Of a DNA stretch of 64,000 bases, positions 1-64,000 are shown in pieces. Each line of letters starts with the position of its first letter. Positions within the stretch are counted from its first letter, which is position 1. Origin of the DNA: Terriglobia bacterium (lineage in GTDB: Bacteria > Acidobacteriota > Terriglobia > Acidiferrales > UBA7541); assembly GCA_020072785.1 (NCBI GenBank), contig JAIQGG010000007.1:9995-73994 (forward strand), written 5' to 3'. The notes under the pieces were generated by a model that worked only from the letters and a program-made list of their open reading frames with translations, was not told where the DNA came from and ran no database searches. The translations under genes and the position numbers were made by a program.

Positions 1-1
1 G

Positions 2-289
2 CCGCCGCGCACCCTCGCGCAGGCCCCCGCCGGCACCTCCGTGCACCGCGACTACGCCGTCTACACTTCCAGCTATGTCGCGCAGGGTTCCATACTCCGC
101 GCCGCGCGCCGCGTGCGCTTCCTCCTCCGCGAAATTCCCGCCGCCCGCAACGCCGATTACTCCGCCTTCACCCGCGCCGTCCAGAACGACGAATCCCAGC
201 TCTTCACTCTCGAACGCCCCGCCACTCCCGCGCCAAAGACAAAGCCCGCCGCGCCGAAGCCTCCGGCGGCCGCGAAGCCGCACCTCTGA
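2..289 (+). CDS. 3' end of a CDS that begins upstream of the window; hypothetical protein with Pro/Ala/Lys-rich tail
   Basis: Frame is open from the window edge (phase of position 2) to TGA 287-289; track ORF 41..289 is its in-frame tail. No family recognised from the 95 visible residues. Confidence 0.4.
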   Translation, partial: PPRTLAQAPAGTSVHRDYAVYTSSYVAQGSILRAARRVRFLLREIPAARNADYSAFTRAVQNDESQLFTLERPATPAPKTKPAAPKPPAAAKPHL

Positions 290-390
290 TTCGTTCCTTT
301 GTTGAGGCGGACTGCCGCCCGCCCCTCTTCTGTTCTTGGCTTGGATGTATCGCCGCTCGATGCAGGCGATCCGCCGGAGAACCCGGCGCT

Positions 391-966
391 TTACTTGATT
401 TCCAGGATTTCTTTTTCTTTCGCCGCCGAAAAATCTTCCATCTTCTTGGTTTCCGCGTGCGAGAGCTTCTCCAGCTCGTCCAGCGCGCGCTTCTTCTCGT
501 CTTCGCTGATCTTCTTGTCCTTCTCCAGCTTCTCGATGGCTTCCTTGACGTCGCGCCGGATGTTGCGCACCGCCGTGCGGTGATTCTCCAGCACCTTGTG
601 CAGGTGCTTCACGAACTCCTTGCGCCGCTCTTCGGTCAGCGAGGGAATCGGCACGCGCACCACTTTGCCGTCGTTCGTGGGATTCAGCCCCAGGTCCGAG
701 GTGCGGATGGCCTTGTCGATCAGCGGCACCGCGCCGGGATCCCACGGCGAAATCACCAGCAGCGTCGCGTCCGGCACCGTCAGGGTGCCCAGCTGGTTGA
801 TGGGCATCGGCGTGCCGTGGTAGTCCACGCGCACGCTGTCCAGCAGCGCCGCATTCGCGCGCCCCGTGCGGATCGAAGCCAGCTCATGCCGGAAGTCCTC
901 GACCGCCTTTTCCATCCGCGTGCGCGCCTGCGCCATCGCATCTTTCGTGCTGGCAATTGTGCTCAT
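391..966 (-). CDS. frr: ribosome recycling factor
   Basis: 191 aa, full-length Frr-like sequence (ELASIRTGRANAALLD, VPIPSLTEERRKE); classic pyrH-frr adjacency. Confidence 0.95.
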   Translation of the reverse strand: MSTIASTKDAMAQARTRMEKAVEDFRHELASIRTGRANAALLDSVRVDYHGTPMPINQLGTLTVPDATLLVISPWDPGAVPLIDKAIRTSDLGLNPTNDGKVVRVPIPSLTEERRKEFVKHLHKVLENHRTAVRNIRRDVKEAIEKLEKDKKISEDEKKRALDELEKLSHAETKKMEDFSAAKEKEILEIK

Positions 967-1001
967 CGCATACTCCGCCTGTCCTCGGAACGATCCCCGG
1001 C

Positions 1002-1772
1002 CTAGTCCGGCGTCACCGTCGAACCTACCCGCTCGCCCAGCACCGCCCGCTTGATGTTTCCGTGCGTGTTCATGTTGAACACTACGATGGGCATGCGGTT
1101 ATCCATGCATAGCGAGATGGCCGTGGAATCCATCACCTGCAGACCCTTCGTCAGCACTTCCCGGTAGGTGATCTTCGGAAAGAATTTGGCCCCGCGCACC
1201 TTCTCGGGGTCCGCGTCGTAGATTCCGTCCACCCGCGTGGCCTTCAGGATCACCTGCGCCTTGATCTCCATCGCCCGCAGCGCTGCCGCCGTGTCCGTCG
1301 AAAAATACGGGTTCCCGGTGCCCCCCGCGAAGATCACCACCCGGCCCTTCTCCAGGTGCCGCGCCGCGCGCCGCCGGATGAACGGCTCGGCCACCTGGCG
1401 CATCTCGATCGCGCTCATCAGCCGCGTCACCACGCCCTTTTTCTCCAGCGCGTCCTGCAGCGCCAGCCCGTTGATCACCGTCGCCAGCATGCCCATGTAG
1501 TCGCCCGTCGCCCGGTCGATCTCCACGGTCTTCTGCCGCCCCCCGCGGAAGATATTTCCCCCGCCAACCATGATCGCCACCTGCACGCCCAGCGCCACCA
1601 CGTCGCGAATCTCTCCGGCCAGCGCCGCCACCGTCTCCCCATGAATGCCGTAACCCTGCGGGCCCTGCAGCGACTCGCCCGAGAGCTTCAGCACGATCCG
1701 CTCGTACATCGGCGCCGCCTTCTGCGCGCCTTTGCGCACCGCTGTCGTCGCTGTCTTCATGGTTTTTCCCAT
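1002..1772 (-). CDS. pyrH: UMP kinase
   Basis: [44 protein letters not shown] motifs. Start uncertain: ATG at 1772 or 1760; the track ORF start at 1835 is probably too far upstream. Confidence 0.9.
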
Positions 1773-1920
1773 CCCGGACCGCCCGCACCCGCGCAAAATC
1801 CCGTTGATTGTAACAAAGATTCCCCCCGCCCGCACGGCCGCAGCCCTTCCCGGCTGCGCTGCATCTGTTTCTGCGTCTCTGCGTTCTCTGCGTTGTTTCC
1901 TTCTTCTTCTTCTCTCCCCC

Positions 1921-1960
1921 CAAAAACAAAACGAGCGCCCCGGCCTCGCCGGAGCGCTCG
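1921..1960 (-). terminator. rho-independent terminator after tsf
   Basis: Minus-strand transcript CGAGCGCTCCGGCGAGGCCGGGGCGCTCG followed by TTTTGTTTTTG, 29 nt after the tsf stop. Confidence 0.6.
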
Positions 1961-1988
1961 CAAAAGGTTTCTGCTGGTGCCGCTGGAA

Positions 1989-2630
1989 CTACGCCGCGCC
2001 CGCCGCCGCGCCCGGGCCCTCGCCCACCTTGAAGCGCACGAACCGCCGCACCGAAATGTTTTCCCCCAGCTTGGCAATCGCCTGGTTGATCAGCTCCGTG
2101 ATGCTCAGCGACTCGTCCTTGATGAAATGCTGCTCGTAGAGACAGTTCTCTTCGTAGAACTTCTCCATCTTCCCGGACACGATCTTCTCGATGATGGCCT
2201 CCGGCTTGCCCGTGGCCCGCGCCTGCTCGCGGTAGATCTCGCGCTCTTTCTCAAGCATCTCCGGCGTCACTTCCTCGCGCCGCACGTAGCGCGGATCCAG
2301 CGCCGCGATGTGCATGGCCACCTCGTGGCACAGGTGCTGGAAGGCCTCCGTGCGCGCCACGAAATCCGATTCGCAGTTCACTTCCACCAGCACGCCGATC
2401 TTCCCGCCCGCGTGGATGTAGCTGCCCACCAGGCCCTCGCTGGCCTCGCGCTGCGCCTTCTTGGCCGCCGCCGCCTGCCCCTTCTTGCGCAGCACGCTGA
2501 TGGCCTTCTCGAGGTCTCCACCGGCTTCCACCAGGGCCGCCCGGCAATCGCTGAATCCCGCGCTGGTGCGCTCGCGCAGCTCTTTCACCAGCTGTGCGGA
2601 TATTTGCGTCGCTTCCGGTTGAGTGCTCAT
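1989..2630 (-). CDS. tsf: elongation factor Ts (short ~210-aa form)
   Basis: N-terminal UBA-like [22 protein letters not shown] and [18 protein letters not shown]; follows rpsB as in most bacteria. Confidence 0.93.
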
Positions 2631-2796
2631 TCCTCTTCTTCTCTTTATCTCTGGAGTTGAAAACTTCCTGCCGCGGCCATCGGCCCGCGCGCCCGGTTTT
2701 CACGTCCGGCTTTTCGGGTTGATACAAACGGCCCGGCGCGTTTTTCGTTGCAACGCCGCCGGGCCTCGCGGTTTTTCCGGGAAAAGCGCGGAAGCT

Positions 2797-3708
2797 TTAG
2801 CTCTTTACTTCTTCGCTGGTCGGAACCGCGGCCGGGACTTCGGCTTCCGCAGCCGCCGGCGCTTCCGCGGCGCCTGCGCCGGCCCCTTCCACGGGGGCGC
2901 CTTCCACGAAGTCGCCTTCCTGCTTCTCGTACTGCTCGTAGGCGCTCGTGTCCACGTATTCCACCTGCTCGGCCAGGGCCTGGTCTTCCGCGGCCTTCTG
3001 CTCCGCCACCTGCGTCTGCTGGTAGGCGGCGTGGCCTTCGATCACCGACTCGGAAATCTTCGAGGTGAACAGGCGAATCGCGCGCAGCGCGTCGTCGTTC
3101 CCTGGGATGATCCAGTCCACCAGGTCGGGGTCGCAGTTGGTGTCCACCACGGACACCACCGGCACGCCCATCCGCCGCGCTTCCTTCACCGCGATCTCTT
3201 CCGCGTTGGAATCGATCACGAACATCGCATCGGGGATCTGCGTCATGTTCTCGATGCCTTCGAGATTCTGGAACAGGCTCTTCATCTCGCGTTCCAGCCG
3301 CGCCCGCTCTTTCTTCGACAACTGGTCCATGCGCCCGTCTTCGATCATGGCCTTCAGCAGCTTCAGCCGCTTGATGGACTTCTGCAGCGTCGCCCAGTTG
3401 GTCAGCGTCCCGCCCAGCCAGCGGTGGTTCACGAAGAACGCTCCGCAGCGCTTCGCCTCTTCGGCGACCGCTTCCTGGGCCTGGCGCTTGGTGCCTACAA
3501 ATAGAATGGTCCGGCCTTGTCCGGTCATTTCGCTCACGAAGCGGCTCGCTTCGCGGAACATCTTGAGGGTTTTCTGCAGGTCAATGATGTGGATGCCGTT
3601 GCGCTCGCCGAAAATGAATTCCTTCATCTTGGGGTTCCAGCGGCGGGTCTGGTGACCGAAATGTACTCCGGCCTCCAGCAACTCTTTCATCGTAATTTCA
3701 ACTGCCAA
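2797..3708 (-). CDS. rpsB: 30S ribosomal protein S2 with acidic/Ala-rich C-terminal extension
   Basis: [15 protein letters not shown] signature and full S2 core; ~60 extra C-terminal residues rich in A/E/Q. Confidence 0.95.
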
Positions 3709-3845
3709 TGTTCCTCCTTAGTGGATAGCCGTTTGCCCTGCGGCGCAAACACCGCCGCACTCGAACGGCCTCTTGCCGGCTCCTTGCCGGCCGTGATCTT
3801 GGCGGGGCCGCTTGCGCCGCCCCGCCAGAGCTCGTCAAAACCCGC

Positions 3846-4262
3846 TTAGCGCTTGGTGAACTGGAAGCGCTTCCGCGCGCCCTTCTGCCCGTACTTCTTG
3901 CGCTCCTTCATCCGCGAGTCGCGCGTCAAAAATCCGTTTTTGCGCAGCGCCGGCTGCAGCTCCGGATTGAACCGGATCAGCGCGCGCGACAGCCCCATGC
4001 GCACCGCTCCGGACTGCCCGCCCACGCCCCCGCCGTTCGCCGTCACCATCACGTCCACCTGGTCCTGCAGGCTGGTGAACTTCAGCGGTTCCGTCGCCGC
4101 GTGCTTCCAAGCGTGATTCGGGAAATACACTTCCGGCGTCTTTCCGTTCACCGTGAACTTCCCGGTACCCGGACGCAGGAACACGCGCGCCACCGATTCC
4201 TTGCGGCGGCCCGTCCCCAGAAACCATTTCACGCCCCCAAGGGGCGCTGCCGATGCACTCAC
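3846..4262 (-). CDS. rpsI: 30S ribosomal protein S9
   Basis: 138 aa, GTGRRKESVARV motif and the typical ...ARKRFQFTKR C-terminus; GTG start at 4262. Confidence 0.95.
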   Translation of the reverse strand: MSASAAPLGGVKWFLGTGRRKESVARVFLRPGTGKFTVNGKTPEVYFPNHAWKHAATEPLKFTSLQDQVDVMVTANGGGVGGQSGAVRMGLSRALIRFNPELQPALRKNGFLTRDSRMKERKKYGQKGARKRFQFTKR

Positions 4263-4281
4263 AACTCCTCCTCACGCCATT

Positions 4282-4309
4282 TCTATCTGTGACCGCAGAG
4301 CGGTCAACG
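4282..4309 (+). repeat. dispersed palindromic element, copy 1 (TCTATCTGTGACCGCAGAGCGGTCAACG)
   Basis: 7-3-7 palindrome TGACCGC-AGA-GCGGTCA with conserved 5' flank. Near-identical copies at 36903-36932 and 52021-52050. Lies in the unusually long (119 nt) rplM-rpsI spacer. Confidence 0.7.
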
Positions 4310-4381
4310 CGCTCGCGGGATTTCCTTCTCGGGAAGAAAACCACTACGTGCGGAAAAATTCGCGGGCCCCTTGCGGCCCCT

Positions 4382-4831
4382 TTATACCGCCAGCGGCTGC
4401 GGCTTCTGCCCGGCGTGCTTCGCCAGCCCGCTCGCGTCGCGGTACACGCGCAGCTTCTTGGCCCGCCGCGCCCGCAGCTTGTTCTTCGGCAGCATGCCCA
4501 GAATCGCTTCGCGCACCATCCAGTCGGCCTTCACCGGACGCAGCCTCTTCGCCGGCACTTCCTTCAGCCCTCCCGGATACCCGCTGTGGCTGTAATACAT
4601 CTTCTGCTCGACCTTGTTCCCGGTCATGCGGATCTTGTCCGCGTTGATCACCACCACGTGGTCGCCCGAGTCCAGATACGGCGTAAAGCTCGCCTTATCC
4701 TTCCCGATCAGCAGCCGCGCCACCTTCGTCGCCAGCCGCCCCAGCACCACGTTCGTGGCGTCCACCACAAACCAGTTCGCGCCCACTTTCAGCGCTTCCG
4801 CCTCTGCTCCCTTGGCTACGTACGTCCTCAT
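4382..4831 (-). CDS. rplM: 50S ribosomal protein L13
   Basis: 149 aa, WFVVDATNVVLGRLAT N-terminus typical of L13; rplM-rpsI gene order. Confidence 0.95.
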   Translation of the reverse strand: MRTYVAKGAEAEALKVGANWFVVDATNVVLGRLATKVARLLIGKDKASFTPYLDSGDHVVVINADKIRMTGNKVEQKMYYSHSGYPGGLKEVPAKRLRPVKADWMVREAILGMLPKNKLRARRAKKLRVYRDASGLAKHAGQKPQPLAV

Positions 4832-4870
4832 TGCGCTCAGTCACACCTTTCCCAGTAGAGACAAACAGCA

Positions 4871-4899
4871 ATCTTAGTGTATGTATCCCTTCCTGTCAA
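4871..4899 (-). promoter_or_regulatory. sigma70-type promoter of rplM-rpsI
   Basis: Minus strand reads TTGACA (4899-4894), a 17-nt spacer, then TAAGAT (4876-4871), about 40 nt upstream of the rplM ATG. Confidence 0.5.
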
Positions 4900-5178
4900 C
4901 GCACTTGCACTCCGCTCGCAGACATTCGGCCCCGCATTCGCGCAAGTAGCTGCTCTGCTAGCGGCGGCGCCATTTATCCCGCCCCGGCCGGGACGCTATC
5001 ACCTTCGCCGTCCGGCCACTCCTGTCCCTGAGACGCCCCTTCAGCAAGTGCCAACTGGCATTAGAGATAACGCTCGGGTAGAATCTCGCCGGGCGGAACT
5101 TCCGTCATTTCGCGGGAGCGCTTCGTGGCCAAACACAAACGACCAAAAGCACACACCGGTGCAAAATCCGGGAAACAC

Positions 5179-5244
5179 TCCTCCGGCGTTTGTCATCCCG
5201 AACACCCCTCCGGCGTTTGTCATCCCGAACGAACGTGAGGGATC
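5179..5244 (+). repeat. hairpin-type repeat (GTCATCCCGAACGAACGTGAGGGATC, 5219-5244) preceded by a 24-bp direct duplication of its left half
   Basis: CCTCCGGCGTTTGTCATCCCGAAC occurs twice (5180-5203 and 5207-5230). The full element ends 19 nt before the GIY-YIG ATG. Confidence 0.75.
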
Positions 5245-5262
5245 TGTTTTTGGGGCTTTAAC

Positions 5263-5769
5263 ATGGAACACACCTTTTCCGTCTACATCCTCGCCAGCCG
5301 CTCCCGCTCGCTCTACACCGGCGTAACCAACGACCTCGAGCGCCGAATGACCGAACACCGCCAAGGCGTTATCCCAGGCTTCACCACCCGTTATCGCGTC
5401 TTCCGGCTTGTCCACGTCGAACTTTTCGCTCACATCAATGACGCCATCGCCCGCGAGAAGGAAATCAAAGGCTGGCGCCGCGAAAAGAAAATCCATCTGA
5501 TCGAGCAGGGAAACCCGGTTTGGGAAGACCTCGCTGCCCGACTTCCGCACGCATATAAAAGTCAGAAGCTTCAAAGCAGATCCCTCACCCGTTCGGCAGA
5601 CCCGGACGAACGGATTCGGGATGACAACTCAAAGGACGGGGCGGACGGCATCGCGCATCACACCGCGCACGGCAACCCGGACAGCAAAAGCGACCGCAAG
5701 GCGGACAGCAAGGCACCCATGTCATTCCGAACGAAGTTAGGAATCTGCTTTTCTCTTAGACTCTCCTAG
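5263..5769 (+). CDS. GIY-YIG nuclease family protein (UPF0213/YhbQ-like), ~94-aa domain plus a repeat-derived read-through tail
   Basis: FSVYILASRSRSLYTGVTNDLERRMTEHRQG...AIAREKEIKGWRREKK is a canonical small GIY-YIG domain. Residues ~95-168 are translated from repeat DNA (tail ...MSFRTKLGICFSLRLS). Confidence 0.8.
   Translation: MEHTFSVYILASRSRSLYTGVTNDLERRMTEHRQGVIPGFTTRYRVFRLVHVELFAHINDAIAREKEIKGWRREKKIHLIEQGNPVWEDLAARLPHAYKSQKLQSRSLTRSADPDERIRDDNSKDGADGIAHHTAHGNPDSKSDRKADSKAPMSFRTKLGICFSLRLS
5579..5625 (-). repeat. inverted copy of the 5219-5244 element, split by a ~20-nt insert
   Basis: The reverse complement reads GTCATCCCGAA[tccgttcgtccgggtctgcc]GAACGGGTGAGGGATC. The insert forms its own 7-bp hairpin CCGTTCG/CGAACGG. 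Confidence 0.7.
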
Positions 5770-6147
5770 CCACCAAATCCATCGTCGCGCGTCACACCGG
5801 ACAGCAAAGGCGACCGCACGGCGGACAGCAACGCACCATGTCATTCCGAACGAAGTGAGGAATCTGCTTTTCTCTTAGCCTCTCATGGCCACCAAATCCA
5901 TCGTCGCGCGTCACACCGGACAGCAAGGGCGACAGCAGGGCGGACGGCAAGGCACCCATGTCATTCCGAACGAAGTGAGGAATCTGCTTTTCTCTTAGAC
6001 TCTCATCTGCATCCCGGATGCTGTCGCGGGCCGCGCCAAACGTTAGCCCAGCCCGTGCGGACTGGGAAAGATGTGCCTCCCTACACCCATGTCATTCCGA
6101 ACGGAGTGAGGAATCTGCTTTTCTCTTAGCCTCTCATCTGCGTCCCG
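5632..6147 (+). repeat. tandem array, 4 units of 119-131 bp, each with core CATGTCATTCCGAACGAAGTGAGGAATCTGCTTTTCTCTTAG
   Basis: Cores start at 5718, 5837, 5957 and 6088. Units 2 and 3 are near-identical over their whole length (CCACCAAATCCATCGTCGCGCGTCACACCGGACAGCAA...). Unit 4 has a different inter-core segment. Confidence 0.9.
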
Positions 6148-6197
6148 GCGTTCTTAACCAGGAAGCCCGCCTCCGGTCTCGTCTCTTGCCTTTGCCC

Positions 6198-6262
6198 GTC
6201 ATTTGCGCTTCTTGCATCCCGGACGGTTTTGCGGGACCGAACGAACGTGAGAAATCTCTCTT
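6198..6262 (+). repeat. degenerate split copy of the same repeat family
   Basis: GTCATT (6198-6203), a 33-nt insert, then CCGAACGAACGTGAGAAATC (6237-6256). Confidence 0.45.
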
Positions 6263-6332
6263 CCTCGACGCAAACCGTCCAACGCAGATGAAAAAAACTC
6301 ACTAAATTCCATGACTGCCAGTCTCAAAGTCG

Positions 6333-6360
6333 TTGACACGCGCCGCTGACTATCTAGATT
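6333..6360 (+). promoter_or_regulatory. sigma70-like promoter inside the low-GC islet
   Basis: TTGACA (6333-6338), a 16-nt spacer, then TAGATT (6355-6360). A second TATAAT lies at 6381-6386. Both are upstream of the 6401/6425 ORF. Confidence 0.4.
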
Positions 6361-6400
6361 AGTAGGATGCACTACAATGATATAATTCAGGCTTCAGAAA

Positions 6401-6799
6401 TTGAATCAGGAGACCTTTGCGTACATGGCAAGAACCAAACCGCTCGTGGCAGAAAAAAGGAATTATTTGGTTACTACGGTAGCGCAGGCAAAAGAGATCG
6501 CAATTTCGTGGCTTTCTGAAATAGAACTTTCTAACGTTACCTCTCTTGGACTACCCGAAGTAGATGATCGTTATCATATTTAGCGAGTACCAATTTGTAC
6601 TGCAACAGGAAGTATAAGAATTGGAGAAGCTGTTATTGATGCTTATACGACAGAGATACTGACAACCAAGACGACTAAAGCTCAAATGCTGGAGGCTCGT
6701 TTATTAAAAAAGGACGAGGTGCAATCGTCAAAACGGCAACCTAAAACAGAGTACCCAATCTCTCCCTTGCATGAGCGACTATCTTCGCGCAAGAATTAG
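6401..6799 (+). pseudogene. foreign-looking ORF of ~125-132 codons interrupted by one in-frame TAG (6581-6583)
   Basis: The same frame continues after the TAG: ...LGLPEVDDRYHI*RVPICTATGSIRIGEAVIDAYTTEIL...LHERLSSRKN, ending at TAG 6797-6799. About 40% GC; no family recognised with confidence. Confidence 0.4.
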
Positions 6800-7503
6800 C
6801 ACGATTGCAGTTCAAGATTTCTTATCTGGCCTCTCGACAGAAGATTTGATGAACTCGACTGCGGAGGAAGATGATTCTAATGAGTAGATTTTCCGGGACT
6901 GCCAGAGCGCTTCGCACCCTTCCGACAAGAAATTCGGCGGGTGGCTCAAGCTTAAATGACCCGGCAAGGTTGGAGTGCCCATTCCTGCGAAGCGCGTTTT
7001 TTGCGCCCCGGTTGGGTCTATGGGGCATGAGGGGGGGGGCTTTTTGCTGTTCTCCCCATCCTCGACCCCGCCCCGCCGCACCATTCGAAATATCACTAAT
7101 CCATATAGACTTTGAGTACATTCTGCGTTATAGTGTTTTTGCTTTTCAGCGCGGAGGAGACAGGACCTCGCCCCTTGTCCGTGCCACCGCTCGCCCCGCA
7201 ACACTCCTTCTCCCTCCCGCAACCCCTCCAGAATCACCACTTCCGCACTCTTTCGTACCAACGGAAATCTACACGACTTAAACTTCTTTCGTTTCATGCT
7301 CTTGCGCACTCTTTTGCACTGATTCGCACACAGCGCAACGCAACTTCCAATAAATCAATCTCTTGCGCACTCTTTGCTAAAAACACGGGGGGTGGGGGGT
7401 ACGTCCCCGCTTCGGAACTCCCGCTCGCCACTCGCCACTTGTCACTCGCCACTCAGCACATCACTCCTTACCGCTTCTTCCCCCGCGCCGGTTTTCGGAT
7501 ACA

Positions 7504-8415
7504 ATGGGGCGCAACCGACGTTCTTTCAGCGAGGTCCGCGTGATTCATCGCCACATCTTTCATAACGAAAGCCTGCTGCCCATCGAAAAAGTTCGGCTCT
7601 CGCCCGGACAGGCGGGGCTCCTCTGCGGCTGGGGCCTCTTCACCACCCTGCGCATCGTGCGCGGCGAGGCTTTCGCCTACGAGCGCCACTGGCGCCGCCT
7701 CGAAAAGGATGCCGCGCTCATCCGCCTGCCCATGCCCTACCCCTCCGTCAAAGTCCGCTTGCATCTCCAGGACGTGATCCGCGCCAACAAGGTCAGCGAA
7801 GGCTGCGCGCGCATCTATCTCGTCTACAATCAGGTCGGCTTCTGGCAGAGCGACGAAAAGGCCCCCCAGGTGGACCTGCTCATCTACACCGCGCCGCTCC
7901 CCGAATACCGCGAGCCCGTGCGCCTCGCGCTGCGCCCGCATGGCCGCCACGCGGCCTCGCCTCTCGCCGGTGTCAAGAGCATCTCCTGGCTCAACAATGT
8001 CTGGTCCGTCGCCGAAGCCCAGCGCGAAGGCTTCGACGAAGTGGTCCTGCTCAACGAACGCGGCGAAGTCGCCGAATGCACCGCCGCCAATATCTTCGCC
8101 GTCAAAGGCGGCAAGATCCATACGCCGCCGCTCAGTTCCGGCTGCCTGGAAGGCGTAACCCGCGCCATCCTCTTTGAGATCGCGCCCGAAGCGGGCATCC
8201 CCATCGTCGAGCAGGCCCTGCACCCCGAGGATCTCTACTCCGCCGACGAAGTCTTCATCTCCTCCACCAACCGCAACCTGATCAGCGCCAGCGAAATCGC
8301 CGGGCATCCCATCGCCGCCGCTCCCGGCCCCGCCACCCTCCGCCTCCGCCAGGCCTTCGATGACCACGTCGCCGAATACGTCAACCGCCGCATCGCCTCC
8401 GCCGCCCGTTCCTAG
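7504..8415 (+). CDS. class IV (fold-type IV) PLP-dependent aminotransferase family protein
   Basis: GLLCGWGLFTTLRI, AGVKSISWLNNV (Lys), ECTAANIFAVKGGKIHTPPLSSGCLEGVTR and EVFISSTNR are typical of BCAT/ADC-lyase family enzymes. The start could be slightly downstream. Confidence 0.85.
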   Translation: MGRNRRSFSEVRVIHRHIFHNESLLPIEKVRLSPGQAGLLCGWGLFTTLRIVRGEAFAYERHWRRLEKDAALIRLPMPYPSVKVRLHLQDVIRANKVSEGCARIYLVYNQVGFWQSDEKAPQVDLLIYTAPLPEYREPVRLALRPHGRHAASPLAGVKSISWLNNVWSVAEAQREGFDEVVLLNERGEVAECTAANIFAVKGGKIHTPPLSSGCLEGVTRAILFEIAPEAGIPIVEQALHPEDLYSADEVFISSTNRNLISASEIAGHPIAAAPGPATLRLRQAFDDHVAEYVNRRIASAARS

Positions 8416-8446
8416 TCATGCTAGAATCCCTCCGCAAGGCGCACTG

Positions 8447-10165
8447 ATGGCCGACACGCAGATCATTCCCGAAGCGGCTCTCGAGGTGATATCCCCGGAC
8501 GGCGCACGCCGCTTCGTACGCATTACCCAGAGCCCCTTCCTCATTGGCCGCGGCGGCGAAACCGGCAACCATCTGCAGCTCTCCGACCGCCGCATCTCCC
8601 GGCAGTGCGCGGCGATTGTCTTCGAGGGCGGGCGCTTCCACGTCGAGGATCGCGGGCAGCGCCGCGGCATGTTCGTCAACGGCGAAAAAATCGAAAGCCG
8701 CCCGCTCACCGCCGGCGACACCATCACCTTCGGCCTCGACGACTCCTATCAGCTTTTCTTCCGTTCTTCGGCCGGCGAGGAAGAGCTGCCGGCCCTGCTC
8801 ACGCGCATTGAACATATCTCCTCCAGCGACAATCCCTCTGGCGGCAGCCTGCGCCAGCTCAATCTCCTCCTGGAAGCAACTTCCCTGCTGCACTCGCAAT
8901 TGCCCCTGGATTCCGTCCTGGGCACCATGCTCGATCACGCCGTTTCCGTCACCAATGCCGACCGCGGCGTGCTCCTGGTCCCCGACGAGAGCGGCAAGCT
9001 GCGCGTGCGCCTGGCCCGCCGCAGCGGCGGCAGCCGCCTTCCTATCGAGGGCATCACGCCCAGCCAGACCGCTCTGCGCATGGCCCTGGACCAGCAGGCC
9101 GCGGTGATCACCGAGGATCTCGCGCAGGCCAACATTGATCTGCAGGCCGCGCAAAGCATTGTCACGCAGGGCTTGCGCTCCGTGGTGGTCATCCCTCTGT
9201 ACGCTCTGATGCGCCGCAACACCGCGGACTCCGCCGTCGCCCCACGCCAGGACACTTTTCTGGGCGTCGTCTATCTCGACTCCCGCCGCCCCGCGGCCTT
9301 CTCCAAACTTGACCGCCAGATCCTAGACGCCCTCTCCGTGGAGGCCGCCAGCATTCTGGACAACGCCCGCCTTGTCGAGCGCGAACGCGAACGCCAGCGC
9401 ATGGAGCAGGAGATCAACATCGCCCGCGACATTCAGCAGGCCCTGCTCCCGCGCAATTTCCCGCTTCACCCTCATTTTGCCGTGACCGGCTGCAATTTTC
9501 CCTGCCTCTCCGTGGGCGGCGACTACTTCGACGTCTTCCCCCTCAGCGACGAGCGCACCGCCTTTCTCATCGCCGACGTTTCCGGCAAAGGCCTCGGCGC
9601 GGCCCTGCTCACCACCATGCTGCAGGGCGCGCTCTCCGGCATGAGCCTGGGCACCGATCCCGCGCGCGTTATCAATCACGTCAACCGCTTCCTCTGCGAG
9701 CACGCCGAGGTGGGCCGCTACGCCACCCTGTTCTTCGCCATCCTCGACCGCAACGGCAATCTCGAATTCATCAACGCGGGTCACCCATCCCCCATCCTCA
9801 TCCGCAGCGGCCGCGCCGAAGCCCCCTTCACCGAAGGCTCCTTCCCCGTGGGCCTCGTTCCCGAAGCCGAATATGTCACCGCCCGCGTCAAGCTCGAGCC
9901 CAACGACACCCTGGTCCTCTTCAGCGACGGCGTCACCGAGGCCATGGATCCCGACGACGACATGTACGGCGTCCCGCGCCTCCAGGAGGTTCTTACCGGC
10001 CAGCAGGACGTTCCTCTCGAGCAGATTCAAAAATCGATTCTGGAGTCCGTGGAAAATTTCTCCCGCGGCGCGCATCAAGCCGACGACCTGACCCTTCTCC
10101 TGGTTCGTTACCGCGCCGCACATGCCCTGAGCGACGACCAGGGCGTTCAGGCCGCTTCGGCCTGA
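8447..10165 (+). CDS. FHA-GAF-PP2C (SpoIIE-type) serine/threonine phosphatase
   Basis: N-terminal FHA (FLIGRG...LQLSDRRISRQCAAIVFEGGRFHVEDRGQRRGMFVNGEKI), a central GAF-like region, and a C-terminal SpoIIE/PPM domain (SVGGDYFDVF, IADVSGKGLGAALL, FSDGVTEA, ADDLTLLLV). ATG at 8447 is preferred over the track start. Confidence 0.85.
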   Translation: MADTQIIPEAALEVISPDGARRFVRITQSPFLIGRGGETGNHLQLSDRRISRQCAAIVFEGGRFHVEDRGQRRGMFVNGEKIESRPLTAGDTITFGLDDSYQLFFRSSAGEEELPALLTRIEHISSSDNPSGGSLRQLNLLLEATSLLHSQLPLDSVLGTMLDHAVSVTNADRGVLLVPDESGKLRVRLARRSGGSRLPIEGITPSQTALRMALDQQAAVITEDLAQANIDLQAAQSIVTQGLRSVVVIPLYALMRRNTADSAVAPRQDTFLGVVYLDSRRPAAFSKLDRQILDALSVEAASILDNARLVERERERQRMEQEINIARDIQQALLPRNFPLHPHFAVTGCNFPCLSVGGDYFDVFPLSDERTAFLIADVSGKGLGAALLTTMLQGALSGMSLGTDPARVINHVNRFLCEHAEVGRYATLFFAILDRNGNLEFINAGHPSPILIRSGRAEAPFTEGSFPVGLVPEAEYVTARVKLEPNDTLVLFSDGVTEAMDPDDDMYGVPRLQEVLTGQQDVPLEQIQKSILESVENFSRGAHQADDLTLLLVRYRAAHALSDDQGVQAASA

Positions 10166-10195
10166 GAAACATCCGCCGCAAAGAGAAGGTGCCGC

Positions 10196-11518
10196 ATGTC
10201 CGCTGCAACCCCGCAGTCGCAATACGTTCATAAACTCATCACCCCCGAAGCCGGCGCCGCCTTGATCGCCGACGGCAGCGTCCTCTGCGTGGCTCTGGGC
10301 GTCGGCGCACCCGCGGCCCTGGCCCGCGCCGTCGCCGACCGCGTCCGCTGCGGTTCTCTCCAGGATTTGCATCTTGTCTACCAGCAGTCCCTGAAGCCTC
10401 TAGCCGACACGCTCATCCAGCCCGACATTTTGGACAAGATCGAAGCCCGCAACTTCTTCATCGGCGAGCCCGACCGCGAAATGATCAATCGCGGGATCGC
10501 CGAAGGCCGCAAATATATCTCCTACATTCCCTGCAACTTCAGCCAGATTCCGCGGGCCCTCACCGAAGCCATCCGCGTCAACACCTTCGTCATCACCGTC
10601 TCCCCGATGGATGCCTCCGGCCATTTCAGCCTGGGCACCAACAACGACTACGCCTCCACGGTCATCCGCCACTGCGACCGCGTCATCGTCGAGGTCAACC
10701 GCTACATGCCCCGCGTCTTCGGGGATTCCGCCGTGCACGTCTCCGAGGTTCACGCCATCGTCGAAAACCACGTGCCCCTGCCCGAATTTCCCCTGCGCGA
10801 ACCCGATGAAGATTCCCTGACCATCGGCAAGACGATCGCCGCCATGATCCACGACGGCGGCACCCTGCAGTTCGGTATCGGCAATCTGCCCACCGCCGTT
10901 GCGCGTTTTCTGCACAACCACAACGATCTGGGCATCCACAGCGAGCTCTTCAGCCCGCCGTTCGTGGACCTCATTCAGCGCGGGGTGATCAATGGCCGCA
11001 AGAAAACGCTGCATCCGCGCAAACACGTCTTCACCATCGCCCTGGGCAATGCCGAAATGTACGCCTTCATGAACGACAACCCCTCCCTGGAGAGCTACGC
11101 GGTGTCCTACGTGAACGATCTGCGCATCATCGCCGCACATGACAACCTCATTTCCGTCAACACGGCCATCGAGATCGACCTCTACGGGCAGGTCAACGCC
11201 GAATTCATAAACGGCCACCAGTACAGCGGCGCCGGGGGCCAGTTCGATTTCGTGAAGGGCGCTTCGCTGTCGCGCGGCGGCAAATCGTTCATCGCGCTCA
11301 AATCCGCCGCCAAAAGCGACACCATCTCCTGCATCGTTCCGCACGTGCAGATGGCCACGGACACGCGCATGGACGTGGAGCACATCGTCACCGAATACGG
11401 CTGCGTCAACCTGCGCGGGCGCTCGACCCGCGACCGCGCCCTGGCCCTCATCAGCATCGCCCACCCCAACTTCCGCGAGGAGCTCACCGCGCACGCCAAG
11501 CGCATCAACTTGATCTAG
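10196..11518 (+). CDS. acetyl-CoA hydrolase/transferase family protein (4-hydroxybutyrate CoA-transferase-like)
   Basis: 440 aa; GTLQFGIGNLP, SELFSPP and GAGGQFDFVKGA motifs of the family. Confidence 0.85.
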   Translation: MSAATPQSQYVHKLITPEAGAALIADGSVLCVALGVGAPAALARAVADRVRCGSLQDLHLVYQQSLKPLADTLIQPDILDKIEARNFFIGEPDREMINRGIAEGRKYISYIPCNFSQIPRALTEAIRVNTFVITVSPMDASGHFSLGTNNDYASTVIRHCDRVIVEVNRYMPRVFGDSAVHVSEVHAIVENHVPLPEFPLREPDEDSLTIGKTIAAMIHDGGTLQFGIGNLPTAVARFLHNHNDLGIHSELFSPPFVDLIQRGVINGRKKTLHPRKHVFTIALGNAEMYAFMNDNPSLESYAVSYVNDLRIIAAHDNLISVNTAIEIDLYGQVNAEFINGHQYSGAGGQFDFVKGASLSRGGKSFIALKSAAKSDTISCIVPHVQMATDTRMDVEHIVTEYGCVNLRGRSTRDRALALISIAHPNFREELTAHAKRINLI

Positions 11519-11678
11519 CGCGAATTTCTCACGGGAATGGGCGCGAGATGCCGCAAGGCGCGTTACGGAGAAGGGCGGGCCAGGCCCATCTTTCTGGGGC
11601 CTTGCCTGCCGCCTTGCAATCCCTCCCCACACACGGTACAAGTGTGCTCTCACGCATCTGTTGATCGCGGAGGAACCC

Positions 11679-12992
11679 ATGTCACGTTCACGCTGCACAG
11701 TTCTGCTTAGCGCCTTGCTCTTCTGCGCCAGCCTGGCCCGCGCCCAGTCCAGCGCGCCGCCCTTCACCGTCCTGCGCGCCGGCACGCTCATCGACGGCAC
11801 GAGCGACGCCCCGCGCAAGAATCAGCTCATTTTCCTGCGCGGCAAGCGCATCGAAAAAATCACCGACGGCGGCGCGGCCATCCCGCAAGGCACGCAAATC
11901 ATCGACCTCTCCTCCGCCACGGTTCTCCCCGGCTTGATCGATTCGCACACGCACATCTTCCTGCAGGGCGAAGACCCCGCACAGGGCGGCTACGACGCCA
12001 ACATCCTCCGCCAGGGCCTGGCGCTGCGCGCGGCGCGGGCCACGGTCTCCGTGCGCCGCGCGCTGGAGCAGGGCTTCACCACCCTGCGCGACGTGGAAAC
12101 CGAAGGCGCCGGTTACGGCGACGTGGGCATCAAGCAGGCCATCGAGGCGGGCTATATCCCCGGCCCGCGGCTGTTCGTCTCCACCCGAGCCATCTCCACC
12201 ACCGGGGGTTACAACCTGGAAGGCTACGCTCCCGAACTGGACATGCCCAAGGGCGCGCAGCTGATCGACGGCCCCGTGGAGGCGCGGAAGGCCGCGCGCC
12301 AGCAACTGGAACACGGCGCCGACTGGATCAAGGTGTACATGACGCACCGCTCGTGGGCCGACAAGGACGGGCATCTTGTCGCGCAGCCCACGCTGACGCT
12401 CGAGGAACTCCAAGCGGTCGTGGATGAAACGCACGGCTGGGGCAAGAAAGTCGCCTGCCACGCCTACAACGGCATCGGCCTGCAGCGCGCGCTGGATGGC
12501 GGCTGCGACTCGCTGGAACACGGGCTGGAAATCAGCGACGCGCAGATCGCGCAGATGGCCCGCCAGGGCACCTGGTATTGCCCGACCATCGGGGCCTACT
12601 ACTCCGACTGGGCCCCGGCGAACACCGCCGCCGGGGTGCGCGACCGCGCCCGGGTCGCGCTCCACGAAACTTCCTTCCGCAAGGCGCTGAAGGCCAATCT
12701 CAAAATCGTCTTCGGCACGGACACCGGCGGCCTGCCGTGGAGCGAGCCCATGGCCCGCGAATTCGAGTACATGGTGAAGCTGGGGATGAGTCCCATGGAG
12801 GCCATCCAATCGGCCACTTCCCGCGCTGCGGAAATGCTGGACAGCAAGGGGGATCTCGGCGTCCTGGCCCCCGGCGCCTACGCCGACGTCATCGCCGTGG
12901 CCGGCAATCCGCTCCAGAACATCGCCGAGCTGCAAAAAGTCCGCTTCGTCATGAAGAACGGCGAAGTGTTCAAGAACGATTTCGGGAAATAG
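11679..12992 (+). CDS. secreted metal-dependent amidohydrolase family protein
   Basis: Signal peptide; PGLIDSHTHIF metal motif; C-terminal GADADVIAV...NP-like segment. GGAGGA lies 4 nt before the ATG at 11679. Confidence 0.85.
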   Translation: MSRSRCTVLLSALLFCASLARAQSSAPPFTVLRAGTLIDGTSDAPRKNQLIFLRGKRIEKITDGGAAIPQGTQIIDLSSATVLPGLIDSHTHIFLQGEDPAQGGYDANILRQGLALRAARATVSVRRALEQGFTTLRDVETEGAGYGDVGIKQAIEAGYIPGPRLFVSTRAISTTGGYNLEGYAPELDMPKGAQLIDGPVEARKAARQQLEHGADWIKVYMTHRSWADKDGHLVAQPTLTLEELQAVVDETHGWGKKVACHAYNGIGLQRALDGGCDSLEHGLEISDAQIAQMARQGTWYCPTIGAYYSDWAPANTAAGVRDRARVALHETSFRKALKANLKIVFGTDTGGLPWSEPMAREFEYMVKLGMSPMEAIQSATSRAAEMLDSKGDLGVLAPGAYADVIAVAGNPLQNIAELQKVRFVMKNGEVFKNDFGK

Positions 12993-13021
12993 CGGACGTT
13001 GCAATTTCAGGAGGAAAGTTC

Positions 13022-13456
13022 ATGAGCGAACAGAATTATGCGAATCACACCAAGATGGTTCCCGCGTTTCACTACTTCGCGATGCCCGTTTTCGCGGTCA
13101 ATCTCGGGTGGGCCATCTACCACCTGGTAAGGACGGGTCTCTCCTTCGAGAGTGTGATGCGGGTGCTGCTGGCCGCGGCCCTCGTGGTGCTCTTCTTCTG
13201 CGCGCGCCTGTTCGCGCTCACCGTGCAGGACCGCGTCATCCGCCTGGAGGAGCGCCTGCGCTACGAGCGCCTGCTCCCCGCCGATCTCCAGGCGCGCAGC
13301 GGCGAATTCACCCGCGACCAGTTCGTTTCCCTGCGCTTTGCCAGCGACGCCGAACTTCCCGCGCTGGCCCGCAAGGTCCTCGACGAGAAACTCAGCGACC
13401 GCAAAACCATCAAGCAGCTCATCAAGAGCTGGAAACCTGACCACCTTCGGGCCTGA
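13022..13456 (+). CDS. small membrane protein (DUF6526-like, tentative)
   Basis: AGGAGG lies 7 nt upstream of the ATG. Two predicted TM helices are followed by QDRVIRLEERLRYERLLP. The upstream part of track ORF 12578..13456 overlaps the amidohydrolase out of frame. Confidence 0.6.
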   Translation: MSEQNYANHTKMVPAFHYFAMPVFAVNLGWAIYHLVRTGLSFESVMRVLLAAALVVLFFCARLFALTVQDRVIRLEERLRYERLLPADLQARSGEFTRDQFVSLRFASDAELPALARKVLDEKLSDRKTIKQLIKSWKPDHLRA

Positions 13457-13478
13457 CCGATAGTCCTGCAGAAGGGTT

Positions 13479-16400
13479 TCAATTCGCCGTGAAGGCCGCG
13501 TCGAGCGACACGCTCTCGCCGTCCGCATTGGTCACCACGACCAGCTGCGGCCCGGCCTGCAGCGCCGGGGTGGTCACCGTGAGCGTGTTCCGATCCACCA
13601 GCGTGACGCCGGCCGCCGCGCCGCCGATGGTCACTTGCACCCCGCTCTGGAAGCCGCTGCCGCGCAGCGTGATCTGCGTCCCGCCCGCCGCCGGCCCCGT
13701 TGCCGGCGCCAGGGACCCGATCCCCAGCGGCACGTTCGCCAGCTGCACCACAGTCAGTCCGGCGTTCTGCGCGGTGTTGTCCGCCGAGGTGAGGGCAAAC
13801 AATCTCTGCCCGTTCTCATCCGTAGCAAAGAAACTGCCGCGCAAACCATCAGCTGCCGTCAGCAGCGGATTGGGAAGGAAGACGCGCAGCCGCAGCTGGC
13901 CGCTGTGCGCGTCCAGGATGTCCACTCCGCCGCGCACCCCCGCGCTGCCCGGCGCGCCCGTCAGAAACGGCTGGTAGAGGAGCGCTCCGCTGGGATGCAG
14001 CGCCAACCCCGGCACCAGCACGCGCCCCGGTATCTGTTCGAGTTCCGCGGCGGACGGAGCGGAGAGCACCGCGAGGTCCACGCCACGAATTTCCGCCGCG
14101 CCACTGTTGCGCGTAGCAAGAATCGTTCCATCCGCTGCCGCACCCAAATCCGCGGCCAGTTCGTTCCCCGGCGTCGCTGTAAACTGGCCGGGCGTGGCCG
14201 CATCCCACACCGCCACCGGCCCGCCCGGCACCGCTCCAAACGCGAGAAACACGCGGTCGCCATTCTTCGCGGCCTGCAGCAACGGCGCACCGGGCGCGAT
14301 ACTCGCCGCCGGTTGCGGCCCTGCCAGCACCGCCGGCGGATTGGCCGTCAGATCGATCATCTTCAAGCAGCCCGTGCAGGCCCCCGCCGATCCGGCCTCT
14401 CCGCTCAAACCCACGAAGACGGCCTGCGTGCTGGTTGCCGCCACGCGCGCCGGCCCGGAAAGCGTGAAACCCGCCACGCCGCCGACGGGCACGACCGTGC
14501 TGGTCACCTGCACGCAACTGCCCGGCGCATCGAGATTCAGGAGATCCACGGCCTGCGAGCCGAAATCGGCCACCACGAGTTTCGTGCCGTCGGGGGTCAG
14601 CGCCAGCCCGCGCAGACCCGCCGTGGACGGTGCGCCGCACGACGGCGTAAGTTCCGCGGCGCGAAATTGTTTGGCCGCGAGATCGAAGACGTCCACATGG
14701 TCGTTATTGCTGAGATAGACGAGCTGTCGCGGGCGGTCGTAGAGCAGAAATTTGTACAGGCCGGCCTTGGCGTAGGTCTGCACGTCCTGCAGAAACTGCC
14801 AGGCCTTCGCCGCCGTCACATTGCCCGCCGGCGCGCGTACCACCACATCGGCTTTCCCCGCCGTGCCTGCGGGCGTGGTCACCGTGAGGCGCTCGATGGG
14901 AAAGGCATAGTCCGCGCCCACGCTGCCGGACGAGAGAAGCGCGGTCACGTCCTCGACTTTCTGCACCGTGGCGCCGGCCCCGCCGAACGTCACGCTGATG
15001 CCGGCCGCATCGGCGCCAAATCCGTGACCGTAGATCTGCACGGTGTCGCCGCCCGGCTTTTTCCCCGCGTTGGGCAGCACCTCGAGAATCTGCGGGCCGT
15101 AGCTGAACGCCGCGGGCGCCAGGGCCAGCCACCCGCTCGGGAAATAGGCGGCGACGTTCACCGGACCGCTCCCCGCGCTCGGCGGCGAAGTAGCCTGCAT
15201 TTGCGTCGCGCCGGCGACGTTCACGCTCAAGCCGGGCTGCGCGGCGAAGCGCATCTGCGCGGAAGCCTCGAAGTTCTGCCCCGCGAGAGTGGTTGCCGTG
15301 CCCCCCGCCGCCGGCCCTTCCGGCGGAGCCAGAGCGGGCACCGCGGCCAAGACCGGCGCGGTGGAGGGGAGCGTTCCGGGATTGGCGGCATCGAGAAAGC
15401 TCACGCCGCGGTTGGCGATGCCAAATATCTGCGCCGTCTCGTCCGCCTCCTCAATCTCCGAGCGTTCTCCCCCGATGCGGAGGTCCGGCGCCTGTCCGAG
15501 CACAGAGAGATCCTGGCTGCTCAGCACGGTAATCACGGGTGGCAGGTCGGCATTCTCGCTGACATAGAGCGCGCTGCCGTCGCGCGAAAAGACCAGGCCG
15601 TGTGCGCCGGGCGCCGCCCGCGCAGCCAGCACCTGCAGTGTACCGTCGAGCAGCAGCACCTGTGCCACACCGCCGTTCACCAGGAGCACCGCGAACCGGC
15701 TGGCGTCGCCGTTGGCCGCCGCCAGCTCGATGCTGCCCGTTCCCAGCGTGACCGGCCCCACCGCCACATTCGCACTGGCATCCAACAACGCCACGCTACC
15801 GCTCGTGTCGCCAGCCGCGGCCAGCACTTTGGTGTGATCCCCGCTGCGCGCCAGCACACCGGCGCCGTTCTGAAAGACGGCCGGGGCGCGGCTCGTCACA
15901 TCCGTAAAACTGTTTGTCGCCGGATCCCACAGGGCCGGCAGCGCCGCCAGCGCATCCGGCCGCCGCAGGCGCACTAGCCCCTTGCCGCCGGCGAGGGCCA
16001 CCACTTCCATGGGCAAATTGAAAATGGCGTTGGATGTCCCCGGGAGGCCCGCCACCGGGTAGCGCGCGCGCACCTGCAGCGCTGCCGCATCCACCACGGT
16101 GATCTCTTGCACACCGGAACCCACCCATAGCGTGGCGCCGTCCGCGCTGAGGTCCACGCTGCTCGCGTCCGGCACGGCGATCTGCGCCACCCGCGTGGCA
16201 TCCGTGCTGGAGAGAACTTCCACCCGGTTCATGGCGGGATTGGCGACAAAGATATGCTGGCGGCCCGCATCGTAGACGATGCGCCGCCGGTGCAATTCCC
16301 CCGGCGGATCGTCGCCGGAAGGAACGGAGTCGGTGCGCGCAAAGTTGGTGCGCGGCAGGGCGGGCGGCGGCGGAGCGGCCTGCACGGTGATGCTGAGGCT

Positions 16401-16805
16401 GGCGGAATGCGAGAGAGACCCGGTGGAGGCCTGCGCCGTCACGGTGTAGCTTCCCGCAGCCAGGGGCTGCACGGCGCCGAAGACCACGGATTGCGATCCC
16501 CCGCCCGGCACGCTGAAGGGGCTGACCGGACTCGACGGCAGCCCCGCCGGCAAGCCGCTCAGCGTCACCTGCACATTTCCCGAAAACCCATGGAGCGCGC
16601 CCACGGATAGGGTGGCGGGAGCGCTCGTTGTGCCGCCGGTCAGAGCCAGGGAATTCGGCGAGATGGTCAGCGAGAAATCCGGGGCGGATGGAGTTGGCGG
16701 TACAACCTGCTGGCCCGCGGAGCTACCCCCGCCGCCACAGCCCGTGCTTCCGCCGAAGGCGGCCAGGAAAAACAGTATGGAGAAGAAGCGCCGAACGCGG
16801 CCCAT
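13479..16805 (-). CDS. large lipoprotein with IPT/TIG domains and beta-propeller-like repeats
   Basis: Lipobox-like FLAAFGGSTGC. At least three IPT/TIG-like modules (GPAAGGTATTLAGQNF, GKKPGGDTVQIYGHGFG, GPAAGGTQITLRGSGF). Repeated xSxDGxxLxV strands suggest propeller blades. Confidence 0.75.
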   Translation of the reverse strand: MGRVRRFFSILFFLAAFGGSTGCGGGGSSAGQQVVPPTPSAPDFSLTISPNSLALTGGTTSAPATLSVGALHGFSGNVQVTLSGLPAGLPSSPVSPFSVPGGGSQSVVFGAVQPLAAGSYTVTAQASTGSLSHSASLSITVQAAPPPPALPRTNFARTDSVPSGDDPPGELHRRRIVYDAGRQHIFVANPAMNRVEVLSSTDATRVAQIAVPDASSVDLSADGATLWVGSGVQEITVVDAAALQVRARYPVAGLPGTSNAIFNLPMEVVALAGGKGLVRLRRPDALAALPALWDPATNSFTDVTSRAPAVFQNGAGVLARSGDHTKVLAAAGDTSGSVALLDASANVAVGPVTLGTGSIELAAANGDASRFAVLLVNGGVAQVLLLDGTLQVLAARAAPGAHGLVFSRDGSALYVSENADLPPVITVLSSQDLSVLGQAPDLRIGGERSEIEEADETAQIFGIANRGVSFLDAANPGTLPSTAPVLAAVPALAPPEGPAAGGTATTLAGQNFEASAQMRFAAQPGLSVNVAGATQMQATSPPSAGSGPVNVAAYFPSGWLALAPAAFSYGPQILEVLPNAGKKPGGDTVQIYGHGFGADAAGISVTFGGAGATVQKVEDVTALLSSGSVGADYAFPIERLTVTTPAGTAGKADVVVRAPAGNVTAAKAWQFLQDVQTYAKAGLYKFLLYDRPRQLVYLSNNDHVDVFDLAAKQFRAAELTPSCGAPSTAGLRGLALTPDGTKLVVADFGSQAVDLLNLDAPGSCVQVTSTVVPVGGVAGFTLSGPARVAATSTQAVFVGLSGEAGSAGACTGCLKMIDLTANPPAVLAGPQPAASIAPGAPLLQAAKNGDRVFLAFGAVPGGPVAVWDAATPGQFTATPGNELAADLGAAADGTILATRNSGAAEIRGVDLAVLSAPSAAELEQIPGRVLVPGLALHPSGALLYQPFLTGAPGSAGVRGGVDILDAHSGQLRLRVFLPNPLLTAADGLRGSFFATDENGQRLFALTSADNTAQNAGLTVVQLANVPLGIGSLAPATGPAAGGTQITLRGSGFQSGVQVTIGGAAAGVTLVDRNTLTVTTPALQAGPQLVVVTNADGESVSLDAAFTAN

Positions 16806-16957
16806 GGGGCAACCCCACGCCTGCTGGCGCCGCTTTGCCGGCGGGGACACCCGGCCAGCGGCGCAAAATCTCTAATCCGAAAGGAAAGCGACAGGAGAGA
16901 TAGCGAAAACAGAAGCACTTGTCAAGATGGGTAATATTCCGGTCAACGGGAAGATAA

Positions 16958-16998
16958 AGCGAAAAGAAAAACGGCGCGAAGACGGTCTCCGCGCCGTT
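16958..16998 (-). terminator. rho-independent terminator after the bactofilin gene
   Basis: 9-bp stem AACGGCGCG/CGCGCCGTT (16970-16978 / 16990-16998) with an 11-nt loop, followed on the minus strand by TTTTCTTTTC. Confidence 0.6.
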
Positions 16999-17009
16999 CC
17001 CGGAAAAGA

Positions 17010-17573
17010 CTACAGACTCTTGGGTGCGGTGACCGTGGCCGGAGCCCCGACCGCGCGGGCGAAAGAGTTCTTATCCTTATCCTTATCTTTCTCCGCGCTC
17101 TTGTCGATTTCGATCGAGCCTTTGAAGTAGGCGCCATCTTCGATCATGATGCGCGCCGTAGTCAGGTCGCCATTCACCGATCCATCCTTCTTGATCTCGA
17201 TGCGGTCCTTGGCCTGCAGATTTCCCTTCACGCTGCCATAGACCACCACCTCGCGGGCAATAATGTCCGCAGTCAGCTTGGCGGAGGCCCCCACGGTGAG
17301 CTTGCGCTCCTCGAGGTGGATCAATCCTTCCACCGTGCCGTCGATATGCAGATCCTCGTTACCGCTGATTTCACCTTTCACATGCAGGCCGGCCCCGAGC
17401 CGCGCGGTCGCACGGTCCGGAGTCGCGCCCGTTGGACGCATCGCATCTGTACTCATTGTCTTTGTATCCTCCCAAGCCGCCGGACCGGGTTTCGGCGGTG
17501 TCTGTTGATTCTGCGGAATTCGTGCTCCCGGCTGCGCCTCATGCGGCGTATCCGGTTTCTTGTTACCCCACAT
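17010..17573 (-). CDS. bactofilin (polymer-forming cytoskeletal protein)
   Basis: Beta-helical repeat core (HVKGEISGNEDLHIDGTVEGLI...VVVYGSVKGNL...GSVNGDLTTARIMIEDGAYFKGSIE) with disordered termini. GGGGAGGA lies just upstream of the ATG at 17573. Confidence 0.85.
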   Translation of the reverse strand: MWGNKKPDTPHEAQPGARIPQNQQTPPKPGPAAWEDTKTMSTDAMRPTGATPDRATARLGAGLHVKGEISGNEDLHIDGTVEGLIHLEERKLTVGASAKLTADIIAREVVVYGSVKGNLQAKDRIEIKKDGSVNGDLTTARIMIEDGAYFKGSIEIDKSAEKDKDKDKNSFARAVGAPATVTAPKSL

Positions 17574-17748
17574 CGATCCTCCCCGAGATTGCACACCCAA
17601 ACTGGTTTCTGGCTGGGGTGTGAAGAACTTTATTCCTCTGACGGGCGCGCCGCAAACCAGGTGTGCACGCGGCGTTCCTGTGAGTAACTAGCCAAAGGGC
17701 CAGTCCTTTCGCTGTCCTCGGTCCAGGACGTTTCGCGGAGCATGGTTC

Positions 17749-20700
17749 TCAGGGGGCGATGATCAGCAGAAGATCTTTCGCTTCGACCTGCTGCCCCGGC
17801 ACGACCAGAAGCTTCACGATGCGCCCGGCGATGGGCGCATAAAGGTTCGATTGCATTTTCATGGCCTCCAGCGTGAGAAGCTTGGCGCCGCGCTCCACGG
17901 TCTGATTGGCCTGCACTACAATGGCGCTGACTACGCCCGCCGTCGGCGCGGCCACCTGCCCCGGCTCCGCGGGGTCGGCCTTGGGATGTACGCGCTCGGC
18001 CACGCGCAGCGCGCGGTCGCGGACCTGCACCTCGCGCGGCTGCCCGTTCATCTCGAAAAACAGCGTGCGCGTGCCGTCCGGATGGGCATCACCGGCCGTC
18101 AGGAATTTCACGATGAGCGTCTTTCCCGGCTCGATCTCCACGGTGATTTCCTGGCCCGGCTGCAAACCGTAAAAAAAAGCCGGCGTGGGCAGCACGCTCA
18201 CGTCCGCATAGGTTTCGCGGAACTTGTCATATTTGAGGAACACTTCCGGGTATAGCAGATAGCTCAGGAGATCGTCGCGGCGCACTGCGTGCCCGGTCTT
18301 TTTCACCAGCGCGCTTTGCTCGTCGTCCAGCTTCACCGGCTCCAGGCTGGCGCTGGGCCGCCCGGCAATGGGCGGCGCGCCGCGCAGGATGATTTTCTGC
18401 AGCTTCTTTGGCCAGCCGCCCGGCGGCACGCCCAGCACTCCCGCGAACATCTCCACCACAGAGTTCGGCAAGGCCAGGTCGTGCTTCTCCTCGAGACGCA
18501 GCACGTCCTCGGGGCGCATTTCCTTGGCCATCAGAAACAGGGTCATGTCGCCCACGACCTTGCTCGACGGGGTGACCTTCACGATGTCCCCGAAAAGCTG
18601 GTTCACTTCCGCGTACGTCTTCTCGACTTCGCGCCAGCGGTGCCCCAGGCCCATGGCCACGGCCTGCTCGCGCAGATTGGTGTACTGCCCGCCGGGAATT
18701 TCGTGCTGGTAGAGGCGCGCCGAGCCCGCCTTGGGGCCGGAGTCGAACGGCGCGTAATACGTGCGCACCGTCTCCCAGTAGTCCGAGCACTCGTTCAGGG
18801 TCTCCATGTCCAGGCGCGTGTCGCGCGGCGTGTGCCGCAGGGCTTCCGCGATGGAATTGAGATTCGGCTGGCTGGTGCCTCCGCTCACCGCCGCTAGCGC
18901 GGCATCCGCCACGTCCACGCCGCCCTCCGCGGCCTTGAGCACCGAGGCCGCGTTCAGGCCGCTGGTGTCGTGGGTGTGGAAATGCACAGGCAGACCGATC
19001 TCTTCACGCAGGGCCTTCACCAGTTGAAACGCGGCATACGGCTTGCACAGCCCGGCCATGTCCTTGATGGCCAGAAAATGCGCGCCCAGTTTTTCCAGCT
19101 GCCTGGCCATGGTCACATAATATTTCAGGGAATACTTCGGGCGCCCCGCGTCCAGGATGTCGCCGGTGTAGCAGATGGCCGGCTCGCACACTGCGCCGGT
19201 CTCCAGCACGGCGTCGATGGCCACGCGCATGTTGTCGATGGAGTTCAGGGAATCGAAAATGCGGAAGATGTCGATGCCCTGGGTGTGGGCCTCGCGCACG
19301 AATTCCACGATCAAGTTGTCCGGGTACGACGCGTAGCCCACCGCGTTGGCGCCGCGCAGCAGCATCTGAAAGCAGATGTTGGGCACGCGCCGGCGCAGTT
19401 CGCGCAGGCGCTGCCAGGGATCCTCGTGCAGGAAGCGCAGGGAAGTGTCGAAGGTCGCCCCGCCCCACATCTCCAGGCTGAAGAGATTGGGCAGGCGCTG
19501 CGCCACGGCGCCGGCCGTCAACAGCAAGTCGTGCGTGCGCACCCGGGTGGCCAGCAGGGACTGGTGCGCGTCGCGAAACGTGGTGTCCGTCACGAGCAGC
19601 CGCTTCTCTTTGCGCGCCCAGGCCGCGAACTTTTCCGGCCCCAGCTTCTGCAGCAACTGGCGCGTTCCCGCCGGCGGGGCGATTCCCGGCGCCGCGGGGA
19701 CCACCGCCGTTTCCAGGACTTCGGCCGGCTTCTTCCCCTTCACTTCGGGATTGCCGTTCAGAATCACGTCGCCCAGATAGAGCAGCAGCTTGGTGGCGCG
19801 GTCGCTGCGGTTGGGCAGACGGAAGAGTTCCGGGGATTCGTCCAGAAACGAGGTGGTGACCTCGCCGGCGCGGAAGCGCGGATGGTTCACCACGTTTTCC
19901 ACGAACAGGATGTTGGTCTTCACCCCGCGGATGCGGAATTCGCGCAGCGCGCGGTCCATGCGCTGGCAGGCTTCCGGGAGATTCGCACCCCAGGCGGTGA
20001 CCTTCACCAGCAGCGAGTCATAGTGCGCCGCGAGCACCGCTCCGGCATAGGCCGTGCCGCCGTCCAGGCGAATGCCGAACCCGGCCGGCGAGCGGTAAGT
20101 AGAAATCTTGCCGTAGTCCGGGGCGAAATTCTTTTCCGGGTCTTCGGTGGTCACGCGGCATTGCAGCGCCGAGCCGTACAGCGGCACCTTCTCCTGCTGC
20201 GGCAAGGAAAGCGGCGCTTCATGGAGCGCATAGCCCTGGGCCACCAGGATCTGCGCGCGGACCAGGTCGATGCCGGTGACCATCTCCGTGACCGTATGCT
20301 CCACCTGGATGCGCGGATTCACCTCGATGAAGTACCACTTCGCGGCGTCCACGTCGTAGAGGAACTCGACCGTGCCGGCGTTGCGGTATTTGGCCTTGCG
20401 CGCCAGGCGCACCGCCGCTGCGCACAATTCTTCGCGCACCCGCGCCGGCAGGTTCGGCGCCGGCGCCACTTCCACTACCTTCTGGTGCCGCCGCTGCACG
20501 GAGCAGTCGCGCTCGTGGAGGTGCAACAGGTTCCCGTGGTGGTCCGCCAGGATCTGCACTTCGATGTGCCGCGCCCGGGGCAGATATTTTTCCAGAAACA
20601 CCGAGGCATCGCCGAACGCCGAGCGCGCTTCCAACCGCGCTTCCTCCAACCGCGCTTCCAGCTGCGCCGCGTCGCGCACCACGCGCATCCCGCGCCCGCC

Positions 20701-21207
20701 CCCGCCCATGGCCGCCTTGACGATCACCGGATAACCGATCTCCGCGGCGATGCGCTGCGCCTCCGCGCCCGATTCCACCGGCTTTTCCGTTCCGGGCAGC
20801 ACCGGCACGCCCGCCGATGCCGCCAGCCGCCGCGCGGCCGTCTTGTCCCCCAGCAACTCCAACAGCTCGGGCGCCGGCCCGATGAAGGTGATGCCGGCCT
20901 TTTCGCAGGCCCGCGCGAAGGCCGGGTTTTCCGCCAGAAATCCGTAGCCCGGATGAATGGCGTCGACGCCCTTCTCCTTGGCCAGAGCCACGATCCCGGC
21001 GATATCCAGGTAGGCTTCCACCGGGCCTTTGCCCGCGCCCACCTGGTAGGCCTCGTCGGCTTTCATGCGGTGCAGCCCCAGGCGGTCTTCCTGCGAATAA
21101 ATGCCCACCGTGCGCAGCCCCAACTCGTTGGCGGCGCGGAAAATGCGGATGGCGATTTCGCTGCGGTTGGCAGCAAGGAGTTTATGGATCGGCTTGTTCT
21201 TCTTCAT
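17749..21207 (-). CDS. pyc: pyruvate carboxylase (single-chain, 1152 aa)
   Basis: N-terminal biotin carboxylase, central carboxyltransferase (VHFHTHDTSGL), and a C-terminal biotinyl domain (LTLEAMKMQSNL). Confidence 0.95.
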   Translation of the reverse strand: MKKNKPIHKLLAANRSEIAIRIFRAANELGLRTVGIYSQEDRLGLHRMKADEAYQVGAGKGPVEAYLDIAGIVALAKEKGVDAIHPGYGFLAENPAFARACEKAGITFIGPAPELLELLGDKTAARRLAASAGVPVLPGTEKPVESGAEAQRIAAEIGYPVIVKAAMGGGGRGMRVVRDAAQLEARLEEARLEARSAFGDASVFLEKYLPRARHIEVQILADHHGNLLHLHERDCSVQRRHQKVVEVAPAPNLPARVREELCAAAVRLARKAKYRNAGTVEFLYDVDAAKWYFIEVNPRIQVEHTVTEMVTGIDLVRAQILVAQGYALHEAPLSLPQQEKVPLYGSALQCRVTTEDPEKNFAPDYGKISTYRSPAGFGIRLDGGTAYAGAVLAAHYDSLLVKVTAWGANLPEACQRMDRALREFRIRGVKTNILFVENVVNHPRFRAGEVTTSFLDESPELFRLPNRSDRATKLLLYLGDVILNGNPEVKGKKPAEVLETAVVPAAPGIAPPAGTRQLLQKLGPEKFAAWARKEKRLLVTDTTFRDAHQSLLATRVRTHDLLLTAGAVAQRLPNLFSLEMWGGATFDTSLRFLHEDPWQRLRELRRRVPNICFQMLLRGANAVGYASYPDNLIVEFVREAHTQGIDIFRIFDSLNSIDNMRVAIDAVLETGAVCEPAICYTGDILDAGRPKYSLKYYVTMARQLEKLGAHFLAIKDMAGLCKPYAAFQLVKALREEIGLPVHFHTHDTSGLNAASVLKAAEGGVDVADAALAAVSGGTSQPNLNSIAEALRHTPRDTRLDMETLNECSDYWETVRTYYAPFDSGPKAGSARLYQHEIPGGQYTNLREQAVAMGLGHRWREVEKTYAEVNQLFGDIVKVTPSSKVVGDMTLFLMAKEMRPEDVLRLEEKHDLALPNSVVEMFAGVLGVPPGGWPKKLQKIILRGAPPIAGRPSASLEPVKLDDEQSALVKKTGHAVRRDDLLSYLLYPEVFLKYDKFRETYADVSVLPTPAFFYGLQPGQEITVEIEPGKTLIVKFLTAGDAHPDGTRTLFFEMNGQPREVQVRDRALRVAERVHPKADPAEPGQVAAPTAGVVSAIVVQANQTVERGAKLLTLEAMKMQSNLYAPIAGRIVKLLVVPGQQVEAKDLLLIIAP

Positions 21208-21418
21208 TCCCGTGACCCCGGCGAGGAAAGCGGCTTAGCGCAGAATTCTACATTGTTTCACGAATGTCCGCCGCGCCCAACGGCGTTTTTCCAATCTAAT
21301 CCAGCAGGAAATTTCATCGACTATGGCGGAAGGAAGAAAAACAAAGGAGAAAAATCCAGGCAAGAAATGCGGAGAGTGATTCCGGAAATAGAAAAACTCT
21401 TAGAATCTTTACTGTTCT

Positions 21419-22042
21419 TCAGTACTTGCGCAGCACGCTCACCACGCGGCCCTGAATCTTCACGTCGCTGGCGGGCACGACGATGGGGGCCATCTCCGAA
21501 TTCGCCGGCTGCAGGCGGATCTTCCCCGCACCCTCGCGGTAGAAGCGCTTCAGCGTGGCCTCTTCCCCGCCCACCAGCGCCACCACGATATCGCCGGCAT
21601 TGGCCACCTGGGTCTGCTCGCAGACCACGTAATCCCCGTCCAGGATGTGGTCCTCGATCATCGAGTTGCCCTTGACCTGCAGCACAAAGGTGGTGGCCCC
21701 GCGCGCAAAATCCCCCAGGGAAATCGTCTCGCGATCCTCGAGCGCTTCCAGCGGCCGCCCCGCGGCGATGCGCCCGACCAGGGGCAGCTCCTGCACGCGG
21801 CGGTCCAGCACCTGTTCCTTCACCGGCTTCGGCAGTTGCACGATCTCGATTGAGCGGCTCTGGTTGTAGCCGCGGCGGATGAAACCCTTCTTCTCCAGGG
21901 TGCTGATGTGCTTGTGCACGGTGGCCAGGGAGGTCAGTTTCAGGCCCTTGCCGATCTCCTCGAAACTCGGCGAGTAGCCGTGCCTGGTTTCGAAGGACAC
22001 CAGAAAATCGAGCACTTCCTTCTGCCGCTTGGTCAGAGCCAT
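21419..22042 (-). CDS. lexA: LexA repressor
   Basis: MALTKRQKEVLDFL winged-helix N-terminus and an S24 peptidase domain (VKGNSMIED ... TLKRF). ATG at 22042. Confidence 0.93.
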   Translation of the reverse strand: MALTKRQKEVLDFLVSFETRHGYSPSFEEIGKGLKLTSLATVHKHISTLEKKGFIRRGYNQSRSIEIVQLPKPVKEQVLDRRVQELPLVGRIAAGRPLEALEDRETISLGDFARGATTFVLQVKGNSMIEDHILDGDYVVCEQTQVANAGDIVVALVGGEEATLKRFYREGAGKIRLQPANSEMAPIVVPASDVKIQGRVVSVLRKY

Positions 22043-22107
22043 CGCTCGTCTCCTCCTGCGCCTAGGCGCCCGCTGCGGAAGCGGCGCGCGGCACACTTTC
22101 GCCTTTT

Positions 22108-22136
22108 ACTCTAGGCGAACACAAAGCGAACGTCAA
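22108..22136 (-). promoter_or_regulatory. lexA promoter (TTGACG-17-TAGAGT)
   Basis: Minus strand: TTGACG (22136-22131), a 17-nt spacer, then TAGAGT (22113-22108). The -10 lies about 66-71 nt upstream of the lexA ATG. Confidence 0.5.
22117..22131 (-). promoter_or_regulatory. LexA box, direct-repeat type GTTC-N7-GTTC
   Basis: Minus strand reads GTTCGCTTTGTGTTC and lies entirely inside the promoter spacer. This matches the GTTCN7GTTC box type reported for Acidobacterium capsulatum and Alphaproteobacteria. Confidence 0.6.
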
Positions 22137-22354
22137 GCAAAGAGTTTGTGCGCCGTTCTTCGCCCGCTTTTTTTCCGCGCGGCTTCCTGTTTTGGACACA
22201 ACGCCGCGCCACGCGCCCGGTTGTGCTATTATTTTTGTTTGCGGGCTCCTGGTACTTCGCTCTCGAAGCACCTGCTCGCCGCGAAGCCCGGGCGCCGCAA
22301 CTCCTCACGCCGCATGCGGGGAGACATCAGCAACCAACGGGGTCACGCGTCACC

Positions 22355-24214
22355 ATGTCCACTCTCGCGGAAACACCTCTCACCAAAGGCAAGCGCGAAG
22401 TCATCGAACAGGCGGTCATCCGCTTTGCCGGGGACTCCGGCGACGGCATGCAGATCACCGGCAGCCAGTTCACCAACACCGTCGCGCTGTACGGCAACGA
22501 CATCGCCACCTTTCCGGACTACCCCGCGGAGATCCGCGCCCCTGCGGGCACCCTCCCCGGGGTCAGCGGCTACCAGCTGCATTTTTCCTCGAGCGAGGTG
22601 TACACGCCGGGCGATGCCGTGGATGTGCTCATCGCCATGAATCCCGCCGCGCTGAAAATGAACCAGGCCGACCTCAAGCCCAACGGGATCCTCATCGTCA
22701 ACAGCGACGCCTTCAAGGAAGGCGACCTGCGCAAGGCGCAGATGACCAGCAATCCCCTCGAGGATCATTCCCTGGACAAGTACCGCCTCTTCTCCGTAGA
22801 AGCCCAGCGCCTGACGCGCGCCGCGCTGCAGCATCTGGGCATCGACGCCAAGGCCATGGACCGCTGCAAGAACTTCTTCGCCCTGGGCATGTGCTATTGG
22901 CTTTACAACCGCTCCATGGATCCGACCTTCCGCTGGATCGACGACAAGTTCAGCAAGAAGCCGCTGATCGCGGAAGCCAACAAGCTGGCCCTCAAGGCCG
23001 GCTACAGCTACTGCGAAGCCACCGAAGCCTTCCAGGTCAGCTACGAAATTCCTCCGGCCAAGCTGGAGAAGGGCTTCTACCGCAGCCTGAGCGGCAACCA
23101 GGCCCTGGCCCTGGGTTTCGTCACCGCCGCGCAAAAATCCGGCCTAACGCTTTTCCTGGGCTCCTACCCGATCACTCCGGCCTCGGACATCCTGCACGAG
23201 CTTTCGCAATACAAGAATTTCGGGGTGATGACGTTCCAGGCCGAAGACGAAATCGCGGCCATGACTTCGACCATCGGGGCCTCTTACGCCGGCGCGCTGG
23301 CCCTGACCACGACTTCCGGCCCGGGCATGGCCCTCAAGACCGAAGCGATGGGGCTCGCCGTGATGACCGAGCTGCCCATGGTGATCGTGGACGTGCAGCG
23401 TGGCGGCCCTTCCACGGGCCTGCCGACCAAAACCGAGCAGGCCGACCTGTTGCAGGCGCTCTTCGGACGCAACTCCGAGGCGCCCATTCCGGTTCTGGCG
23501 GCTTCCACTCCGGCCGACTGCTTCTGGGTCGCCGTGGAAGCGTGCCGCATCGCCCTCAAGTACATGGTGCCGGTGATTGTGCTCACCGACGGCTACCTGG
23601 CTAACGGCTCGGAGCCCTGGCGCATCCCGGAGCTCCAGGACATTCCGGCCATCCCGGTGAGCTTCGCCACGAATCCGGAAACGTATCAGCCCTACAAGCG
23701 CGACCCGCAAACCCTGGCGCGCCCCTGGGCCGTGCCGGGCACGCCCGGCCTGGAACACCGCATCGGGGGCCTGGAGAAAAAAGACGGCAGCGGCAACATC
23801 AACTACGAGCCGCTCAACCACGAGAACATGGTGCGCATCCGCGCGGCCAAAGTCGCGGGCATCGTCCAGGACATTCCCGACGCCGTTCCCGCGGGGGATC
23901 CCGACGGCGACCTGCTGATCATCGGCTGGGGCTCGACGTGCGGCTCGATCACCGCGGCGCTCATGCCGCAGCGCGCCAAGGGCCGGCGCATCGGCCACGT
24001 GCATCTGCGGCACCTGAACCCGCTGCCGAAGAACCTCGGGGATGTGATGAAGCGCTACAAGAAAGTGCTCGTTCCGGAGCTGAACATGGGCCAACTGCTG
24101 TGGGTCTTGCGCGCCAAGTATCTGGTGGACGCCATCGGCATGAACAAGATCCAGGGCCGCCCGTTCAAGCAGAACGAGCTGGAAGTGAAGATCGAAGAAG
24201 TAATCGGCGCCTAA
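22355..24214 (+). CDS. korA: 2-oxoglutarate/2-oxoacid:ferredoxin oxidoreductase, alpha subunit
   Basis: 619 aa from the ATG at 22355 (FAGDSGDGMQITG..., YPITPASDILHEL, large-subunit architecture). The track ORF start at 22148 adds an implausible leader. Confidence 0.9.
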   Translation: MSTLAETPLTKGKREVIEQAVIRFAGDSGDGMQITGSQFTNTVALYGNDIATFPDYPAEIRAPAGTLPGVSGYQLHFSSSEVYTPGDAVDVLIAMNPAALKMNQADLKPNGILIVNSDAFKEGDLRKAQMTSNPLEDHSLDKYRLFSVEAQRLTRAALQHLGIDAKAMDRCKNFFALGMCYWLYNRSMDPTFRWIDDKFSKKPLIAEANKLALKAGYSYCEATEAFQVSYEIPPAKLEKGFYRSLSGNQALALGFVTAAQKSGLTLFLGSYPITPASDILHELSQYKNFGVMTFQAEDEIAAMTSTIGASYAGALALTTTSGPGMALKTEAMGLAVMTELPMVIVDVQRGGPSTGLPTKTEQADLLQALFGRNSEAPIPVLAASTPADCFWVAVEACRIALKYMVPVIVLTDGYLANGSEPWRIPELQDIPAIPVSFATNPETYQPYKRDPQTLARPWAVPGTPGLEHRIGGLEKKDGSGNINYEPLNHENMVRIRAAKVAGIVQDIPDAVPAGDPDGDLLIIGWGSTCGSITAALMPQRAKGRRIGHVHLRHLNPLPKNLGDVMKRYKKVLVPELNMGQLLWVLRAKYLVDAIGMNKIQGRPFKQNELEVKIEEVIGA

Positions 24215-24226
24215 CAACAGTTTCGC

Positions 24227-24270
24227 CATTCCGAGCCGCGTCAGGGGCGGGGCAAACTCCGCGAGGAATC
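24227..24270 (+). repeat. split copy of the GIY-YIG-associated repeat in the korA-korB spacer
   Basis: CATTCCGAGC, a 24-nt insert, then GCGAGGAATC; both halves match the array core at 5.7-6.1 kb. Confidence 0.5.
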
Positions 24271-24324
24271 GCGCCGGGCTCCGGAATGGCAGCAGCACAC
24301 GGAACGAATCAGGGAGACTCGATC

Positions 24325-25353
24325 ATGACCACGGCCGCTCTACCGCATCTCACGAAAAAAGATTTTCAGACCGACCAGGAAGTCCGCTGGTGCCCCGGCT
24401 GCGGCGACTACGCCATTCTTTCCGCCGTGCAGTCCGTCTTCCCGGAGCTGGGCATTCCCCGGGAGAAGTTCGTGGTGGTCAGCGGCATCGGTTGCTCCAG
24501 CCGCTTCCCCTACTACATGAACACCTACGGCTTCCATTCCATTCACGGCCGCGCCCCGGCCGTGGCCACGGGCATCAAGGCCGTGCGCCCGGATCTGGAC
24601 GTGTGGGTGGCCACCGGTGACGGCGATGCCCTGGCCATCGGCGGCAATCACACCATTCACATGCTGCGCCGCAACGTGGGCATCAAGGTCCTGCTCTTCA
24701 ACAACCGCATTTACGGCCTGACCAAGGGCCAATATTCGCCGACCTCGGAATACCACAAGATCACCAAGTCCACGCCTTACGGCTCGCCCGACCGGCCCTT
24801 CAATCCGATTTCGCTGGCCATCGGCTCGGAAGCCACGTTCGTGGCGCGGTCCGTGGACGTTTTCCAGGCGCACCTGAAGGAGACCCTGAAGCATGCCGCG
24901 GTGCATCGCGGCTCGGCGTTCATCGAGATCCTGCAGAACTGCAACATTTTCAACAACGGCGCCTGGGAAGGCATCACCGAGAAGGACGCGCGCAGCGAGC
25001 ACGTCATCCAGCTCGAGCACGGCAAGCCGCTCATCTTCGGCAAGAACCGCGACAAGGGCATCCGCCGACTGCCCGACGGGGACATCGAAGTCGTGCAACT
25101 GGGCGACAAGTACACGGAGAAGGACCTCATCGTCCACGACGCCCATCACCACCGCGCGTCCTACGCCTTCCTGCTCTCGCACATGGAGCACCGCCCGGGC
25201 TTCCCCACGCCCATCGGCGTGCTGCGCGCCTGGGACGACCTGCCGCGCTACGAAGACGTGATGAACGACCAGATCAAGGAAGTCATCGCCAAGAAGGGCC
25301 GCGGCGATCTGGGCAAGCTCTTCCGCGCCGGGGACACCTGGGAAGTCAAGTAG
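24325..25353 (+). CDS. korB: 2-oxoglutarate/2-oxoacid:ferredoxin oxidoreductase, beta (TPP-binding) subunit
   Basis: WCPGCGDYAIL, GIGCSSRFPYY and GDGDALAIGGNH motifs; ATG at 24325. Confidence 0.9.
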   Translation: MTTAALPHLTKKDFQTDQEVRWCPGCGDYAILSAVQSVFPELGIPREKFVVVSGIGCSSRFPYYMNTYGFHSIHGRAPAVATGIKAVRPDLDVWVATGDGDALAIGGNHTIHMLRRNVGIKVLLFNNRIYGLTKGQYSPTSEYHKITKSTPYGSPDRPFNPISLAIGSEATFVARSVDVFQAHLKETLKHAAVHRGSAFIEILQNCNIFNNGAWEGITEKDARSEHVIQLEHGKPLIFGKNRDKGIRRLPDGDIEVVQLGDKYTEKDLIVHDAHHHRASYAFLLSHMEHRPGFPTPIGVLRAWDDLPRYEDVMNDQIKEVIAKKGRGDLGKLFRAGDTWEVK

Positions 25354-25400
25354 GGCAGTCCGTATAGCGCCGGGCTTCAGCCCGGCATCCGAAAACACTT

Positions 25401-25445
25401 CGGGCGCCGCGACCGCAAAGGTTTTGGCGCCCGTCTTATTTCTTG
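25401..25445 (+). terminator. rho-independent terminator after korB
   Basis: Stem CGGGCGCC (25401-25408) / GGCGCCCG (25426-25433) followed by TCTTATTTCTTG. Confidence 0.6.
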
Positions 25446-25530
25446 CCTGTGAAAGCGGGCCTGCTTGCCTTGAACCTGCCGAAGAGGTTCTCCCGCTGGA
25501 CTCCAATCTCCGCGGATGCGGCGCCGCGCC

Positions 25531-26553
25531 TCAGTTTCTCTCTCCCAGCCCATGCATCTTGCGGCATAGCCGGCAATACGTCGGCTGCTCCGTGTTGTCT
25601 ACACTATGATGCACGGGCTTCACCGATTGCAGGTAGGTGAAGATCAGCGACAGGTCCTCGTCGGTCATTCCCCGGAAGACATGCCATGGCATGACGGGAG
25701 CCAGCTCACGCACGCCGCCGACCGTCCCGGTTCGAATTGTCTGGATAAACATTTCCCTTGTGTAATAGGAAATTCCCGCCGGATCGGAGGTGATGTTGGC
25801 ACTGGCCACACGGCCCCACGGCCCCTCGAGGATGAAGCCTCCGCCAAATTCCAGGCCGGGAATCGGCTGACCGTGCTCATCCTGCGGCGTGTGGCATCCG
25901 ATGCAGCTCGCCATCTGCGTTTGATACCTTCCGCGGCTGAGCACCCCGGCGTTGGGTCCCGGTGCGGAGACGGGCTGCAGCACCGGCTGCGGCACATTGC
26001 GGATCAGATATTTCACCGGGAAGATGATCTCCGATTTCGGCAGAGGGTTGCGCACAGGCGGCAAGGAGCGGAGATAGACGATCACCGATGCCAGGTCTTC
26101 ATCCGACATCTCGCGGAAGCGCTCGTAGGGCATTAGCGGAAAGAGGGCCCGGCCGTCATGGCCGACGCCTTCGCGGATGGCGCGCGCCAATTGATCATCG
26201 CTCCAGGTGCCCGCGCCGGTTTCCGGATCGGGGGTTAGGTTCGGCGCGACCAAGCGTCCCGGCAAGCCTTTGAGCGGAAATAACGTTCCCGCACCCTTCA
26301 TCTCCTCGATCACCGGCGCGCCACGTTTGCTCCAGTCGCGCGGCGAGTGGCAGTGCATGCACGCGGCAACATGCTCCACGAAATACGCGCCGCGCTGCAG
26401 CCGCTCCGGCGTGGCTTCGAATTTCCGGTTCGTGAGCGGACGTGCTCTCGGCCCGAGAAGGGGCCGCCAGCCAATCGTCGCCGTGATGCCCGCGGCCGCC
26501 AGCCCCAGCGGCACGACTAGCGCATAGGCCGCAATTTTCACCAGCTTGGGCAT
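25531..26553 (-). CDS. membrane-anchored dihaem c-type cytochrome
   Basis: N-terminal TM helix and two CXXCH motifs (CMHCH, CIGCH). ATG at 26553; the upstream part of the track ORF is rejected. Confidence 0.75.
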   Translation of the reverse strand: MPKLVKIAAYALVVPLGLAAAGITATIGWRPLLGPRARPLTNRKFEATPERLQRGAYFVEHVAACMHCHSPRDWSKRGAPVIEEMKGAGTLFPLKGLPGRLVAPNLTPDPETGAGTWSDDQLARAIREGVGHDGRALFPLMPYERFREMSDEDLASVIVYLRSLPPVRNPLPKSEIIFPVKYLIRNVPQPVLQPVSAPGPNAGVLSRGRYQTQMASCIGCHTPQDEHGQPIPGLEFGGGFILEGPWGRVASANITSDPAGISYYTREMFIQTIRTGTVGGVRELAPVMPWHVFRGMTDEDLSLIFTYLQSVKPVHHSVDNTEQPTYCRLCRKMHGLGERN

Positions 26554-26667
26554 GGATTCTCCTAGGAAAAATAGTTTCTTCTTCCCAACTGCCGGACAGT
26601 TTCCACGATTTGCAGACCGCAAGATACCACGGCCCTTCGCGAATGCGAGTTTTCTCCCGCCCGGCAT

Positions 26668-26710
26668 CAAAAAAATACGGGCGCCTCGACCTCTTACGTC
26701 TCGGCGCCCG
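26668..26710 (-). terminator. rho-independent terminator after the M23 peptidase gene
   Basis: Stem CGGGCGCC/GGCGCCCG (26678-26685 / 26703-26710) followed on the minus strand by TATTTTTTTG. Confidence 0.65.
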
Positions 26711-26782
26711 GACAATTCTTCTTTCTGCTTCTCGCCTGTATTCGGGCGGACGTTCAGCCCGCCCTTTCCTGTCTGCCTTTTC

Positions 26783-28078
26783 TCACTTGCCGTGCGCCGG
26801 GACCGCTGCCAACTCACCCTGCACCACGCTGGCCTGCAGCAGCGCCGGATTTTTCAGCAAGGGCAGCCATTTGTCGCGGACGGTCTCAAATTCGGGCCGG
26901 TTGCGCTTGGAGACGGGATCGGCGGGCGGCAGGCCGAGGTGCTCGAAGTTCTTGTACTTGCCGCGCTGCAGAAAGCGGAAATCGAGATGCGGCCCGGTGG
27001 AAAGCCCGGTGCTGCCGACCAGCCCGATGACCTTGCCGATCTCCACGTGCTCGCCCGTGCGCACGAACATCCTGGAGAGGTGCAGGTACATGGTTTCGTA
27101 GCCGTTGGCGTGCGTAATCTGCACCAGGTTGCCCTCCCCGCCCTTGCGCCCGGCAAAGAGCACCCGCCCGCTACCGATGGTCTGCACCGGCGTGCCCACC
27201 GGCGCGCCGTAGTCAATGCCCAGATGCGGGCGGCGGATCTTCAGGATGGGATGAAAGCGCGCGTAGCTGAAATGCGAGGTGATGCGCGCGCCGAACTTCA
27301 GCGGCGAGCGCAAAAAGGCCTTCTGTAGCGAATTGCCGTTGGCCGCGTAATACGCGGGCCGGCCGCTGGAGTCGTGGAAGAGCAATGCCTGGTAGGGATG
27401 CCCGCCGTTGTCGTATTCCGCGACGAAAATCTTTCCGTAGCCCGCGGTCTGCCCCCCGGCGTATTTCTTCTTCTCCAGCACCACGCGGAAGGTGTCGCCG
27501 CGCCGCGGGTCGGTGTAGAAATCGAGGTCGTACCCGAAGATCTCCGCCAGACGCATGGCCAGGTCCGCCGTTTCGCCCGCGCGCTCCACGGCGTTGAACA
27601 GTGAATCGTCCACCTGCCCGCTCACCACCACGATCTCCGTCTTTGCGGCAATCGTCCGCACTTCCGCGGAAAAGCTGCCGTCCGCCGGCGCGGGCACGAT
27701 GCGCAGCAGCCGCTCCGGGTCGATGCGGTATTCGATGGTGCGCAGCCCGCCATCCACCGAACGCCCCACGGTGATCATGTTTCCCGCGCGCATCTGCCGC
27801 AGATTGAAGGCCCGCTGAGCCGCCGCGGAAGCGCCGGCCGCCTCTTCGGCGCTCAGGCCGAACTTCTCCAGCGCGGCCATGAAATTCGCGCCCGCGGGAA
27901 CTTTCTTCCCCGTCGGCAGCACGCTCTGCTGCCGGGCCCACGCGGCCTCTTTCTGCGTCAGTTGCACTTCGTGCTGAAAGGCCTCCGTGGCCACCAGCCG
28001 CTGGCGAAATACGTAACCCAGCACACCCATCCCGGCGCTGCACAGCACCAGGAGCACCACGCCAAAACGACGATTCAC
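26783..28078 (-). CDS. M23 family metallopeptidase (peptidoglycan DD-endopeptidase type)
   Basis: HLGIDYGAPVGTPV ... GSTGLSTGPHLDFRF motifs and an N-terminal membrane anchor. GTG start at 28078 is preceded by GGGGGA; start uncertain. Confidence 0.85.
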   Translation of the reverse strand: MNRRFGVVLLVLCSAGMGVLGYVFRQRLVATEAFQHEVQLTQKEAAWARQQSVLPTGKKVPAGANFMAALEKFGLSAEEAAGASAAAQRAFNLRQMRAGNMITVGRSVDGGLRTIEYRIDPERLLRIVPAPADGSFSAEVRTIAAKTEIVVVSGQVDDSLFNAVERAGETADLAMRLAEIFGYDLDFYTDPRRGDTFRVVLEKKKYAGGQTAGYGKIFVAEYDNGGHPYQALLFHDSSGRPAYYAANGNSLQKAFLRSPLKFGARITSHFSYARFHPILKIRRPHLGIDYGAPVGTPVQTIGSGRVLFAGRKGGEGNLVQITHANGYETMYLHLSRMFVRTGEHVEIGKVIGLVGSTGLSTGPHLDFRFLQRGKYKNFEHLGLPPADPVSKRNRPEFETVRDKWLPLLKNPALLQASVVQGELAAVPAHGK

Positions 28079-28328
28079 GCTTTCCCCCAAGTTACTCGCT
28101 GCCCCTGCAGCTTTTGGCCCCACCGCGCCGCGCGCCCGGTCCCCGATGCTTCCTGGGAGAGAACACCCGGACAAAGCGCTTCTCAGCTTACCCTGCACCC
28201 CTCTTTTGTCTCAAGCAGGAACCGGAGTCAAAGGGAGAAACGGGCGGAGGTGTGGAGAACGATACGGCAAGGAGCAGGCGAGATAGGATGCGCATAGCCC
28301 CGCCGGGAACGAAGCAAGGAACAGAGAG

Positions 28329-29447
28329 TCAGTTGCCGGACGCGCCGATCCACTCGTTGCGGTGCGGCACCTCGGCAAAATAGTTCTGCTCGCGCAGCTT
28401 GCGGTAGATCCGCCCGGCAACCACCGCGGCCGTGGGGCCCATGACGCGGTGGCTGCTGCCGCGCAGGAGAACCACCAGCGCAATTTTCGGCCGCGCTTCG
28501 TCGGCGTAGGATACAAACCAGCCCACCCGCGATTTCTGGTCGTTGCACGTGCCGGTCTTGCCCAGCGCCAGTTCGTCGCCGCCCTGGTCGAAACTGGCCT
28601 TGCCCGTGCCGTAGAGCACCGCCGCGAGCATGCCTTCGCGGATCGGCGGCAGCAGCGGGGCGATATCCAGCTGGCGCTTCACGCGGGGCGCGAAATTCGC
28701 GCGCTCTTCTTCCGTGCGCGGGTACTGCAGATAGTAGAGAGTTCCGCCGTTGGCCACCGCGGAGGCCAGCGAGGCGAGCTGCAGCGGCGTCATCTGGATG
28801 CCTTCGCCGAAGCTGGACATGCGCGCCACCCCGCCGTGCGCCGGCGCTATCGCCGGGAGAAGGCCGGGATGCTCCTCCGGCATGTTGTAGCCGGAGAGCT
28901 CGCCGAGCCCCAGGAGCTTGGCGTAGCGGGACACGGTTGCGAAGCCCATGCGCCGGCCCAGCTCTTCAAAAAATTGGTTATTGGAATGGGCCATGGCCTC
29001 GGTGAGATTCATGTACTTGCGCCGCCCGACCTTGAGCATGGTGTCGCGGGTGATGACGTCCTCTTCGAGCGCGGCGACGGCGATCGTGGGCTTGATGGTC
29101 GAGCACGGAATCGTGCCGTTGGAGAAGGCCAACTTCTGGTTGACGATGCTCAGGATGCGCCCGGTATTGGGATCCACGGCCACCACCGTGCCGTTGTAGC
29201 GGCCCAGGGCCTCGACGGCTGCCTGGCGGATGACCGGGTCGTCGTAAGCCGCAATGTCTTCACTGGTGGAATCGGCAAAGGTGGGCACGCCGCGGAACCG
29301 CGACGCCGCATGGCCCTTGCTCCGCCGCGATGCTCGCACGCCCGCCTTGCCGCCGGCCGCCGCTGGGGCGGCGACTGCCGGAACAGCACAGGCCCACGCC
29401 AACAATATGGCCAACACGTTTCGCGATATCCTGGCTGCCCGCTTCAT
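28329..29447 (-). CDS. secreted penicillin-binding transpeptidase-domain protein
   Basis: Signal peptide; SXXK (STIKP), SXN (SNN) and KTG (KTGT) motifs in the right order and spacing. Confidence 0.8.
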   Translation of the reverse strand: MKRAARISRNVLAILLAWACAVPAVAAPAAAGGKAGVRASRRSKGHAASRFRGVPTFADSTSEDIAAYDDPVIRQAAVEALGRYNGTVVAVDPNTGRILSIVNQKLAFSNGTIPCSTIKPTIAVAALEEDVITRDTMLKVGRRKYMNLTEAMAHSNNQFFEELGRRMGFATVSRYAKLLGLGELSGYNMPEEHPGLLPAIAPAHGGVARMSSFGEGIQMTPLQLASLASAVANGGTLYYLQYPRTEEERANFAPRVKRQLDIAPLLPPIREGMLAAVLYGTGKASFDQGGDELALGKTGTCNDQKSRVGWFVSYADEARPKIALVVLLRGSSHRVMGPTAAVVAGRIYRKLREQNYFAEVPHRNEWIGASGN

Positions 29448-29681
29448 AGTCCCCACTTCCACGCCCCCGAAATGGCCCCTGCCGCATGGCATGCCAGCGG
29501 CCGAGGCAACAGCGATTGTAGGGAAGCGCACGGGGATAGGCAATAGGCCAAGCACTCTAGTACGTGGATATGTGTTGTGAAATCAACTCTGTCCAAAGGG
29601 GCAGGTCTGGAGGGGAAGAAGAAAATTGGATGGTTGAAAAGTTCAAAAGTTGAAAAGGCTGAAAGCATGGAGCGAGAACGG

Positions 29682-29729
29682 AAAAAAGGTCTGGGGCGCC
29701 GTCGCGCGGCTTGCCCCCAGACCTTTTCC
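29682..29729. terminator. strong hairpin terminator after recA (A-tract / stem / T-tract, potentially bidirectional)
   Basis: GAAAAAA, GGTCTGGGGC, a 15-nt loop, GCCCCCAGACC, then TTTTCC; about 40 nt after the recA stop. Confidence 0.7.
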
Positions 29730-29767
29730 GGCCTTTCCAGTCTTTAACGCTTCAACGCTTCAACTTC

Positions 29768-30889
29768 TTAGCGCGTAGGCCCGTTCACTGGCCTGCCCTT
29801 CGCCGCAGAAGCTGCCGCGCCCATAGCCCGGTCATTCGGCGCCGGCGCCGCGGCCGGAGTTGCCGCGGGAGCCGAGGCGCCGTTCACAGTTCCCGGCGTG
29901 GGGATTTCCATCTTCTTGCGCAGCGCAGCTTCCAGCTTGGCGCGAATGTCTGGATTTTCCTTGAGGAAAATGCGCGCATTCTCACGGCCCTGGCCCATGC
30001 GCTCACTGCCGTAGCTGAGCCACGTGCCGCTCTTTTCGACGAGGCCTTTATCCACGCCCAGGTCCAGCAGGTCGCCTTCGCGCGAGATGCCTTCTCCGTA
30101 GAGGATGTCGAATTCGGCCTCGCGGAACGGCGCGGCGACCTTGTTCTTCACCACCTTGCCGCGGGTGCGCGACCCGACGACTTTGTCCCCTTCCTTGATG
30201 GCCTGAATGCGGCGGATATCCAGGCGGATGGAGGCGTAGAACTTCAGCGCGCGGCCGCCCGTGGTGGTTTCCGGATTGCCGAACATGACGCCGATCTTTT
30301 CGCGGATCTGGTTGATGAAGATCAGGCAGGTCCTGGACTTGGAAACGATGCCGGTGAGCTTGCGCAGGGCCTGGGACATCAGGCGGGCCTGCAAGCCCAT
30401 CTGCGGATCGCCCATTTCGCCTTCCAGCTCGGCCTTGGGCACCAGGGCGGCCACGGAGTCCACGACGACGACGTCCACCCCGCCCGAGCGGATCAGCGTT
30501 TCCGCAATTTCCAGCGCCTGCTCACCGTTATCCGGCTGCGACACCAAGAGGTTGTCCACGTCCACGCCCAGCTTGCGCGCATAGACGGGGTCCAGCGCGT
30601 GCTCGGCGTCGATGAAGGCCGCCTGCCCGCCCAGCTTCTGCGCTTCGGCGATGACGTGCAGCGTCATGGTGGTCTTACCGCCCGATTCCGGGCCGTAAAC
30701 CTCGATGACCCGCCCGCGCGGAAAGCCGCCCACGCCCAGCGCGGCGTCCAGCGAGAGGCATCCGGTGGGGATGACGCTCACGGGCACCAGTACATCGCGG
30801 CTGCCAAGGCGCATGATCGAGCCCTTGCCGAAGGACTTTTCGATCTGCGCGATCGCCGCGTCCAGCATTTTCGATTTCTCGTCTGCCAT
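29768..30889 (-). CDS. recA: recombinase RecA with a non-acidic Ala/Pro-rich C-terminal extension
   Basis: GPESGGKTT Walker A and the full RecA core. ATG at 30889 is preceded by GAGGTG. Confidence 0.97.
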
Positions 30890-30964
30890 TTCACACCTCG
30901 GAAGAGGAAAGTAGGAATCGTGTAACCGGGACCTTGGGGGCCGCAGGCCGGGGCGCCGCGCCGG

Positions 30965-30979
30965 GAACAACGCGAGACC
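30965..30979 (-). promoter_or_regulatory. possible degenerate LexA box upstream of recA
   Basis: Minus strand GGTCTCGCGTTGTTC (7/8 half-site positions of GTTC-N7-GTTC). It is 76 nt upstream of the recA ATG, versus 75 nt for the lexA box. No clear -35/-10 was found around it. Confidence 0.3.
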
Positions 30980-31106
30980 CTTTGGGGACGTGGCTAGGCG
31001 TGCAGCTTACCACTCGGTTCACCATCGCGCCATCCCTTTCTGGCTCTGCAGCCGCGTCTTGCTCTGCCCTGCTGCTGCAAATCGCTGCTAGTTAGAGATA
31101 CCCATA

Positions 31107-31298
31107 CTACCGCTGACAGCCATGCTGCGTCTCGTGGTCGCGCAGCCGGGCCTGCGCCGCACGCTCCCGCTGCTCCCACGCGGCCCGCTCCGGCGACGTC
31201 AGTTGCCGCAAGCGCGACAAATTCCGCCCGCGCGTCCGGGTTTCCACCAGCTCTTCTTCCAGTCTCTGCCGTTCACCGCAAAGGAGCAAACCACGCAT
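31107..31298 (-). CDS. possible small Arg/Glu-rich helical protein (63 aa)
   Basis: High GC3 in this frame (about 80% by hand count) within an otherwise empty 650-nt gap. No SD and no recognised family. Confidence 0.25.
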   Translation of the reverse strand: MRGLLLCGERQRLEEELVETRTRGRNLSRLRQLTSPERAAWEQRERAAQARLRDHETQHGCQR

Positions 31299-31544
31299 GG
31301 GGCACCTGCCAGCAACATCGGGGAGAAGGTATCCCAAAGGCGAACAAAAGGCAAACACTATTTTCGCCTAATATTCGCCATCGCCGGGCCCCTTCCCCTG
31401 CAGGCGCCTCTTCCCGCCCTAGTCTTCCTTTGAGGGCACCTTGCAAAAACTATACGTTGAGATCCTTTCCGACAGGAGTCGGAATCTTCGATCGGTCAAC
31501 CTAATCGGGTGACAGGATGACAGCGTCGAGGTACTGGGAAACAC

Positions 31545-33371
31545 CTACAATTTCTTGCGCCAGATTTCCTGGCGGGTTTCGAGGCGCGTGGCGGCGATCC
31601 AACGGCCGTCGGGGGAGACGCGCGGGTGCAGGAGGTTGGCGGCGGCGGCGCTGAGTTTTTTGGGCGTGCCGCCGGCACGCGGGATGGCGAAGAGCTGCAT
31701 GCGGCCATCCTGGAGGGCGCTAAAGAGGATGGTCTGGGCGTCGGGAGTCCAGTCCAGGCCGCTGTAGGTGTCGCTTTTGTAGGTGACGAGGCGCTGCGCT
31801 TGGCTGCCATCAGCGGCGAGAATCCAGATGGCGCGCTCGCCGGGGGCGGATTCGTCCTCGACGGCGATCTCCTCGCCCTTGGGCGACCACATGGGCCACT
31901 CGGCACTGTGCACCTCCGCCGGGAGAGGCAGCTTCGCGCTGCTGAGGACGCTGCCGGTTTCCGGGTTGATGGTGGTGATCCACAGGCGATAGACGCCGGG
32001 CTTGCCGCCCTTTTCCCACGAGGGAAAGACCAGGCGGCGGCCGTCGGGAGACCAACTGGGGGAGCCCGTCTCCCAGCCGAAATCGGTGAGGCGTATTTCG
32101 GGCGCCTGCGGATCGCCGGCGCGCTTGAGCCAGATGTCGTCGCTGGCGCCGGGGGCGTCGTAGTAGGCCACGGGCTGCGGCGCACGGTGGGAGTGGAAGG
32201 CGATCCACTTCCCGTCCGGCGACCACTCCGGAGGAAAATCCTCGTGATTACCGGCGATGACCACGCTGCGCGGCGAAGTGGCGTGCGCTTCGGCGTCCAC
32301 GCTGACCGCGCCGGCGTCCAGATCGAGGGCCCAGTCCGCGCGGCGCCATTGCCCGAAGAAAAAGCCGATCTGGCGGGAGTCGCGGCTCCAGGCGGGGAGC
32401 TCGGCACCGGGGAGCACTTCATGGGCCGGGCCTCCGGCAATGGGGAGGGCCACGATGGAATCGTGAATGGTGTTCTGCGCCCAGTACAGATTGCCCGCGG
32501 CCTCGACGGGAGCGGTCTTGTCCCCGTCCGAAGAGACCAGTTTTTTCAACCGTTTGCTGCTGAGATTGAATTCGTAGATGTCCAGCCAGCGCTCGGCGTC
32601 CGGATTCTGGCGCGCGGCGGCCTCCGGCGCCTTCTCGCCAACGAGCGAGAGATAGAGCCGCCCGCCATCGGGCGAAAGGCTGAGCGGGCTCAGCCGGGGG
32701 TCCGCATCCAGCCCCTGCGCGAGCGGCACGACCTTGCCCATACCGACAGGCACCTGCACCAGCGAAGTCGAGCCGCCAGCCTGGCGCACCATGGCGTAGA
32801 GGCTCTGCGCATCGGGCGCAAAGACCGCGCCGGTGATCACGCCGGGGACGGCGATGTGTTTTCTTTCCTTCCAACCGCCGACCCACAGCCCGGCATCGGC
32901 GACGTTGGAGCGAAAATAGGCCGAAGTCTTTCCGTCCGCAGAGCAAACGGGAATGGCATCGGGCTTGAACATGACGCGGTCGAGGCCCTTGTTTTCGATC
33001 ATGGCGTACCAGCCCTCGAGAGCGCCGTGCTGGCCCATGCGCAGCAGTTCCTCGCCGCAGAAGAAGGCCTGGGAGACGCTGGCCAGCGGGCCGCGCAGCC
33101 GCGCGGCGTCCTCCTTCTTGGTGACCAGGGAGATGAGGTCCACGCCCCCGGCGCGGGAAAGAAGCGCCCACTTCCCGTCGCTGGAGATGGCGGCGCCCGG
33201 CGCCAGATCTTCAAACCAGCGATGGCCCGCGCGCGAATAGATTTTCTCGGCGCCGGCGGGCGCGCCTTGCTGCGCCAGCGCTACGCCCGCGAGGCCCAGC
33301 GCGGCAGCAGCCAGGAGACAACCAGAGAAACGGCGCGCGCGAAAAAGTGCGGGGAGCATGGAAAGCGTCAT
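31545..33371 (-). CDS. periplasmic PD40/WD40-like beta-propeller protein (TolB-like repeats)
   Basis: Signal peptide; repeated SPDG motifs (WSPDGKWIAFHS, WSPDGRRLVF, SPDGRWIAATR). Its start overlaps the hbd stop (ATGA). Confidence 0.8.
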   Translation of the reverse strand: MTLSMLPALFRARRFSGCLLAAAALGLAGVALAQQGAPAGAEKIYSRAGHRWFEDLAPGAAISSDGKWALLSRAGGVDLISLVTKKEDAARLRGPLASVSQAFFCGEELLRMGQHGALEGWYAMIENKGLDRVMFKPDAIPVCSADGKTSAYFRSNVADAGLWVGGWKERKHIAVPGVITGAVFAPDAQSLYAMVRQAGGSTSLVQVPVGMGKVVPLAQGLDADPRLSPLSLSPDGGRLYLSLVGEKAPEAAARQNPDAERWLDIYEFNLSSKRLKKLVSSDGDKTAPVEAAGNLYWAQNTIHDSIVALPIAGGPAHEVLPGAELPAWSRDSRQIGFFFGQWRRADWALDLDAGAVSVDAEAHATSPRSVVIAGNHEDFPPEWSPDGKWIAFHSHRAPQPVAYYDAPGASDDIWLKRAGDPQAPEIRLTDFGWETGSPSWSPDGRRLVFPSWEKGGKPGVYRLWITTINPETGSVLSSAKLPLPAEVHSAEWPMWSPKGEEIAVEDESAPGERAIWILAADGSQAQRLVTYKSDTYSGLDWTPDAQTILFSALQDGRMQLFAIPRAGGTPKKLSAAAANLLHPRVSPDGRWIAATRLETRQEIWRKKL

Positions 33372-34240
33372 GGCTTCTCCTGGGAATAGCTGTAAAAGCC
33401 GCGGCCGGATTTACGGCCCAGCCAGCCGGCGGCGACATATTTTTTCAGCAGCGGGCAGGCGCGGTATTTGGGATCGCCTAGGCCGTCCTGCAGGACGTGC
33501 AGGATATCCACGCAGACGTCGAGGCCGATAAAATCGGCCAGCTCCAGCGGACCCATGGGATGGTTCATGCCCATCTTCATCACGGCGTCCACGGCTTCGA
33601 CGGTGGCCACGCCTTCCAGGACGGCGTAGGCGGCTTCGTTGATGAGCGGCATGAGCACGCGGTTGGAGACGAAGCCGGGCGCGTCGTTGACGGCAACCGG
33701 CTTCTTGCCGAGCCTTTCGGCGAGGCGCAGGGTGGTGTCGAAGGTGGCGTCCGAGGTCTGCAGCGCGCGGATAACTTCGACGAGCACCATCACCGGCACG
33801 GGGTTCATGAAGTGCATGCCCACGAAGCGGTCGGGGCGCCCGGTGAGCGCGGCGAGGGTGGTGATGGCGATGGAGGAGGTGTTGCTGGCGAGGATGGCGT
33901 CCGGGCGGAGGATCCCGTCGGCCTCCTGCAGGACGGCGCGCTTGATCTCCAGCTTTTCCGGGACGGCTTCGACCACGAAATCGGCGGCGGCGATGGCCTG
34001 CATGTCGGTGACCGGCTGGAGGCGGGCGAGGACGGCGGCGCGGTCGGCTTCGGCGAGCTTGCCCTTCTTGATCTCGCGGTCGAGATTCTTGCCGATGGTT
34101 TCCAGGCCGCGGTCGAGGAAGCGGGGCTCGACGTCGCGCAGGATCACGGAGAAGCCCGCGCGGGCAAAGACATGCGCGATGCCGTTGCCCATGGTGCCTG
34201 CGCCCAGCACGGCAACGGTTTTGATTGCGTCCACGGTCAT
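33368..34240 (-). CDS. hbd: 3-hydroxybutyryl-CoA dehydrogenase
   Basis: VAVLGAGTMGNGIAHV Rossmann motif and the C-terminal domain of 3-hydroxyacyl-CoA dehydrogenases. GGAGGA lies before the ATG at 34240. Confidence 0.9.
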   Translation of the reverse strand: MTVDAIKTVAVLGAGTMGNGIAHVFARAGFSVILRDVEPRFLDRGLETIGKNLDREIKKGKLAEADRAAVLARLQPVTDMQAIAAADFVVEAVPEKLEIKRAVLQEADGILRPDAILASNTSSIAITTLAALTGRPDRFVGMHFMNPVPVMVLVEVIRALQTSDATFDTTLRLAERLGKKPVAVNDAPGFVSNRVLMPLINEAAYAVLEGVATVEAVDAVMKMGMNHPMGPLELADFIGLDVCVDILHVLQDGLGDPKYRACPLLKKYVAAGWLGRKSGRGFYSYSQEKP

Positions 34241-34303
34241 AGCAATCCTCCGAACTACGCTTTCCATTTGGATGGAGGGCAGTTTACTACAGGCGGGCAC
34301 GCC

Positions 34304-34945
34304 TCACCGAGGCGGCGTGCCTTCGCGGACTTCGCGGAGGATTTCGCGGGCGGCAGGTTCGTCGGCGGGCATGACGAAGAGGCGCAGCGTGCCGGGCTCG
34401 GCGCCTTCACGGCGGACGCCGATGCGATTTTCGCGCAGGCAATCTTCGAGGATCCGGGCGAGGCCGACGTCCTCGCCGCTCCAAATCTCCGCGGTGGCTT
34501 GTTGGGGGTTCCACCCAGCCGCGCGGCGTTCTTCTATTTTTTCGGCCTCTTCTGCTTCCCTTGTTTCTTGTTCCTCTTCCTCCCCCGGTTCCCTGAAGGC
34601 GAAAGGCGAAGACTGATAGATGGGCTCGAGCAGTTCGCGCGCGCGTTGCGCATCGGAGCGGAAGACGCGCACCTCGTATTTCGGCCGCGGCATGCCTAGC
34701 TCAAAAACAAAATGGTCCTGGGTGGCCTTCACGTGGTGCGGGATGCCGGCTTCGCGCAGAGCGGCAATAGCCTGGCTAACGGCCACGGGATCGCCGCTTT
34801 TCCAGACCATGTCGATGCGCTCCTTGCGCTCTTTTTCATGGAGCGGGCGGCCGCGTAGGGCCTCGGGCACCAGCTCGACGCCGCACATCGTACAGCGGCC
34901 GTAGCCGGCGGCGTATTCGGCATCGCATAGCGGGCAGTAGTTCAT
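34304..34945 (-). CDS. zinc-ribbon protein with two DUF2007-like modules (tentative)
   Basis: N-terminal CPLC...CTMC ribbon, then two small alpha/beta modules separated by an acidic linker (EEEEQETREAEEAEK). Confidence 0.55.
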   Translation of the reverse strand: MNYCPLCDAEYAAGYGRCTMCGVELVPEALRGRPLHEKERKERIDMVWKSGDPVAVSQAIAALREAGIPHHVKATQDHFVFELGMPRPKYEVRVFRSDAQRARELLEPIYQSSPFAFREPGEEEEQETREAEEAEKIEERRAAGWNPQQATAEIWSGEDVGLARILEDCLRENRIGVRREGAEPGTLRLFVMPADEPAAREILREVREGTPPR

Positions 34946-35030
34946 AGTTTGCTTCGTTCCTCGCCCCTGGGAAGGATTCAAGAGAAAAGCCGCGGGGCTG
35001 TCGCCCCGTGCTACAGCGCTACCCGACAGT

Positions 35031-36215
35031 TCAAAAGCGCTCGATGGCCAGGGCCACGGCATTGCCGCCGCCGAGGCAGAGAGCGGCGACGCCGCGCTGG
35101 AGGTTGCGGCGCTGCAGCTCGTAGAGCAGGGTGACGAGGATGCGCGCGCCGGAAGCGCCGATGGGGTGGCCGAGGGCCACCGCTCCGCCGTTGACGTTGA
35201 CCTTTGCGGAATTCAGCTTGAGTTGGCGGGTGACGGCGAGAGCGGCGACGGAGAAGGCCTCATTCAGCTCGAAGAGGTCCACGTCCTTGTCGCGGTTCCA
35301 ACCGGTCTTGGCGAGGAGTTTTTCCACGGCGTCCACCGGAGCCATCATGACCCACTTGGGCTCGAGGCCGCTGACGGCCTGGGCGACGATGCGGGCGATG
35401 GGCTGTTTGCCGAGCTGCGCGGCCTTGCGCTCGCTGGTGACCACCAGGGCGGCGGCGCCGTCGTTGGTGCTGGGGGCGTTGCCGGCGGTGACCGTGCCGT
35501 CTTTTTTGAAAGCGGGCTTGAGCCGGGCGAGGGCTTCCACGGAAGTGTCCTCGCGGGGCGATTCGTCGTGCTGGACGACGAGGGGAGCGCCCTTCTTCTG
35601 GGGGATCTCGATGGGCAGGATCTGCGAGGTGAAGAGGCCCTCTTTGCGGGCGCGCACGGCCTTCTGGTGGCTTTCGAAAGCGAAGCGGTCCTGCTCCTCG
35701 CGGGTGATGGAATATTTTTCGGCGACGAGTTCGCCGGTCATGCCCATGTGGAAGTTTTCGTAAGCGTCCCACAGGCCGTCGTTGATCATGGAATCGATGA
35801 TCTTGCCGTCACCAAGACGGTAGCCGGTGCGCGCCTGGGGAAGCAAGTAGGGGCAGTTGGACATGGACTCCATGCCGCCGGCGACGAGGAGTTCGGATTC
35901 CCCGGTCTGCACGGCCTGCGCGGCGAGGGCTACGGCCTTGAGGCCGGAGCCGCAGACCTTATTAATGGTCATGGCGGCGACGCGGGGATCGCAGCCGCCT
36001 TTGAGGGCGGCCTGGCGCGCGGGATTCTGGCCGAGGCCGGCCTGCACGACGTTGCCGAGAATGGCTTCGTCCACTAGCTTCGCGTCAATGCCGGCGCGGC
36101 GGATAGCTTCGGCGACAACCTTGCCGCCGAGCTCGGGGGCGGAAAAGCCGGCGAGGCCGCCCTGGAATTTACCGATGGCCGTGCGGACGGCGGAAAGAAT
36201 AACGGGATTTTCCAT
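35031..36215 (-). CDS. acetyl-CoA C-acetyltransferase (thiolase II)
   Basis: [10 protein letters not shown] active-site Cys region, [15 protein letters not shown], and the [11 protein letters not shown]-terminus. GGAGG lies before the ATG at 36215. Confidence 0.93.
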
Positions 36216-36324
36216 GGTGAGCCTCCGGGGAGCGACGCACTCGATTATACAGCGATGCAAAGGAGGAGAAGACGCCGGAAAGAATTTTGGGGGCGGTGGG
36301 AAGACCGCCCCCCAGAGAACGGGT

Positions 36325-36861
36325 TTAGTTTGCGGCAGCAGCTTCGGCTGAGCCCATCTGGCCTTCGTCGGCGCTGGGGCCATAGAGCGCGGGCACCGGA
36401 ATATTCAGCAGGCGGAAGTAGACGGTGAGCTGGGCGCGATGATGGATTAGATGGTTCATCACCATGCCGCGGAGAACGGCGACCTTGGGCAAGGTGAAGA
36501 TCGTCTTTCCACCAGCGAGAAGAGTCCAAGGTTTCATCATGTCCTGATCGCTGGCAGAAGCGAGGGCGGCGCGCCCCTCGGCGCATTGTTTATCGAAGAC
36601 AGCGAGAAGCTCTTTGCGAGAATCCGTTTTGGGAGGCACGTAAGCAGGACCGCCCACCGGGGCATAATCGAGCTGCTCCGTATTGAGGGTGACGGTGGCC
36701 CACCCGGGCATGGTCGCGATGTGGCCGGCGAGCCAGCCGAGGGTGCCGGACTTATCGTGGGGCTTCCAATTCCATCTGTCGTCAGGGACGCGCTCGAGGG
36801 TTTTGCGCGTGTTCTGCATTTCCTGGTCGTATTCACCGAGCATCATTTGGCCGATAGTCAT
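36325..36861 (-). CDS. DinB-fold family protein
   Basis: 178 aa four-helix-bundle type sequence with His residues spaced as in DinB_2-like proteins (AGHIATMP..., [10 protein letters not shown]). Confidence 0.75.
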
Positions 36862-36902
36862 GACTGCTGCTCCTTTCGATGCGGATGGCTGCTAAGGCTT
36901 CC

Positions 36903-36932
36903 TCTATCTCTGTGACCGCAGAGCGGTCAACG
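36903..36932 (+). repeat. dispersed palindromic element, copy 2 (TCTATCTCTGTGACCGCAGAGCGGTCAACG)
   Basis: Same 7-3-7 palindrome and flanks as 4282-4309. Lies in the divergent spacer between the two DinB-fold genes. Confidence 0.7.
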
Positions 36933-37055
36933 GAAAACCGCGGGGAAACGGCGCGACAAACAGTAGCATCAAGGCGAACAAAAAGCAAATACTCTTTGCA
37001 ACCCCAAAACCCCTATCCCCTTGCCTGTGGCGGCCCATGGCGGGACAATCCCGGC

Positions 37056-37604
37056 ATGGCACACGAATTCACGACCTCGTATTTGAAGGATGCACTCGAC
37101 CTGTTCCGCTATTACAAGCGGCTGGGCGAGCGGGCGATGGAGCAGTGCCCGGAGGAAGGGCTGTTTGCCGCGCTGGACGCGGAGTCCAATTCCATCGCCA
37201 TCACGGTGAAGCACCTGGCGGGGAACATGCGCTCGCGGTGGACGGATTTTCTGACCACCGACGGCGAGAAGCCCGACCGCAACCGGGACACGGAGTTTGA
37301 AGCGCCGCCGAAGACGCGCGCGGAGCTGCTGGCGCTGTGGGAGGCGGGTTGGAAGCAAGTGTTTGCGGCGCTGGAGCCGCTGACGGATGCCGATCTGACG
37401 CGGCGGGTGCTGATCCGCACCGAGCCGCATTCCGTGCTGCAGGCGGTCCAGCGGCAAATCGCGCATTACGCGTACCACGTGGGACAGATCGTGTACCTGG
37501 GGAAGCACTTCGCGGGCGGGGGCTGGACGGCACTGACCGTGCCGCGCAGGAAATCGGCGGAGTTCAACGCGAACGTCGCCTCCGGGAAGACTTCGCAGCG
37601 CTAA
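37056..37604 (+). CDS. DUF1572 (DinB-like) family protein
   Basis: SNSIAITVKHLAGNMRSRWTDFLTTDGEKPDRNRDTEFE closely matches the DUF1572 signature as I remember it. ATG at 37056. Confidence 0.8.
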   Translation: MAHEFTTSYLKDALDLFRYYKRLGERAMEQCPEEGLFAALDAESNSIAITVKHLAGNMRSRWTDFLTTDGEKPDRNRDTEFEAPPKTRAELLALWEAGWKQVFAALEPLTDADLTRRVLIRTEPHSVLQAVQRQIAHYAYHVGQIVYLGKHFAGGGWTALTVPRRKSAEFNANVASGKTSQR

Positions 37605-37625
37605 GGAGCCGCCGTGATAGCTGAA

Positions 37626-37654
37626 TTGCCGTTGTTTCCTACGCGTGCTAGGCT
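37626..37654 (+). promoter_or_regulatory. possible promoter of the hicB-like gene
   Basis: TTGCCG (37626-37631), a 17-nt spacer, then TAGGCT (37649-37654); hexamer matches only. Confidence 0.3.
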
Positions 37655-37684
37655 CTTGGCTATCGAGGAGCCGATCGAGGGCAT

Positions 37685-37909
37685 ATGGCGACGAATCAGC
37701 AGAGCGAACTCGTTTTCGAAATCACGCAGGACAGCGACGGCGGCTTTACGGCGGAATGTCTCACCGAAGCCATCATCACACAAGGAGACACCTGGAACGA
37801 ACTGCGCGCCAACGTGAAGGAAGCAGTTCAGGCCTATTTTTTTGACCGGCCTGCTCCTCAAACGATCCGGCTGCATCTTGTGCGCGACGAAGTGCTCGCC
37901 ATCGGATGA
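37685..37909 (+). CDS. HicB-like / UPF0150-fold antitoxin (N-terminal domain only)
   Basis: 74 aa; ELVFEITQDSDGGFTAECLTEAIITQGDTWNELRANVKEAVQAYF is the typical HicB-like antitoxin fold pattern. Its stop overlaps the next ATG (ATGA). Confidence 0.7.
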   Translation: MATNQQSELVFEITQDSDGGFTAECLTEAIITQGDTWNELRANVKEAVQAYFFDRPAPQTIRLHLVRDEVLAIG

Positions 37910-38062
37910 AACTCCCTCCTAGAAACGGACCAGCCCACCGCTCAGCGCATTGCAATCCCCGCGCACCAGGCACTCCGAATTGGAACACTCCATGCCATTC
38001 TCAAATCAGTTGCCACTCATAAAGGCGTTTCCCGCGAAGCCCTCCTCGAATCGATCTCCTGA
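37906..38062 (+). pseudogene. remnant of a HicA/YcfA-like toxin gene (internal deletion plus frameshift)
   Basis: ATG at 37906 encodes MKLPP, a typical toxin N-terminus. The +1 frame encodes ...IAIPAHQALRIGTLHAILKSVATHKGVSREALLESIS*, a typical C-terminus. The middle ~40 codons are missing and the start-bearing frame ends at 38022. Confidence 0.45.
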
Positions 38063-38111
38063 AACACACTCTCCCGCTTTCCCAATGGTGTGAAGTCCGG
38101 TACGCTCTCTA

Positions 38112-41108
38112 TTGATGGCAACACTCTTTGATCTGGGACCACAGGACGATCCGCTGGCCGGGCTGAATGAGGCGCAGCAGCGCGCAGTAACGCACAGCGA
38201 GGGGCCGCTGCTGGTGATCGCCGGTGCGGGCACGGGCAAGACCAAGGTCATCACCGAGCGGATCCGGCATCTGCTGGCCTCCAATCCCGAGCTGGGCGGG
38301 GAAAACATACTGGGGCTGACGTTCACGGACAAGGCCGCGGCAGAGATGAAGCACCGCGTGGTGGCCGCGGCGGGAGAGCGCGCCGAGAGCGTGACGCTGG
38401 CGACGTTCCATTCCTTCTGCAAAGAGCTGCTGGCGGAGCTGGAGCCGGAACGCGTGCTGCTGGACCAGGTGGACCACTGGATCCTGCTGCGGCGAAACCT
38501 GGCGCGGCTGCGGCTGGAGAAATTCCGGCGGCTGGCGGATCCCGGTCAATTTTTGAGCGACTTCGTGGAATTCTTCTCGCGCTGCCAGGACGAGCTAGTG
38601 AGCAGCGCGGAGTACCAGCGCTACGCCGACGCGCTGGCCGCGCAACTGGAAGCCGAGCGGGCCACGCTGGACGAGGAGACCTGCAAGGAGCGGGGCGAGC
38701 AGGCGGCGCTGCAACAGGAGATCGCGCGCGCCTACCGCACCAGCGAGGAGCTGCTGCGGGAAAAGAACCGGCTGACGTTCGGGGCGCTGCTGGCGGAGAC
38801 GGCGACGCGGCTGCGCAGCGATGCGGCGCTGCGCGCGCGGCTGCAGCAGCGCTACCAGCACATCCTGGTGGACGAATTCCAGGACACCAACATCGCGCAG
38901 CTGGAGCTGCTCTATCTGCTGGCGGCGGAACCGCGCAATATCCTGGTGGTGGGCGACAACGACCAGGCCATCTACCGCTTTCGCGGGGCGTCGTTCGGAA
39001 GCTTCACGATTTTTCTGGAGCGCTTTGCGGGGTGGCGGCGCGGAGCGGATTCCGGGCCGTGGCGGGTAACGCTGACGGAAAACTACCGGTCGATGGCCAA
39101 GATTCTGCGGGTGGCGACGCAGGTGATCACGCAGAACGAGGTGAGCGAGGATTTTCCGAAGAAGGTGCTGAGCACGGCGCGGGGCGAGGGCGAGAAGATC
39201 CGCATCGTGGAGCTGGGGACGGCCGCGGACGAAGCACGCTGGGTGCGCGGGGAGCTGCAGCGGCTGCACGGCGCGGGGCACCGCTGGCGGGAGTTCGCGA
39301 TTCTCTACCGGCAGCATGCGCACCGCGACGCGCTGGTGGCCGAACTGCGGCGCGCGGGAATTCCGTTTTTCATCGCCAAGCTGTCGATCCTGAAGCACGG
39401 GCTGGTGCGCGACGTCCTGGCCTACCTGCGGCTGGTGGCGCGGCCCTACGACGACATTTCCTGCGCGCGGGTGCTGGCCGCGCCCGCGTGGGGTCTGGAC
39501 GCCACGGGGCTGATGCGGCTGACGGAACGCGCGGCGAAGAAGCGCGGCACGCCGCTCTACGACGTGCTGCAGGCGCCGCAGGCGGAGCTGACATTCGGCG
39601 CGGCGCAGCCGGACACGAGCGGGCTGCTGGAGTTTCTCTCGGCGCAGCGCAAGACGATGCGGCGGAAGACGGCCCGGGAGATCCTGGGCGAGCTGCTGGA
39701 CTGGCTGGAGCTGGCGGAGCGCGTTCCGGAAGAGGACCGGCGGTACGTGGAGCAGATGGTGAGCTTCCTGAAGGAGTGGGAGCCGAAGAGCGAGACGCGT
39801 TCGCTGCCGGAATTTCTGGAATATCTGGACTTCTACGAGCAGGCCGGCGGGACGATCAGCCTGGCGGAAGAAGGGCCGCGGGACGCGGTGCGGCTGATGA
39901 CCGTGCACGGGGCCAAGGGGCTGGAGTTTCCGCACGTGTTCATTCTGCGGATGAACGCGGGGGCGTTTCCGGTGCGGCCGCGCTCGCACGTGTTTGAGTT
40001 TCCGGAAGCGCTCATCAAAGAGGAGCGGCCGCAGGGCGATTTCCACATCCAGGAGGAGCGGCGGCTATTCTATGTGGCGCTGACGCGGGCACGGGACCGG
40101 CTGACGCTGACGACGCTGACGGACAAGAAGTCCAAGCGCTCGCCGTTTCTCGATGATTTCCTGATGGAGGCGCCGATCAAGAAGCGGGACGTGACGCAGA
40201 GCGCGCCGAATGTGCCGCCGGCGGCGGAAGCAGAGGCTGCATCCGCGGAGGCCGCGGGCCCGGGTTCGCTCTTCCCTGCTTCGGGAGCGCCGCCGCGGTT
40301 ATTTTCGCGGATCGGGACGTGGGCGGAAAGTTTTCATCCGCCGGCGCCGATGCCGCTGCAACTGAGCGCCTCGGCGATCGATTCCTACCGCTCCTGCCCG
40401 CAGCGCTATCTCTTTTCGAAATTCTGGCAGCTGCCGGAAGGGCCGCGGGCGGCGATGAGCTTCGGCAGCGTGATGCACACGACGATCAAGCGTTTCGTGG
40501 GGGAACTGCGCAAGGGCAACCGCCTGCCGTTCGAAGAGGTGGCGCACATTTTCGAAACCGAGTGGACCTCGGCGGGCTTCGAGGACGACTACCAGGAAGG
40601 CGAATACAAGAAGGATGGCCTCGAGCAGCTGCGGGTGTTTCACGCGGCGCTGTTGGCGGAGCCGCCGCAGGTGCTGGAACAGGAAAAGAGCTTCGAGCTG
40701 CCGCTGGACAACAACATCGTGATCACGGGGCGAATCGACCAGATCAATTCCTTGGGCGGGCGGGACGTGGAGATCGTGGATTACAAGACGGGCAAGCCGA
40801 AACCGGACGCCGCAGCGCGCAAGGACCTGCAGTTGAGCATCTATGCGCTGGCGGCGCGGGAGATTCTGGAGCTGAACCCGGTGGACCTGACGTTTCATTA
40901 CCTGCTGACGAACGAAAAGCAGGTGACCTCGCGGGACGCGAAGCAACTGGACGAGGCGGTGCGCATCGTCCAAGAAGTCGCGGCGGATATCCGCGCGGGG
41001 GAGTTTCCGGCGAAGCTGGGGTTCCAGTGCCGGAGCTGCGCGTACCGGACGATCTGTCCGGCGCAGGAGGAAAGCCAAAAAGTCCAGGAGTTGCAAAAAA
41101 GGCCATAG
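38112..41108 (+). CDS. UvrD/PcrA-type superfamily 1 helicase fused to a C-terminal PD-(D/E)XK (Cas4/AddB-like, 4-Cys) nuclease
   Basis: Helicase motifs are intact (AGAGTGKT, DEFQDTN, VGDNDQAIYRFRGA, MTVHGAKGLEF, LFYVALTRARDRL). The nuclease has ...SCPQRY..., GRIDQI..., EIVDYKTGKPK, QLSIYALAA, and terminal CRSCAYRTIC. Confidence 0.9.
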   Translation: MMATLFDLGPQDDPLAGLNEAQQRAVTHSEGPLLVIAGAGTGKTKVITERIRHLLASNPELGGENILGLTFTDKAAAEMKHRVVAAAGERAESVTLATFHSFCKELLAELEPERVLLDQVDHWILLRRNLARLRLEKFRRLADPGQFLSDFVEFFSRCQDELVSSAEYQRYADALAAQLEAERATLDEETCKERGEQAALQQEIARAYRTSEELLREKNRLTFGALLAETATRLRSDAALRARLQQRYQHILVDEFQDTNIAQLELLYLLAAEPRNILVVGDNDQAIYRFRGASFGSFTIFLERFAGWRRGADSGPWRVTLTENYRSMAKILRVATQVITQNEVSEDFPKKVLSTARGEGEKIRIVELGTAADEARWVRGELQRLHGAGHRWREFAILYRQHAHRDALVAELRRAGIPFFIAKLSILKHGLVRDVLAYLRLVARPYDDISCARVLAAPAWGLDATGLMRLTERAAKKRGTPLYDVLQAPQAELTFGAAQPDTSGLLEFLSAQRKTMRRKTAREILGELLDWLELAERVPEEDRRYVEQMVSFLKEWEPKSETRSLPEFLEYLDFYEQAGGTISLAEEGPRDAVRLMTVHGAKGLEFPHVFILRMNAGAFPVRPRSHVFEFPEALIKEERPQGDFHIQEERRLFYVALTRARDRLTLTTLTDKKSKRSPFLDDFLMEAPIKKRDVTQSAPNVPPAAEAEAASAEAAGPGSLFPASGAPPRLFSRIGTWAESFHPPAPMPLQLSASAIDSYRSCPQRYLFSKFWQLPEGPRAAMSFGSVMHTTIKRFVGELRKGNRLPFEEVAHIFETEWTSAGFEDDYQEGEYKKDGLEQLRVFHAALLAEPPQVLEQEKSFELPLDNNIVITGRIDQINSLGGRDVEIVDYKTGKPKPDAAARKDLQLSIYALAAREILELNPVDLTFHYLLTNEKQVTSRDAKQLDEAVRIVQEVAADIRAGEFPAKLGFQCRSCAYRTICPAQEESQKVQELQKRP

Positions 41109-41124
41109 CGGTGAGGCGGCAAAG

Positions 41125-41508
41125 ATGGATCGGGAATGCTTCGTCAAGCTCGTGGAGGAAGTACTGGAGGCACTTCCGGCGGAGTTTCGTAAACGGATAC
41201 ATAACCTCGCTGTTCTAGTCGAAAACCGACCACCCAAACGATCATCGAGAAAAACACGCGGGAGTGCTCAGAAGGCTGGCTTCGAGAAGACTGCTCGTGT
41301 GGTCTTAGGAATCTATCAAGGCGTCCCAGCTACCAAGAGGAGTGTGTTTGACCCATCCGCTGGGCCAGACCGCATCGTCCTCTACCAGAAGAACATCGAG
41401 GAGGTCTGCTCCAATGAAGCCGAAATCCGTCACGAGGTCAGGCAGACAGTCCTCCACGAACTGGGGCATTATTTCGGGATGGACGAGGCCCAACTGAAGG
41501 ATGTCTAG
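41125..41508 (+). CDS. zincin-like metallopeptidase family protein (DUF1025 / Zincin_1)
   Basis: 127 aa; VLHELGHYFGMDE HExxH motif at the C-terminus and the family-typical N-terminal helix (LEALPAEFRKRIHNLAVLVEN). Starts 16 nt after the helicase stop. Confidence 0.8.
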   Translation: MDRECFVKLVEEVLEALPAEFRKRIHNLAVLVENRPPKRSSRKTRGSAQKAGFEKTARVVLGIYQGVPATKRSVFDPSAGPDRIVLYQKNIEEVCSNEAEIRHEVRQTVLHELGHYFGMDEAQLKDV

Positions 41509-41583
41509 GCATTGCTAGCGGGAGAGATTTTTCTGCGCCCCGGGCGCCTCGAAATGCCGGGGTTGAGTTTTTCCGCAGCCGGC

Positions 41584-41623
41584 GAAAAGGAAAAGGGCGC
41601 TGACGGTGCGGCTGCCAGCGCCC
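41584..41623 (-). terminator. rho-independent terminator after the 18-codon mini-ORF
   Basis: Minus-strand GGGCGCTG, a 13-nt loop, CAGCGCCC, followed by TTTTCCTTTTC; 21 nt after the TAA. Confidence 0.6.
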
Positions 41624-41644
41624 TGAGGATCCCGAGAACGATAC

Positions 41645-41701
41645 TTACTTGCCCTTTTTCTTGGGCTGTTTCTTTGCTTCCCTCTTGGGTTTGTTCTTCA
41701 T
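41645..41701 (-). CDS. candidate 18-aa Lys-rich peptide MKNKPKREAKKQPKKKGK
   Basis: GGAGG (41712-41708) lies 6 nt upstream of the ATG (41701); TAA at 41647-41645; a dedicated terminator follows. Too short for the ORF track. Confidence 0.4.
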   Translation of the reverse strand: MKNKPKREAKKQPKKKGK

Positions 41702-41821
41702 CGTGAACCTCCTTCCAGATGCATGCGGCGATCCGCGGGCGAACGCGGCGCGCGCCCCGCAGTTGCGATGCGGGCATCGTCCTGCCGCGTCCAGGATATT
41801 ACTGCAGAAGGGCCCGGCACG

Positions 41822-42910
41822 CTATGGCAAACCGACAAAATAACCGTCGCGAGCGAGAATGGAGAGGCCGGGGCGCTTCACGCGGATTTCGATGGAGTGG
41901 TAGTCGAGGGAGCGGTCGGTGCCGCGAGGGGTGTAGGCGAGGGTGTACTGGTTGCGGGCCTCTTCGGAAACGGCGGAGTACAGGCGCTCCATCTCCTCGC
42001 GCTGCGCCGCGTAGAAAACGTCGCCGCCGGTGGCATGGGCGAATTTCGAAAGCGTGGTAAGGCGGCGGTTGAAGAAAGCGTTGCCGACGCCAACGCCATA
42101 GACGGAGATGCCCGCGGTGAGCAGGGAGCGCACCGTGTCGTCGAAGCTCATGGAGTTGTGCTTGGAATTGACGCCGTCGGAGATGAGGAAGATGAGCTTG
42201 CGGCGGTCGCGGCCGCGGTCCTTGAGCAACTGGGCGGCGGCATAGACGGCGTCGTCCACGGCCTTGGTGGGCTGGCCCTTGAGGATCCTGGCCGAAGGCG
42301 GAATCTGCGAAGCGCCGGGCGCGGGGATACCGTTGATCTTGGGGCCGGAACCGAGAGGCCCGCCGGCGGGAGCGGGAGCAGGGGAGCTTCTGACGGTGAC
42401 GCGCTGGAGCTGGGTGAGGAGGACGTCGGGATCCGAGGTGAAGCCCTTGCCCGGGTAGAAAAACTGGTCGAAGCGGGCGACGCAGACCTCGTCATTGCGG
42501 CTGAAGCCCGCGGCCAGCGTGGGGAGCGTGGCGGCGACCTGTTCGGCGACGCGGTTCTCGAGGTCGTTGTCAATCAGGATGACGACAGAGAGCGGGAAGG
42601 GGTCGCTTGAGAAGACGTCAATGTGCTGTTCGACGTCGTCCTCCAAGACCCGAAATTCGTCGCGGGTCAAATCGGGGACGATACGGCCTGCGGCGTCCTT
42701 GACGATGACCGGGACGACGACGAGGCTGGTAGTAACGCGGATGCGCGTCTGCACATCCTCCTGCTGCGGGGGAGGCGGGCTCGCCGGGGCGGGGCGCGGC
42801 GGGGAAGTCTGGGTCTGGGCCGCCAGGAAAGGTCCCGGGAGCAGGAGCAGAATGCACAACAGGAAGGCGAGGCTGCAGACGGCGGTGCGAGTTTTGCGTG
42901 TACAATTCAT
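41822..42910 (-). CDS. secreted VWA-domain protein, acidobacterial VWFA type (TIGR03436-like), degenerate MIDAS
   Basis: Signal peptide, Pro-rich linker, IRVTTSLVVVPVIVKDAAGRIVPDLTRDEFRVLEDDVEQ N-domain, a VWA core with DNDLE instead of DxSxS, and a C-terminal ...YHSIEIRVKRPGLSILARDGYF motif. Confidence 0.85.
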   Translation of the reverse strand: MNCTRKTRTAVCSLAFLLCILLLLPGPFLAAQTQTSPPRPAPASPPPPQQEDVQTRIRVTTSLVVVPVIVKDAAGRIVPDLTRDEFRVLEDDVEQHIDVFSSDPFPLSVVILIDNDLENRVAEQVAATLPTLAAGFSRNDEVCVARFDQFFYPGKGFTSDPDVLLTQLQRVTVRSSPAPAPAGGPLGSGPKINGIPAPGASQIPPSARILKGQPTKAVDDAVYAAAQLLKDRGRDRRKLIFLISDGVNSKHNSMSFDDTVRSLLTAGISVYGVGVGNAFFNRRLTTLSKFAHATGGDVFYAAQREEMERLYSAVSEEARNQYTLAYTPRGTDRSLDYHSIEIRVKRPGLSILARDGYFVGLP

Positions 42911-43040
42911 GGTTGTGAGGTCCGACGTTCCGCGCGATCCGGGTGACGCATCTTCCCGGGCACGAGCTGCATCCTAAGATGCCGGGGACGGTGGATGGCG
43001 ATGTCTCCGGAGAAACGCTCCCTTTCGAGGCGATTATACA

Positions 43041-44003
43041 ATGCACAGGGCAAAGAACTGGATGTGGATCGCGATGCTGTCTCTCGGGGGAGGACTGCTG
43101 GCCTGGACCGCGGGGGCGCAGGAGCCCATCGCGCAGGCGCCGGTGATCCGCACACAGGTGAACCTGGTCAACGTGTTTGCGACGGTGCGGGACAAGAACA
43201 AGCGCATCGTGACGGACCTGAAACAGGACAATTTCCGGGTCTTCGAGGACAACAAGGAAGAGAAGATCGCGTTCTTCTCCCGGGAAACGGCGTTGCCGGT
43301 GACCCTGGGGCTGCTGATCGACACCAGCGGCAGCGAAAGCAACCGGCTGGGCGCGGAGCAGGAAGCGGCGTCGCGATTTTTGAACCGGGTGCTGCGCAAG
43401 GGCGACCTGGCCATGGAGATCAGCTTTGACACGGACGTGGACCTGCTCTCGGACTTTACCGACGACCGCGGGCAACTGGAGCGCGGGATCCAGCGGGCCC
43501 GGATCAACGCGCCGAGCGGCGGGGGCATCAACCCCGGGCCGATCCCGCAAAGCCAGACCGGGGGTACGCATTTCTATGACGCGGTGTACCTGGCATGCAC
43601 GGACAAGCTGGCCACGGAAGCGGGGCGCAAGGCGCTGGTGATCATCACCGACGCGTTCGACGAGGGGAGCAAGCTGCGCGTGGAGGAAGCCATCGAAGCG
43701 GCGCAGCGCACGGATACGGTCATCCACATTCTGCTGGTGCACGATCCGGGTTATCCGACCGGCGCGGGAATCGCGAAGAAGATCACGGAAGAGACGGGCG
43801 GACGGCTGATCGACGTGTACAGCGAGAAGCGGCTGGAAGAGGCGTTCGATCAGATTTCGGAAGAATTGCGCAGCCAGTACACGCTGGGCTACTACCCGAG
43901 CAACACCAACCATGACGGGAAGTACCGCAAGATCAAGATCGAGATGAGCAGCAAAGACCTGAAGGTGCTGGCGCGCAAGGGATATTACGCGCCGAAGAGC
44001 TAG
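43041..44003 (+). CDS. secreted VWA-domain protein, acidobacterial VWFA type (TIGR03436-like)
   Basis: Signal peptide, IRTQVNLVNVFATVRDKNKRIVTDLKQDNFRVFEDNKEE, MIDAS DTSGS, and a C-terminal YRKIKIEMSSKDLKVLARKGYY. Confidence 0.85.
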   Translation: MHRAKNWMWIAMLSLGGGLLAWTAGAQEPIAQAPVIRTQVNLVNVFATVRDKNKRIVTDLKQDNFRVFEDNKEEKIAFFSRETALPVTLGLLIDTSGSESNRLGAEQEAASRFLNRVLRKGDLAMEISFDTDVDLLSDFTDDRGQLERGIQRARINAPSGGGINPGPIPQSQTGGTHFYDAVYLACTDKLATEAGRKALVIITDAFDEGSKLRVEEAIEAAQRTDTVIHILLVHDPGYPTGAGIAKKITEETGGRLIDVYSEKRLEEAFDQISEELRSQYTLGYYPSNTNHDGKYRKIKIEMSSKDLKVLARKGYYAPKS

Positions 44004-44221
44004 GAGCGGCACCGCAAACTGCGCCCCTACCTAGGCTGATATTGCAGCAACGGGATGAATTGCGGCTGATGCCGCAGAGAGCGAAACCACGAGTTGCCGC
44101 CCTCCCCGCGGCGCCGAGTTAATTTGCGGGCGGCGGCACAAAACCTTCCTGAAGCGCGCGGCCGCGGATTTCCCAAAAAACAAGCGAATGGTCCGGCGAT
44201 CCCGGCGAAACAAGCCTGCCG

Positions 44222-45274
44222 CTATTTTGCGGCGGGCCTGCCGGGAGTGGTGTCGATCACGCGGGCGTAGTAGCCGCGGCGAGCGCGGACCTGTAGGCCC
44301 TTGCGGTCCACCACCTCGATTTTGATCTTGTGATACTTGCCGTTGGCCACGTAGTTGGTGGGGTTGTAGGCGAGCGAATACTGGTTGCGGAGCTCGTCGC
44401 CGATATCCTGGAAGGACTGGTCGAGATCGTCGACGTGATAGGGGAAGAAGGCGCGGCCGCCGGTCTCTTCGGCGATATCCTCGAGGATTTTGTCGCCGTC
44501 GGTCTTGGCAAACTTGCGATCGCCGGTCTTGGAGGGGTCGGTCTGGCTGAGGGAGACCCACTGCGTGCTGGTGCTGATGGTATAGATGACCACGCTGGTG
44601 CGCTGGGCCATTTCGATGGCTTCGGCGCGGGTATGTTCGGAGAGATTGTCCTCGCCGTCGCTGATGAGGATCATGACGCGGCGGACGACGTCGGGCTGGT
44701 CGCCGGGGGGGCGCGGGGGGTGGCTGAGTTCGTTGCTGCAGGCTGCGTAGATGGCGTCGTAGACGGCGGTGCCGCCACCGGCCTTCATCTTCATGATTTC
44801 GTCGCGCAGCCGCCCGGCGTCCTCGGTGAAGCCCTGCAGGACGTAGGGGCGGTCGTCGAAGGTCATGACGAAGGACTGGTCCTTGCCGCGGCGCAGGACG
44901 TTGTAGAGGAAGCCGACGGCGGCGTCCTTTTCAAACTGGATGCGCTCGCGGATGCTGTTGGAGGTGTCGAGCAGCATGCCGATGCGCAGTGGCAGATCGG
45001 TCTGGCGGCTGAAGTAGCGGATGTCCTGGGGCTTGCCGTCGTCGAAAACGCGGAAGCTGTCCTTGTCGAGGTCGGCGACGAGCTTGTTGCGGCGGTTGAG
45101 GACCGTAAAGAGGACGTCGACGAGGTTGATCTCGCGAGTGATGGCCTGGGCGGAGCGCTGCGGCGCGGGCTCCTGCGGCGGAGGAGGCGGCGGAGTCGGC
45201 TGCTGGGCGGAAGTGCCCGCCGCAGTGAGGAGAGCCGCGAGGAGAAGCAGGGGAAGGGCTTTGCGTCGCATCAT
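44222..45274 (-). CDS. secreted VWA-domain protein, acidobacterial VWFA type (TIGR03436-like)
   Basis: Signal peptide (ATG at 45274), ITREINLVDVLFTVLNRRNKLVADLDKDSFRVFDDGKPQ, MIDAS DTSNS, and a C-terminal YHKIKIEVVDRKGLQVRARRGYY. Confidence 0.85.
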   Translation of the reverse strand: MMRRKALPLLLLAALLTAAGTSAQQPTPPPPPPQEPAPQRSAQAITREINLVDVLFTVLNRRNKLVADLDKDSFRVFDDGKPQDIRYFSRQTDLPLRIGMLLDTSNSIRERIQFEKDAAVGFLYNVLRRGKDQSFVMTFDDRPYVLQGFTEDAGRLRDEIMKMKAGGGTAVYDAIYAACSNELSHPPRPPGDQPDVVRRVMILISDGEDNLSEHTRAEAIEMAQRTSVVIYTISTSTQWVSLSQTDPSKTGDRKFAKTDGDKILEDIAEETGGRAFFPYHVDDLDQSFQDIGDELRNQYSLAYNPTNYVANGKYHKIKIEVVDRKGLQVRARRGYYARVIDTTPGRPAAK

Positions 45275-45318
45275 GTTCCTGTGCACCTGAAAAGTATAGA
45301 GACGCGGCGGACGAAGCG

Positions 45319-46308
45319 TCAATGCGCGGCGTCCAGTTGTGCGTCCAGCCGCCGCGGGTCTTCGCCGGCGGCCGCGGCGAGCTGCCGCAGATAGCCGCGC
45401 AGCGCTTCCGGCAGCGGGGCGCGCACGTCGAGGGTCTCGCCGGTGCGCGGATGCGCGAAGACCAGGCGCGCGGCGTGCAGGAAATTGCGGCCCAGCGCGG
45501 GCAGCTCCGTCTTGCCGACATGCTCGCAGCGCTCCGCGCCGTACAGCGTGTCCCCCACGACGGGATGGCGCAGCGCGGAGAAGTGTACCCGAATCTGATG
45601 CGTTCTGCCCGTGTGCAGTTGCACTTCGACTAGAGTGCAGCCGCCGACGCGGGCCAGGACGCGCCAGTCGGTGCGGGCCTCGCGGGAGCGGCCGGCGGTC
45701 TTCTTGCGGGCGCTCATGCGCGTGCGCTGGCGGAGGTCGCGGCCGATGGCCATCTCGATGCGGCCGTGCTCCTGGGAGAGCTGGCCCTCGACGAGGGCCA
45801 CGTAGGTCTTGGAGATTTCGCGGCGCTGGAAGATGTCGCTGAGGCGGGCGTGGGCGAAATCGTTTTTGGCGACAATGATGGCGCCGGAGGTGTCCTTGTC
45901 GAGACGATGGACGATGCCCGGGCGAAGGATGCCGCCGCCCTTGGAGAGGGCCTGGCCGCGGCCGAGGAGGGCGTTGACGAGGGTGCCGCTGGGGTGGCCG
46001 GCGCCGGCGTGCACGATCATGCCCGCGGGCTTGTTGACCACGAGCAGATCGTCGTCTTCGTAAAGGATTTCGAGGGGGATGGATTCTGGCGCGGCGTGCG
46101 GGACGGGGCGGGGCTGTGGTTCGATCTCCACGCGCTCGGCGCCGCGCAGGCGCAGAGCGCCTTTGGCGGGAGCGCCGTTGACACGGACCAGGCCGGCTTC
46201 AATCAGCTCCTGGATGCGGGTGCGGCTGAGCTCTGGGATGCGGGCGGCAAGGTAGCGGTCGAGGCGGAGGCCCGCGTCTTCGGAGGCGACGAGGAATTGC
46301 TTTTTCAT
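45319..46308 (-). CDS. rluD: 23S rRNA pseudouridine synthase, RluD/RluA family
   Basis: S4-like N-terminus (RLDRYLAARIPELSRTRIQELI) and the HRLDKDTSG catalytic motif. The ATG at 46308 overlaps the lspA stop (ATGA). Confidence 0.9.
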   Translation of the reverse strand: MKKQFLVASEDAGLRLDRYLAARIPELSRTRIQELIEAGLVRVNGAPAKGALRLRGAERVEIEPQPRPVPHAAPESIPLEILYEDDDLLVVNKPAGMIVHAGAGHPSGTLVNALLGRGQALSKGGGILRPGIVHRLDKDTSGAIIVAKNDFAHARLSDIFQRREISKTYVALVEGQLSQEHGRIEMAIGRDLRQRTRMSARKKTAGRSREARTDWRVLARVGGCTLVEVQLHTGRTHQIRVHFSALRHPVVGDTLYGAERCEHVGKTELPALGRNFLHAARLVFAHPRTGETLDVRAPLPEALRGYLRQLAAAAGEDPRRLDAQLDAAH

Positions 46309-46820
46309 CCGGGATGTTTCCGCGCGGTTTCCGGTGCGGGGCGTCTGCCGCCGAAGAAGGCGTCGAGGAGGACCAGGGCGGCGCCGATGGTGATGGCGGA
46401 ATCGGCGACGTTGAAGGCGGGCCAGTGATAGGTGCCCAGCCAGACTTCGAGGAAGTCGGTGACCGCGCCATGGACAATGCGGTCGGTGAGGTTGCCGGTG
46501 GCGCCGCCGAGGAGCAATGCCAGGCCCGCGGCGGAGAGGCGGCCGCTGCTGCGGTCGGCGACGAGAAACCAGGCGAGCGCGCCAATGACCACGAGGGAGC
46601 CGGCGATGAGGGCGACGCGCAGCCAGGGCGAGGCGGTGCCGGAGAACATGCCGAAGGCGATGCCGGGATTGCGGCTGTGCACGAGATAGACAAAGTGGGG
46701 GAAAAGCTCGTGGCGGTAGCCTTCGGGCGTCTGGGTCTCGAACCAGGCCTTGGTGGCGCGGTCGGCGAGAACCACCGCGAGGGTGAGCCAGAGCCAGCGG
46801 AGGCGGGAAGTAAACGTCAT
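46305..46820 (-). CDS. lspA: lipoprotein signal peptidase II
   Basis: 171 aa, four TM segments, NPGIAFG and NVADSAITIGA motifs; conserved ileS-lspA order. Confidence 0.92.
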   Translation of the reverse strand: MTFTSRLRWLWLTLAVVLADRATKAWFETQTPEGYRHELFPHFVYLVHSRNPGIAFGMFSGTASPWLRVALIAGSLVVIGALAWFLVADRSSGRLSAAGLALLLGGATGNLTDRIVHGAVTDFLEVWLGTYHWPAFNVADSAITIGAALVLLDAFFGGRRPAPETARKHPG

Positions 46821-46833
46821 GAGATTCTCGGGG

Positions 46834-46874
46834 AAGAGAAAAGCAGATTCCTCGCTTCGCTCGGAATGACACTG
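46834..46874 (-). repeat. isolated copy of the GIY-YIG-associated repeat (reverse orientation) in the ileS-lspA spacer
   Basis: The reverse complement CAGTGTCATTCCGAGCGAAGCGAGGAATCTGCTTTTCTCTT matches the array core at about 37/41 positions (hand alignment). Confidence 0.75.
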
Positions 46875-46954
46875 AGGCGATGGAGGGTCAATTCAGTCAT
46901 GGGCGATGGGCCGTGGCACTCCAATGATGGTGCGTTGTAGCGCAAGTCAGTATG

Positions 46955-49807
46955 TCAGGTTACCGCTACGCTTGCGGGTCCCTGTCCCTCGATTTCGGCG
47001 AGGGCTTCGGTGCAGCGCTCGCAGACGGCCGGGTAGCGGGCGTTCTCGCCCACGTGCGTTGAGTAGTTCCAGCAGCGCTCGCATTTTTTGCCGTCGGCGC
47101 GCTCGATCTTGATGGCCAGGGCAGGGAGCAGTTCGCTCGCGGCCGCGCCCTCGGGCGCGGCGGCGGCGACCACGGCCTGGGAGACGATGAACAGCGCCGG
47201 GAGCTCCGCGTGCTTTTCCTCGAGCAACTTTTGCAGCGCGGCGGCTTCGCCTGCGGCGTGCAGGATCACTTTGGCTTCCAGCGACCCGCCGATCTGCTTG
47301 GCGGCGCGGGCCTGTTCGAGGGCGACGAGCACCGCGGCGCGGGCGCGCGCGAGTTGCGCCCACTTCTCGGCGGCTTCCTTGCTGATGCCGGAGGCCAGCG
47401 CGGCCGCTTCCGGGAAGAGGGCGATGTGCACGCTCGAGGGTTCGCCGGGCTGCTTGGGCAGATATTGCCAGATCTCCTCAGCAGTGAAGACGAGGATGGG
47501 GGTGAGCAGGCGCGTGAGGGCGCTGGCGATCTTGTAGATGGCGGTCTGCGCGGAACGCCGCGAAGCGCTCCGGGGGGCCTTGGTGTACAGGCGGTCCTTG
47601 AGGACGTCGAAATAGAAGGCGCTGAGGTCCACGACGCAGTAGTCGTGGATGGCGTGATAGACGCGGTGGAATTCGTAGGCGTCGTACCACTCGCGGCACT
47701 TCTGGACCAGCTCGGCGGTGCGCTCGAGCATCCAGCGGTCGATCTCCTCGAGCTGCTCGTTGGGGAGAGCATCGCGCGAGGGATCGAAGCCTCCGAGATT
47801 GCCGAGAGCGAAGCGGAAGGTGTTGCGGATCTTGCGGTAGGCCTCGGAGAGCTGGGTCATGACGCGGTCGGACATCTTCACGTCGGACTGGTATTCCTGG
47901 GAGGCGACCCACAGGCGCAGCAGGTCGGCGCCCCACTTCTCGCAGATCTCGCTGGGGAGGACGACATTGCCGAGGGATTTGGACATGGGGCGGCCGTGCT
48001 CGTCGAGGGTCCAGCCGTGGGTGACCACCTGGCGGTAGGGCGAATGGTGCTTGACGCCGACGCCGATGAGCAGCGAGCTGTGGAACCAGCCGCGATACTG
48101 GTCGGGGCCTTCGAGATAGACGTCGGCGGGCCATTCGCCCTTGCCGGTAAGCACGGCGAGGTGCGAGGAGCCGGAATCGAACCACACGTCGAGGATGTCG
48201 TTCTCTTTTTTCCATTGGGCGGCGCCGCAGGAACATGTGGTTCCGGCGGGGAGCAGCTCTTCCGGCGAGTGGCGGTACCAGGCGTCGGCGCCCTCTTTTT
48301 CGAACCACTTTACGACGTTGCGCAGGGCGGCAAAATCCGCGAGCTGCTTGCCGCAGGCTGCGCAGAAGAAAACGATGATGGGCACGCCCCAGAAACGCTG
48401 GCGGGAGACGCACCAGTCGGGGCGCTCGGCGATCATCTCGTGGATGCGCTCTTCGCCCCAGGAGGGGATCCACTTGACGCGATGGATCTCTTCGAGGGCT
48501 TCCTGGCGCAAGGTTTTGGAAGAGCCGTGCGCGGCCTGGTCCATCTTGATGAACCACTGCTCGGTGGCGCGGAAGATGACGGGATTGTGGCAGCGCCAGC
48601 AGTGCGGGTAGCTGTGCTTGTACTCGGCATGGCCGAGCAGCGCGCCGCGCGCGCCGAGAAGCTTGACGATAACGGGGTTGGCGGCGAAGACATCCTTGCC
48701 CTTGTACTCGGGGAGGCCTTCGAGGAAGACGCCCTGGTCGTCGAGCGGGGCGTGAGTCTCCAGGCCGTAGCGCTGGCCGGTGAAGAAGTCGTCGGCGCCG
48801 TGGCCCGGCGCGGTGTGCACGATGCCGCTGCCCTGATCGAGGGTGACGTAGTCGGCGAGAACGCCGGGAACCTCGAGGGGGAGGAAGGGATGCTGAAAAT
48901 GCACGCCTTCGAGGTCGCGGCCCTTGTAAGTGGCGCGAACCCTGGCTTCCCGAATGCCGCATTCGATCTGAAAAGCGGCAACGCGCTCGGCGGCGAGGAG
49001 GAAGACGCCGCGCTCGGTCTCGACGATGGCGTATTCAAAATCGGGATGAAAGGCCAGACCGCGGTTGTGGGGCAGCGTCCAGGGGGTAGTGGTCCAGATG
49101 ATGGCGCTGACTTCCTTGCCGATGGCTTCGGTGCCGCCCTTGCGGCCGTCGACGACAGCGAATTTCACCCACACGGAGGGGCTGACGTGATCTTCGTATT
49201 CGACTTCGGCTTCGGCGAGCGCCGTGCGGTCGTGGATGCACCAGTAAACGGGTTTGCGGCCGCGATAGACGTAGCCCTTTTCGATGAAGTCGAGGAAGGC
49301 CCCGGCGATGGTGGCCTCGTACTGATTGCTCATGGTCAAGTAGGGTTCTTCCCAGCGTCCGAAGACGCCGAGGCGCTTGAAGTCGCGGCGGTGCTGATCG
49401 ACGTAGCGCGTGGCGTATTCCCGGCAGAGGCGCCGGAATTCCGCCGGAGCAACCTTTCCTTTGCCCCCGAGCTCCTTTTCCACCTGGGTCTCGATGGGCA
49501 GGCCGTGGCAATCCCAGCCGGGGATGTAGGGGGCCTGGAAGCCGGCCATGTTCTTGGACTTGACGATCATGTCCTTGAGGATCTTGTTCAGACCGGTGCC
49601 GAGATGAATGGTGCCGGTGGGATAAGGGGGGCCGTCGTGCAGGACGAAGAGGGGGCGGTCCTTGCGGGCGGCAAGGATCTGCTCGTAGAGATGGACCTGC
49701 TGCCAGGCGGCCAGCTGCCTGGGTTCGTTGAGGGGCAGGCCGGCCTTCATGGGGAAGTCGGTCCTGGGCAGGTTGATCGTCTTTTTCAGTTCGAGCGGGT
49801 CGGCCAT
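46955..49807 (-). CDS. ileS: isoleucyl-tRNA synthetase
   Basis: 950 aa; PPYPTGTIHLGTGLN (HIGH region), the PMSKSLGN (KMSKS) loop, and C-terminal Zn-binding CERCWNY...CERC. ATG at 49807. Confidence 0.97.
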   Translation of the reverse strand: MADPLELKKTINLPRTDFPMKAGLPLNEPRQLAAWQQVHLYEQILAARKDRPLFVLHDGPPYPTGTIHLGTGLNKILKDMIVKSKNMAGFQAPYIPGWDCHGLPIETQVEKELGGKGKVAPAEFRRLCREYATRYVDQHRRDFKRLGVFGRWEEPYLTMSNQYEATIAGAFLDFIEKGYVYRGRKPVYWCIHDRTALAEAEVEYEDHVSPSVWVKFAVVDGRKGGTEAIGKEVSAIIWTTTPWTLPHNRGLAFHPDFEYAIVETERGVFLLAAERVAAFQIECGIREARVRATYKGRDLEGVHFQHPFLPLEVPGVLADYVTLDQGSGIVHTAPGHGADDFFTGQRYGLETHAPLDDQGVFLEGLPEYKGKDVFAANPVIVKLLGARGALLGHAEYKHSYPHCWRCHNPVIFRATEQWFIKMDQAAHGSSKTLRQEALEEIHRVKWIPSWGEERIHEMIAERPDWCVSRQRFWGVPIIVFFCAACGKQLADFAALRNVVKWFEKEGADAWYRHSPEELLPAGTTCSCGAAQWKKENDILDVWFDSGSSHLAVLTGKGEWPADVYLEGPDQYRGWFHSSLLIGVGVKHHSPYRQVVTHGWTLDEHGRPMSKSLGNVVLPSEICEKWGADLLRLWVASQEYQSDVKMSDRVMTQLSEAYRKIRNTFRFALGNLGGFDPSRDALPNEQLEEIDRWMLERTAELVQKCREWYDAYEFHRVYHAIHDYCVVDLSAFYFDVLKDRLYTKAPRSASRRSAQTAIYKIASALTRLLTPILVFTAEEIWQYLPKQPGEPSSVHIALFPEAAALASGISKEAAEKWAQLARARAAVLVALEQARAAKQIGGSLEAKVILHAAGEAAALQKLLEEKHAELPALFIVSQAVVAAAAPEGAAASELLPALAIKIERADGKKCERCWNYSTHVGENARYPAVCERCTEALAEIEGQGPASVAVT

Positions 49808-50016
49808 CGGCGTCAGTGTTTTCTCAGTCCCTTCGTCACCCGTACCCAGGTCCAGTGATACGGTGGGCACATCGGTCAGCAGTGTAAATGCGTATGTTAC
49901 AATGATCTTTGGCTGGTGTCAGCCGATTCGCTCGTGCAACCCAGCACGGCTGGGGCGAATCGAAAGAAATTACAAGCACTCGAATGGGGCTTGGCGCGTC
50001 TAACTGAGGGAGAACG

Positions 50017-51270
50017 GTGCCGGAATCTTTTACCAATCTGTTGCCGCCGGATCTAAAGAGGCCGAAAGTGTCCTCGCCGGGCGCGTCGAACGCGACGAAT
50101 GGTCCCGTGCCGGCGTCGGCGGTGCCTCGGTTCGGACCGCCCGCCCATCTGATCCTCGACAACTTCTGGTCCAATTTCCGCGATTTCCTGCTGGAGCGTC
50201 CGGCGAAGCTAGGGCCGGCGCGCGCGGGCACACCCTTCCGGCAGATGAGCTTCGGTGGCGGGGTCTTCGAGAATCTCAAGGATTTTCTGAGCAGCAAGCC
50301 GGCGCTGCCGCGGACGGCGGGCACGAGCCGGCTGGAAGTGAACTGGGGCTCGGGTTTCGGCAGCTTCGGACAGCGGGTGAAGGAAGCGTTCTTCCCGCCG
50401 CAGTTGCCGCCGCTGAAGGTGACCAGCCAGCCGGTCAAGGTCAAGGACATCTGGTCAAAGGACGAGAATTTCGGGCGCACCCAGGCGATTTCCATCGGGC
50501 TGCACGTCGCGGTGATCCTGCTGCTGCTGGTGCCGATCGTCGGCAACATGATGCCGGAAACCACGCAGGCCAACACGAAATTTGATGTCACGCCGCTGGA
50601 CATCTCTCCCTACATTTCGAAGCTGCCCGCGGGCGCAAACAAGGCCGGCGGTGGCGGTGGCGGAGGCGACCGCTCGCACCTGCCGCCGACGAAGGGCAAG
50701 GCGCCGCGCTTTGCCATGACGCAGTTCACGCCACCCTCGGCGACAATCAAGAACCCGCATCCCAAGCTGCCGATGGACCCTGCGTTGCTGGGACCGCCGG
50801 AATTGAAGGTGGCGAATCCGGTGCTCTCGAATTACGGGGATCCGCTGGCGGCCACGGTGAATCTCTCGAATGGGCCGGGCGGGGGCAGCGGTATCGGGAC
50901 GGGAGAAGGCGGCGGGATCGGCTCGGGTGAAGGCGGGGGGCTGGGCCCCGGCTCGGGCGGCGGCACGGGCGGCGGAGCGTTTCGCGCCGGAGTGAACGGC
51001 GTCGGGATTCCCGTGTGCCTGTATTGCCCGGACCCGCAGTATTCGGAAGAGGCGCGCAAGGCCAAGTATATGGGCTCCGTCGTGCTGCAGGTGATCATCA
51101 CCGCGGACGGCCGGGCCACGAACATCACCGTCGTGAAGGGCCCCGGACTGGGCCTGGAAGAAGAAGCGATCAAGGCCGTGAAGGGCTGGCGCTTCAAGCC
51201 GGCCGTGGGACCGAGCGGCAAACCCGTGCCGGTGATCGTACCGATCGAAGTCACCTTCCGGCTCTTCTAA
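50017..51270 (+). CDS. TonB-family energy transducer with a long Gly/Pro-rich linker
   Basis: C-terminal TonB domain (YSEEARKAKYMGSVVLQVIITADGRATNITVVKGPGLGLEEEAIKAVKGWRFKPA), one TM helix (ISIGLHVAVILLLLVPIV), GTG start. Confidence 0.8.
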   Translation: MPESFTNLLPPDLKRPKVSSPGASNATNGPVPASAVPRFGPPAHLILDNFWSNFRDFLLERPAKLGPARAGTPFRQMSFGGGVFENLKDFLSSKPALPRTAGTSRLEVNWGSGFGSFGQRVKEAFFPPQLPPLKVTSQPVKVKDIWSKDENFGRTQAISIGLHVAVILLLLVPIVGNMMPETTQANTKFDVTPLDISPYISKLPAGANKAGGGGGGGDRSHLPPTKGKAPRFAMTQFTPPSATIKNPHPKLPMDPALLGPPELKVANPVLSNYGDPLAATVNLSNGPGGGSGIGTGEGGGIGSGEGGGLGPGSGGGTGGGAFRAGVNGVGIPVCLYCPDPQYSEEARKAKYMGSVVLQVIITADGRATNITVVKGPGLGLEEEAIKAVKGWRFKPAVGPSGKPVPVIVPIEVTFRLF

Positions 51271-51324
51271 CACTCTTCGGATCGAATCTCTCACGCAACC
51301 AGTAGTAAGAACTGCGGTTGCCAA

Positions 51325-51813
51325 TCATCGGCCGGTCATCGGACGATCCTCACGCTCAATCCGGAAGTCGTAGCATCCCGCCTCTGTGTCACGAACCTGA
51401 ATGTAATCCACATCCACACGTGTGAATAGCTCTTCGACAACCCCTTCGAGCCTGCCATCCGTCACGAACTCCCGCGCCAGAAGCCGCCGGCCGCGGCCAT
51501 AGGCGTTGAGCGTCAGCGGATGCGAGCGCAGGTCCTCCGGAAAGCCGGCATCCTCTGGATAACGGTCGCAGGCTTCGGCATGTATGAAAACAGGCCCCGG
51601 CAGGGGAAGACGCTCGATCTCTTCGAAAGGGTCATAGGTAAACAGAATTCGGCGGTCAACACCGACAGTGAATGTGCGCAGGCAATGCCGGCACGGCCCG
51701 TGTCCGCTGGCTGTCTCGGTATGCGCTGGGTGCCCATAACCGGGCGAGCGCAGCGTCGTACGCACGGCGTTCACCGTTCTTGTCGGAATGGCCACAACTC
51801 GGAATGAACTCAT
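51325..51813 (-). CDS. DUF1203 family protein
   Basis: [10 protein letters not shown]..., GPCRHCL, GPVFIH, LNAYG and GCYDFRIER follow the DUF1203 pattern as I remember it. ATG at 51813. Confidence 0.7.
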
Positions 51814-51988
51814 GTTGCACCCCTCGCCTGATCTTGGAACTCTCGGCCGCCGCTCGGCATGGCCGGCCAGGCCAAGCATGAAGCACAGGCGGTATTCGTT
51901 CTATCCGGAATCTGCTCCCAAATTCGGAGAGCGCAGCCCGGGAGTCTTCTGCGGTACCATGGTCGGGACCGAAGGGCAGTCGCTGGTC

Positions 51989-52771
51989 ATGGCCTTCCTG
52001 CACAAAGCCCGCCGCAACGACTCTTTCTGTGACCGCGAAGCGGTCAACTCTCCCGAAGAAAAGAGCGCCGATTCCGTCTTTCACGTACACGGGATCACCA
52101 AGATCTACCGCATGGGCGAAGTGGAAGTGCCGGCGCTGTGCGGCGTGGACCTGGACCTTTATCCCGGGGAGTTCGTGGTGCTGCTGGGGCCGTCGGGGAG
52201 CGGGAAATCGACACTGCTGAATATCCTGGGCGGACTGGACGTGCCGAGCAGCGGCGAAGTCTTCTACCGCGACCACAATCTCACCACCGCGGACACCGAG
52301 GAGCTGACGCGCTACCGGCGCGAACACGTCGGCTTCGTCTTCCAGTTCTACAACCTGATACCGAGCCTGACGGCGCTGGAGAACACGGCGCTGGTGACGG
52401 AGATCGCGGAAAACCCGATGGACCCGGAAGAGTGTCTGCGGATGGTGGGGTTGGGCGACCGGTTGCAGCACTTTCCGGCGCAGCTTTCCGGCGGGGAACA
52501 GCAGCGCGTGGCCATTGCGCGGGCAGTGGTGAAGCGGCCGGAGGTACTGCTGTGCGACGAGCCCACCGGGGCGCTGGACTACGCCACGGGCAAGCTGGTG
52601 CTGGACGTGCTGGAGCGCGTGAACCGCGAGTTGCACACGATCACCGTGGTGATCACGCACAACGCCGCCATCGCGGCGATGGCCGACCGCGTGATCCGCA
52701 TCAGCAGCGGGCGCATCGTGGAGATCCGGCGCAACGAGAAGAAGGCTACGCCGGCGGAGCTGGCGTGGTGA
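51989..52771 (+). CDS. ABC transporter ATP-binding protein (MacB/LolD-like)
   Basis: Walker [10 protein letters not shown], signature [12 protein letters not shown], Walker B LLCDEPT. The start is uncertain: the first usable in-frame start codon upstream of the conserved ITKIY strand is the ATG at 51989, giving a ~30-aa extension that contains a repeat element. Confidence 0.85.
52021..52050 (+). repeat. dispersed palindromic element, copy 3 (CTCTTTCTGTGACCGCGAAGCGGTCAACTC)
   Basis: Same palindrome TGACCGC-NNN-GCGGTCA and flanks as copies 1 and 2. Located inside the putative 5' extension of the ABC ATPase gene. Confidence 0.65.
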
Positions 52772-52778
52772 GGCGGTC

Positions 52779-55142
52779 ATGACGGCGCTGCAGAAAAAGC
52801 TGGTGCGCGACCTGTGGCATCTGCGCAGCCAGGTGCTGACGATCGCCGCGGTGGCGGCGTGCGGCATCGCCACCTACGTGACGATGCGCGGGGCCTACGA
52901 ATCGCTCACCACGGCGCAGAGCGGCTACTACGCGCGGTATCACTTCGCCGACGTTTTCGTGCAAGTGAAGCGCGCGCCGCGGGCGCTGGCCGCGCGGGTG
53001 GCCCAGATCCCCGGAGTGGCCACGGTGGAGACGCGGGTGGTGGAGGAGGTGACGCTGGACGTGCCGGGGCTGGCGGAGCCGGCGCTGGGGCGGCTGGTCT
53101 CCATCCCGGAACGGCGCGAGCCGCTGTTGAATGCGCTGTGCCTGCGCGAGGGGCGCTGGATCGAACCGGGCGCGGGCAACGAAGTGCTGGCGAGCGAGGC
53201 TTTCGCAAATGCCAACGGGCTGAAGCCCGGCGACACGCTGGGGGCGGTGATCAACGGGCGCTGGGAGCGGCTGTACCTCGCGGGGATCGTGCTGTCGCCG
53301 GAATACGTTTACGAGATACGCGGCGCGGAAGTATTCCCGGACAACCGGCGCTTCGGCGTGCTGTGGATGAGCCGGGAGGCGCTGGGGCCGCCGTTCCAGA
53401 TGGAGGGTGCGTTCAACGACGTGGCGCTGACGCTGGCGCCGGGAGCGAGCGAAGCGGAAGTTTTGACGCGGCTCGATTCCCTGCTCGAGCCCTACGGCGG
53501 GCTGGGGGCCTACGGGCGGGCAGACCAGATCTCGCACCGCTTTCTGAGCGACGAACTGGCGCAGGACCGGGTGACGGGGATTTTCGTGCCCACCATTTTC
53601 CTGGGGGTGGCGGCGTTTCTGATTCATGTGGTGCTGACGCGGCTGGTGAGCACGCAGCGTAATGCGGTGGGGCTGCTGAAGGCGTTCGGCTATGGCAATG
53701 CCGCGATCGGCGTGCATTACCTGCAGTTCGCGCTGGCGGCCGTGCTGGTGGGAACAGCGGGAGGCGTGCCTCTGGGCATCTGGCTGGGACGCGGGCTGGC
53801 GCGGCTATATGCCGGCTATTTCCGTTTTCCAGAGCTGCACTTCGTGGCCGGGGGCGGGCTGCTGCTGATGGCCATTGCGCTGAGCAGCGCTGCGGCGGCG
53901 CTGGGCGCGCTGACGGCGGTGCGCGCCGCGGCGGCCCTGCCCCCGGCGGAAGCGATGCGCCCGGAATCGCCTCCGGAGTTCCGCGCGGGGCTGGCGGAGC
54001 GCCTGGGGCTGCAGGAATATTTCACGATCTACACGCGGATGATCCTACGCAACCTGGAGCGGCGGCCGTGGAAGGCGGGGCTGACGGTGCTGGGAATGTC
54101 GCTGGCGGTAGCCATCCTGATCGTGGGGTTCTATTTTTACGACGCGATTGATTATCTGGTGCGCGTGGAATTTCAGACGGCGCAGCGGGACGACGTCACG
54201 CTGACGTTTGCCACCGAGCAGGGAGCCACGGCGCGGCACGATATCGAGCACCTGCCCGGGGTGCTGCGCAGCGAACCTTTCCGCATGGTACCGGCGCGGC
54301 TGCGCCACGAGCACCGCACGCGGCGCGTGGGAATCCTGGGCCTGGACCCCGGCGGGGAGCTGCGGCGGCTGGTGAACCGGCGGCTGGAAACCGTGCAGCT
54401 GCCTCCGGAAGGCGTGGTGCTCTCGGCGAAGCTGGCGGAAATTCTCGGGGTGCGGCCGGGGGATGAGCTGACCATCGAAGTGCTGGAAGGCAAGCGGCCG
54501 GTGCGCAGCGTGCGCGTGGCCGGAACCGTGGACGAACTGATCGGAGTCTCCGCGTATATGGACAAGCGCGCGCTGAACCGCATGCTGCGCGAGGGGGATA
54601 CGCTTTCCGGAGCCTACCTGGCGGTGGACGCGCGTGCCGCGCCGCGGCTGTACGCGCTGCTGAAGCAGACGCCGGCGGTGAGCGGGGTGGCGGTGCGGGA
54701 AGCAATGCTGCAAAGCTTTTACGCGACCATCGCCGAGAGCCTGCGTATCTCCACGGGCGCACTGGTATTGTTTGCATCGGTAATTGCGGTGGGCATGGTC
54801 TACAATGGCGCGCGGATAGCGCTCTCCGAACGCGGGCAGGAACTGGGGTCGCTGCGCGTGCTGGGGTTCACGCAGCGGGAGATCGGCTGGATGCTGCTGG
54901 GCGAGCAGGGCCTTCTGGCGCTGCTGGCGGTGCCGGCGGGGTTTTTGTTTGGCTATGGGTTCTGCGCGCTGCTGACGGCGGCGATGCAGACGGAGCTGTA
55001 CCGGATGCCGCTGGTAATCAGCGGGCGGACCTACGCGGTGTCGTTTTTCGTGGTGGCGGCGGCCTCGGCGCTGACCGGGCTGCTGATCTTCCGGCGGCTG
55101 CGGCGCATGGACCTGATCGCGGTGCTGAAGACGAGGGAATAG
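52779..55142 (+). CDS. ABC transporter permease with two FtsX-like domains
   Basis: 787 aa, duplicated 4-TM FtsX/MacB-type modules separated by large periplasmic regions. Starts 8 nt after the ATPase stop. Confidence 0.85.
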
Positions 55143-55143
55143 C

Positions 55144-56346
55144 GTGCCCTTTCCCAAGAAACGGCGGAAATCGTATGCGTGGCTGGTCGCGCCGGCGCTG
55201 GCGGCGCTCCTGGTTTACGCGCTGTGGCCCGCGGCGGTGCCCGTGGAAACGGCGCGGGCGGAGCGCGGAGCGCTGCGGGTGACCGTGGATGAAGAGGGTG
55301 AGACGCGCGCGCAAGATCGCTTCGTGGTGGCCGCGCCGGTTCCGGGGCGGCTGCTGCGCATCCAGCTGGAAGAAGGCGACGCGGTAAAGCAAGACCAGGT
55401 GGTGGCGACGATCGAGCCTTCGCCGCTCAGCCAGCGCGAGCGGGAAGAAGTGCTGGCACGGGTGGCGGCCGCGGAGGCAGCGCAGCGACAGGCGGAAGCG
55501 CGGCTGGCGCACGCCCGCGCCGATTACGATATGGCGCAGACGGAACGGCAGCGCGGCGAACAACTGGCGCGCAACGGCGTGATCTCCAAGCAGGCGCTGG
55601 ATCAGGTGCGCACCGCAGAGCGTTCCACGGCCGAAGAGCTGAAGGCGGCGCAATATGCCGTGCAGGTGGCGGCGGCGGAAATCAAAGTGGCGCGCGCCGG
55701 GCTGGTGGGGCTGGAAACGCAGGGCGACAGGCGGAAACCGGTCGCGGTGCGCTCGCCGGTGGCCGGGCGAGTGCTGCATATCACGGAAGAGAGCGAGCGC
55801 GTGGTGGGCGCGGGAATGCCGCTGCTGGTGCTGGGGGATCCAAAGAAGATCGAGGTGGTGGTGGACGTGCTCTCCACGGATGCGGTGAAAATCGCGCCGG
55901 GTGCGGAGATGCTGCTGGAAGGTTGGGGCGGGGAGCACCCTCTGCGCGCGAAAGTGCGCCTGGTGGAGCCGGCGGGGTTCACGAAGATCTCGGCGCTGGG
56001 GGTGGAGGAGAAGCGGGTGCACGTGATCGGCGATTTCGTGGAAGCCCCGGGACCGCTGGGTGACGCGTACCGGGTGGAAGCGCGGATTGTGGTGTGGGCG
56101 GGCGAAGGCGTGTTGAAGGTTCCAGCGAGCGCCGTGTTCCGGAAGGGCGAGACATGGAGCGCGTTCACGGTCGAAAGCGGGCGGGCGCGGCTGCGCAGGA
56201 TCGAGATCGGACACCGCAGCGAGACGGAAGTGGAAGTGTTGCTCGGGATCGAAGACGGCGCGGAGATCATCGCGCATCCGCCGAACCAGGTGCGCGACGG
56301 CGTGCGCGTGCGAGCGCTGAGTTCCCTGCCCCGTGGAAATCGCTGA
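55144..56346 (+). CDS. HlyD-family periplasmic adaptor subunit
   Basis: N-terminal anchor, coiled-coil hairpin (ARVAAAEAAQRQAEARLAHARADYDMAQTERQRGEQL...) and beta-barrel/lipoyl segments. The GTG start abuts the permease stop. Confidence 0.85.
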   Translation: MPFPKKRRKSYAWLVAPALAALLVYALWPAAVPVETARAERGALRVTVDEEGETRAQDRFVVAAPVPGRLLRIQLEEGDAVKQDQVVATIEPSPLSQREREEVLARVAAAEAAQRQAEARLAHARADYDMAQTERQRGEQLARNGVISKQALDQVRTAERSTAEELKAAQYAVQVAAAEIKVARAGLVGLETQGDRRKPVAVRSPVAGRVLHITEESERVVGAGMPLLVLGDPKKIEVVVDVLSTDAVKIAPGAEMLLEGWGGEHPLRAKVRLVEPAGFTKISALGVEEKRVHVIGDFVEAPGPLGDAYRVEARIVVWAGEGVLKVPASAVFRKGETWSAFTVESGRARLRRIEIGHRSETEVEVLLGIEDGAEIIAHPPNQVRDGVRVRALSSLPRGNR

Positions 56347-56495
56347 GTGGCCGCGGGGGAAGAAGAAAGACGGGCGCGGCGGTCCTTCGGCGGGCTCAGG
56401 GCAGGCGCCACGCTCCGACGAACCAGGAGCGGGCGGCGGGATCAAGAAACAGCGGGCGCAAGAGTCCTACTGCTGTGTGCCCGGCATCTGCTAGG

Positions 56496-57371
56496 ATGAG
56501 CTCGATGCGTATTCCAATGAAGTTCTCTGGGTTTTTTCTGGGGCTGGCGTTGGCCGCGCTGGCGCCAGGAGCGCGGGCGCAGGCGGCGCCAGGCGGCACG
56601 GGCGCGCTTGAATTTCAGGCGCGGATCACGCCGACGGGAGCGCGGCCCGAGCCGGTGCGGCAGTTCACGTTTTATCTGCTGCGCAAGAGCTACGCGGAAA
56701 TCGCGCGGGAGGCCGAGGCGGCCGATCCCTTGCCGACGCGCGAACAGTTTATCGACGGGCTGAAGGTCTCCGCGAAGCTGAAGGAGTGGCTGAAGAAGCA
56801 CGAGGCCATGGATCTCACCTCCTCCGAGATCGACGACATGCTCACCGCGGATGACATCATTGCCATCCCGGAATTTCTGGAAGCCTACCTGCGCTCCAAC
56901 AGCGGCGGAGTGACCCAGGGCTTGCCGCGGCCGAAATTCAAGGAAACCGACAAGACCGCGGACCCCGAGCGCTACAAAGTGCTCCACGAGGAGTATCTGG
57001 CGGCGCTGCGCAAATTCATTACCACGAACCTGCAGACGCTCGGCGGTATGGAAGCGTATCTCGATGGGGTCAACCCGGCGCAGCAGTGGAACCAGATTCG
57101 CAGCGAACACCGCCGCCGGCTCGAGCGCCGGATTCCGGAGCTTGCCCAGACCGGCTATCTGGCGGCCAAGGCCGATACGGATCTCGATGGCCGGGCCGCC
57201 CTCAGCGGCCTCCCGGCGGGCGACTACTGGCTGAGCACGCTGGGGCTGGACGCCGCCGCGGGCGACGTGCGCCTGCGCTGGGACGTTGCGGTGCGGGTGA
57301 ACGCCGGACAGACCACGCACGCCGAACTCAGCAACCTGAATGGCACGGAAGCGCACGCGGCCACGCCGTAA
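56496..57371 (+). CDS. secreted hypothetical protein with a C-terminal carboxypeptidase-regulatory-like beta-sandwich (tentative)
   Basis: Signal peptide (FFLGLALAALAPGARAQA); C-terminal TDLDGRAALSGLPAGDYWLS...VRVNAGQTT pattern. The ATG at 56496 is in frame with track ORF 56094..57371. Confidence 0.6.
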   Translation: MSSMRIPMKFSGFFLGLALAALAPGARAQAAPGGTGALEFQARITPTGARPEPVRQFTFYLLRKSYAEIAREAEAADPLPTREQFIDGLKVSAKLKEWLKKHEAMDLTSSEIDDMLTADDIIAIPEFLEAYLRSNSGGVTQGLPRPKFKETDKTADPERYKVLHEEYLAALRKFITTNLQTLGGMEAYLDGVNPAQQWNQIRSEHRRRLERRIPELAQTGYLAAKADTDLDGRAALSGLPAGDYWLSTLGLDAAAGDVRLRWDVAVRVNAGQTTHAELSNLNGTEAHAATP

Positions 57372-57392
57372 TTCCCGGCGCATCCACTCTTC

Positions 57393-58373
57393 ATGGCACT
57401 CCTGGCAGCTCTGACCGGCACAGCAGCGATGGCGGGAATCGGCACTCCCTGGCACTGGTTCGCATTCCTGCTCTTCGTACTGCTGGCGGTGGCCCTGGAT
57501 CTGGGCGTCTTTCACCGCAATGCACACCCGGTGCGCTGGCGCGAGGCGGCGGCCTGGAGCCTGGTGTGGGTCGCCATCTCCGTGCTCTTCGGGCTGGGGA
57601 TTCTGCGCTGGTACGGGACACAGCCCGCGCTGGAATATTTCACCGGCTACGTCATCGAGAAATCGCTGAGCGTGGACAACCTGTTCGTCTTCCTGATCGT
57701 CTTCCGGACGTTCCGGGTGGACGCGCGCTACCAGCATCGCATCCTGGGCTGGGGCATCCTGGGTGCGCTGGTGATGCGCGGGGTGATGATCGCGGCGGGC
57801 GTGGCGCTGCTGGCGCGCTTCGCGTGGATCACCTATCTGTTCGGCGGGTTTCTGCTCTACGCGGGGCTGCACATGCTGGTGGCGCGGGAAAAAGAAGCGC
57901 ACCCGGAGCAGAACATCATCTTTCGGTTCGCGAAGAGGCACCTGCGCGTGGCCGAGAAGTACCACGACGCAAGCTTTTTCATCCGCGAGGGCGGGCGCTG
58001 GCTGGCCACTCCGCTGTTCCTGGTGCTGCTGGTGATCGAGACCGCCGACGTAACCTTCGCGCTGGACTCCATCCCGGCGGTCTTCGGGATCACGCGCGAC
58101 CCGTTCATCGTCTTCACCTCCAACGTTTTCGCCATCCTGGGTCTGCGCGCGCTCTATTTCCTGCTGGCGGGGGTGCTGGACTATTTCTCCTATCTCAGCA
58201 CGGGGCTGGCGCTGGTGCTGCTGTTCATCGGAAGCAAGATGATCGCGGAGCCGTGGGTGCACATTCCCGTGCACCTCTCGCTGGCCATCGTCGGGGGAAT
58301 TCTGCTGGCGGCGCTGCTGGCGTCGCTGCTGCGCCCGCCCCGCAAGGCGGATGCTCCCGCGCAAAAAGGGTAA
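57393..58373 (+). CDS. TerC/Alx family integral membrane protein
   Basis: YFTGYVIEKSLSVDNLFVF and DSIPAVFGITRDPFIVFTSNVFAILGLRALYF are hallmark TerC motifs. Confidence 0.9.
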   Translation: MALLAALTGTAAMAGIGTPWHWFAFLLFVLLAVALDLGVFHRNAHPVRWREAAAWSLVWVAISVLFGLGILRWYGTQPALEYFTGYVIEKSLSVDNLFVFLIVFRTFRVDARYQHRILGWGILGALVMRGVMIAAGVALLARFAWITYLFGGFLLYAGLHMLVAREKEAHPEQNIIFRFAKRHLRVAEKYHDASFFIREGGRWLATPLFLVLLVIETADVTFALDSIPAVFGITRDPFIVFTSNVFAILGLRALYFLLAGVLDYFSYLSTGLALVLLFIGSKMIAEPWVHIPVHLSLAIVGGILLAALLASLLRPPRKADAPAQKG

Positions 58374-58497
58374 AGGACGGCGGCTGTTGCGGCCTGCTGC
58401 TGCGGCAGTTCGCGGCGAGGAACTAAAAAGCAGAATGCCGGGCTCCCGTGCCAGGATGAATTCCGCGCGGCGCCACAAAACGAAAATTCACGGTAGA

Positions 58498-59091
58498 ATG
58501 TTTTCCCGAACCATGGCCAACCCTCTCGCCGCTTCCATTGCTGCACTTGCCGCACCGGATGCTTCCGCTCGCGCCGCCGCCGCCGCCGAACTGTACGAGG
58601 CGGGCCGCGCGCTGTCCGAGCCGGTGGTGCGGCGCTGGCGCAGCGATGCGGAACTGGCGCGGCTGCTCGGCGGAGCCACGCCGCAGATCACCGTGGGAAT
58701 CGCCGTGACGCCGGAAACGTTTGCGCGGATCAGCGCGGCCAACGGCTCGCCGCGGCAGGCCGAGGTGCCGGCGGAACAGGACGCCCGGGAATTCGAGCTG
58801 CACTTCGACGGCGGAATCTCCCTGGACATCCTGACGACGCGGGACCCGGCCGGCAGCGGAGCCGTGGCGCGCTATCTGGCGAAACTGGGCGAAGGCATCC
58901 AGCAGGTGGAGTACCGCACGGAAGACGTGGAGCGCGCGACGCGCATCGTGAAGGAGCGCTACAGCGTGCCGCCGGTCTATCCGGAAACGCGGCCCGGGGC
59001 GAACGGAACGCGGATCAATTTTTTTCTGGCGCCGACGATCGAGAACGGCCGCGTGCTCATCGAGCTGTACGAGGCGCCGGAAAAGACGTGA
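58498..59091 (+). CDS. hypothetical protein, C-terminal half VOC/glyoxalase-like (tentative)
   Basis: High GC3 and no competing frame. The C-terminus (GIQQVEYRTEDVERATRIVKERY...RINFFLAPTIENGRVLIELYE) resembles the beta-alpha-beta-beta-beta modules of VOC proteins. Start at 58498 or 58513. Confidence 0.45.
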   Translation: MFSRTMANPLAASIAALAAPDASARAAAAAELYEAGRALSEPVVRRWRSDAELARLLGGATPQITVGIAVTPETFARISAANGSPRQAEVPAEQDAREFELHFDGGISLDILTTRDPAGSGAVARYLAKLGEGIQQVEYRTEDVERATRIVKERYSVPPVYPETRPGANGTRINFFLAPTIENGRVLIELYEAPEKT

Positions 59092-59200
59092 GGAGGGGCG
59101 AGCGGCGCGGAGTTCAGTTCCAGCGAGCTCGATCCCGGTGCGCTACGGAGTTCTCCCGCAATACAAAGGACCACGACGGATGACATCCCAGGAGGGTCGC

Positions 59201-61435
59201 ATGGCTTCCCAGAGAATTGGCGGGAGGATTGGGTGGGTAGTCTTGTGCGCGCTGTTGGGCGTGCCAGCGCTGGTGGCGCGGCCGGCGGTCGCGCAGACGG
59301 CGGCGGCGCCGGCGGCGGGCAAGGCGCTCACCGTGGAGCGCATCTACGGGCAGCCCAGTCTGGGCGGGCGGCTGCTGCGCGGGCTGGCGTGGAGTCCCGA
59401 CGGCCAGCGTCTGGCCTATTTCCAGGGGGATGGGGAGGCGACCGAGCTGTGGGTGACGGACGCGGCGACAGGCGCGCGCAGCCTGCTGCTCTCCGCGGAA
59501 AAACTTTCCTCCCTGCTGCCGGCGGATCCCGCGCAGCCAACGCAGGCCACCGGACTGGGGCGGCGCGCTCCCGCGAGCGAGCAGTGGGCGCCGCGTGGCG
59601 ATGCCCTGCTCTTCGCCGGGGCCACGTCGCTGGCCTGGTACGACCTGAAGACACAGAGCGCGCGCAGCCTGGTCACCGGCAAAGAAGCCATCGCGGACGC
59701 CAAGATTTCGCCCGACGGGCGCTGGGTGAGTTTCCTGCGCGAGCACAACCTGTGGCTGGTGAACGTGGCCAGCGGGGAAACGCGGGCGTTCACCACCGGC
59801 GGCACGGAGGACCTGCGCAAGGGCGAGCTGGACTGGGTCTATCCCGAGGAACTGGAGAACAAAACCGCGTACTGGTGGGCGCCGGACTCCTCCGCCATCG
59901 CCTATTTCGAAATGGACGAGCGCCCGGTAACGCGTTACCCCCTCCAGGACTTCACCTCCTACACTGGCGCGACGGCGTACATGCGCTATCCCAAGGCGGG
60001 CGGCGCCAACCCCATCGTACACGTGTACGTGGCCGGCATCGCGGGCGGCGCGGCGCGCCGGATGGACACCGGCAAGGAGACGGACATCTACCTGGCGCGG
60101 GTGAACTGGCTGCCGGATTCCAAGCGCCTGGCGATCCAGCGGCTCAACCGCGCGCAGAATGCGCTGGAGTTGCTCTTCGCCGACGCGGCCACGGGGCAGA
60201 CCCAGGCCGTGCTCACGGAGAAGGATGCCTGCTGGATCAATATCAGCGACGATCTGAATTTCCTGCGCGATGGCAAGCGCTTCCTGTGGTCGAGCGAGCG
60301 CAGCGGCTACCGCCACCTCTATCTGTACCAGACGAACGGCACGCAGCTCGCGCAATTGACCCGCGGGGAGTGGGAGGTCCGGCAGATCGAATCGGTGGAT
60401 GAAGCGAAGGGGCTGGTCTACTTCACCGCCACGGAAAAGAGCCCGCTGGAGCGGCATCTCTATCGCGTGGGGCTGGATGGAACGGATTTTGCGCGGGTCA
60501 CCCGCGAAGAGGGCACGCACGCGGTGAACTTCGCGCCGGACGGGCGCAGCTTCGTGGACACCTACTCGAACACCCAGGCGCCGCCGCGGCAGGAACTGCT
60601 GCGCGCCGACGGCTCGCTCGTGGCTGCGCTCAACGAAAACAAGGTAGCCGAGCTGGCGGAGTACAGGCTTTCGCCGGTGGAATTCCTCACGGTCACGGCG
60701 CGCGACGGAGCGCAGCTCAACGCCATGATGATCAAGCCGCCGGAGTTCAATCCCGCGCGCAAGTATCCGGTCCTCGTCTACACCTACGGGGGGCCGCGCG
60801 CGCAGGTGGTACTGAACGCCTGGGGCGGCAACAATTTTCTGTGGCATCAGATGATGGCCCAGAAGGGCTACATTATTTTTGCGGTGGATAACCGCGGCTC
60901 GGCCGGGCGCGGGCACGCCTTCGAAACGCCGATTCACCTGCACCTGGGTAAGCAGGAGCTCTCCGACCAGCGCGACGGCGCGGCCTATCTGCGCTCGCTG
61001 CCCTACGTGGACGCAGGGCGCATCGGCATCTGGGGCTGGAGCTACGGCGGACACATGACGCTGCACGCCCTGTTCGAGGCCGGCGACGATTTCAAGGCGG
61101 GCTTCGCGGGCGGGCCGGTGACCGCCTGGCGGCAGTACGACACCATCTACACCGAGCGCTACATGGCCCGGCCGCAGGACAACCCCGAGGGCTACCGCGA
61201 CTCCTCGCCGATCAGCCATGTGGAGGGGCTGAAGGGCAAGCTGCTCATCGCCCACGGCACGAGCGATGACAACGTGCATGTGGCGAATACGCTTTCGCTC
61301 GTCAACGAACTGATCGCCAAGGGCAAGTACGTGGAGGTGGCGCTCTTCCCCGGGCGCGGTCACCCGGTCAGCGATCCCCCGGCGCGCATCGTGCTCTTCC
61401 GCCGCGTCACGCAGTTCTTCCTCGACAATCTCTGA
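59201..61435 (+). CDS. dipeptidyl-peptidase IV family serine peptidase (S9B)
   Basis: Signal peptide, DPP-IV N-terminal propeller (WSPDGQRLAY, ISPDGRWVSF), and a catalytic domain with GWSYGG, ...GTSDDNVH.... GGAGGG lies 4 nt before the ATG at 59201. Confidence 0.9.
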   Translation: MASQRIGGRIGWVVLCALLGVPALVARPAVAQTAAAPAAGKALTVERIYGQPSLGGRLLRGLAWSPDGQRLAYFQGDGEATELWVTDAATGARSLLLSAEKLSSLLPADPAQPTQATGLGRRAPASEQWAPRGDALLFAGATSLAWYDLKTQSARSLVTGKEAIADAKISPDGRWVSFLREHNLWLVNVASGETRAFTTGGTEDLRKGELDWVYPEELENKTAYWWAPDSSAIAYFEMDERPVTRYPLQDFTSYTGATAYMRYPKAGGANPIVHVYVAGIAGGAARRMDTGKETDIYLARVNWLPDSKRLAIQRLNRAQNALELLFADAATGQTQAVLTEKDACWINISDDLNFLRDGKRFLWSSERSGYRHLYLYQTNGTQLAQLTRGEWEVRQIESVDEAKGLVYFTATEKSPLERHLYRVGLDGTDFARVTREEGTHAVNFAPDGRSFVDTYSNTQAPPRQELLRADGSLVAALNENKVAELAEYRLSPVEFLTVTARDGAQLNAMMIKPPEFNPARKYPVLVYTYGGPRAQVVLNAWGGNNFLWHQMMAQKGYIIFAVDNRGSAGRGHAFETPIHLHLGKQELSDQRDGAAYLRSLPYVDAGRIGIWGWSYGGHMTLHALFEAGDDFKAGFAGGPVTAWRQYDTIYTERYMARPQDNPEGYRDSSPISHVEGLKGKLLIAHGTSDDNVHVANTLSLVNELIAKGKYVEVALFPGRGHPVSDPPARIVLFRRVTQFFLDNL

Positions 61436-61503
61436 AAAGCCGAGGGGCCGGTCTGCCCTCGGCCAGCGCCGGCCGGAGCGGGTGGGGGACAGACCTGCGG
61501 GCG

Positions 61504-61530
61504 TTGACAAACGGCGAAAAGTGGTAAACT
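61504..61530 (+). promoter_or_regulatory. possible promoter with an extended -10
   Basis: TTGACA (61504-61509), a 15-nt spacer, then TGgTAAACT (61522-61530); about 50 nt upstream of the ATG at 61580. Confidence 0.35.
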
Positions 61531-61579
61531 TTCTTTAGCCGGAGCTACCCTTCCTCAATACCGGCGATGGACGACCCGC

Positions 61580-61978
61580 ATGCCAAGAAAAAAGACGATC
61601 CGCAAAAACAACAAAAAGCAGAGCCTTCACGCGAAAGCGGCACGCCGCAAAAAGCCGGTCCGCAAAAAGCCGGTCCGCAAGAAGCCCCTCCGCGGCATGA
61701 ACGAGGCCGTGGAAATCGCGGCGGTCGAGCTGAGGGGGCTGGGAGCACGTTCGGGCGGCCAGTCCGGCGATATCCAGGGACTCTCCCGCTTGCAGATTGG
61801 CAATTCCGAGAGCGTGGAAGAGCTGGTGGAAGAGGGCCAGGACCGGGAGGCCGAAATGGTGAGCGCCGTGGAGAACGTTCCGGACGCAGATGCCACGGTG
61901 CTTCCGAGGAAAGAAGGGGAAGCGGAGGCGGAAGAGTTGCCCGAAGAAGAGGTCCCGCCGGAGTACACGGGGAAGTAA
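61580..61978 (+). CDS. hypothetical bipartite protein: Lys/Arg-rich N-terminus with KKPVR repeats, acidic C-terminus
   Basis: The frame was chosen on GC3 (this frame is G/C-rich at the third position; the overlapping 61567 and antisense frames are not). No family recognised. Confidence 0.5.
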   Translation: MPRKKTIRKNNKKQSLHAKAARRKKPVRKKPVRKKPLRGMNEAVEIAAVELRGLGARSGGQSGDIQGLSRLQIGNSESVEELVEEGQDREAEMVSAVENVPDADATVLPRKEGEAEAEELPEEEVPPEYTGK

Positions 61979-62119
61979 GAAGCAGTCCTCGAAGCGGGGG
62001 ATCTCGCCGCTAACGGCCGCGACTTGCCGGCGTATTCTCCCGCAGGGGCGCGCAATCGCATGCCCCTGCGTTTTGTGCGTCACTCCTGCGCGATGGCAAA
62101 TCCATTCTTTGCCGCTCGC

Positions 62120-63055
62120 TCATTTTTTCCCAAGCAACTTGACGATCTGCAGGGCGTCGACCCGGGCGCGGCTGACGGTCAGGCCCCAGTGCAGGTGCGG
62201 TCCGGTGACACGCCCCGTGGCGCCTACTTTCCCCAGCAGCGCGCCCGCCTCCACTGCTTCACCGGCGGTGACGGCGAGTGATTCCAGATGGCCGTAGAAA
62301 GTGTAAATCCCCAGGCCGTGGTCTATGACCACGGTATTGCCGGAGAAGAAGAGCGGCTCGGCCAGGACCACGCGGCCGCGCTGCGCCGCATGCACGGGCG
62401 TGCCGGCCGCCGCCGGAAAATCCACGCCGCTGTGCGGCGAGCCGGGATGGCCGTTGAGGATGCGGCGGCGGCCGAAGTTGCCGCCGGTGGTGACGCCGTC
62501 GAGCGGGACGCGGAAGCCGCCCTGCCACAGGCGCTCGGGAGTGACCTGGTCGAAGAGCTCGCGCAGGCGCTGGAGTTCTTCCTGGGCGCGCTTGAGCTCT
62601 TCGGGGCTGGGCTCCACGAACTGTTTCTGCACGGTCAGGCGCTCGGTGGCGAAGCGCCCGGCCTTCACCCGCACCAGCGCGCGGCAGCTCACCGCCGCGC
62701 CGCGCTGCGTTTGCGCCGTCAGCGTCAGCGCATAGGCCCCCGCCGGCTTCTCGAGGTCCACGCCCAGGAGTGCGCGGCGCAGGTCGCGCGGCCCATCCTC
62801 TCGCCAGAACGGCACGGCGCGCCCGCCCCACTCGCCTTTCAGCTCGGCCAGCGGCTTGGCGCTGCGCACCTCGACCAGCAACAAGCTCCCCTGGGTCGAT
62901 AGCGGCGCGCTCAGGCGCAGCTGCACGCCCGGAGCGCACTGGATCGCCGGGGCCGCCAGCGCCAGCAGCGGCAGCACCAAGAACAACGCACACCCGGCGG
63001 CAATCGTCTGGAAAAATCGTGTTGCCGCTGTTCGCAAGGAAATCTCGATTCGCAT
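62120..63055 (-). CDS. M23 family metallopeptidase
   Basis: Signal/anchor sequence, HSGVDFPAAAGTPV ... GATGRVTGPHLHWG motifs. ATG at 63055. Confidence 0.85.
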   Translation of the reverse strand: MRIEISLRTAATRFFQTIAAGCALFLVLPLLALAAPAIQCAPGVQLRLSAPLSTQGSLLLVEVRSAKPLAELKGEWGGRAVPFWREDGPRDLRRALLGVDLEKPAGAYALTLTAQTQRGAAVSCRALVRVKAGRFATERLTVQKQFVEPSPEELKRAQEELQRLRELFDQVTPERLWQGGFRVPLDGVTTGGNFGRRRILNGHPGSPHSGVDFPAAAGTPVHAAQRGRVVLAEPLFFSGNTVVIDHGLGIYTFYGHLESLAVTAGEAVEAGALLGKVGATGRVTGPHLHWGLTVSRARVDALQIVKLLGKK

Positions 63056-63194
63056 TTCACTCCGTCGCACTCCCATGTAACCACACAATGGAGGCGGGCG
63101 GCAGGGTGCACATTCCTCCCGTGCCCAATCCTCACCTTCACGCGATGGAATTCGCACGGGTTCGCGCCCAGCCATGTCGTTCTTTTTGTCCTTT

Positions 63195-64000
63195 CTACTT
63201 CCCTGTTTCCTGCAGTGAGGCGGCCACTTTCTTACCGTATTCGCGGGCCTTGGCAATGACTTCGCTTTCGTGCAAGGTGAGGACGCGGCCGGCCTGCAGG
63301 ACGGTGCGGCCGGCGATGACCACGGTCTCCACGTCGCTGGCCTTCAGGGCGTAGACGATCTGCGAGTAGACGTCATACATGGGCACGGCGTGCGGCGCGT
63401 CCAGGCCGATGACGATGAGGTCGGCCTTCTTGCCGGGTTCGAGCGAACCGATCTCCTTTTCCATGTGCAGCGCCCGCGCCCCTTCGATCGTGGCCATTTC
63501 CAGCGCGGCCATCGCACCGAGCGCCTGCGGATCCATCTTGGAGATTTTCTGGAGCTTGGCGGCGAGGTCCATCTCTTCCATGAGGTTGAAGTCGTTGTTG
63601 CTGCCGGCGGGGCCGTCCGTGCCGAGGCCCACGCGTACTCCGGCGGCGCGCATTTCGGGGATGGGCGAAACGCCGCTGGCCAGCATCATGTTGCTTGAAG
63701 GATTGTGCACGCAGCCGGCCTGGCGCGCGGCCAGCAGCTTGCGATCGGCTTCGTCCACCCAGATGCAGTGCGCGGCGAGGACGTCGGGGCCGAGCAGGCC
63801 GATGCGGTCGAGATAAGCAACGGGGGTGGCGCCGTTTTGGGCGCGGCTGTCCTCGAGCTCCTTTTTGGTTTCGGCGAGGTGAATAAGGATGGGGGCGTGA
63901 TATTTGCGGGCCAGGGCCGCGGAGTCGCGCAGGGTCTGCTCCGAGTTCGTATAGATCGCATGCGGCGCTACGGCGGCGTGGATCAGCGGATCGCCCTGCC
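63195..64000 (-). CDS. amidohydrolase of the MtaD / nucleoside-nucleobase deaminase type; the 5' end lies beyond the window
   Basis: The frame is open to the window edge (…IHLAETKKELEDS…HCIWVDEADRKLL…CVHNPSSNMMLASG…GLGTDGPAGSNNDFNLMEEM). The track shows only the part after an internal GTG. Confidence 0.8.
   Translation of the reverse strand, partial: QGDPLIHAAVAPHAIYTNSEQTLRDSAALARKYHAPILIHLAETKKELEDSRAQNGATPVAYLDRIGLLGPDVLAAHCIWVDEADRKLLAARQAGCVHNPSSNMMLASGVSPIPEMRAAGVRVGLGTDGPAGSNNDFNLMEEMDLAAKLQKISKMDPQALGAMAALEMATIEGARALHMEKEIGSLEPGKKADLIVIGLDAPHAVPMYDVYSQIVYALKASDVETVVIAGRTVLQAGRVLTLHESEVIAKAREYGKKVAASLQETGK

Follow-up and report, generated by a model that had tools for sequence, protein, structure and literature searches.

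What kind of system is formed by a small GIY-YIG nuclease gene that lies between inverted hairpin repeats and is followed by a tandem array of related repeats? A sequence-only reading of the window (the whole 64,000-nt stretch of DNA analysed here) had proposed an undescribed, repeat-propagating system with the layout of a REPtron. The system has, in fact, already been described: Chenal et al. (2025; Nat Commun 16:2388, PMC11893778) reported the Ssn nuclease family (cd10448) paired with SRM/NTS hairpin repeats, and the window locus is a new acidobacterial example of this published system, not an undescribed one. Single-domain GIY-YIG Ssn nucleases bind their flanking hairpins (NTS/SRM; dRS3 in Neisseria) solely as ssDNA and only on one strand, and they cut just upstream of the hairpin, as established biochemically for four enzymes from N. 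meningitidis, N. elongata, N. wadsworthii and Wolbachia pipientis (Chenal et al., 2025). Rather than repeat propagation, strand-specific ssDNA cleavage and, in Neisseria, a lowered transformation by repeat-bearing DNA have been demonstrated for the family. Judged from sequence, we put at roughly 0.8 the probability that the window carries an Ssn-SRM locus, i.e., a ~95-aa Ssn-family GIY-YIG endonuclease together with the hairpin motif recognised by such enzymes.

The ssn gene was called as an ORF of 168 aa (5263-5769, + strand), in which Pfam GIY-YIG (PF01541; aa 6-76, E 1.3e-14) is the sole Pfam match and no auxiliary domain is present. Conservation among homologues stops at about aa 95, so that the conserved core, by Pfam and homology an Ssn-family nuclease with GIY-YIG as its single domain, occupies aa 1-95 (5263-5547, + strand), while the remaining 73 aa (5548-5769, + strand) form a C-terminal tail that is encoded by repeat DNA and has no protein-level conservation in the homologue comparison; the ORF does indeed read past the domain through repeats, as had been noted. 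The frame in which the tail motif is read varies among homologues (QSRSLTRS..RIRDD versus QNQIPPRS..RVRDD), and their ORFs range from 105 to 207 aa owing to differing tail ends. In a BLASTP comparison the N. gonorrhoeae ssnA orthologue matched the window protein with 50% identity over 86 aa (E 8e-27), and tblastn gave E 3e-17, both below the E < 1e-10 set for Ssn homology; the orthologue sequence, translated from L110:1501-1773, served as a proxy for N. meningitidis NMV_0044 SsnA and comes from a gene copy that lacks an in-frame ATG and carries no annotation in PLSDB. Like the described Ssn proteins, the window protein is a single-domain GIY-YIG protein of ~94 aa that keeps the catalytic Tyr, Tyr and Glu: its Y8, Y18 and E65 align with Neisseria Y6, Y17 and E64, the residues mutated by Chenal et al. 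(2025), and across 20 homologues conservation is complete for Y8 and E65 and at least 90% for Y18. Moreover, the core differs from that of an orthologue (L091) by 12 synonymous and 3 non-synonymous codon changes and is thus under purifying selection. The homology would place the protein in cd10448 (GIY-YIG_unchar_3). NCBIfam and PADLOC each returned zero matches, and phage records contained only distant GIY-YIG genes (35-40% identity).

The earlier label "UPF0213/YhbQ-like" turned out to be imprecise. Proteins of the UPF0213/YhbQ/Slx1 type have the minimal GIY-YIG fold in common with the window protein, and the nearest solved structures by sequence are PDB 1zg2 (E 2.4e-8) and 1ywl (E 1.7e-5). 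E. coli YhbQ itself gave a weak match (41% identity over 29 aa, versus 86 aa at 50% for the N. gonorrhoeae orthologue), and the alignments clearly place the window protein closer to SsnA than to UPF0213/YhbQ, within the same superfamily. E. coli yhbQ, being distant and without flanking hairpins, was rejected as a family member. Stand-alone bacterial GIY-YIG proteins have been assigned to the Slx1 family in a study that is silent on repeats (Dunin-Horkawicz, 2006).

The core was correctly seen to lie between two inverted copies of one element, and both are SRM-like hairpins. The left copy (GTCATCCCGAACGAACGTGAGGGATC; 5219-5244, + strand) is a short form situated 19 nt 5' of the ATG, as stated before; with its tail it extends to 5250 and stops 12 nt short of the ATG. 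It is laid out as GTCAT, the palindrome ATCCC / GA / AC-GAAC-GT / GA / GGGAT, a C, and the tail TGTTTT. The right copy (5579-5625, - strand) is inverted, as had been claimed, and overlaps ORF codons 106-121; the additional claim that it is split by a ~20-nt insert did not hold, since this copy is a long-stem member of the family, folding into a 5-bp base, a GA/GA internal loop and a longer distal helix with 9 further pairs, which contains the 7-bp CCGTTCG/CGAACGG noticed in the sequence-only reading. Such long-stem hairpins are common among homologues, whose inner lengths cluster at 7-8, 13-18 and 25-31 nt. In the window hairpins a base stem of 5 bp (ATYCY/RGRAT) is followed by a symmetric internal loop of tandem G·A pairs, and the distal helix varies from GC-GAA-GC up to about 10 bp. 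The inverted arms at 5235-5250 and 5573-5588 are 94% complementary. We considered pairing between the two flanking hairpins and rejected it, because their distal stems differ within a locus while compensatory pairing is maintained inside every local hairpin. Given the inverted orientation of the pair, the predicted cuts would fall outside the unit, one per strand.

The right hairpin folds with -10.3 kcal/mol (z -1.9), whereas nearest-neighbour DNA parameters gave -1.7 to -2.4 kcal/mol for the short hairpins (z about 0.2 to 0.5), no better than shuffles, and thermodynamic DNA folding gave no strand discrimination for these short forms. Nearest-neighbour DNA parameters may underrate tandem G·A pairs and GNA loops. 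When the region was searched against Rfam up to E 10, only Acido-Lenti-1 appeared, below threshold, and it was discarded, as it is not the repeat. Upstream of the gene, the duplication of the left half of the element (reported as 5180-5203 repeated at 5207-5230) was recovered as two tandem 27-nt units (AACACYCCTCCGGCGTTTGTCATCCCG; 5174-5227, + strand; TRF period 27, 2.1 copies), 5174-5200 and 5201-5227, which are 96% identical. Each unit joins upstream flank to the 5' hairpin half, and the complete hairpin comes after both as the last unit.

On the other side of the gene lie four tandem units (5666-6135, + strand) whose start-to-start spacing of 119, 120 and 131 nt agrees with the period given before (119-131 bp); TRF scored the first 2.8 units (5677-6006) at 576. 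Each unit bears the tail CTGCTTTTCTCTTAG, and the array hairpins (5721-5745, 5840-5864, 5960-5984 and 6091-6115, + strand) are short forms of the ATTCC/GGAAT subtype. The 35-nt hairpin of the array is also present in 17 metagenome contigs, in several contexts. The array units also harbour a remnant of a type III restriction res gene start (ATGGCCACCAAATCCATCG; 5885-5903, + strand), and a mutated copy of this relic lies near 5765. At three loci (L004, L097 and L100) res-like ORFs, intact or truncated, begin with the same res-start sequence directly 3' of the hairpin, and more divergent versions occur at two others (L092 and L099). The further split copy that had been placed at 6198-6262 is real, and we describe it as a degenerate composite (6213-6262, + strand; 85% repeat-family match) made of a 5' half-site GCATCCCGGAC, a 17-nt insert and CCGAACGAACGTGAGAAATC.

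The repeat family is not confined to this spot. A solitary short-form hairpin (GTCATTCCGAGCGAAGCGAGGAATC; 46846-46870, - strand) lies 41 kb from the ssn locus, between ileS and lspA, co-oriented with both genes and 23 nt 5' of the lspA ATG. Directly after the stop of ORF 22148..24214, the segment 24224-24296 (+ strand; GCCATTCCGAG...GAGGAATC, then inverted CTCCGGAATGGCA) is probably a decayed hairpin doublet, although this sequence-based assignment is weak because the 5' tag reads GCCAT, not GTCAT. When up to 3 mismatches were allowed, a degenerate motif of 25 nt had 5 matches in the window versus 0.00 expected from 100 shuffles, and the 12-mer GTGAGGRATCTG had 7 versus 0.41 expected. The copies fall into two subtypes, ATCCC for those that flank the gene and ATTCC for the array and solitary copies, and one enzyme may not serve both.

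The pairing of gene and hairpin is widespread. We compared 80 homologous loci from Acidobacteriota, Gemmatimonadota, Verrucomicrobiota, Planctomycetota, Chloroflexota, Nitrospinota, Patescibacteria, Armatimonadota, Proteobacteria, Firmicutes and Synergistota: an upstream (+) hairpin was present at 59, an inverted 3' hairpin at 69 and both at 54, which supports the proposed REPtron-like layout around a GIY-YIG enzyme. Across the 80 loci the hairpins form positional peaks of 77 and 92 matches per 200-nt bin versus roughly 1-5 elsewhere, and in 761 kb of sequence 197 strict matches lie within 400 nt of an ssn ORF versus 56 elsewhere. In the hairpin alignment 97.7% of cells are paired; at pair 13-19, which our detector left unconstrained, 32 sequences have GC and 20 have AU. 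The base stem covaries as well (ATCCC/GGGAT in 80 cases, ATTCC/GGAAT in 29, ATCCT/AGGAT in 23 and ATTCT/AGAAT in 20), with 12 cases of other combinations, 8 of them ATCAC with GGGAT.

Binding by Ssn requires the C immediately 3' of the palindrome, and cleavage requires three conserved 5' nucleotides (Chenal et al., 2025); these critical positions are conserved in window-type hairpins. Column 27, directly 3' of the palindrome, is C in 56 of 56 short forms where the detector allowed C or T; in the GTC that precedes the palindrome of these 56, the G is at least 90% conserved without having been constrained by the detector, while the T and the C were detector-required. The conservation of the GTCAT and ATC flanking tags across phyla points to recognition by a protein. 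The window locus resembles the published ones in having its gene between inverted hairpins tagged GTCAT...ATC, with further dispersed and clustered copies. In Neisseria, dRS3/NTS repeats (CGTCATTCCCGCGCAGGCGGGAATC copies) lie all around the ssn homologue and the locus includes inverted pairs; the Azospirillum homologue has inverted pairs (doublets) of NTS-like repeats on both sides. As in the window, dRS3 repeats and NIMEs form clusters with intervening repeated units; they differ in stem sequence and architecture, and the copy number in the window is far below the hundreds of gene-flanking NTS/dRS3 copies of pathogenic Neisseria (Chenal et al., 2025). The window hairpins and the Neisseria dRS3/NTS repeats belong to the same repeat superfamily.

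The family hairpins were characterised as inverted repeats of 20-50 nt with conserved non-palindromic flanks, and the published SRM search sequence, HGTCWYN(0-2)YYVSBRHN(0-5)WNVSBRGN(0-2)RNCYNB, was built from 29 genomes (Chenal et al., 2025). This pattern does match the Neisseria and Azospirillum repeats, but it found 0 sites in the window, overlapped 0 of 253 strict hairpin matches and had sites near 2 of the 80 loci. It misses the window hairpins because their GA/GA internal loop falls where the pattern requires S. Since the pattern is a search device derived from 29 genomes, not a definition of the family, we file the window repeat as an SRM variant. The published stem is perfect (ATTCCCGC/GCGGGAAT), whereas that of the window has a tandem G·A loop and a variable distal part; hence the window hairpin differs from every substrate tested by Chenal et al. 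(2025), and the rules of binding and cutting may differ as well. By homology to the four characterised enzymes, the window Ssn protein would bind its hairpin solely in single-stranded DNA and only on the strand that reads GTCAT-stem...stem-ATC (the "+" orientation), and it would cut the bound strand a few nucleotides 5' of the hairpin; dsDNA, RNA and the complementary strand are predicted to be non-substrates, and additional predicted sites lie in the downstream array and at the solitary copy. The host, an acidobacterium, belongs to a phylum that is unnamed in the main text of the Ssn paper, where directional half-hairpin tandem scars and long flank duplications are also unmentioned, and our literature search found no follow-up papers. 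What is new here is modest: the G·A-loop hairpin variant, the directional half-hairpin scars, and results that point to mobility of the cassette.

The locus is REPtron-like in layout but not a member of the REPtrons. REP/RAYT REPtrons and REPINs (TnpA_REP) were reportedly described by Nunvar in 2010, by Ton-Hoang in 2012 and by Bertels and Rainey in 2011. With these the locus shares a lone nuclease gene flanked by inverted short hairpin repeats of its own genome, the additional occurrence of repeats as doublets and dispersed copies, and, for Ssn by homology, the presumed recognition of ssDNA hairpins. The REPtron enzyme, however, is an HUH Y1 (IS200/IS605-like) transposase that cleaves and rejoins DNA, whereas the gene of the window locus encodes a GIY-YIG hydrolase with GIY-YIG as its only domain in place of an HUH Y1 transposase. 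The REP repeat tag is given as GTAG or CGTC (PMC3733652); that of the window repeat is GTCAT. IS200/IS605 peel-and-paste elements (TnpA) likewise have subterminal ssDNA hairpins, strand-specific recognition and cleavage beside the hairpin, but they encode an HUH transposase and carry both hairpins on one strand, unlike the inverted pair of the window, and for Ssn no circular ssDNA intermediate is known. GIY-YIG enzymes were unmentioned in the top-ranked REP/RAYT literature, and searches combining GIY-YIG with REP, MITE, hairpin, Acidobacteria, YhbQ, UPF0213 or literal repeat strings returned nothing relevant.

Which role such a locus plays is a question apart from its molecular identity, and several observations suggest that the cassette moves. 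An 88% identical cassette lies in an unrelated context at locus L090 (BLAST over window positions 5179-5674, with weaker similarity to about 5765) and carries the same two 27-nt upstream units. The orthologue L091 has three of these units where the window has two, its right hairpin and tail are replaced by a different allele (homology breaks at 5508), its array differs in unit number and order, and it has two degenerate composite copies. Cassettes are inserted between type III mod and res genes, between sufB and sufC, and between an MmeI-like gene and drmA (DISARM); three Azospirillum relatives with 90-97% identity in the matched flanks lack the sufB-sufC insertion of ~590 nt. Gene-less doublets, with 13-33 nt between hairpin(+) and hairpin(-), occur at L011, L098, L102 and L107, the repeats are massively expanded in Nitrospina (L070), and L077 has three ssn matches in tandem. 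Tandem duplications of "flank plus 5' half-hairpin" were found in 26 cases at 16 loci versus 0 for the 3' half. With near-identical cassettes in unrelated contexts, often between operon genes, and with tandem duplications accumulating in the DNA that adjoins the hairpins, we infer that the cassette behaves as a mobile or recombinogenic unit.

A tentative explanation, which we hold to be possible rather than likely, is that the locus is primarily a selfish IS-like element: hairpin-ssn-hairpin would be autonomous, doublets and single hairpins would be its MITE/REPIN-like derivatives, and ssDNA cleavage by Ssn at the element ends would drive copying into new intergenic sites. This is an account of the biological role, and the Ssn-SRM molecular identity can hold alongside it. 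The unrelated context of the L090 cassette, the insertions within the mod-res, sufB-sufC and DISARM operons, the presence/absence polymorphism among Azospirillum species, the gene-less doublets, the Nitrospina expansion and the tandem ssn matches all speak for it, as does a layout resembling terminal inverted repeats with predicted cuts beyond both ends; the likeness to IS200/IS605 and REP/RAYT and the IS-like hypothesis had already been raised for Ssn (Chenal et al., 2025). A GIY-YIG hydrolase, however, has no known strand-transfer or rejoining activity, and these steps would have to come from host repair or a second activity. Moreover, no short fixed target-site duplication was found at the loci, where flank duplications are irregular and measure 27 to about 200 nt; the DNA shared by the window and L090 runs past the hairpins on both sides; and the sufB-sufC comparison is compatible with gain or loss.

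Somewhat doubtful, in our view, is a host-serving role as in Neisseria, i.e., ssDNA restriction or recombination control in which Ssn would cut incoming or exposed hairpin-bearing ssDNA and thereby shape recombination at marked loci. No other role has been demonstrated by experiment within the family: knockout of ssnA raised transformation by NTS-bearing DNA ~5-fold, an effect abolished by mutating the NTS repeats (Chenal et al., 2025). The purifying selection on the window ssn core fits such a role, and several cassettes adjoin restriction or defence genes (type III R-M, DISARM, Z1/SNF2). PADLOC, on the other hand, matched nothing, and the window repeats, unlike those of pathogenic Neisseria, cluster at ssn, the other ~62 kb containing only a single clear solitary copy.

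More improbable still is a homing-endonuclease-like parasite, in which ssn would have inserted between the arms of older, independent hairpin doublets. In lying within the intergenic spacers of operons, the cassettes resemble free-standing phage homing endonuclease genes, and the gene-less doublets and the gene-flanking pair are both tail-to-tail. GIY-YIG homing endonucleases (I-TevI, I-BmoI, phage Seg) also resemble the locus in their catalytic domain and small intergenic cassette layout, but their separate C-terminal DNA-binding domain is absent from the window protein, and they act on duplex target sites, whereas the characterised Ssn relatives cut ssDNA, binding an intact hairpin and cutting beside it, not between arms. 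Furthermore, conservation of the hairpin sequence goes along with that of the protein across phyla, and the Azospirillum gene has a complete doublet on each side, not two halves of one. A role of the hairpins as ordinary transcription terminators or RNA regulatory elements, with the nuclease gene only an incidental neighbour, is very improbable: the acidobacterial (+) copies do precede a T-rich tail (CTGCTTTTCTC), and copies often lie directly after a stop codon or about 20 nt 5' of a start codon, but the tail is missing in other phyla, where the GTCAT and ATC tags persist, a consensus scan of 4800-6500 found 0 terminator-like sites versus 2.0 expected from shuffles, Rfam yielded nothing in the whole window at the gathering threshold, the conserved GA/GA orientation makes the 3' hairpin antisense to the ssn mRNA, and the Neisseria enzyme does not bind RNA (Chenal et al., 2025).

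Returning to the Ssn-SRM locus, the main value of our analysis is a correction: a candidate undescribed system is an instance of Ssn/SRM, published in March 2025. Tandem G·A-loop, variable-stem hairpins accompany Ssn homologues in at least ten phyla and are missed by the published pattern; hence the reported figure of 71% of Ssn homologues with at least one SRM (Chenal et al., 2025) is probably an underestimate. These loci also offer additional enzyme-site pairs for ssDNA tools. The IS-like hypothesis, merely raised in the original paper, gains concrete support from the unrelated contexts, the operon insertions and the Azospirillum occupied/empty comparison. One may speculate further, though we think it unlikely, that the GA-loop hairpin class and its Ssn clade form an actively mobile ssDNA-dependent element, in which an Ssn cut 5' of the hairpin at an exposed single strand would trigger the copying of cassettes into operon spacers, the birth of gene-less doublets and the directional duplication of flank and 5' half-hairpin; if this is true, we know of no earlier bacterial DNA element whose mobility depends on a GIY-YIG hydrolase. 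The directional 5' half-hairpin scar, which lies on the enzyme's predicted cutting side, may provide a sequence-level handle on the action of the nuclease on its own genome.

The locus around the ORF at window 5263-5769 is, judged from its sequence, a new example of the Ssn/SRM kind from an acidobacterium, and its hairpin is a variant. The ssn ORF (+ strand, 168 aa, with GIY-YIG domain PF01541 at aa 6-76, E 1.3e-14) is bracketed by a left hairpin, GTCATCCCGAACGAACGTGAGGGATC, at 5219-5244 (+), 19 nt ahead of the ATG, and by the reverse complement of the repeat at 5579-5625 (-), within the 3' part of the ORF. A 27-nt tandem duplication (5174-5227, +) combines the upstream flank with the 5' half of the hairpin. 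Downstream of ssn follow four array units on the + strand, each carrying GTCATTCCGAACGAAGTGAGGAATCTGCTTTTCTCTTAG and spaced by 119, 120 and 131 nt, and after the array a degenerate hairpin copy (6213-6262, +). On checking the sequence, the inverted copies, the tandem array and the degenerate copy all proved to be as the sequence-only reading had described them. In the window, a degenerate 25-mer gave five matches against 0.00 expected, which excludes chance for the repeat copies. One of the five lies far from ssn: a solitary short-form hairpin (46846-46870, -) in the ileS/lspA spacer, in the same orientation as both genes and with 23 nt between its end and the lspA start codon; hence, the repeat occurs not just in the cluster but also dispersed. 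A (+) hairpin lies comparably near the res start in L004, one of the compared loci. Directly past the stop of another ORF (22148..24214), positions 24224-24296 hold a doublet, GCCATTCCGAG...GAGGAATC followed by inverted CTCCGGAATGGCA, which is probably a decayed hairpin pair.

The array units contain ATGGCCACCAAATCCATCG, the initial 19 nt of a type III restriction res gene (5885-5903; also at about 5765). Since this sequence opens the res ORF right behind the hairpin in L004, L097 and L100 (and, in more divergent form, in L092 and L099), the array is best read as a relic of a mod-ssn-res arrangement. In the fourth unit, the usual spacer is replaced by an Acido-Lenti-1-like module (RF01687; 6025-6066, -), a full-length but sub-threshold match (25.8 bits vs a gathering score of 37) in which both helices and the GGCUAA linker are present; such a module also occurs at L091:4753-4842 and upstream of the hairpin in L108. 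Beside the repeat array, an AT-rich island (6287-7000; GC 0.40-0.43 vs about 0.56-0.69 in the flanks), which looks like foreign or decaying DNA, begins exactly where synteny with L091 ends (6286). It includes a sigma-70-like promoter match (6333-6360) and a 124-codon ORF (6437-6799) with an in-frame TAG at 6581 and no Pfam match.

The short form of the hairpin consists of GTCAT, a structured core (ATYCY / GA / RC-GNA-GY / GA / RGRAT) and C, which folds into a base stem of 5 bp, a symmetric internal loop of tandem G·A, a helix of 2 bp and, at the tip, a triloop. The sequence at 5579-5625, previously taken to be a copy split by an insert, shares this base and the GA/GA loop, but its distal helix is longer (a further 9 pairs in the fold, -10.3 kcal/mol, including the 7-bp CCGTTCG/CGAACGG), which makes it a long-stem variant. 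In a set of 164 distinct hairpins taken from related loci, the inner lengths form clusters at 7-8, 13-18 and 25-31 nt, and the base stem covaries (ATCCC/GGGAT in 80, ATTCC/GGAAT in 29, ATCCT/AGGAT in 23, ATTCT/AGAAT in 20), with 12 other combinations, eight of which are ATCAC with GGGAT. An alignment of 56 short forms showed 97.7% paired cells, and pair 13-19, which the detector does not constrain, was GC in 32 and AU in 20. The GTC before the palindrome is conserved, only its G being unconstrained by the detector, and a C directly follows the palindrome in 56/56 sequences; both are positions found critical in PMC11893778. By nearest-neighbour folding, the short hairpins scored no better than shuffled sequences.

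Our tblastn search of plasmid records found homologues in cultured bacteria, including one Neisseria gonorrhoeae record, where the homologue is surrounded by CGTCATTCCCGCGCAGGCGGGAATC repeats, the classical dRS3. Literature searches yielded no link between GIY-YIG genes and such repeats until dRS3 entered them, leading to Chenal et al. 2025 (Nat Commun 16:2388, PMC11893778). These authors characterised SsnA of N. meningitidis, which has 94 aa, consists of a single GIY-YIG domain and belongs to CDD family cd10448. They reported that its binding to NTS, an oriented hairpin repeat, requires single-stranded DNA and is limited to one strand, that cleavage takes place upstream of the hairpin at a distance of a few nucleotides, and that dsDNA and RNA are not acted on; three more homologues act likewise on their own repeats. 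Moreover, at least one SRM (Ssn-related motif) lies near 71% of homologues, SRMs occur on both sides of 42%, and an SsnA homolog is encoded by 81% of genomes with >200 SRMs (PMC11893778). In the gonococcal orthologue (L110, 1486-1776), no in-frame ATG precedes the conserved region, and the PLSDB table lists no feature for it; this strain's copy is possibly a pseudogene, or possibly a gene translated from a non-ATG codon.

The window protein is 50% identical to the translated gonococcal orthologue over 86 aa (E 8e-27) and retains Y8, Y18 and E65, which correspond to the residues that could not be mutated without loss of cleavage (PMC11893778). The earlier YhbQ-like label fits poorly, as E. coli YhbQ is far more distant (41% over 29 aa) and, in contrast to ssn, yhbQ is not flanked by hairpins. 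The published SRM search sequence matches the Neisseria and Azospirillum repeats but found nothing in the window, overlapped 0/253 strict hairpins and had sites near only 2/80 loci, failing exactly at the GA/GA loop of window-type hairpins. Because that sequence was derived from 29 genomes to serve as a search device (PMC11893778), we file the protein as a putative Ssn family member and the repeat as a probable SRM variant beyond the reach of the published pattern.

The protein has 4754 homologues with E up to 0.001, whose C-terminal tails read the same DNA motif in different frames (QSRSLTRS..RIRDD vs QNQIPPRS..RVRDD); this shows that the feature conserved at the 3' end is the inverted hairpin, not a peptide. 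We examined 80 loci drawn from one-genome-per-species contigs of Acidobacteriota, Gemmatimonadota, Verrucomicrobiota, Planctomycetota, Chloroflexota, Nitrospinota, Patescibacteria, Armatimonadota, Proteobacteria, Firmicutes and Synergistota. A (+) hairpin lies within 200 nt upstream of the start in 59 of them, an inverted hairpin at the 3' end in 69, and both in 54/80. The sequence-only reading was right about the architecture, but the system that it took to be undescribed had been published as Ssn/SRM (PMC11893778). The positional peaks reach 77 and 92 matches per 200-nt bin vs roughly 1-5 in other bins, and the strict detector placed 197 hairpins within 400 nt of ssn vs 56 in the rest of 761 kb. 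In Nitrospina sp. LS_NOB (L070), the repeats show extreme local expansion: the 10-kb locus contains one ssn gene surrounded by some 30 or more hairpins, which face both ways and fall into three subtypes of 24, 30 and 47 nt.

By analogy with its relatives, for which this has been shown, the window Ssn would act on hairpins in ssDNA, recognising the GTCAT...ATC strand and nicking it on the 5' side of the hairpin. The two ssn-flanking hairpins are inverted relative to each other, so the predicted cuts would fall just outside the unit, one per strand. We infer from comparisons among loci that the cassette moves or is exchanged. The rplM-adjacent orthologous locus of a related MAG (L091), with ribosomal protein genes 95.6% identical to those of the window, has three 27-nt units vs two, another allele of the 3' hairpin and tail, and a different array arrangement, and its synteny with the window stops at 6286. 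An 88% identical cassette lies in an unrelated context in L090 (5179-5674 by BLAST, with weaker similarity to about 5765); others occupy the type III mod/res spacer or, in Planktothrix, lie between an MmeI-like gene and drmA. On Azospirillum lipoferum 4B plasmid AZO_p3 (L111, 1370-1986), sufB and sufC are separated by an insertion of about 590 nt, made up of ssn and two hairpin doublets, one to either side of the gene; A. ramasamyi, Azospirillum sp. B510 and A. brasilense lack this insertion (L113-L115; matched flanks 90-97% identical). Doublets without the gene, hairpin(+), short spacer, hairpin(-), also exist. A short-form hairpin at L004:4368-4390, within the called ORF of a type III methyltransferase (2033-4750), leaves the reading frame intact and may be an in-frame repeat insertion into coding sequence.

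As to biological role, the unit may be a selfish, IS-like element, may serve the host by ssDNA restriction as in Neisseria, or may combine the two. The NTS-ssnA-NTS architecture was likened to an insertion sequence and compared with IS200/IS605 and REP/RAYT in the Discussion of PMC11893778, and the same study found that SsnA lowers transformation by NTS-bearing DNA. That ssn encodes a homing endonuclease is unlikely, because the Ssn enzyme binds intact hairpins and has no DNA-binding domain. A function of the hairpins as terminators or RNA elements is disfavoured by the 0 terminator-like sites called in window 4800-6500, by the inactivity of SsnA on RNA (PMC11893778) and by the lack of any Rfam family at gathering threshold in the window.

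Tandem orphan 5' half-hairpins were found 26 times in 16 loci and tandem orphan 3' halves 0 times, whereas orphan halves overall are equally frequent (188 vs 184). The units of these scars, 18-27 nt long, consist of upstream flank plus 5' half-hairpin, and the complete hairpin always comes last, as at window 5174-5244, in L081 and at L112:1190-1260 and 1840-1905; further scars were seen by eye at L091:3885-3982 and L009:3889-3967. They occur in Acidobacteriota, Cyanobacteria, Nitrospinota, Armatimonadota and other lineages. Additionally, insertions often lie between direct repeats derived from the 3' end of the adjacent host gene; these duplications are irregular and range from 27 to about 200 nt. 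Scars and flank duplications fit breakage or fork stalling 5' of the hairpin, on the side where Ssn cuts, and slippage at hairpins, with no nuclease involved, would account for both as well. The words tandem and duplication are absent from the main text of Chenal et al. 2025 (PMC11893778), and the directional scars and flank duplications are observations that go beyond that study.
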